34,371 nt of DNA from Methanobacteriaceae archaeon (GCA_051649785.1 JBOFHT010000009.1:4644-39014); one strand, 5' to 3'. Numbered from the stretch's first letter, positions 1-34,371 are shown. Made by a program: numbers and translations. Notes: a model not told the origin generated them from the letters alone.

Positions 1-1
1 T

Positions 2-136
2 GAAGAATTAAGAATTGTTTATGTTGCTATTACACGACCAAGAAAAATCTTACAGGTTGCTGTTCCTAAAAATGATGAAAAACAGTGGCTTGAATTTTTT
101 AATTCATATCAAACCTCTTTAAATAGTTTTTTTTAG
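2..136 (+). CDS. 3' end of a UvrD/REP-type (SF1) helicase gene, truncated by the window edge
   Basis: Frame 2 is open from position 2 and reads EELRIVYVAITRPRKILQVAVPKNDEKQWLEFFNSYQTSLNSFF*. The ELR-x-x-YVAITR-x-+ string matches the motif VI region near the C-terminus of UvrD/PcrA/Rep-like helicases. Confidence 0.55.
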   Translation, partial: EELRIVYVAITRPRKILQVAVPKNDEKQWLEFFNSYQTSLNSFF

Positions 137-224
137 AAAAAAAGAATTTATGATGGATTCTAAAAAATTGAAGTATGATAATACATAATTTAATTGCCCA
201 CACATACCATAATATTACAATAAG

Positions 225-1001
225 TCATTTATTTTCACCAATAATCTTCAAAGACCTTTTAGCTTCATTAACAATCATATTATCAGTGACATTATTACTA
301 TCACAATCATTACCACAGCTAACAATAAAACCCTCTAAAAACTCTCTACACTCCTCCAACGGAAATGCAGAAAAACACATAAATATCTTCCAAACAATTA
401 CATCTTCACCATTAACAACATCAACATTACCATCATCAGAATAATCAAATAAAAAGCTCAAAATAACATTAAAATTCTCAACAGTAGCTAAACTACTATT
501 ATAAAAAATAAGAAAACCAATAGCGTCTAAAACTTCAGAAATCTTAGCCTTATTCTTACTTTCTAAAACTGAAAATAAAACTTCTAAAACTTCACAATCC
601 ATTTTACCTAAAGTTCTTGCAATAATATCACGAGGTAATGGGTAGCTTTTTTTCTTAGAAACTTTATTAGGAATCTTTTTATGTTGGTTATTGCCAATTT
701 TTCCTAAATAATTAGTCATTAATTTAGCAGTAGTTTTATTTCCAGTTTCAAGAAAATTAAAAATTTCTAATCTAGTATATAGTGCTTTTTCAGTTGAGAG
801 AAGACTTAATAAAACATTTACATAATCTTTATTATTACAGCTGAATTTTTCAGAGAGTAATCTAACAGCTACTGTTCTTTCAACAGGATCATCTGATTTA
901 AGACAAACAAATAAAGATTCCTCTGAATAATCTTCAAATTTATTAATATCTCCTTCATCAATCATTCCTCTTTTTCTTAATTGGCTATTAGAACTTTTCA
1001 T
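225..1001 (-). CDS. HEAT-repeat protein, function unknown
   Basis: ORF 225..1022. HEAT-like helical repeats are visible (DPVERTVAVRLLSEKF; LLSLLSTEKALYTRLEIFNFLETG; PLPRDIIARTLGKMDCEVLEVLFSVLES...VLDAIGFL). AGGAG lies about 10 nt upstream of the second ATG (MKSSN...), so the start is placed at 1001 rather than 1022. Confidence 0.55.
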   Translation of the reverse strand: MKSSNSQLRKRGMIDEGDINKFEDYSEESLFVCLKSDDPVERTVAVRLLSEKFSCNNKDYVNVLLSLLSTEKALYTRLEIFNFLETGNKTTAKLMTNYLGKIGNNQHKKIPNKVSKKKSYPLPRDIIARTLGKMDCEVLEVLFSVLESKNKAKISEVLDAIGFLIFYNSSLATVENFNVILSFLFDYSDDGNVDVVNGEDVIVWKIFMCFSAFPLEECREFLEGFIVSCGNDCDSNNVTDNMIVNEAKRSLKIIGENK

Positions 1002-1055
1002 ATAAATTACTCCTGTAACCATTAATAATAATGGTAATAATACATAATCGTTATA

Positions 1056-1436
1056 TTAATATATTCTTTTTATATCATCAAATATATCAAAATCATAATC
1101 AAAACTAGCTATTTCATTAATTTCATTATTTATCATAAGAATATGACTTAAATTATCGAAAAACCCAACATTATTAATTAAAGTATCTTCTAATGCATTA
1201 CTATAATATATTCTATCTTCATAAACATTCATTTCTGTTAATTTTTCATAAATCCTATTAACTGTTTCATCATTTTGTTTTAATTTCCTTAAAACTGTTA
1301 ATGTTTCATATATAACCATTTCACTTATTACTATTTCTTTTTCATTAATATTTTCCATTATTTTTAAAGCTCTTTTATGATTTTGGACTTTTTCAACAAA
1401 AAAATTAACTAAAAAACTTGTTTCTAAAAATATCAT
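1056..1436 (-). CDS. vapC: PIN-domain toxin, VapC-like
   Basis: 126 aa of PIN-domain size and layout: MIFLETSFLV (first acidic position is E, not D), ISEMVIYE, FFDNLSHIL, SFDYDFD. It sits 8 nt downstream of a small RHH gene in the same orientation. Confidence 0.7.
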   Translation of the reverse strand: MIFLETSFLVNFFVEKVQNHKRALKIMENINEKEIVISEMVIYETLTVLRKLKQNDETVNRIYEKLTEMNVYEDRIYYSNALEDTLINNVGFFDNLSHILMINNEINEIASFDYDFDIFDDIKRIY

Positions 1437-1444
1437 AAATACAA

Positions 1445-1747
1445 CTATTTATTAGTATGTATGCTATCTATTACTTCAGTTACATCAATTTCTTCATCTA
1501 CTTTAACAATTCCCCCCATATCTTTTAAGCTTTTATACTTTTTACATGTAATTTTAGGTTTGGGTAATGTATCATTTATTAATTGAGCTTTTATTTTCCC
1601 TTTATTTTTACCAATATTTTCTAGTCCTTTGTTTATAAGCTCATTAATAATACTATTTTGACTTGTACCTTCTTTAACTGCCATAGATTTTATTTTAATT
1701 AATATATCTGTTGGAATCTTTATAGTAGTTGTTTTAGTTTCAATCAT
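1445..1747 (-). CDS. vapB: Ribbon-helix-helix (CopG/Arc-like) antitoxin, VapB-like
   Basis: The N-terminus TTIKIPTDILIKIKSMAVKEGTSQNSIINELINKGL fits a beta-strand/helix/helix RHH fold. 100 aa, immediately upstream of the PIN gene. Confidence 0.6.
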   Translation of the reverse strand: MIETKTTTIKIPTDILIKIKSMAVKEGTSQNSIINELINKGLENIGKNKGKIKAQLINDTLPKPKITCKKYKSLKDMGGIVKVDEEIDVTEVIDSIHTNK

Positions 1748-1880
1748 AATCTATCCACCCCAAAATATTATATAATTATATATTTGTATATTTATACATT
1801 TATATTTTTTTATACATATAATTCAACGAACTTATAAGATATTAAATTAATCATATCTACTCAAATCATTATACGACAAA

Positions 1881-2049
1881 ATATTAACAAAAATTACCAA
1901 AAAACATACCCCCCCCAACTAATAAAACAACCAAAAAAAACTAAACAAAAAAAATATTACCAAAAATTACCAAAAAACATACCCCCAAACTAAAAAAACA
2001 ACCAAAAAAAAAAACTAAACAACAAAAGATTACCAAAAATTACAAATAA
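1881..2049. repeat. Tandem repeat of about 73-75 bp, about 2.3 copies, nearly G-free on the + strand
   Basis: Copy 1 is 1881-1953 (atattaacaaaaattaccaaaaaacataccccccccaactaataaaacaaccaaaaaaaactaaacaaaaaaa). Copy 2 is 1954-2028 (atattaccaaaaattaccaaaaaacatacccccaaactaaaaaaacaaccaaaaaaaaaaactaaacaacaaaag). A partial copy 3 is 2029-2049. The + strand has only one G between 1876 and 2026. Confidence 0.85.
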
Positions 2050-2056
2050 TTATACT

Positions 2057-2602
2057 CTATTTAATTATTCCATAAATACAAGAATCTAAGAGTTTTCCAT
2101 TTTTATAAACATTGTTTCTTAAAACACCTTCTAAAACAAATCCTGCTTTTTCAAGTGCTTTTTGAGATCTAATATTATTAGAAAATGGTTCAGCATAAAT
2201 TCTAGCTATTTCATAATCCACGTATTTATTAAATCCACAAACATCCATATTATTGGTTTTAATATTATTAAATCCATTAAATGCCCAATTTACTACTTCA
2301 TTAATAGCTTTACTAATAATACCATTATTCCAGAAATCTTCACCTAACCAGTAGCCAAGTTCAACAGTCCTAAAATGAATATCTTCTTTAAAAGTCAATC
2401 CAATACAACCAACAGCATCACCATTAACATCAATAGCCAAAACAATAGAATTATCAAGATTATTAATAAACTCCTCAGCATCAGCTATAGAATACTGATG
2501 TGGAAAAGCATCTCTAAGATTATTAGCAATATTAATATTATTTGCATATTTAGCTATACTACCTGAATCATCTAAAGTTAATTTTCTTAATTTAAAATTC
2601 AT
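2057..2602 (-). CDS. GNAT family N-acetyltransferase (RimJ/RimL-like)
   Basis: 181 aa. The sequence LRKLTLDDSGSIAKYANN...ELGYWLGEDFWNNGIISKAINEVVNWAF...NIRSQKALEKAGFVLEGVLR matches the Acetyltransf_3/RimJ-type pattern. Confidence 0.8.
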   Translation of the reverse strand: MNFKLRKLTLDDSGSIAKYANNINIANNLRDAFPHQYSIADAEEFINNLDNSIVLAIDVNGDAVGCIGLTFKEDIHFRTVELGYWLGEDFWNNGIISKAINEVVNWAFNGFNNIKTNNMDVCGFNKYVDYEIARIYAEPFSNNIRSQKALEKAGFVLEGVLRNNVYKNGKLLDSCIYGIIK

Positions 2603-2774
2603 TAATTAAAGTATTGATTTAACATTATTTATATTTACTACTATAAGTCAGTATTATGAATATAAGAAAAGATATAATTATTATAAAAACAATAATATAA
2701 CAAAACTATTAGGAAAAATAAAAATTATTATAATGATTATGAATACAATGTTATAATTCATTTGAGGGGGTAGA

Positions 2775-5306
2775 ATGAATTCATATATAGCTGAAATTGA
2801 AGAATTGGAAAGAGAAATACAAGAAAGTTCTCGTAAATTAAAAGTTTTAAAATGTAAAACATTCCTTAAACCATTTGGAATGGAACATAGAAGGAATTTC
2901 AACTCTATTAGTAAAATTGATAAGATTTTAAAAGAAAAAAACATTTCATACTGGCATGGAAAAGAATATGTAAGATATTTAGGTGATTTTGAACTAGATG
3001 AAATGATAACATTTAGAATTACAGATTTAAAAGGTGAAAATATTACAAAAAATAAAATAAAATATGAGCATGCTGGAAAAATACATACAGCAGAAGATAG
3101 AATTAATTTAGAGTTATACAATCACCAAAATGAAGCGATAAAAGATTTAACTCAGTTAAGTGAAACCAATAGTCATTTTAAAACACTTCTCGTCTTACCA
3201 ACAGGTGCTGGAAAAACATTAACTGCTGTATATTGGTTGTTAAAACATTATACTAATCAAAATAAGAAAATTTTATGGATAGCTCATAGGCATGAGCTTT
3301 TAGAGCAAGCTAAAAAATCTTTTATAAATCTTGCTTATTCTGAGCTATTAACGAACAGAAGTTCTTTTAATTATCGTGTTATTTCAGGATTACATGATAG
3401 AGCTGTGAATATTGAAAATACTGATGATGTGATAATTGCAAGTAAAGATAGCTTAAATAAAGGTTGTGAATACCTTGAAAAATGGATAAGTCAAGAAGAT
3501 GATGTTATTTTAGTAATAGATGAGGCACATCATGCAACTGCAAAAACCTATAGAAAAATTATTGATAATATTGCTAAAACTACAGATAACTTTAAACTAT
3601 TAGGTTTAACAGCTACTCCATTTAGAACTGCTGAAAATGAGCAAGGTCTTTTAAAAAAAGTCTTTCTAGATGATATTGTTTATAAAATAGATTTAAGAGA
3701 ACTTATAAGTATTGAAATTCTTTCAAAACCTAATTTTGAAGAGTTAAAAACACATTTTGATATTACAAAGGAATTAGATGAGAAAACATTAGATAGAATA
3801 AAATATTTTGATATTGATAGTATTGGGGAAGGTGTAGCTGAAACAATTGCCAAAAATAAAGATCGTAATCATTTTATTGTTAAACAATATATTGAAAATA
3901 AAGATAAGTACAAACAAACATTAGTATTTGCATTAAATATTGATAATGCACTTGCATTAAATGCATTATTCCAAAATAAAGGTGTAAAATCAGATTATGT
4001 TGTTTCTGCAATTAAAGATGCCACAGGTAAGATAAATGTTGCACCTAAAGAAAATCAAAAAAATATTAAAAAGTTTCGTGAGGGTGATTTAGAAGTTCTT
4101 ATTAATGTAAATATCCTTACTGAAGGGATGGATTTACCTGAAACTCAAACAATTTTCTTAACACGCCCCACAATATCTTCTATATTAATGACACAAATGA
4201 TTGGTAGGGGATTGCGGGGTCCGAAAGCGGGAGGTTCAGAAGAACTTTATATTGTTAGCTTTATTGATGAATGGAAAGATAAAATTGCTTGGGTAAATCC
4301 TGAAAATCTCTTAATTGAAGAAGGTGCAGTATTCCCTACAGATTCACACAATAACCGAGAAATAATTCTTAGGTTAATTTCAATTGCTAAAATTGAAGAA
4401 TTTGCAAAAATTATGGATCGTACTGTAGATGCTGAATATATTGAGTCATTAGAATTTATGGATAGAATTCCAATAGGACTAATTTCATTTTCAATACTAA
4501 AAGCAAAAGGTGAAGAAGAAAATGAAAAAAATTGTAGAATACTTGTTTATGATAATATATTCCCATCTTATACCAATTTTCTTAATTCACTCCCAGAGTT
4601 CTTTAAAGAACATAAACTTGAAAATCAAGACTTTTTAGCTGAAGAAGAATTAGAAAGTTTATCAAAGAAAATAGAAAATAGATTCTTTTATGATTATGAC
4701 AAATATCCAGGATATTATATAGAAGATATAAAAGACATCTTATTTTATTATGCTCAGCATGAAAATATTCCAATATTCCTTAAATTAGAGGATAGAGATG
4801 ATTTAGATATAACTAAACTTGCAGATGAGATTTGTGAAAAGGATATGGGTCCTAAAAAGAAGAAAGATTTTTTAGATGAATCGTGGGATAATGACAAAAA
4901 TAAATGGGAAGCTTTCTTTGGATACGATAAAAAATATTTCATTAGTGAAGTTGATTTAGCTATAAATAAAATAGTTAATCCTGAGCAATATATAACTATA
5001 AAAAAACCATTTGTTGATGAAGAAGAAAGAAAATATGAAAAATTATCAATGAATGAATTAAGAGAATTTGATCCCGAATACTGTAAAAAACTAAGTGATG
5101 CAGTTTATAATAAATACACTGATGAAGACGGCTACTATTATAGTGCTATGAGCGGTAAAGCCAGTAGAAGTAAATATAAATTTGTATTCGAAATAGATCA
5201 TATTATCCCTATATCCAAGGGAGGATTAACTAAATTTGACAACTTGCAACTTTTAACAAGTGAAGAAAATAAAATAAAACGTGACCAAATGGAGGGATAT
5301 GAATGA
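2775..5306 (+). CDS. SF2 (ResIII/Rad25-like, DEAH) helicase fused to a C-terminal HNH endonuclease; the N-terminal (about 115 aa) and central (about 280 aa) regions are unassigned
   Basis: Strong RBS (GAGGGGG-N4-ATG). Helicase motifs: I LVLPTGAGKT (nt about 3198), Ia ILWIAHRHELLEQ, II VIDEAHH (nt about 3519), III GLTATPFR, V/VI LTEGMDLPE...QMIGRGLRG. HNH motif at the C-terminus: FEIDHIIPISKGGLTKFDNLQLLTSEENKIKRD (nt about 5190-5290). Confidence 0.9.
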   Translation: MNSYIAEIEELEREIQESSRKLKVLKCKTFLKPFGMEHRRNFNSISKIDKILKEKNISYWHGKEYVRYLGDFELDEMITFRITDLKGENITKNKIKYEHAGKIHTAEDRINLELYNHQNEAIKDLTQLSETNSHFKTLLVLPTGAGKTLTAVYWLLKHYTNQNKKILWIAHRHELLEQAKKSFINLAYSELLTNRSSFNYRVISGLHDRAVNIENTDDVIIASKDSLNKGCEYLEKWISQEDDVILVIDEAHHATAKTYRKIIDNIAKTTDNFKLLGLTATPFRTAENEQGLLKKVFLDDIVYKIDLRELISIEILSKPNFEELKTHFDITKELDEKTLDRIKYFDIDSIGEGVAETIAKNKDRNHFIVKQYIENKDKYKQTLVFALNIDNALALNALFQNKGVKSDYVVSAIKDATGKINVAPKENQKNIKKFREGDLEVLINVNILTEGMDLPETQTIFLTRPTISSILMTQMIGRGLRGPKAGGSEELYIVSFIDEWKDKIAWVNPENLLIEEGAVFPTDSHNNREIILRLISIAKIEEFAKIMDRTVDAEYIESLEFMDRIPIGLISFSILKAKGEEENEKNCRILVYDNIFPSYTNFLNSLPEFFKEHKLENQDFLAEEELESLSKKIENRFFYDYDKYPGYYIEDIKDILFYYAQHENIPIFLKLEDRDDLDITKLADEICEKDMGPKKKKDFLDESWDNDKNKWEAFFGYDKKYFISEVDLAINKIVNPEQYITIKKPFVDEEERKYEKLSMNELREFDPEYCKKLSDAVYNKYTDEDGYYYSAMSGKASRSKYKFVFEIDHIIPISKGGLTKFDNLQLLTSEENKIKRDQMEGYE

Positions 5307-6193
5307 ATATTAAAAAAATATTGATAATAGTCGGAATAGTATTTTTAGTCTGTGCATTTGCACTTAGTAGTGTGAATGCTGCAAGCTCAACAAAAACAGT
5401 CAAAATAAAATCAAATGATTTGAAGAGTTATGTGTATGTTAAAGATAAAAACGGAATAATAATGGATCGGGAAAAAACTGTAAAAAGTATGTACATTTAT
5501 GTTAAGGATTATAATTATGATTATAAAGACGGAGATGGCATTTATAAAGGGAGTTATATTAAAATATATCAAGGTGAAAAAGTAAAACCTTTAAAAGTCA
5601 CTGCTAAATTCAATAGAACTAATGCGAATGGTAAAAATACTACTGTTATTAAAACTGCAACAATATCTTTGAAAACTTATAATGGGGAATTTAATGGTGT
5701 TCTAGACATATATATTGATAATGGTACTTTCGATTCAGCGACAATATACTATAAAATTGTAAAAGTTGTTAAAATTACGAAATACAAATCTTATACATTC
5801 TCTCAGTCTAAAAATAAAGCAGATTATAGTACTACAAAATTATTAAGAGGAAATATATTTAATGGAAAGTTTAAAGTTAAGGGAGAAAGATATTGGAAAA
5901 GTTTTGCATATAGTTATAGTAGTGGAACTTATAATTATAACATATTAAAAGGAAGATTTAATAGTAAAACCTATCATACTATTGATGTGTGGGGTTTATA
6001 TGGTTCAGTTAACCCTACAATAACTATAACTTATCGAAAATTTAATTCTAATGGAAACCCAACAAGTACAAAAGATAAAAAGGTATTTAAAATCTCAAAA
6101 TATGGATTAACTTATAAATCAAAACTAAATTGGGTTCCAGAGAAAGTTGTGATTAAATATAAGATTAAACAGATTAAGTATGTGTATAAATAG
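5303..6193 (+). CDS. Exported or membrane-anchored protein of unknown function, rich in K/Y/N and beta-strand-like sequence
   Basis: The start ATG overlaps the helicase-HNH stop (ATGA at 5303-5306). The N-terminus MNIKKILIIVGIVFLVCAFALSSVNA/AS is a typical Sec signal peptide with an AXA-like cleavage site. The remainder alternates hydrophobic and polar residues, consistent with a beta-rich fold. Confidence 0.75.
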   Translation: MNIKKILIIVGIVFLVCAFALSSVNAASSTKTVKIKSNDLKSYVYVKDKNGIIMDREKTVKSMYIYVKDYNYDYKDGDGIYKGSYIKIYQGEKVKPLKVTAKFNRTNANGKNTTVIKTATISLKTYNGEFNGVLDIYIDNGTFDSATIYYKIVKVVKITKYKSYTFSQSKNKADYSTTKLLRGNIFNGKFKVKGERYWKSFAYSYSSGTYNYNILKGRFNSKTYHTIDVWGLYGSVNPTITITYRKFNSNGNPTSTKDKKVFKISKYGLTYKSKLNWVPEKVVIKYKIKQIKYVYK

Positions 6194-6293
6194 CAGCATA
6201 TTAGGAGATTTAAAAAGAGACTGTTAAAATATTAGCTGTTAGGAAAAATTAGTTATCTAAAACTCTTTTATTGGATAAATAGAGAATAATAAT

Positions 6294-6419
6294 ATGAAAA
6301 GCGAAGCTGATCTTCGAAGAGAAGTTGTGAAAAGCTTGATAAAGAATTTTGGTTCATTTGATGCTGGAAGATTTATAGATATTATTAAAAGAGATGAATT
6401 TGACTATAAACATGATTAG
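6294..6419 (+). CDS. Possible small ORF (41 aa), hypothetical
   Basis: The ATG..TAG ORF reads MKSEADLRREVVKSLIKNFGSFDAGRFIDIIKRDEFDYKHD and is below the ORF-track size cutoff. No clear RBS. It could be a gene remnant. Confidence 0.2.
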   Translation: MKSEADLRREVVKSLIKNFGSFDAGRFIDIIKRDEFDYKHD

Positions 6420-6565
6420 TGATAGTACAAATCCTAATTCATTAGATTACACTAAAACAGAGAATTATAAAAGAAGGAAATGAGTCCGTCACAAATTGTG
6501 ACCAACTGAATTACCCTATTGTGAGGTAAATATTATAAAGCTGAGGTATATATACTAAATGAGTA

Positions 6566-7207
6566 TTAAACATCATATTCCTTAATATATTCCTCAATTT
6601 GTTTATTTTCCCAATCATTACCAAAAACTTTCTTATCGGCATGAAAAAAAATCAAATATCTATAAAAGAGACTTAGTACTGAAAAAGTTAATATTAATTC
6701 AAAAAACAAAGTATTGTTGAAAATATTAGAAGAAGTATAATATAAAATAATATTAATTACAATAACATAAACTACTAAAAAATAAAACTTTTTTTTCTGC
6801 TTGTTTTTATCTTTATTAAATTTAGCATTAAGTTCTTCATTACTTGGGATTTCTTTTGTTTTCATATATTTTTTAAGCTTTTTAATTCCAGATTCTTCAT
6901 TTCTAAAACTTCTTTTTAATAGATATAGTTTAAAATATCTAAATCCTAAAAATATGAGAAAAACTGAGGTAATATATGAAAACATAAAAAGAGGAGAGTT
7001 CATAAACGCCATATTTGATGTAATATTAGATGAAGAAATATTTTCTCCAACTAAACTACCAATGTCCATTGTTACTAATGATCTACCTAGAAATGCAAAT
7101 CTAAGTACAATAATTGTGAATATGCCTATTGTAAATATAATTTGAAAATAAAATTGCCGAGTTTCCTCAACTACTATTTTAGCTCTTTGATATTTTGTAT
7201 CATTCAT
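6566..7207 (-). CDS. Membrane protein with two tandem 2TM-type modules
   Basis: 213 aa. Two units each consist of a basic stretch, then FYF, then two hydrophobic helices (YQRAKIVVEETRQFYFQIIFTIGIFTIIVL...; KDKNKQKKKFYFLVVYVIVINIILYY...). The protein ends with FGNDWENKQIEEYIKE, which resembles the 2TM domain family pattern recalled from memory. Confidence 0.6.
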   Translation of the reverse strand: MNDTKYQRAKIVVEETRQFYFQIIFTIGIFTIIVLRFAFLGRSLVTMDIGSLVGENISSSNITSNMAFMNSPLFMFSYITSVFLIFLGFRYFKLYLLKRSFRNEESGIKKLKKYMKTKEIPSNEELNAKFNKDKNKQKKKFYFLVVYVIVINIILYYTSSNIFNNTLFFELILTFSVLSLFYRYLIFFHADKKVFGNDWENKQIEEYIKEYDV

Positions 7208-7496
7208 TAATAATCTCTACCAAGCTTTTATAACTTTATTCTTAATATTTACAGTAAAATATGAAAAAGTGAATATTATTATAATATTTAGTATCTATAT
7301 TTAAATCGCGGCCAAAAGTCGAAATTTCTAAATCAAAACTTCATTAAAATCCTTGGATGGGTAAATGAATAAAATCTTTCGATATGTAAAATCTTTTTGA
7401 CAATGACTCTATTTAATTTAAAAAAAAGCTATTTAAAAAAGCTATTCAAATACTTAACAGCATTTTTAAAAGAAATATATACTATTTAATGTCTCA

Positions 7497-7549
7497 AAAA
7501 TATGAAAAAAATAAAAAAGCTAAAAAAGATTAAAGCTAGGTTAAAAAAC
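7497..7549 (-). terminator. Oligo-T terminator region downstream of rpl14e
   Basis: Just after the TAG stop the minus strand reads GGTTTTTTAACCTAGCTTTAATCTTTTTTAGCTTTTTTATTTTTTTCATATTTTTG. This contains five T5-T7 runs, the archaeal intrinsic termination signal, plus a small GGTT/AACC hairpin. Confidence 0.5.
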
Positions 7550-7771
7550 CTATAAAGCTTCTAAAGCTTTTTTAACTGCTTCAAGATCATCGGAAACTTC
7601 GATGGTTTCAGCAATAGGTTCTAAGTGGCTGATGTTACATCTTCTGTTTTTAACATCTACCCCTACTACTTCAACAAATTTTTCATCGATAATTTCTACG
7701 ATAACACATTTTTCGCCAGATTCTCTACCAGCGGTCTTAACACATACTCTTCCTACTTCAATAGAAGCCAT
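7550..7771 (-). CDS. rpl14e: 50S ribosomal protein L14e
   Basis: MASIEVGRVCVKTAGRESGEKCVIVEIID... shows the KOW motif typical of L14e. It occupies the conserved position after cmk. Confidence 0.85.
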   Translation of the reverse strand: MASIEVGRVCVKTAGRESGEKCVIVEIIDEKFVEVVGVDVKNRRCNISHLEPIAETIEVSDDLEAVKKALEAL

Positions 7772-7798
7772 TATATCACCTTTAATTATTATATTAGT

Positions 7799-8332
7799 CT
7801 AAACTTTAAAGTTTAAACTTGTTAATATTATTTCTGAAATTTCTTCAGGATTGAAACTATTAGTATTTATTATTAAATCATAGACATCTAGGTTATTTAT
7901 CGATATATCATGAATGTCTAAATACCTCATAGCTTCGCTTTCTTCACGTATTTTAATTTCTTCACTAGCCAAATCAATAGGTTTTGATTCGCGGTTACAA
8001 ATCCTTGAAGCTCTAACACCAAATGGTGCAAGCATCCAAATCTTTAAATCCCCATCTACAAAGTGACCTGAAAGACGACCTTCGACAATTAAATCTTTAG
8101 AATCCTCTTTTGATTTTTTAGCTAGTTCAGCTTGTCTTTTGTCAAGTTCGGTGTCAATATCAGTATTATCTTCAGCAAATTTACTAAACTCAATAAGAGT
8201 CATTCCATTTTCTTCTGCCATTTGACGAAAAATGTCACCAGCAGAGATAAAAGGAATATTCAATTTTTCAGATAAAACTTTACTAGCAGTACTTGTTCCA
8301 GTACCAGCTAAGCCACCGATTGTTATGATCAT
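7799..8332 (-). CDS. cmk: Cytidylate kinase (archaeal type)
   Basis: P-loop [36 protein letters not shown]. The start overlaps the rpl34e stop (TAATG). Confidence 0.85.
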   Translation of the reverse strand: MIITIGGLAGTGTSTASKVLSEKLNIPFISAGDIFRQMAEENGMTLIEFSKFAEDNTDIDTELDKRQAELAKKSKEDSKDLIVEGRLSGHFVDGDLKIWMLAPFGVRASRICNRESKPIDLASEEIKIREESEAMRYLDIHDISINNLDVYDLIINTNSFNPEEISEIILTSLNFKV

Positions 8333-8598
8333 TAAGACCTTGCCTCTAATTTAAAGTGCTCACGAGTACACTTAGTACATAAGTATCCACCGTAAGGCCT
8401 ATTAGGTCTTTTTTTAGACTTAGAAAGTTTTTTTATTTCATAAGGTCTTCCACGTGGAACACCATGAAGTTGCTCACCACATTTAGCACATGTGTGCTTA
8501 TTTGGTTTCTTTTTTTTGTAACGTAAAACAGTGTTACCGCCAGGAGTCTTTTTAAAAGTCCTTTTATATGATCTAGATCTGTATCTATTTGCAGGCAT
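8332..8598 (-). CDS. rpl34e: 50S ribosomal protein L34e
   Basis: [48 protein letters not shown] is the L34e signature with a zinc-ribbon-like CxxC. Confidence 0.9.
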
Positions 8599-8690
8599 AA
8601 ACTCACCTATTATTATATTATTAAATCTAATAGTATTAGATTTATTTACTATTAAATTTTTATTTAATTATTATGTATTTATTATTTAAT

Positions 8691-8873
8691 TTTTATTTGG
8701 CTCTGTAGAAACCCTATATTTTTGTACTGATTTATATCAAAATCCGCTACTTCAAAAATTAAAACGACTTAAAATGCTTTGGTTTAGCAAATTAAGGAAA
8801 TTTATTTTTGAAAAAAATATTTTTAACTATAAATTAACAAAATAAAAAAGGGTTTCTACAAAGCCTTTTATTT
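8691..8873. mobile_element. MITE-like non-coding element: 167-bp body with 17-bp terminal inverted repeats and an 8-bp flanking direct repeat
   Basis: Left end GGCTCTGTAGAAACCCT (8699-8715). The right end, reverse-complemented, is GGCTTTGTAGAAACCCT (8849-8865), giving one mismatch. TTTTATTT lies immediately outside both ends (8691-8698 and 8866-8873). There is no ORF inside. Confidence 0.35.
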
Positions 8874-9101
8874 AATATTTTTAAATCAAACTTTACAGTT
8901 TGGCGAATATGATTAAAATTAGTGAAAATCTAATTTAATCACGAGAGAGGTATTTGATATATTGTGAACAATATAAATGTGAATTGTGAAATGAAGTGTG
9001 AAATGAAATATGAAATATAAAGTGTTAACTATATAACAATAAAGCTATAGTATTATAAATTAAAATTATAAGCTATTATGATAATGAGTAGTTATAGTTT
9101 A

Positions 9102-9671
9102 CTAGAAACTAGAACCACTACTTAATCCCATAGCTTTTCTTAAAACTTGGGTCATTGCAAAAGTACAAAGGATATACCATCCTAACCAACCAACAGCAAA
9201 TGGAATAGCTGTAGTAGGCGGTCCATAAAACATATGCCATAATGGAGTTAAAGTACCATAATACACAAATTGGGGTAATGAAACAATGACTTTACTTACA
9301 ACTGATTGACCCATCCAATAGAATACTAAAAGAATTGGTATGAAAGTTACAATAAGTGGCTTAAATGACATTTTCATCATTTCAGTTTGCTTAGACATGA
9401 ATTCCTTCTGTTTCTTTTGCATTTTAGCTATTTCTTTTGCATCTCCACTCTTTTGAACGTCACGCATTTCAGTTTGGAAATCTTTAACATCATCTCTTAT
9501 TTTATTCATTTCATCTTGATCAACAAGTAGCTTATTAGCTATTGTAGTAATAAATGCAATGGTTGTTGAAATTAAAAAGACTGTGAGTAAAGGGTTAGTT
9601 GGGGTCGGGTCTAAAGCTATTATTGGAGCAAAAACTCCATTTAAAGCATCAAATATAATGTTCATTACCAT
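9102..9671 (-). CDS. DUF106 family membrane protein (archaeal YidC/Oxa1/EMC3-like insertase)
   Basis: 189 aa. TM1, then a charged coiled region (DQDEMNKIRDDVKDFQTEMRDVQKSGDAKEIAKMQKKQKEFMSKQTEMMKMSFKP), then two TM helices. It occupies the conserved position between adk and rpl34e. Confidence 0.8.
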   Translation of the reverse strand: MVMNIIFDALNGVFAPIIALDPTPTNPLLTVFLISTTIAFITTIANKLLVDQDEMNKIRDDVKDFQTEMRDVQKSGDAKEIAKMQKKQKEFMSKQTEMMKMSFKPLIVTFIPILLVFYWMGQSVVSKVIVSLPQFVYYGTLTPLWHMFYGPPTTAIPFAVGWLGWYILCTFAMTQVLRKAMGLSSGSSF

Positions 9672-9932
9672 TTTATGGCCTCAAAATTTATAATATTATT
9701 AATTTAAATTATAATACAATATCATTTATGATATCATATCATATTATGTATTGCATATCTAATATATAAATATAGCTTAAATTTATTAAAATAGGGGTAT
9801 AATAAAGTAATAATAAAGTAATTAATAGATAATTAATAATTAATTAATGGATAATTAGTAGAAATTAGCTAGTGATTAATTAGTAATGGGTGTTGGTTTA
9901 TATTTAATTTTAAGATAATAATTAAATATAAT

Positions 9933-10493
9933 TTACATCTTTAATACTGTAACCATTTTAGCAATTGTTTCATCTAATTGGTTATCATAGTTTTTAAGTA
10001 TTTTAACAGTAGCTCCTGTTAAAGTAGCGTAAGCCATAGAAACAGCTCGATTCATTTCTTGGTGTAAATCAATTTCATCTTCACCTTCAATATCACGAAC
10101 TCTTAATTCATCCCCTGCTCTTCTAGCTATTATTTCAGAAGCTTTTGCTTCAATCATAATAAAGCCATTAGGTTGAAGTTCTTCAAGAACCCAATTAGGT
10201 AGGCCGGGTAAAAATCCAGAAGGAGTTGAAATAGTACAATGAGTATCTACAATAACATTTTCCAATTTAGATCTGTTTTTTATTTCTTTAGCTGCTAACT
10301 TTTGAACTTTCTTTTGAGTTTCAGGAGATAATTTTCTAAGTTGATCTCTATTTTCAACAAGCCCTTCACTTACAGCTATTTTAGTCATTATGTCACCATA
10401 ATTTAAGTGAGTGTATTCTACTTCTTCAAGTGCCTTGCTTAAAACCGTTGTACTCCCAGAACCAGGTATACCAGTTATTACTATTAATTTCAA
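9933..10493 (-). CDS. adkA: Adenylate kinase, archaeal type
   Basis: MKLIVITGIPGSGSTTVLSKALEE... P-loop. 186 aa, in the conserved position after secY. Confidence 0.9.
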   Translation of the reverse strand: MKLIVITGIPGSGSTTVLSKALEEVEYTHLNYGDIMTKIAVSEGLVENRDQLRKLSPETQKKVQKLAAKEIKNRSKLENVIVDTHCTISTPSGFLPGLPNWVLEELQPNGFIMIEAKASEIIARRAGDELRVRDIEGEDEIDLHQEMNRAVSMAYATLTGATVKILKNYDNQLDETIAKMVTVLKM

Positions 10494-10568
10494 ACTATCA
10501 CCTTTAATATAATCTTAATATAATAATGTAATTATTAAAAATATGAAAAATATGGAAAATTATTTAAT

Positions 10569-11930
10569 TTAGTCCCCTAAGAACTTTCTAAGCATTGGAT
10601 GCATTTCCATAAGTTGTTCCTGAGCTATTTCTTCATATAACTTATAAATAATACCTACTGTAAGTAAAACCCCAGTACCTCCACCGAGAGCTCTAGTTAA
10701 ATCAGCACCAAACGCTAATAGTCCTACAAATACTCCACCTAAAACTGTTAAAGCAGGAATATACTTTTTCATTATTTTAATAAGTTGATGCTTACTATTT
10801 CTAAAACCTGGAATTTGCACTCCAGACTCATATAATTGCTTAGCTACTTTATCAGCACCAATACCACTTATTTCTACCCATAGCCATGAAAACATTACAC
10901 AAAGTCCTATAAATACTATTCCAAAAAATACAACCCTTATAGGATTTGTGAAAAGTATACCTAATGCAGGTGTAGTTAAAAATAGTGCCAAACCACTAAT
11001 AGCTTTACCTTGGACTACTTCACCAAAAATAGGAAACCCAATTCTCTGGAAAAGACTTGCAAATAATGATACATTAGCTAAAAATGCAGAAGTTAAAATA
11101 ACTGGCATATTACTTGCATAAATAAATTTAAGAGGGTATTTTCCAACAGCACCTCTTACGCGACCGTGACCACGAATTTGTCCTTGAGATATTGGAATTT
11201 CAACCCTCATACTTTCACCATAAACTGCAATTAAAAATACAGCTATAGTTGAAATAATTGGGATTAAAATAGATGGATCCGGAGCACCAGCAGCTATTGA
11301 GTTAATAAATGCAGGTAATGCTCCTGCTGGAACACCTAATTGACCTGGAGCAGGTAAAAAATTAAAAGTACCTACAATAATTGCTTGGGAAACTCCTGCT
11401 GCAATAAATAGACCAATACCACTTCCAAATCCCCATTTAGATACTACTTCATCTAAGAAAATTATAAGAATGGAACCAATAATTAATTGGAGTATAAGAA
11501 TGAGTCCAAGTTCTGGAGCACTTGGAACAAGACTCCCTGTGAAAACAAAAACAACTGCTTCAAATACTGTAATAACAATAGCTAGAAGCTTTTGAGTACC
11601 TTGGAAAATAGCTTTATCTTCGTGTTTACTTAAATCTAAGTTAATGAACTTTCCACCAACTAAAATCTGAAGTACAATAGATGATGTTACAATTGGACCA
11701 ATCCCTAAAGTAAGAATTGAACCAAAGCTACCTGCTAAAACTGCTCTTAATTGAGCAAACTGATCTATTGAAGCAGGTGACAATCCATAAAGAGGTATCA
11801 GAGTTAAAAAGAAATATAGGACTAATATAATGGCTGTCCATTTAAGTTTTTCTTTAAAGCCCATTCTGTGAATCGGTGCCTTTACTTCAGGCAATAGTGA
11901 AAGTATAGGTTTTAATTTGTGTAACATCAT
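10569..11930 (-). CDS. secY: Preprotein translocase subunit SecY
   Basis: Ten-TM SecY sequence (LKPILSLLPEVKAP...GIGPIVTSSIVLQIL...). The ORF extends to 11960, but AAGGAG sits just upstream of the ATGATG at 11930/11927, so the start is placed there. Confidence 0.92.
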   Translation of the reverse strand: MMLHKLKPILSLLPEVKAPIHRMGFKEKLKWTAIILVLYFFLTLIPLYGLSPASIDQFAQLRAVLAGSFGSILTLGIGPIVTSSIVLQILVGGKFINLDLSKHEDKAIFQGTQKLLAIVITVFEAVVFVFTGSLVPSAPELGLILILQLIIGSILIIFLDEVVSKWGFGSGIGLFIAAGVSQAIIVGTFNFLPAPGQLGVPAGALPAFINSIAAGAPDPSILIPIISTIAVFLIAVYGESMRVEIPISQGQIRGHGRVRGAVGKYPLKFIYASNMPVILTSAFLANVSLFASLFQRIGFPIFGEVVQGKAISGLALFLTTPALGILFTNPIRVVFFGIVFIGLCVMFSWLWVEISGIGADKVAKQLYESGVQIPGFRNSKHQLIKIMKKYIPALTVLGGVFVGLLAFGADLTRALGGGTGVLLTVGIIYKLYEEIAQEQLMEMHPMLRKFLGD

Positions 11931-12067
11931 TGAACTCCTTAAATATAATTTTAAACACACGTTAAATAAGTTAAATAAATTTAAAAATATGATAATTAAT
12001 ATATAATTAATATAAATTTATTATATAAATATTATAAATATATAGCCAATATTATAGAAGATATAAG

Positions 12068-12156
12068 TTAATTATTGTAAATTATATAGATTAATTACTG
12101 TAATTTATATAAATTAATTATTGAAATTATATAGGTCAAATATTGTAACTATATTA
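12068..12156. repeat. 23-bp tandem repeat, 3 good copies plus 1 degenerate, in the L15-SecY spacer
   Basis: ttaattattgtaaattatataga (12068-12090), ttaattactgtaatttatataaa (12091-12113), ttaattattgaaattatatagg (12114-12135), tcaaatattgtaactatatta (12136-12156). Confidence 0.8.
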
Positions 12157-12416
12157 TTAATTATATTATTTATTTTATCATTTATATAATTATAATATTA
12201 TTTTATTAAATAGTTCCATTGAAAGTTCCATTAAAATTTTACTAAATAAAAATTAGTTTATACGATAATTTTAATTTGTGGGTTAATTTATAAAAATATT
12301 TGAATAATAAATTAACAATAGTTATTTAATAAAATAATACTATAAAAATAAGGATTAAATTATTAAGTATTAAATATTATTTTAAAAATTATAAATAAGA
12401 AAAAAATAGTGGTTAG

Positions 12417-12854
12417 CTATAAAACTATAGCTTCTCCACCAGATTCTTCAATTTTTTTAGTAGCTAAAGCTGTAAATGATGGAGCTTTAATAGTTAAAGG
12501 TTTAGAAACTTTTCCTTTACCTAAAACCTTGTTAAAGCCAAGATCAGTAACATCTATAACAATAGCATCATTTTCTTTTATTGCAATACCATTATTTAAG
12601 AGTTTTTCAGCTTTATCAACTAAATCTCCTAAGTTAACAGTATTGACCTCTTTAATAACTTTTTGAGGTCTTTTAAATCCGTATTTACCAAAATGTTTAG
12701 GATCGAATTTAACAGTCCATGACCAATGGTGTTTGTGTAAACCAGCTTGACCTACTCCACCACGATGACCTGCTCCTCTTCTCTTTTTAGAGCATCCTCC
12801 ACCATTAGTTCTGGTACCTCTTTGTTTAGTAATTTTACGTGCTTTCCTAATCAT
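12417..12854 (-). CDS. rpl15: 50S ribosomal protein L15 (uL15)
   Basis: MIRKARKITKQRGTRTNGGGCSKKRRGAGHRGGVGQAG. Confidence 0.92.
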   Translation of the reverse strand: MIRKARKITKQRGTRTNGGGCSKKRRGAGHRGGVGQAGLHKHHWSWTVKFDPKHFGKYGFKRPQKVIKEVNTVNLGDLVDKAEKLLNNGIAIKENDAIVIDVTDLGFNKVLGKGKVSKPLTIKAPSFTALATKKIEESGGEAIVL

Positions 12855-12929
12855 GAAAATCCTCCATAGAAAACAAAAAATGGTTTTTGCATTAATATTA
12901 TTATTTTAAGAAATAATAAATTATTAATA

Positions 12930-13388
12930 TTAAACCATTTTATTTGCTAATTCATTGATTAATTCTCCTCTGTAACCTAAAGTTCCGCCTTCATTAAAAG
13001 ATAATCTAATAGCTTCATATCCTTTTCTAGGAGGGTGTAAACGGAATACAGGTTTCATATTAATGTCATCATATTTAACATTAGATTCCATTAAAGCTTC
13101 AGCTAAATCAGCAAATGATTTAAAGTCCGTATTTTCTTTTAAATCTTCTTCGGTAATTTTAACTTTGCCAACTAATTCCCCTCTTTTAGAAATTATATTA
13201 GTAACGGTTTCAGAATCAACTTCACCCCAAGTAATATAATCTTTAGCTTTATGAAGCATTCCTTTATAGGTGTCATTTTCTTCAATTAAGACTGCATGAT
13301 TAATTCTATTAAGTCTTAACATCTTTAAAGTGTCAGCTATATCTTTATTAATACCTGTGGTACCTCTTACTCTAATAACTAAAAACAT
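12930..13388 (-). CDS. rpl30: 50S ribosomal protein L30 (uL30)
   Basis: MFLVIRVRGTTGINKDIADTLKMLRLNRINHAVL. GGTGAT precedes the internal ATG at 13388, which is preferred over the ORF-track start at 13400. Confidence 0.9.
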   Translation of the reverse strand: MFLVIRVRGTTGINKDIADTLKMLRLNRINHAVLIEENDTYKGMLHKAKDYITWGEVDSETVTNIISKRGELVGKVKITEEDLKENTDFKSFADLAEALMESNVKYDDINMKPVFRLHPPRKGYEAIRLSFNEGGTLGYRGELINELANKMV

Positions 13389-13412
13389 TATAATCACCAA
13401 TAATTTATATTA

Positions 13413-14092
13413 TTAATCAGAGCAAACACTCAAAATTTTAAGTTCTTCTTCAGTAGCTTTAACTCTACTTAATTCTTTTAATGCATCAAAAATAGCATTA
13501 GCAAAATTAACAGTTGTTTGAGTTTGACCACTTGAATTTGACCATACATCGCTAATTCCTGCAAGTTTGAGAAGGGTTTTACCTACATCACTAACAGCTA
13601 AGCCTAATCCTGCAGGAGCAGGCATTAAAGTAACTCTTACACTACCCATTTTACCACTGACTTTGAAAGGAACAGTATGTTTTCTTCCACAAACACAACC
13701 CCAATCACCACAGCCCCTACGGACTTTGATTATATTGTATTTTGCATTGTCAACAGCTTTTCTAATAGCAGGACCAACTTCACGAGCTTTACCCATACCT
13801 AATCCAACATACCCATTTTTGTTACCAACAGCAACAATAACTCTGAAATTAATTTTTCTCCCAGATTTGTGCATTCTTTGAACTAAGTTAACATCCATAA
13901 CTTCTTCTTCTAAATCAGGAATTAAAGAATCAATAATTTCTAATTCCATAATAGGAAGTCCTTTTTCAAATATTTCGTCAATATTTGTAATAGTTCCCTC
14001 TTTAACCATAGCTCCGAGTTTGGTTTTAGGTTCCCACTCCTCACTATTGAAGCTATTATTTTTGTTAAAGTTCTTATCTCGCTTTTTATTAC

Positions 14093-14096
<4 letters not shown>
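13413..14096 (-). CDS. rps5: 30S ribosomal protein S5 (uS5)
   Basis: [41 protein letters not shown]. It overlaps the L18 stop by 4 nt. Confidence 0.93.
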
Positions 14097-14674
<578 letters not shown>

Positions 14675-14684
14675 CTAATCCCTC

Positions 14685-15131
14685 CTATTTAATCAAGTCA
14701 TGATCACGGGCATAGGTTTTCATATAAGATTTACTTCTAAATGCTCCACCTTTAGCCATTCTATATAATTTACGATAAGTTGTAGCATCAATCTCTTCTT
14801 TTTCCCGCATATCTTTAAGATCTCTTCTTAAAGCTCTGATAGTAGTCATCCAAGCTTTCTTCTTAGGTGTCCTAGCACCTTTAGCTCCTTTAATACTACC
14901 TGGACCTTTTCTTTTACCTTTTTTCTTTTGTTCTTTTAGCTTTTTTGACCTATAGCTACTAATACCCTGTTGAGGTTTAGCTTTAATAACTTTTTGGTTA
15001 ATTAGCTGCTTAACACTTTCTCTTGTAATAGCTCGTGATACTTCTTCCATTTGTTCAGGGTCTATCCATACACGGTTTACCCCTACTTTAAGTATACTTG
15101 CAGCTAATCTTTTTTGAGTTGTAAGATTCAT
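14685..15131 (-). CDS. rpl19e: 50S ribosomal protein L19e
   Basis: MNLTTQKRLAASILKVGVNRVWIDPEQMEEV. Confidence 0.93.
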   Translation of the reverse strand: MNLTTQKRLAASILKVGVNRVWIDPEQMEEVSRAITRESVKQLINQKVIKAKPQQGISSYRSKKLKEQKKKGKRKGPGSIKGAKGARTPKKKAWMTTIRALRRDLKDMREKEEIDATTYRKLYRMAKGGAFRSKSYMKTYARDHDLIK

Positions 15132-15419
15132 TAAGAAACCCCCGATTTTAAATTCAGCTGATAATTTTGAAATATTAATATAACAACATTTGTCAAATAA
15201 TATTAATTAGATACTATCTTTAGCAGATAATATTGAATTATACTATCTATTAAATAATATTAATCTAATAAAATGTTAATTAAATACTCCACATATTCCC
15301 AATTAAATTAATCAGCTAAATTTAAGATTACAATACATTTATATCAATATAATTCATTAATGCATTAATTAATAAAATGCACTAAATTATATTTAATGTA
15401 TCATAAATCATAAATCTAA

Positions 15420-15755
15420 TTAGTTTATTTGTTTGTTTAATATTTTAATACCTAATTCATTAGCTTTTTCTAACATTAGTTCTTTCTTTCGTTTACCAAC
15501 AGTAGAACTAATTCTTCCTGCTTGAGTACTAGGATTTAGTTCCTCAAGTTCTACAAAATTACGGACAAGAATATCTTCGAATCCAGATGGATGTAATCCA
15601 CGAGTAGTTTTAGGAGTTCTACGACCAATCATTGGACGTGCAGGTTTTCCTGCTTCATATCTCCTCATTTTACTTGTTTTCCCTCTAGGACGTCTCCATT
15701 TAAGACCAAGCTTTTTATATCTGGCGTATTCTTGTCTTTTGAATGTTTTCTTCAT
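15420..15755 (-). CDS. rpl32e: 50S ribosomal protein L32e
   Basis: FKRQEYARYKKLGLKWRRPRGKTSKMRR...RGLHPSGFEDILVRN. Confidence 0.9.
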   Translation of the reverse strand: MKKTFKRQEYARYKKLGLKWRRPRGKTSKMRRYEAGKPARPMIGRRTPKTTRGLHPSGFEDILVRNFVELEELNPSTQAGRISSTVGKRKKELMLEKANELGIKILNKQIN

Positions 15756-15890
15756 TGAATCACCATATAATTATTAAATAAAATTATTATTTCTATAAGC
15801 TATTTATTTTATAAATACTATTTATAAACAATACTTATAAAAATTATTTTAAATAAATAATATTATAAACAATATTAATTATTAAAATTA

Positions 15891-16424
15891 TTATTCTTTG
15901 CTAACTAAGTAAATTCCATCTTGGAAAACTCTTGGATCTCTACCTTTAATTTTGGTAGCTTGTTCCAAGTTAGCCATTGTTTGACCAACATCTTCTTTGT
16001 TGATACCTGAAACAATAACTTCATCACCTTTTACTTGAACTTTAGAAGTACCTGCAATTTTAGCAGTACGAGGGTGACGTTCACCAAGGAAATTATCAAT
16101 AGTTACTTTATTTCCATTAACTTTAACAGTCATTGGGAAATGAGCAAATACAATCTTCATATTATAAGTAAAACCATCAGTAACACCAATGATCATATTA
16201 TTAATATGAGATCTAATAGTTCCAATCATAGATTTATCTCTTTTTTTAGGAAAAGTGGTTTCTAATACTACAGTACCATCTTCTTCTTTTATTGAGACAC
16301 TATGATTTGAAAATTTTCTTGAAACTTCACCCTGAGGACCTTTGACAATAATTTCATCATTAATGTCAATAGTAACGTCTTCAGGAATTGGAAGTTCTTC
16401 ACGAATACTTGCGGCGAGAACCAT
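15891..16424 (-). CDS. rpl6: 50S ribosomal protein L6 (uL6)
   Basis: IPEDVTIDINDEIIVKGPQGEVSRKF...VFAHFPMTVKVNGNKVTIDNFLGE. GGTGAT RBS. Confidence 0.93.
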   Translation of the reverse strand: MVLAASIREELPIPEDVTIDINDEIIVKGPQGEVSRKFSNHSVSIKEEDGTVVLETTFPKKRDKSMIGTIRSHINNMIIGVTDGFTYNMKIVFAHFPMTVKVNGNKVTIDNFLGERHPRTAKIAGTSKVQVKGDEVIVSGINKEDVGQTMANLEQATKIKGRDPRVFQDGIYLVSKE

Positions 16425-16439
16425 ATTATCACCTAGTTA

Positions 16440-16832
16440 TTAGTACATATAAGCCAGTAATCTTCCGCCAATTCCCTTTTCTTTTGCCTCATTGTGAGTC
16501 ATAATACCTTCAGGAGTGGTTATAATTAATATTCCAAAATTCTTAGCTGGCAAGTACCTTTTTTCAAATTTTTCAAATTCATCTTTTTTTACAGCATGAC
16601 GAGGCTTGATAACACCACATTGGTTAATATTACCTTCTAATTCAACATTGAATTTTCCTGCCTTATTATCGTCAATATATTCAAATTCACTGATATAGCC
16701 TTCTTTTTGCATTGTGCTCAAAACTTGACCAATTAATTTTGATGCTGGGGAAATAGAACAGTTTTCATTAACTTGAAGTTCATTATTCCTTATATTAGTT
16801 AGAGCATTAGCGAGAGGATCCATAAGAGTCAT
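16440..16832 (-). CDS. rps8: 30S ribosomal protein S8 (uS8)
   Basis: [20 protein letters not shown]... Confidence 0.93.
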
Positions 16833-16850
16833 AAAAACACCTCAATTAAA

Positions 16851-16994
16851 TTAATTATATTTTTTAAATCCTATTTTAGGGGCTATCTCTCTAAAGCATT
16901 GTCTGCATAACATAAGCCCATATCTTCTAACAATAGCAGAGTGATCTCCACATCTACTACATTCTCTTGATCCCTTTCCGTATTTTCTTGGCAA
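16851..16994 (-). CDS. rps14: 30S ribosomal protein S14 (uS14, zinc type), 47 aa, TTG start; absent from the supplied ORF track
   Basis: Hand translation of the minus strand gives (M)[58 protein letters not shown] provides the RBS and start. The CxxC...CxxC zinc motif is present. The gene sits in the expected slot between L5 and S8. Confidence 0.85.
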
Positions 16995-17051
16995 TTTATC
17001 ACCTTTATAAGCTATGAATAAACCGAACCAAATAATTAAATTTTAGTCCAT

Positions 17052-17558
17052 TTATTCAAAAACAACATTAAAGTTATCTTCCATATATTTCATAGTCTCT
17101 TCTGTAGTTGCTAAATGTTTAGCAGGTATTTTTTTTCTTTGGATTTTACGTTTTTTAACCCTATAACCTGGTTTTTCAAATGTAACAGCTACATTCATAC
17201 CAAATATACCAATATCTGGATCATATCTCATTCCAGGCATATCAATATGCTCAGCAATACCAAAAGAAACATTACCTTGAGCATCAAATTGTTTTTTGTA
17301 AAGACGGTTTCCAATACCATCTAAAACCAATTTAATAGCTTCATTTGCTTTTTCACCACGTAATGTAACTTTACATGCAATAGGTTGGTGTTTCCTAATA
17401 CCAAACTCTGGATTAGTAATTGTAGAATAAGTTCTAACCGGATTTTGGTTGGTAAGAGTTTTTAAAAGATTTTCAGCTCTGTTTAATTTTTCTCCACCAT
17501 CACCAACACCAATATTAAGGGTAACTTTAGCTATTAAAACTTGTTCCATGGGGTTCAT
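17052..17558 (-). CDS. rpl5: 50S ribosomal protein L5 (uL5)
   Basis: [32 protein letters not shown]. Confidence 0.93.
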
Positions 17559-18305
17559 CTATTTACCTCCTGGAAGTGAAATTTCAACATTATCTTTACC
17601 AATAACAAAAGCATAATCTTTTAGTGTAATGAAAGTCTTTTTAGAATCATTTTCAACAACAAGAGTATTAGGCTTAGAAGAGTGATTAATTACAATCTCT
17701 TTAATATTACCTATTTCACCTGTATGTTTACCACCAGTAATAAGAACTTTAGAACCTTCTTCAAATTTAAAAACTTCTTTAATTTCTTGTTCTGGAACTT
17801 GTAACTTAACTACATCACCAGGAGTAGCATTAAGATTTTTTGAGTCCTCAGATGAAATAGTTAAATTTCTACCATCATGGAAATTTAATTGAACTTTTGA
17901 GCCAGCCATTACAACTTTGTTTTTAATTTTAACTAGCTTAAATTCTTTTTTCTCTTTAGTTATAGGGTGTAATAATAATCTTCCTTTATGATCAGGGAGA
18001 ACTCTAAAAGTTTCACCTGTTTTTGGAATTTCAATTACATCCATAAATCCAACAGGGAATTTATAGTCCTTAATTACTCTACCATCCACTAAAATATTTC
18101 CAGTATTAATAATTCTTTTAGCTTCTCTTGTATTATCTGCAATAGATAAAATATCCCTAATAACAATATTAAGAGATAATGACTCTGCAATTGCATGTGG
18201 TCCTGGAGCAGGTTTTACTGTCCATGTATTTTCTTTAGGATGGATAGGCCAGTTTTTAGGAGCTTTAAATGTTTTAAGATGCTTTCTTGATCCCATATTT
18301 GCCAT
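17559..18305 (-). CDS. rps4e: 30S ribosomal protein S4e
   Basis: [44 protein letters not shown]7-ATG at 18305 lies right after the L24 stop, so it is preferred over the ORF-track start at 18323. Confidence 0.92.
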
Positions 18306-18306
18306 A

Positions 18307-18660
18307 TTATTCCCTCCTTTCAATTATTTTATTTCTTTTATCATCTTTTAAATCAACATCAATAAGCATTAAATTAGAAGGGTCAATAGGGAGAAATGAA
18401 GAAGTTCCATCTACTTTAGTTAAAGTAACACCTTCAACAGTAACTTTATACTTCTTTATATTAACAGACTCTACTTTTCCTTCATGATCTTTAAACTCGC
18501 CACGAGTTACTTTAACCTTATCACCAGCTTTTACAGGTAAAGATCTAGTATTAAATTCTTCTTTTAAATCTTTACTTAAAGTAACACTCATGGTTTTCCT
18601 ACGAGCATGTAATGGCGCAGTGTAAAGAGCTTTTCTCTGTTTTCTTGGTTGTTTTGACAT
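18307..18660 (-). CDS. rpl24: 50S ribosomal protein L24 (uL24)
   Basis: [22 protein letters not shown]...[21 protein letters not shown] (KOW). Confidence 0.93.
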
Positions 18661-18697
18661 TATATCACCATAAATAGTATATACTAGCTACTAGTAG

Positions 18698-19096
18698 CTA
18701 AATAATTATACTTGCTGCGCTTCCTACAGTTGGCCATCTATCTGCTGCTTCTTTAGCAACAGGACCTCTTATTTCAGAACCTTTTAAAACACCTTCAGGA
18801 CTGATAATAACTGCAGCATTATCTTCAAATTTAACACGAAGACCATCAACACGACGATATTCTTTTTTCTGCCTTACGACAACAGCATTAATGACTTCTC
18901 TTCTCATATCAGCAGTACCTTTTTTAACTGAAGCAATGACTAAATCACCGACACCAGCTATATCAAGACGTCTACGGACACCTTTATACCCTTTAACTGA
19001 GATAATTTCAATTTCACGAGCACCAGTATTATCAACACATTGGAGACGAGCACCAATAGGTAATGCTTTAGCTACATTAGAAGTAATTGCTTTCAT
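18698..19096 (-). CDS. rpl14: 50S ribosomal protein L14 (uL14)
   Basis: [28 protein letters not shown]. Confidence 0.94.
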
Positions 19097-19426
19097 TTAA
19101 TTATCTCCTTTCTCACCTTTAACTTCAACAAGTACAAAGTGTTTAGTTTTACTTAAAGGTCTGCATTCTGCAATTTTAACTGAGTCTCCAATAGCGACTT
19201 CAAGACAATCAGGTCTATGAGCAATTATTTTTGATTTTCTCTTTTCATATCTTTCATATTTTTTAATAAACTTGTAGAAACTTCTTTCTACAGTAATGGT
19301 CCTTTCAGCTCTATCACTAGTGACAATTCCTTCAAGGATTTGCCCTCTAACAGCTAAAGCTCCATGGAATGGACAGTTAGGGTCATTACATTCAGTTTCT
19401 GGTTTTGGGACATTAAGACCAACCAT
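19097..19426 (-). CDS. rps17: 30S ribosomal protein S17 (uS17)
   Basis: [36 protein letters not shown]. Confidence 0.93.
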
Positions 19427-19476
19427 TTTATCACCTAAATTTTTTTAAAATTTCATTTCTAAAATTCTCAAAATTT

Positions 19477-19818
19477 CTAAAATTTTTTGAATTTTTTTTT
19501 AATTCTATCTTCGTTTCGGCTAAGTAATATTTTCCCTCTAATCTCAATCAAAGATCCATCTTTTAATTGGAACAAAAAAGTAGAAACATCTTTTGGAACA
19601 ATCTTTTCATTAGAACTTTTATCAGAACTTATATTATTTTCAATATTTGTTCCTAACAAGTATTCCTTTGAATTTCCCATAACAACTATCTTAATAGTCT
19701 TTTTGGTTTCATCAATTACTTTTCCTTTAATACCAATTAATGATTTATTAGAGCTTTCTATAACTTTAACATACAATCCTATTAATTCATGACGAAATAT
19801 GTTACTTGAATTTAACAT
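19477..19818 (-). CDS. rnp1: RNase P protein component 1 (Rpp29/Pop4)
   Basis: FRHELIGLYVKVIESSNKSLIGIKGKVIDETKKTIKI shows the Sm-like Rpp29 pattern. It occupies the conserved slot between SUI1 and S17. Confidence 0.85.
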   Translation of the reverse strand: MLNSSNIFRHELIGLYVKVIESSNKSLIGIKGKVIDETKKTIKIVVMGNSKEYLLGTNIENNISSDKSSNEKIVPKDVSTFLFQLKDGSLIEIRGKILLSRNEDRIKKKFKKF

Positions 19819-19890
19819 ATAAATCAGAACAGTGATTATTGAATTAAATCAAAGAATAATAAGGTAGAATTAATTTACAATGCGTAAAAT

Positions 19891-20226
19891 TTATCTTCTA
19901 CGTTTGTCATTCTTTTTAGCATCACGAATTTCAATAGTATCAGAAGAGAATCCCATATTAGATAAAACTTCTTTAACTTTTCTTTTGTGATCACCTTGGA
20001 GCTCAATTTGACCTTTTTTGGCTGTACCACCACAGGCACATTTGGCTTTCAGCTCTTTGGTAAGCTCTTTTATATCAATATCGTGTTCATCAATACCTTC
20101 TACAATGGTCATGAGTTTTCCAAATCGCCTTCTAACAGTAAATACCTTTACAGTTTGAACTTCACGAGCGATTTCCTCACAAACACAAAGTTCTTCGGGA
20201 AGACCACAAACATCACAAATTTTCAT
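19891..20226 (-). CDS. Translation initiation factor aSUI1/aIF1
   Basis: [45 protein letters not shown]. Confidence 0.9.
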
Positions 20227-20433
20227 TTAGTTCTCCTTCTGTTTTTCACTTATAATTGTAAGAACACGAGCTATAGTCCTTTTAAGTTCTACAACTTTTC
20301 CAGGATTTTCATTAATTCCTGCTGCAGCACTTTTAGAAATATTTTTAGCTAGTTCTGCTTTGAGTTCTCCTAACTTAGTTTGGAGTTCTTCAACGTCCAT
20401 TTCCCAAAGTTCCTTACTTCTTAAAATTGCCAT
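20227..20433 (-). CDS. rpl29: 50S ribosomal protein L29 (uL29)
   Basis: MAILRSKELWEMDVEELQTKLGELKAEL. Confidence 0.92.
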   Translation of the reverse strand: MAILRSKELWEMDVEELQTKLGELKAELAKNISKSAAAGINENPGKVVELKRTIARVLTIISEKQKEN

Positions 20434-20473
20434 ATTATCATCTCAAAATATAAAGTATAATTAAGGAATATGA

Positions 20474-21397
20474 TTATTTATCAGAATCATCGGAATTTTT
20501 GGACTCTTCAGCATCAACAATATCCGCATCAGCATCTTTAGTGTCCTTTTCAGAATCATCATTGTTAACAGCTTCATCTGCCGCTTCTTCAACAACTTCC
20601 TCTTCAAGGTCTTCAAGTTCCTCTTCAAGAGCTTCTAACTCATCTTCGTCATCAAGTTCTTCTTCAATAACAACATCGTCAACAACAACATCATCATTAG
20701 ATACTTCAGCATCACTTTCAGTACTAGGTTCATCTGCAGTAGAAGTAGAGTCAACACCAGCAGTTAAAACTGCATCAGCATTACTATCACTAATCTCAGT
20801 AATACTAGGAGCTATAATATCAACACTATCGGGTAAAACAGCACCAGGAGGCATAATTCTAACGAATACACCTAAAACACCAGGTTTTAATCTTACTGTT
20901 GAAAAACCTTCTTCAACAAAACGAGTTGATGGTTCACCACATTTTTTGATATAACCTTCAATAAATTTAGAAGTAGCTGATCTGGAACCTCTAATTTTAC
21001 CAGAGATAGTTACTTCAACACCTTGAGCTCCAGCACCCATAATTCTTCTTATGGTACTGTAAGCTACTCGTCTAAAGTGCATACCTCTTTGCAACATATT
21101 AGCTATTTTTGAAGCCATAATACGTGGGTTAAGTTCAGGGGATTTTACCTCTTTAACTTCAACTTGAGGGTTATCTAATCCAAAATCATTTTTAAGAGTA
21201 CTTGTAATAGCTCTAACAGTTTTTCCACCTCTACCAATAACCATACCAGGTCTTTCAGCAAAAACCATTACCATAGTACCTAAAGGAGTTACTTGAACAT
21301 CCATTCCACCGTACCCTGCTCTTTCAAGTTCATCTTCAAGGTATTCATCAATTCTTGTTCTTCTAAGGCCTTCTGTAACAAAATCTTTTTCTATCAT
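20474..21397 (-). CDS. rps3: 30S ribosomal protein S3 (uS3) with an acidic low-complexity C-terminal tail of about 100 aa
   Basis: The KH domain and S3 core (GYGGMDVQVTPLGTMVMVFAERPGMVIGRGGK...) are followed by SDSNADAV...EEELDDEDELEALEEELEDLEEEVVEEAADE...DDSDK. Confidence 0.93.
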   Translation of the reverse strand: MIEKDFVTEGLRRTRIDEYLEDELERAGYGGMDVQVTPLGTMVMVFAERPGMVIGRGGKTVRAITSTLKNDFGLDNPQVEVKEVKSPELNPRIMASKIANMLQRGMHFRRVAYSTIRRIMGAGAQGVEVTISGKIRGSRSATSKFIEGYIKKCGEPSTRFVEEGFSTVRLKPGVLGVFVRIMPPGAVLPDSVDIIAPSITEISDSNADAVLTAGVDSTSTADEPSTESDAEVSNDDVVVDDVVIEEELDDEDELEALEEELEDLEEEVVEEAADEAVNNDDSEKDTKDADADIVDAEESKNSDDSDK

Positions 21398-21399
21398 AA

Positions 21400-21861
21400 C
21401 TAGGCATCCTCTAAAACTATTTGTACATGAGTAGTTGGTGTATTAAATGGAGTTGCTCTCCCAAATGCTCTTGGAATTCCTCCTTTTATAATAAAACCTC
21501 TGTGGCTAGAAATATGTTGAATTTTTAAGTTTTCAGCATCTAATCCTTTATATTCAGCATTAGCTTCAGCATTATCTAAAACATTCAATATTGCTTTAGC
21601 TGCTTTTTGAGGATATCTACCACTTGGCCATCCGACTAAACCTTTTCTGTGACCTACTTTTTTATTGTGTCTTTTAAAAGCAACTGCCCTTTTCAGTTCA
21701 ATAACTTCATTTAAGTAGTTTTTAGCAGTTTCTAATTCCATTCCACGAATTTCACGGCAAATCTCAACAGCATGCTTTGGAGATATTTTAAGAGACCTTC
21801 CCATAGCTTTTGCTGTTTTAGCTTTATTTTCTTCTTGGTGAGCATATTTAATATTAGCCAT
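21400..21861 (-). CDS. rpl22: 50S ribosomal protein L22 (uL22)
   Basis: [34 protein letters not shown]. Confidence 0.93.
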
Positions 21862-21873
21862 AATTTAGTCTCC

Positions 21874-22299
<426 letters not shown>

Positions 22300-22476
22300 T
22301 AAGTCACCTCCTAAGTAACCTTATTGTTTTGAATTTAACTAAATAAATTTCAATAAATTAAGAATGAATCTAAAGAAATAAAATCATGATTTTAAATATC
22401 CAACATCTACAAAAACATTGGAAAATTTAATATTGTCAGATTAAATTTCAATAGAATAAATTCAATTATATTAAAA

Positions 22477-23202
22477 TTATCTCCTCTTCCCTGTTCTTCT
22501 AGCTGCAATAGAACCGACTTTACGACCTGGTGGTGCATGTCTTGAAACTGTAGTTGATTTACCAGGATGTTGCCTGTTTCCTCCTCCGTGAGGGTGATCA
22601 ACTGCATTCATTGCAACTCCTCTTACAGTCATAAACTTCTTACCTTTTGCCTTGTAAGCATGCCATCTATTACCTGCTTTAAGGAACGGTTTCTCTTTTC
22701 TTCCTCCACCAGCTACAACACCAACAGTAGCCCTACAGTTAGGATGGAAAGATTTTAACTCACCAGATGGAAGCTCAATAACAGCTTTATCTGAATCATG
22801 AGTAATCAAAGAAGCATAAGTACCAGAAGACCTAACTAATTTTCCACCATCTCCAGGTCTATTTTCAATATTGAAAACAGGAGTTCCTTCAGGAATTTGA
22901 GCTAATGGTAAAGAGTTTCCGGGACTAATTGATGCAGATATACCACAAGCAATTTCGTCACCAATTTGAATTGTTTCAGGAGCTAAAACAAGCATGGATT
23001 CATTGTTTTCAAACTTAACTTTAGCTACAGGTGCAGTTCTTCCAGGATCGTGCATAATATCCACAACTTCCCCTTTTAAACTACCTTCTCTTTCGATTTT
23101 ATCGAGGTTTCTGTACTGTATTTTACCTTTGAATCTGTGAGAAGCACTACGGTAAGCAGGAGTTCCTCTTCCTCTTCTTTGATGTATTAAACGTTTTCCC
23201 AT
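22477..23202 (-). CDS. rpl2: 50S ribosomal protein L2 (uL2)
   Basis: MGKRLIHQRRGRGTPAYRSASHRFKG...MNAVDHPHGGG. Confidence 0.95.
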   Translation of the reverse strand: MGKRLIHQRRGRGTPAYRSASHRFKGKIQYRNLDKIEREGSLKGEVVDIMHDPGRTAPVAKVKFENNESMLVLAPETIQIGDEIACGISASISPGNSLPLAQIPEGTPVFNIENRPGDGGKLVRSSGTYASLITHDSDKAVIELPSGELKSFHPNCRATVGVVAGGGRKEKPFLKAGNRWHAYKAKGKKFMTVRGVAMNAVDHPHGGGNRQHPGKSTTVSRHAPPGRKVGSIAARRTGKRR

Positions 23203-23232
23203 TTTTTTTTCTCCGAATTAGAATATTTAACT

Positions 23233-23493
23233 CTAGAATACTCCCATTTTAACAGCAACATCTTCTGCTTTATTAGGTTCTTTTAACTTAATATAAGCTA
23301 ATTTTAAACCTTTAGAGTTGATGTGTGTATTTACTCTTTCTACTTCTTCACCAAATAATGTTTCAAAAGCTCTTTTTATTTTAGATTTTTCACTTTTAAT
23401 TAAAACAACAAATGTAAGTTCATTATTTTGGTCAATTAAGTTCATTGTTTTCTCAGAAATATGAGGTCTGACAATAACTGAATAAGGATCCAT
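23233..23493 (-). CDS. rpl23: 50S ribosomal protein L23 (uL23)
   Basis: MDPYSVIVRPHISEKTMNLI. GGTGGA-N4-ATG at 23493 is preferred over the ORF-track start at 23535. Confidence 0.9.
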   Translation of the reverse strand: MDPYSVIVRPHISEKTMNLIDQNNELTFVVLIKSEKSKIKRAFETLFGEEVERVNTHINSKGLKLAYIKLKEPNKAEDVAVKMGVF

Positions 23494-23588
23494 AATATCC
23501 ACCTTCTTAACTATCTTAATAGATAATAATAGCAATATACTTAATAGAATAATAGAATTAAACTAAAAGTATTATAATTGCTAAAAAT

Positions 23589-24353
23589 CTATTGGAATAG
23601 TTCTCCTAATTTTTCAACAGCGGATTTGGTAAAAATAGTTAAACGACCAGGGTGAGTACCAGGAGCTAATAATTCAGCATTTAAGTTGTCAACAACAACA
23701 ATGTCGACACCCGCATGATTTCTAGCACCTAAACTAATACCCTTATCTTCACCTATAACTATGAGAGGTCCCTTAGGAGATTTATATTTCCTTCCTCTCA
23801 TTTTACCTTTACCTGCTCTTATTTTTTTACCTTTCTTAGCTCGTGTAATATCATCAATAATTCCTAAAGCTTTAAATACTTCACGAGTTTCACTAGTCTT
23901 TTTAATAGAAGAAATTTCATCATCCACAATTAATGGTAATTGAGGAACATTAGCTACTTGGTGACCTCTATTTTCTACTAATTCATTTCTGGTAGTAGCA
24001 GCAATAGCAGATCTAATAGCGAATCTTCTTTCTTTTATATTAATTTTTTCATGATAATTCTTAGTAGGACGAGGCGGGTGAGCTTTTCTACCACCAACAG
24101 CTTGTGGGATAAATGCTGCTCTTGAACCGTTCTTTATCCTTGGAAGCATAGCTGCTCCTCTTCCAGAACCCCAAGACACAGCAGAAGTTCTTTTTCCTGC
24201 CATAGGGTCACTACCCCAAGGTTGAATTCTTGCGGTTTGTGAAGAGATAACTGCTCTTTTTATAAGATCAGGTCTGAATTCTTCCTCAAATACACTAGGG
24301 AGTTCGATTTCACCTGAAACTTCTCCTTTAATTGAATAAACATTAACTTTCAT
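23589..24353 (-). CDS. rpl4: 50S ribosomal protein L4 (uL4)
   Basis: [35 protein letters not shown]. Confidence 0.93.
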
Positions 24354-24364
24354 AAAACCACTTC

Positions 24365-25378
24365 TTAGACACCTTGTTTAGATCTAGTACTAATGTAATT
24401 AATTTCAGGTGCTTCATTAGACTTTCCATGAGGTCTCATAGCTTTTCTTAAAATAACTAAACGTTTTTTAGGACCTTGTAGAGAACCTTTAACAATTACA
24501 TAGTCATTTTTAACTAAGCCGTATTTAATAAATCCACCATCTGGATTAACTGCATCAACTTCTGAAGCTTCACCAATTTTTAGGATTTTCTTGTTGAATT
24601 CAGTACGTTTATGGTAACCCATTTGACCTGCTTGAGCTACAGTCCACATAGTTCTTGAAGGGGTCCAAGGACCGAGAGAACCTACATGTCTTCCTTTACT
24701 ACTACGAGCTGCTTTACCATACTGTATTCTGATTCCCCATCGTTTAATTACACCTTGGAAACCTTTACCTTTTGTGATAGCTATGGAATCAACAAATTCC
24801 CCATCATCAAAAACATCCTTAGCAGTAATTTCGGTTCCAAGAAGTGCAATAGCTACTTCAAGTTTTTCTTCAACAGTTTTACCACCTATACCACATTCGA
24901 ATATCTCAGGTTTCTTTTTAGGAATACCAGAAACATTTTTTGGGTTAGTGTGAATAAGAATACGAATATCTTCAGTATATTCTAAAGCTTCTTGGATTTT
25001 CTCAATAGCTACATCCTTATTATAATCTTTAGGAATTGAAATTTTCCTATTTAATTCTTTGTCTAAATTATCTGAAAAAGCTTCAGTTATAGCTTTAAGT
25101 CCATGAGTAGTTTTTTCATAAGACCTAATCCCCATAACATTCATAGCTGGAACTTCCAATATAGTTACTGGTTCAACAATCTCCATTCCTTCCGTAGGGG
25201 AATTTTTTGCATTGTCAACCATCATAACATGACTCATACCTACTTTATAACCAGCAAGACCTAATAATTTAGGTTCATCTGCTTGAGGCCATGATTTTAT
25301 TCTTGGAGTCTCTTTTGCAGCTCTTTTCCTAGGACTGAATGCTACAGATCCTTTTCTTGGCTGATGATGTCTAACCAT
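24365..25378 (-). CDS. rpl3: 50S ribosomal protein L3 (uL3)
   Basis: [17 protein letters not shown]...GYKVGMSHV...[20 protein letters not shown]7-ATG. Confidence 0.95.
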
Positions 25379-25425
25379 TTTTAACCTCCTTTCTAAAATT
25401 CTTCTGTTATTTATTAGTAGATTTA

Positions 25426-25440
25426 TATTTAAATTTACTT
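25426..25440 (-). promoter_or_regulatory. Candidate BRE/TATA box of the ribosomal protein operon
   Basis: The minus strand reads AAGTAAA-TTTAAATA, with the TATA box about 48 nt upstream of the L3 ATG. That would leave a short leader containing the AGGAGG RBS. TATA-like strings are very common in this AT-rich spacer, so the call is weak. Confidence 0.3.
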
Positions 25441-25844
25441 AAATTACTTAACTTATGTTAAATTACTTAATTTATTTGATAATTTTAACATATGTAAAAA
25501 TATACAATATAATATTATTAATATAATCTGAATAAATCTCATAAAACATATCTAAACTCATTTATATTATCTATTGATAGTAATTAATATTATTAGTACT
25601 ATCATAGTACGGTAATCACTACAATCATAGATTAATTAAATTATCTAACTTAAATTATAGTATTAGTTAATTATATTACTATTTTTATTTAAAATACTAC
25701 TATTAATACTTTGATTAGTACTATTTGGCATATTAATACTATAATTAATATCACTCTAATTAATATTAGTAAAAATAAGAAATAGACTAATAAACAAATA
25801 GTATTGAATAAATAGTAATTTTAATACTAATTATAATAATAAAA

Positions 25845-26039
25845 CTAGATATTATACTAAATACTATGGTAACTTATTACTAGATAAACTGGATACTAAT
25901 CTAAGATAATTAATCACTTGGAAAAACATGACTAGAGAAAATCTAGGCAAAGACTAGACAAAGATGATGACTAGATGAACATAGCTAAAGCTAGAACAAC
26001 TAAAACCAGTAAATAAAGCAAATAGGACACTATAGCTAG
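25845..26039. repeat. Degenerate short repeats seeded by (G)ACTAGA; a local CTAG cluster in an A-rich, T-poor tract
   Basis: Eight CTAG tetramers occur at 25845, 25880, 25932, 25943, 25954, 25971, 25991 and 26036. The words gactagag, gactagac and gactagat are spaced 17-22 nt apart. Confidence 0.6.
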
Positions 26040-26678
26040 TTAGAACACTATAATAAGTGACATAACAAGTAATATAACAAGTATAGATAGTAAAAACTAT
26101 TTTTATTTAAATATTTATTATATTTATTCAAATATTATATTCAAATACTATATTTTATTATATAATTTATTTCAGATTAATAGCACGATAAATAGAGGGA
26201 ACATGCATATAACATATCTACGAATACAACCATTTAGCAATAGCTAATTTCCATAAAATTCAGTTTATGAAAACATTATTGAGTAAATATTATACTTAAA
26301 TTAGGTTATAGCTTATAAATTCTTATTAAATAATAAGTAAATAAGTTATAAAAATAGATATTTAAGCATAGCGTTATATTATGGTAAATTTAATTCCATA
26401 TCTCGTAACTCTATTAATTAATTGAAATAATTAATATCTATGAACTTATATGAATTTAATCATTGATTTAACTTATGGTTAATATTAAATCTAATTATTA
26501 TTTAATATTAATTGTTTTTGGATTGTAATTTTATTTTTTATTGAGTTTTCTTCACAATAGCTATAATTATGAATATTAATTAAATATTTTATTAATCAAA
26601 TATTGGTAAAACAATATTTTGCTAATTTTTTAAATATTTTAATTAAATTTTTAATTAATATATTTTATTAATTTAATA

Positions 26679-27533
26679 TCATGATAAAAATATCATGTTA
26701 AATATAGATAAAGTGGCAAAAACTGCCTCTTCAGTCCTTACAGTTTTTGTACCTTGATTAGGTATTGTATTAACTTTGATAAGATTCCAATTTGGGCTTT
26801 CAATATCATCACTAATACTAGAGTAAGGACCACCAAACAAAATAGCTAATTGCTTGGAGTCTGATTTAATTGAGTGAATAGCATTTTCAATATCATCTGA
26901 TATATTAGATATATCAGGTGCATTTTTTGAAGTGCTGATGACTAAATCAGGATTAATTAAATTTAAACTTTTTTTAATGTTTTTATTTGTAGCTACTGTT
27001 TCATAGCCCCAGTACACACCAGTAGGACTATCTGGTTCCACTATTACTTCTTTAGCTATTTTAATAATTTTAAAACTAAAGATTTTATTAACAGATAGCT
27101 GTTCTTTGCATAAAGCTAATTCATCTATACCAATATCCACATAAGTACCTTTTTTAGTTCGCTTTACAGTAAATCCCTTTCTATAATCACCGAGTTCTCC
27201 ATGTTCAGTTGGGTGGTGAGGAGTTCTAAGGGGTGGAACAATTCCAATGTGCATTAGCTCCTTTTGAATAGGGAATGCTTTTTTTCTTAAGTACTGTGGA
27301 GTATCCATATAACTAAGAATTGTAGAGATAAATTCTGCCTCTTTTTTTGATGACTCCCCTTTATTATCATCATTGTTGTCTTTGTAAATTACAATTTTAT
27401 CAACATTGAAAACTGCAGCTGCTCTTCCGATAAGCCCTATTTTAGATGTTTTCAATTTTAAATCCTTTGTTTCACTAAGAAATGAGTCAGGAATAAATAT
27501 TGACAGTTGAGTTTTATCTAGATCTTTATGCAT
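26679..27533 (-). CDS. SPOUT-superfamily putative RNA methyltransferase (COG2106, MTH1/SPOUT1-like)
   Basis: LSIFIPDSFLSETKDLKLKTSKIGLIGRAAAVFNVDKIVIY...LAILFGGP...NQGTKTVRTEEAVFATLSIFN. Its position directly upstream of rpl3 matches what I recall for Methanothermobacter MTH1. Confidence 0.7.
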   Translation of the reverse strand: MHKDLDKTQLSIFIPDSFLSETKDLKLKTSKIGLIGRAAAVFNVDKIVIYKDNNDDNKGESSKKEAEFISTILSYMDTPQYLRKKAFPIQKELMHIGIVPPLRTPHHPTEHGELGDYRKGFTVKRTKKGTYVDIGIDELALCKEQLSVNKIFSFKIIKIAKEVIVEPDSPTGVYWGYETVATNKNIKKSLNLINPDLVISTSKNAPDISNISDDIENAIHSIKSDSKQLAILFGGPYSSISDDIESPNWNLIKVNTIPNQGTKTVRTEEAVFATLSIFNMIFLS

Positions 27534-28205
27534 TTATCAATATATGTTTTATAAGTATATAAACCTTAGCATATGCATATAGTAGCATAGCTAAGTCAAT
27601 CTCAAAAAGATTTATAATGATTATTTAAGGGGTTAATTAAAATTCTGAAGAAATTCTAAAAAACATATAAATATTTTATTAATCATTTTAAGAAAGGTTA
27701 AGTAAATTTAATATATTTCAAAGTTCCATTATTATTCCATAAAATATTCCACTAGTTTTACAAAATACTCCTAAAATCAATTTGAAATTATGATTATTGT
27801 GCATTGAACTAATGGGTATAGATAATAGGAAAAAATATATTAATAAAATATATGTAAAAAGTTATATTTAAATGTTTTTATCAGTTATCTACTCTGTAAA
27901 TTTAAGGATTTTTTAAAGTAAATTTTTATAAAAATTCAAGAAATTATTTAGAATATTTAAAGTAATTTATTAAATTTAGTTAAGATTTAGTAAAGATTTA
28001 GTATTTAATTGCTTAAGTTGACAGAGTTGATCAGTTATATCTAAAAGTGGTCAAAGTGTTAGCTATTGGAAAAATATTGGAAAAAATTAATTAAAAAACA
28101 GTTTAAAATCAAAAATTAACCTTAAAAAACTAAAATACTAGTAAAAGTTTTATTAATAGAATAAAAAAGCTACCTGTCAAAAGAATTAGTAGCCTAGCTT
28201 AAAAA

Positions 28206-28925
28206 TTAAAATTCAACTCTAAATGCAATAACTTTAACTAATTTAGCTTCTTTTTTATGAAAACTATACTGATTACTTATTTTAAACTTGTATCGGAACT
28301 TAGTAGTTACAGCTCCCCCTAATTTCTCAAAATAATTCTCAACAAATTCCTCAGTACTTCCCATATGAAATGAATAAACAACCTTAGCTATTTTGCTAGC
28401 TGTTTCCATAAATATTCTATCAGCACCTGACTTAGCTCGTTTTTGAGAACCAAATGGAGGATTTTGAATAATAGTATCTATATTAGAAATAGACTTGGAA
28501 ATAGAATCAGAAATACCACTATTTATGTCGCTATTATTCCCATTACTATCATTATCCGTACCATTAAGATTATTAGAATTATTAATATTAAGATTATTAA
28601 TATCCTCACTTATAAAGTTGATATTAGGGTTATTTTTACCATTAGTGTTTGTATTATCAATAAAATCATTAAGCACATTATTAGCAATAACAATCGCATC
28701 CTCATCAATATCAATACCGGTAACACGAGAAGCACCTAAAAATAAAGCACTAAATGCTAAAATACCAGTACCACAACCTAAGTCAAGAACATTCTTACCT
28801 GTAATATCGCCTAAGATAAATGCATTCCATAATAGATCTGCAGCTATAGGTGCAGGGGTAGAATATTGTTCAAGGTGAATTTTAGGATTAGAATGTGTGG
28901 GAAATCCTTCTATAGCCATTTCCAA
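28206..28925 (-). CDS. METTL5-like (COG2263) N6-adenine RNA methyltransferase with an N/S/D-rich insertion; TTG start, or ATG at 28919
   Basis: [19 protein letters not shown] motif [15 protein letters not shown], catalytic NPPFG. An asparagine-rich low-complexity stretch of about 60 aa lies between motifs. Confidence 0.8.
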
Positions 28926-29495
28926 ATGCTTTTTTTTAAAAGAATTCTTGAATTTGAATTTATTTTGAAGTTCTATAAATTTTGAAATATTATAAACTTT
29001 AGTATTATAAATTTTGACCAGTCCTTTTGTGAAGTAAAATTAATTGGAATTAATGATAATATTTTAATTATAGCTATAAATCTCAATTTATTATAATGTA
29101 ATTATAATATAATATTGTATAATAATAGTATAATAATATTAGTTATAATATTTAGTATAAATTAGTTATAATTTAATATAACTGGTTTAGTCATAAATAT
29201 AATATAAATGATAAATTTTAAGCATTAATGATAATATTTAATTAATAGTAAAATTATATAAATAATTAACTAAAATGTATTAAATTTATGCTAATTAAAC
29301 TACTTTAATAAACTAATACTAATATACTAGTACTAATAATCAATTGAATAATTGCTAATTATATATAAATTAAATATAATCTAAAATAGCTAATATATTT
29401 ATAACGATAATAAATTAAAAGATAATTTATGGATAATTATAGATAATTATAAATAAATATGAATAAATCATTAAAAAGGTAAATGAGGGCTTAAA

Positions 29496-30980
29496 ATGTT
29501 TAATAAAATATTAATTGCAAATAGAGGCGAAATAGCTATTAGAATAATGAGAGCATGCCGTGAACTTGGTGTTGAGAGTGTTGCGGTTTATTCTGATGCT
29601 GATGAAAGATCACTTTATACTAATTATGCCGATGAGAAGTTTAACATAGGCGAACCATTACCTGCAAAGAGTTATTTAAATATTGATAAAATAATTAATG
29701 TAGCCCTTGAATCTGGAGCTGAAGCAATACATCCAGGTTATGGATTCTTAGCTGAGAACTCCGAACTTGGAAGACAATGTGAAAAAAATGGAATTAAGCT
29801 TGTTGGACCAAGTGGGGAAGTAATTGAGTCTATGGGGGATAAAATTACTTCTAAAATACTTATGAAAAAAGCAGGACTTCCTGTTTTAGATGGTATGGAT
29901 GGTGGAGTAGATGATTTTGAAGAAGCAAAGGATTTTGCAAAATCAATTGGTTATCCCGTAATTGTTAAAGCATCTGCAGGTGGTGGCGGAATTGGTATGC
30001 GTGTAGTTTATGAAGAAGATGAACTTAAAAGAGCTATTGATTCAACCCAGTCAGTTGCAGGAACTAATTTTGGAGATAGTACAGTATATATTGAAAAATA
30101 CTTAGAAAAACCACGCCACATCGAATTCCAAATATTATCCGATGAATATGGAAATCATATACATCTCGCAGACCGTGAATGTTCTATTCAAAGAAGGCAC
30201 CAGAAATTAATTGAAGAAGCACCATCCCCAATTATGACAGATGAATTAAGGGAACAAATGGGTGATAGTGCAGTTAAAGCTGCAAAATATATAGATTATA
30301 CTGGTGCTGGAACTATTGAGTTTCTTTATAGTAATGGAGAATATTACTTCTTAGAAATGAATACTCGTATTCAAGTAGAGCATCCAATAACTGAAGCAAT
30401 AACAAATATTGATTTAATAAAAAAACAACTTAAAATAGCAGCTGGAAAAGAATTAGAATTTGAACAAAAAGATATTAATGTAAATGGTCATGCTATTGAG
30501 TGCCGTGTTAATGCAGAAAATCCATTTGCCGACTTTGCACCAAATCCTGGAAAAATTACAGGTTACCGTTCCCCAGGAGGTCCTGGAGTACGTTTAGATA
30601 GTGGAGTTTATATGAATTATACAATTCCTCCATTTTATGATTCTATGATTTCTAAATTAGTAACACATGGAAGAAACAGAAATGAAGCTATTGGTAGAAT
30701 GAGAAGAGCATTAAGCGAATATATTATTTTAGGAGTTAAAACAACTATTCCATTCCACAAAGCCATTATGAGAAATGAGCATTTCCTAAGTGGAGACTTA
30801 CACACACACTTTGTTGATGAACACAAAAAATTAATTGATGAAGAAATGGAAAAAGTAATATTAGAAGATTTAGAGCGTGTAAACCTTCTTAAATCAACAT
30901 TTATGCCTAGTAAAAAAATAGCTGCTATTTCTACTGCAGTTGGATCATATCTTAATAATGTTAATACAAAAAAGAAATAA
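29496..30980 (+). CDS. pycA: Biotin carboxylase; pyruvate carboxylase subunit A in methanogens
   Basis: MFNKILIANRGEIAIRIMRACRELG...ATP-grasp KASAGGGGIGMRVV...EMNTRIQVEHPITE. 494 aa, followed by birA. Confidence 0.85.
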   Translation: MFNKILIANRGEIAIRIMRACRELGVESVAVYSDADERSLYTNYADEKFNIGEPLPAKSYLNIDKIINVALESGAEAIHPGYGFLAENSELGRQCEKNGIKLVGPSGEVIESMGDKITSKILMKKAGLPVLDGMDGGVDDFEEAKDFAKSIGYPVIVKASAGGGGIGMRVVYEEDELKRAIDSTQSVAGTNFGDSTVYIEKYLEKPRHIEFQILSDEYGNHIHLADRECSIQRRHQKLIEEAPSPIMTDELREQMGDSAVKAAKYIDYTGAGTIEFLYSNGEYYFLEMNTRIQVEHPITEAITNIDLIKKQLKIAAGKELEFEQKDINVNGHAIECRVNAENPFADFAPNPGKITGYRSPGGPGVRLDSGVYMNYTIPPFYDSMISKLVTHGRNRNEAIGRMRRALSEYIILGVKTTIPFHKAIMRNEHFLSGDLHTHFVDEHKKLIDEEMEKVILEDLERVNLLKSTFMPSKKIAAISTAVGSYLNNVNTKKK

Positions 30981-31088
30981 GTTAACAGTTAAATAATTAA
31001 TTAAACTAGAAAATAATTAGCTAGAAAATGACTAATTAAAATAAAAAATAGTTAATAAAATAATATTATTATAAGCAAAAGGGATATT

Positions 31089-31892
31089 ATGGATGAAATT
31101 AAAAAGGGACTTAAAAATTCTGATGAAATAAAAAAATCACTTGAAAGCAAATATATAGGTAGTGAAATTTATTATTATAGTGAAGTTGATTCAACAAATA
31201 ATTTAGCTAAAAGATTAGCTGAAAATGGTGCTATTGAAGGAACCATTGTAATTTCAGATACCCAAAAAAGTGGAAAAGGTAGAATGGGAAAGAAATGGGA
31301 GTCCCCTACAGGAGGAATTTGGTTATCAATGGTTTTAAGACCAAAAGTTTCACTAAAAAAGGCACCATTAATAACATTAGCTACTGGAGTTGCTGTAGCT
31401 AGAACATTAAAAGGAATTGGAGTAGATGCTAAAATAAAATGGCCTAATGATGTCTTAGTAGATAATAAAAAAATATCAGGTATTTTAACTGAAGCTAATG
31501 CTAATTTTAACACATTAGATTATGTTGTAGTTGGTATTGGTATTGATACTAATTTAAATCCTGAAACATTTTCTGAAGAGCTTAGAGCAAATACTACAAC
31601 ACTAAAAAGAGAGTTAGACCAAGAAATAAATGATTTTGAAATTATTCCAAAACTCCTAAAAGAAATGGAAGAAGTTTATAACTTATTTAAAGAAGAAGAA
31701 TATGAAAAAATACTTAGCCAATGGAGAGAACTTAGTCAAACTATTGGAAAATCTGTTAAAATTCGCCAACCATTAGGTAAAGTCTTAGAAGGTTATGCAA
31801 TTGGAATAAACAATGAAGGAGTTCTAATTATAGAACTAGAAGATGGTAGCTTTAAAAAGATTGTCTCAGGAGAATGTATAAATAATGAATAG
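31089..31892 (+). CDS. birA: Biotin-[acetyl-CoA-carboxylase] ligase, class I (no N-terminal HTH)
   Basis: The GKGRMGKKWESPTGGIWLS signature starts near aa 62. KIKWPNDVLVDNKKISGIL is also present. 267 aa. Confidence 0.88.
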   Translation: MDEIKKGLKNSDEIKKSLESKYIGSEIYYYSEVDSTNNLAKRLAENGAIEGTIVISDTQKSGKGRMGKKWESPTGGIWLSMVLRPKVSLKKAPLITLATGVAVARTLKGIGVDAKIKWPNDVLVDNKKISGILTEANANFNTLDYVVVGIGIDTNLNPETFSEELRANTTTLKRELDQEINDFEIIPKLLKEMEEVYNLFKEEEYEKILSQWRELSQTIGKSVKIRQPLGKVLEGYAIGINNEGVLIIELEDGSFKKIVSGECINNE

Positions 31893-31960
31893 AGAAATAT
31901 TAGTAAAATATTGGTTAAATAGCTGAATATATTAATATATCCATTATTGTACATTACATA

Positions 31961-33199
31961 TTAATTAAATAAAATTTCCTCTATTTCTTTTCTATTTCCA
32001 TAAAAAGCTATAAGTTTATTAAAAGCAGATATAATTTTAGTATTCAAAGTATTCAAATCTAAATGTAATGCATCTTTTGAAGCTAGGTCAAATCTAATAG
32101 TATTTGAAGCCCCTGGCATGCTAACAGCAGGAATAGTAATTATTCCTTCTTTTTTTAATAATATCATTGAAAATAAAAAACAATAATCAGAATCTGAAAT
32201 ATCAGAATCACACTTAATATTTAATACATTATTATTGTTATTATCACTATTACGATTATTACAAATTCTAGACTCAATTTCTTTTTTAAGTCCTTTTTCA
32301 TTAATCATAAGTCCAGTAGGAGTTTTTTCAAAATTATTAAAGTTTTTTGAAAGTAATTTAGCGAGATTATCTTTTTTTTCTATTCCATCAATAATTGCTT
32401 TACTATTATAAACTTTTAAAGCATTTACAATAGCCATAATAGTTGGAGCTTGAGCTTCTAAACCAAACTGGTGAGCTTTTGATTTTACAAGATTAATTAA
32501 GTCAATATCTCCAGCCATTAATCCACCACGAGGTCCCTGCATTAATTTATCAGTACTAGTTACAACCAAATTTGCACCATAATCAATAGCTCTTTTTTGA
32601 TTATAAACAGCTACACGTAATCTAGCCCCTGAAGCATCATCAACTAATATAGGAATCTTCTTACCAGTAGCAATCTCTTTCTCATTACGTAAACTAACTA
32701 TTTTTTCAAAGTCTGTTTCACTGAGTACTTTATGATCCATAGTAGAACCAGTTATAATAATAATGGAAGTATTATCAGGAATATCCAAGACACTAAATTC
32801 CCCAATATTATCAAACTCACTATAACTAGTATTATTTATAAGTTTAAGACTTCTAGGAATAGAAGGATGAGACGGAAACTCAGCTAAAAAGTGAACAACA
32901 TGGTCGCCTTCATTTACAAGAGCTAAAATACTAGCAAGAAGCCCAGAACTAGTTCTATTAAGAGCTAATACCTTTTCCCCACCAAGATGCTCTTTTCCAA
33001 GTACTTCAAGTTCACTCTCAAAAATAGCAGAACCAACATAAGTTTCAAGAAGAGCTAAATCTTCATTATTTGCCAAAAAACCACCAGCAAGGCCAGTTAA
33101 ATCATAAAGCTGAGAATTATTATTAGTAATAAAATCATTAATAAATCTCAAAGCAGATTCACGTTTTTTAACTTCATCACCAGAATTTTCAATAATCAT
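31961..33199 (-). CDS. PLP-dependent SelA-like enzyme of the UPF0425/MJ0158 family
   Basis: NRTSSGLLASILAL...ILVDDASGARLR...VVTSTDKLMQGPRGGLMAG contains the putative PLP lysine in TDK. An N-rich insertion (NNRNSDNNNNN) lies near aa 311-338. Confidence 0.6.
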   Translation of the reverse strand: MIIENSGDEVKKRESALRFINDFITNNNSQLYDLTGLAGGFLANNEDLALLETYVGSAIFESELEVLGKEHLGGEKVLALNRTSSGLLASILALVNEGDHVVHFLAEFPSHPSIPRSLKLINNTSYSEFDNIGEFSVLDIPDNTSIIIITGSTMDHKVLSETDFEKIVSLRNEKEIATGKKIPILVDDASGARLRVAVYNQKRAIDYGANLVVTSTDKLMQGPRGGLMAGDIDLINLVKSKAHQFGLEAQAPTIMAIVNALKVYNSKAIIDGIEKKDNLAKLLSKNFNNFEKTPTGLMINEKGLKKEIESRICNNRNSDNNNNNVLNIKCDSDISDSDYCFLFSMILLKKEGIITIPAVSMPGASNTIRFDLASKDALHLDLNTLNTKIISAFNKLIAFYGNRKEIEEILFN

Positions 33200-33288
33200 A
33201 AAAGTATACTCCCTAGTAAATAATTAAATTTTAAAAAAATTCAATAACTCCATTTAAAATTAAGCAACTTAAATTTAGAAATTTCTGC

Positions 33289-34371
33289 TTAATTATTTTT
33301 TTCAATTCTTTTAATTTCATCCTCAATTTCTTCAACTAAATTATCATAATGTGATTTATAATAAAGATCTTGTAACTTTCTAAACCCCATATACTCTTTT
33401 TTAGCTTTACTATGAGCTTTTTTGCTAGTTACTTTACCTTTGTTATTTAAAACATCCATACTATTAAATTCAATATAATTATCTAAAAATTCACTCCAAT
33501 CTTTCATAAATACAGGAGCATTTCTTTTTGCTTGATTTTTAACTCTCATTTCAGCAGCATTTAAAAATCCTTCAACAAGACGATTAGCTATGTCAATTTC
33601 ATCTTCATTTAAATAATTTTTAGACACAATTACATCACTAATGTGAATTTTGCTTTGAGGAGATCCTTTCCAATTTGTAAGTCCCATATTAATTCTTTTA
33701 GAATCTGCTCTATCAACTATTATCTCAGCTGCAGTTCTATCTGTAACTGCATATATTATTTTATTTTGAACATTAGCATAAAAGTTCTTTGTTGATTGTG
33801 CATTTTCGTTATAATCTTTAGCAGTTGCATAAAGATCTGCCACTTTTTGGTAAAATCTCCTCTCAGACACACGTATTTCCCGTATCCTTTCAAGTAGCTC
33901 ATCAAAATAATCTTTACCTAATCTACTACTATTTTTTAATAGCTCATCATCTAAGATAAAGCCTTTTATTAAATATTCCTTTAAAATACCAGTAGCCCAT
34001 ATTCTAAAATGTGTTGCTTGTTTAGAGTTCACACGATATCCTACTGCTATAATTCCATCAAGATTATACCATTTCTCAGGCCTACCCCTATTTTTAGAAT
34101 TTAGAAAGGAATCCTTGCTAAAATCATTTTGCCCACCAAATAGCTTTTTAGAGTTTATACTTACTTCTTTTTCATTTAACTCCTCTTCTTCAAATATATT
34201 TAAAAAATGATTTGAAATATTTTGCCCAGTAGTCCCAAATATACTTGCAACTGTTTTTCGTGATGCCCACAAAGTTTCATTTTTTTTATCAACTAAGAAT
34301 TCAGCAGTTATAGCTCCTTCTAAACCATTATAAAATAATGTTTCACTTAATTCAAAGTTATTATCCCCCAT
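33289..34371 (-). CDS. RhuM family (virulence-associated, Fic/DOC-related) protein; the ATG is at the very window edge
   Basis: NETLWASRKTVASIFGTTGQNISNHFLNIFEEEEL...NLDGIIAVGYRVNSKQATHFRIWATGILKEYLIKGF...ERIREIRVSERRFYQKV match RhuM-family hallmarks recalled from memory. The window ends on the putative start codon, so the true start cannot be confirmed. Confidence 0.65.
   Translation of the reverse strand: MGDNNFELSETLFYNGLEGAITAEFLVDKKNETLWASRKTVASIFGTTGQNISNHFLNIFEEEELNEKEVSINSKKLFGGQNDFSKDSFLNSKNRGRPEKWYNLDGIIAVGYRVNSKQATHFRIWATGILKEYLIKGFILDDELLKNSSRLGKDYFDELLERIREIRVSERRFYQKVADLYATAKDYNENAQSTKNFYANVQNKIIYAVTDRTAAEIIVDRADSKRINMGLTNWKGSPQSKIHISDVIVSKNYLNEDEIDIANRLVEGFLNAAEMRVKNQAKRNAPVFMKDWSEFLDNYIEFNSMDVLNNKGKVTSKKAHSKAKKEYMGFRKLQDLYYKSHYDNLVEEIEDEIKRIEKNN

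Follow-up and report, generated by a model that had tools for sequence, protein, structure and literature searches.

The 843-amino acid helicase-HNH gene described here lies in a 34,371-nucleotide stretch of DNA from a Methanobacteriaceae archaeon (hereafter, the window). With modest confidence in the statement as a whole, we read this gene as encoding a solitary, methyltransferase-independent translocase-HNH nuclease of a large, highly conserved, horizontally mobile and unnamed family, as a candidate defense gene, and as functionally unrelated to the 296-amino acid gene that follows it. The defense role is a candidate one, proposed from genomic context and from analogy of architecture. The features of the locus are listed below, with positions counted from the first letter of the window.

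2764..2770, + strand: Shine-Dalgarno-like GAGGGGG, 4 nt 5′ of the helicase start codon, read from the sequence
2775..5306, + strand: open reading frame of the 843-aa helicase-HNH gene, belonging to the long form of a widespread family that has no name
2775..3029, + strand: N-terminal accessory domain (residues 1–85), homologous to the C-terminal half of a separate ~177-aa partner
3105..4268, + strand: predicted SF2 helicase/translocase core (residues 111–498), from Pfam ResIII and Helicase_C and invariant motifs
4269..5129, + strand: family-specific region (residues 499–785) with no described domain, from AF2 and conservation
5130..5303, + strand: predicted HNH (ββα-metal) nuclease domain (residues 786–843), from Pfam, PHROGs, and invariant residues
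5291..5306, + strand: gene junction, GGAGGG at 5291–5296 and then ATGA at 5303–5306, read from the sequence
5303..6193, + strand: open reading frame of a 296-aa, lineage-specific (ORFan) protein with predicted export or cell-surface location

Domain organization of the helicase-HNH protein

An open frame of 843 codons has a chance probability of 1e-35 at the stop probability of 0.091 per codon in this AT-rich DNA, and the encoded protein is 100% identical to an NCBI protein from a Methanobacteriaceae MAG. Pfam places ResIII at residues 112–284 (E = 5e-29) and Helicase_C at residues 369–481 (E = 1.6e-11), and the core contains motifs I (LPTGAGKT, with the Walker A lysine K147), II (DEAH), III (TATP), and VI (QMIGRGLRG). 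With its two RecA-like domains and these four motifs, the protein belongs to the SF2 helicase superfamily (ResIII/DEAD-like). The closest solved structures to the core are RadD, SauUSI, Hef, MDA5/Dicer, and XPB, and the fold of the core matches RadD, SauUSI, and Hef. A PHROGs family annotated as “DNA helicase” (PHROG_16) also matches residues 94–684 (E = 8e-67).

The C-terminal domain has the features of an HNH nuclease. Pfam HNH matches residues 805–830 at 24.2 bits, barely over the cut-off of 21.4, HNH_4 and HNH_5 match the same domain, and PHROGs endonuclease VII/HNH profiles match residues 763–840 (five HNH families, E = 6e-9). AF2 predicts strands at residues 794–799 and 805–809 and a helix at residues 829–841. 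In 25 family members, helicase motifs I, II, III, and VI as well as the HNH residues D808, H809, N823, and N832 are invariant. The protein is thus a predicted nuclease of the HNH/ββα-metal type with an intact D808-H809…N823…N832 center. The complete SF2/ResIII-type core and the C-terminal HNH motif that the earlier note had read from the DNA are therefore both borne out by the Pfam matches and the invariant residues.

The motor and the nuclease are joined by residues 499–785, which have no Pfam match and contain 44 invariant columns. In the AF2 model, residues 499–593 are of low confidence and residues 595–780 are helical. No SRA, DUF3427, or PUA domain was found by Pfam anywhere in the protein.

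Family size, spread, and conservation

The gene had been called an orphan, and this description does not hold. Relatives of the protein account for more than 5000 database matches; the best 120 of these are ~800–1450 residues long (mostly ~850) and share 50–62% identity over 88–100% of the query. Relatives were found in at least 503 of 185,579 species genomes, spanning many bacterial phyla and archaea. We define a long-form family by its N-terminal accessory domain, SF2 core, conserved 499–785 region, and C-terminal HNH domain, and sequence comparison assigns the window protein to it (~850 residues, at least 50% full-length identity). Majority identity across the family is 80% in the motor and 65–71% in the C-terminal region, which is high for a defense gene. 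Conservation is high throughout, and no hypervariable specificity domain was found along the protein. The family appears to have been widely transferred; members from different domains of life still share over 50% identity.

The nearest relative of the window protein is just 62% identical, whereas cmk of the same organism has relatives at 73–94%. Therefore, the helicase-HNH gene is not part of the conserved core of the sampled lineage; a core position would have counted against the original proposal. No full-length relative was present among 50,697 phage records, in which generic matches to the core alone fell below 30% identity, and we rejected a phage replication or packaging gene on this basis. 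A plasmid gene was likewise rejected, as 72,556 plasmids yielded one distant relative at 29% identity.

An accessory domain in cis or in trans

Conservation along the protein is lowest in residues 1–85 (0.51), which had no profile match in Pfam or in PDB sequences. The AF2 model of this N-terminal domain has a pLDDT of 83–89 and the topology H-E-H-H-E-E-E, a winged-helix-like order of secondary structure. Its relationship to other proteins came from a short-form subfamily in Clostridia and Negativicutes, an unnamed operon found here, in which a helicase-HNH protein of ~750 residues is coupled to a cytoplasmic protein of ~177 residues. The short-form proteins belong to the same family, with 41–48% identity to the window protein over residues ~90–840, and the HNH and accessory domains are common to both arrangements. 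The two arrangements differ in where the accessory domain is encoded. Short-form operons carry it on a distinct cytoplasmic protein that is translationally coupled to the helicase (the genes overlap by 1–8 nt), whereas the window protein has it as an N-terminal fusion and lacks a separate partner.

The N-terminal domain aligns without gaps to the C-terminal half of the partner (hhalign E = 1.1e-4). An HMM of that half matches residues 21–83 of the window helicase (E = 9e-4), with bridging matches to L021 (1e-11) and L043 (3.5e-10). An HMM of the N-terminal half of the partner weakly matches the region equivalent to residues 499–785 in other family members. Furthermore, the two arrangements exclude one another: the separate partner occurs at 32 loci, the helicases of which all lack the N-terminal domain, and at 0 of 25 loci (24 distinct) where the helicase has it. 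By these sequence criteria, the ~177-residue cytoplasmic protein is the real partner of the family where one exists, and the window protein already carries the conserved C-terminal domain of this partner as a fusion. The Firmicutes partner has no match in PADLOC-DB 2.0.

Genomic setting

In three related Methanobrevibacter genomes, the gene for L14e is followed directly by cbf5. The window instead has the 2TM/helicase region after L14e and contains no cbf5. By this comparison, the accessory DNA that holds the helicase-HNH gene breaks up the L14e-cbf5 junction conserved in Methanobrevibacter-like genomes, and the gene is absent at this locus from the nearest sampled Methanobrevibacter relatives. 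At 0.15, the GC3 of the helicase-HNH gene is the same as in host genes, so a compositional sign of recent transfer was discarded, and no flanking direct repeats, tRNA, or integrase were found in the window. Neither composition nor structure thus marks the gene as recently acquired.

Positions 1–7300 encode a HEAT-like protein, a PIN (VapC) protein, an RHH-like antitoxin, a GNAT protein, the helicase-HNH protein, the 296-residue protein, a 41-residue ORF, and a 2TM protein. As the earlier note had stated, neither a methyltransferase nor a specificity subunit is among them. Its list of defense-like neighbors (VapBC, GNAT, a UvrD-like helicase, and a 2TM protein) stands except for the UvrD-like helicase, which was not found in the window. 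HEAT-repeat proteins occur near the helicase here and at two of the three closest loci; we dropped this association, as the proteins have no sequence similarity to each other.

The neighborhoods of homologues are variable, with 119 Pfam families among 99 neighbors, and are often made up of defense or mobile-element genes. Integrases are the commonest neighbor family (5 of 99), and transposase and DUF927 primase-like genes are also seen. Other neighbors include DNA methylases, McrB/McrC-like genes, type I R-M, pAgo, Dsr1, UzuA, PDC-S02, PIN/MazE, and Fic, so that homologues are often found among R-M, McrBC, pAgo, Dsr1, Uzume, toxin-antitoxin, and integrase genes. Some of the neighbors are housekeeping genes. 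The closest homologues are not paired with a constant methyltransferase.

The downstream gene and the gene junction

The 296-codon frame has a chance probability of 6e-13 (stop probability of 0.091 per codon), and its start overlaps the helicase stop by 4 nt (ATGA), with GGAGGG lying 6 nt 5′ of its ATG. The overlap and the Shine-Dalgarno sequence inside the helicase gene suggest co-expression of the 296-residue protein, and the two adjacent genes are probably co-transcribed. The protein has a single hydrophobic segment at residues 1–30 (MNIKK / ILIIVGIVFLVCAFAL / SSVNA|AS); the remainder is hydrophilic, with abundant K, Y, and T and no Cys. From this N-terminal hydrophobic pattern we infer a signal peptide with a V-N-A|A site. 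Both the overlap at 5303–5306 and a Sec-type signal-like N-terminus can thus be seen as first reported. The protein belongs to no Pfam, PADLOC, NCBIfam, or PHROGs family, and searches of 5.8 billion clustered proteins and 1.84 billion representatives returned only self-matches and two marginal, uninformative matches at E ~1e-4. A single-sequence AF2 model reached a pLDDT of 40. We also considered and rejected the 296-residue protein as a diverged copy of the Firmicutes ~177-residue partner (hhalign E = 0.87).

The central proposal of the earlier note was that the two genes act together as a defense module expressed from a single mRNA; an example would be a cytoplasmic nuclease tied to a sensor or effector in the envelope. 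The junction, the common strand, and the accessory context are consistent with this, although four-nucleotide overlaps are frequent between co-directional genes with no functional relation. The proposal also predicts co-occurrence, and the gene census found none: no ORF related to the 296-residue gene was present in six frames of 84 helicase-homologue loci, and a downstream ORF with a signal-like N-terminus occurred at only 1 of 80 other loci, where it does not overlap the helicase. Downstream of the three closest helicase homologues (61–62% identity), the genes are unrelated or on the opposite strand. The lack of any database homologue and the existence of a different, cytoplasmic partner for the family argue in the same direction. 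We therefore consider the module largely refuted and very improbable. We are highly confident that the helicase and the exported 296-residue protein do not form a conserved two-gene module, and the comparison indicates that the downstream gene does not belong to the helicase system as a conserved component. A lineage-specific link between the two genes is hard to judge by comparison because the 296-residue protein has no homologues. That a methanogen-lineage helicase-HNH has recruited a newly evolved exported protein, linking an envelope event to the cytoplasmic nuclease, would be supported only by the 4-nt overlap and the shared strand, and we regard it as the least probable reading of all.

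Proposed function and alternatives

In the reading that we favor, a RadD/SauUSI/Hef-like SF2 motor would load on DNA and translocate, and the C-terminal HNH domain, with its intact D-H…N…N center, would cut it. The small N-terminal domain may be a regulatory or sensing module, which in the short-form subfamily would be supplied in trans by the C-terminal half of the coupled ~177-residue partner. Lacking both a methyltransferase and a hypervariable specificity domain, the protein would have to tell self from non-self by a conserved cue, which could be DNA modification, DNA structure, or an infection-specific factor. The helicase-HNH protein would then act as a type IV-like or Hna/Nhi-like single-protein nuclease against mobile elements. 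The 296-residue gene would encode a lineage-specific, exported, beta-rich protein that lies downstream by chance and is probably co-transcribed with, and functionally unrelated to, the helicase.

An accessory enzyme of DNA repair, recombination, or replication restart, in which a RadD/Hef-like helicase is joined to a structure-specific HNH nuclease with no immune role, would account for several observations. RadD and Hef are the best full-model matches to the motor, RadD is the top Foldseek match of the helicase-HNH model, conservation is high from end to end with no hypervariable domain, some neighbors are housekeeping genes, and codon composition is host-like. However, the scores are far below the family cut-offs: NCBIfam RadD (NF053632; E = 1e-32) gives 113 bits against a cut-off of 720, short of the equivalog score, and NCBIfam Hef (E = 2e-23) gives 83 bits against 610. 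The spread of the family is patchy, at ~0.3% or more of species and across domains of life at over 50% identity, the nearest sampled relatives lack the gene at this locus, and the neighbors of homologues are frequently defense or mobile-element genes. We consider a repair role unlikely. Mobile-element genes raise the further prospect that the protein serves cargo, maintenance, or selfish functions of an integrated element, for example, as an HNH homing-type nuclease or an element-encoded replication helicase. The integrase, transposase, and DUF927 primase-like neighbors, the broken L14e-cbf5 junction, and the PHROG_16 match all fit such an element. Against it are the phage genomes with their core-only matches, the near absence of the family from plasmids, and the lack of an integrase, tRNA, att-like repeat, or other element gene in positions 1–7300; moreover, cargo status is compatible with, and typical of, defense genes. 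We judge this reading improbable, more so than a repair role.

The coupling of a cytoplasmic nuclease to a secreted partner fails comparison, and in this respect the finding is much less remarkable than first proposed. What remains of value is a very large and strongly conserved helicase-HNH family, apparently transferred between domains of life, that Pfam, NCBIfam, and PADLOC 2.0 do not recognize as a unit. With its accessory domain either fused or on a coupled small protein, the family is also a natural experiment in domain organization, and if it is an immune nuclease, this small domain would be the obvious candidate for a sensor or regulator. Tentatively, the family as a whole, with the accessory domain in cis or on the ~177-residue partner in trans, may be a new, widespread, methyltransferase-independent defense system; we find this far more likely than the recruitment of an exported partner. 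Members in culturable Bacteroidota and Clostridia make direct testing possible. Long-form proteins occur, for example, in Bergeyella zoohelcum ATCC 43767, Kaistella palustris, and Hymenobacter spp., and short-form operons in Clostridium gallinarum and Selenomonas flueggei ATCC 43531.

Comparison with known systems

No named or candidate system in PADLOC-DB 2.0, including Hhe, Nhi, PD-T4/T7/Lambda, and PDC-S/M, gave a full-length protein-model match. The best matches (mREase_IV and PbeA) cover residues ~76–502 alone, which is the helicase core. As this database dates from 2023, systems named later were checked via the literature, where we found no named helicase-HNH system and no paper on the family. 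None of Pfam, NCBIfam, PADLOC 2.0, Hna, and SauUSI matches the helicase-HNH protein as a unit, and the earlier view that no named system fits is therefore upheld.

The restriction subunits of type I (HsdR) and type III (Res) systems have a ResIII-type motor in common with the window protein (Pfam PF04851), with weak REase_I and REase_III matches to the core only. Their nuclease is of the PD-(D/E)XK type, whereas that of the window protein is HNH, and no HsdM/HsdS or Mod is nearby. NCBIfam scores were also far below the cut-offs, at 72 bits against 550 for EcoAI R and 64 against 729 for PRK11448. With no methyltransferase or specificity subunit, the locus is not a canonical type I or III R-M system, as had been argued. 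RadD and Hef are the closest relatives of the motor domain by NCBIfam and by structure; however, RadD has no nuclease and that of Hef is XPF-type rather than HNH. Both are lineage-conserved repair genes, unlike the patchy, accessory gene of the window.

Hna of Sinorhizobium meliloti is a single-protein helicase/nuclease abortive-infection system of 845 residues, with an N-terminal SF2 ATPase and a C-terminal nuclease in one stand-alone, widely distributed protein (PMC13381803). The window protein resembles it in size, motor-then-nuclease layout, stand-alone state, and wide spread. However, the cryo-EM paper describes a DinG/XPD-like SF2 helicase with an Arch domain and a C-terminal PD-(D/E)XK 3′-5′ ssDNA exonuclease (PMC13381803), whereas the window protein combines a ResIII/RadD/Hef-like core with an HNH domain. 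Identity with Hna was rejected given this other helicase class and other nuclease, and no Hna chain was among the PDB sequence matches.

SauUSI, an ATP-dependent type IV restriction endonuclease (PDB 7clg), also combines an SF2 translocase and a nuclease in one polypeptide and lacks a cognate methyltransferase. Among PDB sequences, its helicase core matches the window protein best (E = 3e-21); the core is also a top structural match, and the SauUSI-type model mREase_IV is the best PADLOC model (E = 4e-30). The SauUSI match is, however, confined to residues 111–512. No PLD-family nuclease domain was matched in the window protein, and its N-terminal 85 residues match nothing in Pfam or PDB sequences. 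SauUSI places a PLD nuclease at the N-terminus and an SRA/DUF3427 reader at the C-terminus, whereas the window protein has an undescribed N-terminal domain, an undescribed region at residues 499–785, and a C-terminal HNH domain around a similar motor.

The two overlapping genes

The source Methanobacteriaceae MAG has a low GC content (28.6%), and the stop probability in this region is 0.091 per codon. Open frames of 296 and 843 codons would arise by chance with P = 6e-13 and 1e-35, respectively, so neither is a chance frame. Both ORFs described in the earlier note were recovered, together with their ATGA stop/start overlap, which can be read straight off the sequence. The 843-aa protein (P0001) has a 100% identical counterpart in an NCBI MAG. 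The genes below come from ORF calling, the Shine-Dalgarno (SD)-like sites from reading the sequence, and the domains from Pfam or PHROGs.

2775-5306, + strand: helicase-HNH ORF, 843 aa
5303-6193, + strand: exported-protein-like ORF, 296 aa
2764-2770, + strand: purine-rich, SD-like GAGGGGG before the 843-aa gene start
5291-5296, + strand: purine-rich, SD-like GGAGGG before the 296-aa gene start
aa 112-284 of the 843-aa protein: ResIII (Pfam, E = 5e-29)
aa 369-481 of the 843-aa protein: Helicase_C (Pfam)
aa 805-830 of the 843-aa protein: HNH (Pfam, 24.2 bits against a cut-off of 21.4)
aa 763-840 of the 843-aa protein: endonuclease VII/HNH families (PHROGs)

The helicase-HNH protein belongs to a large family

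The helicase had been described as an orphan, but a search of 5.8 billion clusters returned over 5,000 matches, and at least 503 loci were confirmed when a single genome from each of 185,579 species was scanned by pattern. The best 120 of these matches are ~800–1450 aa, mostly ~850 aa, and share 50–62% identity over 88–100% of the query. Their sources are Bacteroidota, Acidobacteriota, Ignavibacteriae, Methanoperedens, and numerous metagenome contigs without taxonomic assignment. In a 25-member alignment, helicase motifs I, II, III, and VI and HNH residues D808, H809, N823, and N832 are invariant, as are many residues of the undescribed region at aa 499–785. The majority-residue fraction is 0.80 in the motor, 0.65–0.71 in the C-terminal regions, and 0.51 in the N-terminal 85 aa; regional conservation revealed no hypervariable module in the protein.

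An AlphaFold2 model built from this alignment has a mean pLDDT of 70. Its N-domain is confident (pLDDT 83–89), and the predicted helix-strand-helix-helix-strand-strand-strand order of this domain resembles a winged helix. Residues 499–593 are modeled with low confidence, 595–780 are helical, and 788–841 form the predicted beta-beta-alpha of the HNH domain. Foldseek against the PDB matched the motor alone (RadD, SauUSI [7clg], Hef, MDA5/Dicer, XPB, and HsdR), consistent with a profile search of PDB sequences.

Some members are larger, with helicase ORFs of 1000–1450 aa (loci L023, L025, L030, L031, L036, and L047; proteins P0017, P0029, and P0034). Their extra domains include TPR/Sel1-like repeats and a Ser/Thr kinase with SUMF1/FGE, and P0090 carries a thioredoxin domain; such additions may serve as alternative sensor modules.

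The 296-aa protein is an ORFan

The 296-aa protein has one hydrophobic segment (aa 1–30) with a V-N-A|A site, followed by a K/Y/T-rich, Cys-free remainder. It has no family match in Pfam, PADLOC, NCBIfam, or PHROGs, and a word-indexed search of 5.8 billion clusters returned only itself. Exhaustive phmmer over 1.84 billion representatives added two marginal matches (E~1e-4), one to a surface protein with Ig-like repeats (24% identity) and the other a spurious short match in a eukaryotic RING protein. A single-sequence AlphaFold model was unusable (pLDDT 40), with only the N-terminal helix confident. By sequence comparison, the protein is an ORFan.

We called and classified ORFs in 84 homologue loci. 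No ORF related to the 296-aa protein occurs in any of their six frames, and at only 1 of 80 other loci is the helicase followed by an ORF whose N-terminus looks signal-like; this ORF is lipoprotein-like and lies 68 nt 3' of a 1003-aa fusion. The proposal of a two-gene module with a secreted partner therefore fails: no meaningful, conserved pairing links the helicase-HNH to an exported protein, and we consider a conserved module of this kind very improbable.

An accessory domain supplied in cis or in trans

The family takes two forms. The long form (~840–870 aa; 25 loci, 24 distinct) includes the window protein, while the short form (~735–770 aa) lacks the first ~90 residues and occurs in Clostridia, Negativicutes, cyanobacteria, and other groups. 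At 32 short-form loci, a gene for a ~172–192-aa protein lies directly 3' of the helicase with an overlap of 1–8 nt. This partner is cytoplasmic, lacking a hydrophobic N-terminus, and has no Pfam or PADLOC match. It is unrelated to the 296-aa protein (hhalign E = 0.87).

The C-terminal half of the partner matches the long-form N-terminal domain (hhalign E = 1.1e-4 over 69 columns). Their joint alignment is gapless, with a shared K/R-x-R-T-L-L...G-Y/M-K-R-R...I-T-F-R pattern, and an HMM built only from separate partners finds the same N-terminal position in long-form proteins (L021, 1e-11; L043, 3.5e-10; L001 and L004, ~1e-4; window protein aa 21–83, 9e-4). On these three comparisons, the two regions are homologous. 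Where the domain is fused, a separate partner is always absent. The N-terminal half of the partner weakly matches an internal helicase region (E 2.6e-6 to 1e-2).

Translationally coupled short-form pairs with a ~177-aa partner occur in Clostridia and Negativicutes (L029 and L049–L084, e.g., L055:6010-8807), and such pairs are themselves a candidate unnamed two-gene system. The accessory domain, supplied in cis or in trans, is the most useful lead to follow.

Genomic neighborhoods

The three closest homologues (61–62% identity) are solitary genes on contigs of 26–30% GC, near McrB/McrC-like, type I R-M, PIN/MazE, Fic, and HEAT-repeat proteins; the gene 3' of each is unrelated or on the opposite strand. 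No neighbor is constant across the long-form loci. The 99 flanking proteins carry 119 Pfam families, most frequently phage integrases (5); DNA methylases, McrB_N, a DDE transposase, and DUF927 are also present, as are several housekeeping genes. PADLOC models matched beside the long form include type I/II/III MTases, pAgo, Dsr1, UzuA, PDC-S02, mad2, and NERD+UvrD.

The helicase has a HEAT-repeat protein nearby in the window (225-1022, − strand) and at two of the three closest loci (L003:2501-5050 and L004:9154-13176); one of these HEAT-repeat proteins is fused to an N6 DNA methylase. These proteins share no detectable sequence similarity, so their proximity is probably coincidence.

By cytidylate kinase, the nearest named relatives are Methanobrevibacter filiformis and M. 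cuticularis (72–73%). These two and another Methanobrevibacter (L085–L087) have the order L34e-cmk-L14e-cbf5, then the S13 operon, with a small amount of variable material 3' of cbf5. In the window, the L14e-cbf5 adjacency is broken at 7208-7771, and cbf5 is absent throughout. Beyond L14e lie a 2TM gene, a 41-aa ORF, the 296-aa gene, the helicase, and GNAT, VapBC-like, and HEAT-like genes; the UvrD-like helicase listed earlier among the neighbors was not found in the window. Because the order is broken relative to all three genomes, 1-7300 either is accessory DNA or reflects a rearrangement at this conserved junction. We found neither a tRNA nor an integrase nor flanking repeats around it. In M. 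filiformis, accessory genes (AAA-ATPase_like+PDDEXK_9, AAA_14+DUF4143) are likewise present in the gap after cbf5, so the interval separating the two ribosomal operons appears to be a place where variable DNA recurs. The helicase gene has host-like codon composition. Even though relatives of the organism have been sampled, the closest relative of this gene anywhere shares only 62% identity; the gene is thus not part of the conserved core of the sampled lineage.

Other features of the window are as follows.

1860-2055: a ~73-nt A-rich unit in three tandem copies, each terminating in a C-run (…ATTACCAAAAATTACCAAAAAACATACCCCCC…), in the intergenic gap between the RHH-like antitoxin and GNAT genes; the entire unit is repeated, ruling out a CRISPR-like repeat/spacer array
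6294-6419, + strand: 41-aa ORF (MKSEADLRREVVKSLIKNFGSFDAGRFIDIIKRDEFDYKHD) within the 372 nt that separate the 296-aa and 2TM genes; no family match, and may not be a real gene
6566-7207, − strand: 213-aa membrane protein (Pfam 2TM domain, E = 8.7e-7; no PADLOC or PHROGs match), directly adjoining L14e
7550-7771: L14e, the conserved gene at the junction
~25400-29400: very AT-rich stretch (GC 0.19–0.27) with few long ORFs, flanked by the ribosomal operon (L3 end) and a biotin carboxylase gene
26679-27533: RNA methyltransferase, within the AT-rich stretch
28206-28925: small SAM methyltransferase, within the AT-rich stretch
33289-34371, − strand: RhuM-family "virulence protein" gene (Pfam E = 6.5e-96), reaching the right edge

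RhuM genes typically occur in islands and mobile elements, a hint that the right end may be a second accessory patch.

Proposed function and comparison with known systems

As the earlier note had observed, no methyltransferase or specificity gene lies within 1-7300. Its broader interpretation survives in part: the 843-aa protein is a methyltransferase-independent, unnamed helicase-HNH in accessory, often defence-rich DNA, but the conserved pairing with an exported protein does not hold. We propose that the protein would work alone as an ATP-dependent translocase, its HNH domain cutting DNA under control of the N-terminal accessory domain, which other members would receive in trans on the coupled partner. 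Recognition would be of a conserved cue, not a variable sequence.

We lean slightly toward an anti-mobile-element role for the family. A repair-type function is unlikely, and a function in element maintenance is less likely again. No full-length relative was present in the phage genomes searched, and the plasmids searched yielded one distant relative.

The lack of a match to any named system was borne out. The best PADLOC 2.0 models, mREase_IV (SauUSI-type) and PbeA, cover only aa ~76–502; NCBIfam scores fall far below the cut-offs for RadD (113/720 bits), Hef (83/610), and EcoAI R (72/550); and no named helicase-HNH system was found in the literature. Hna resembles the 843-aa protein in size and in standing alone, but it combines a DinG/XPD-like helicase with a PD-(D/E)XK exonuclease. 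SauUSI likewise differs, carrying a PLD nuclease and an SRA reader.
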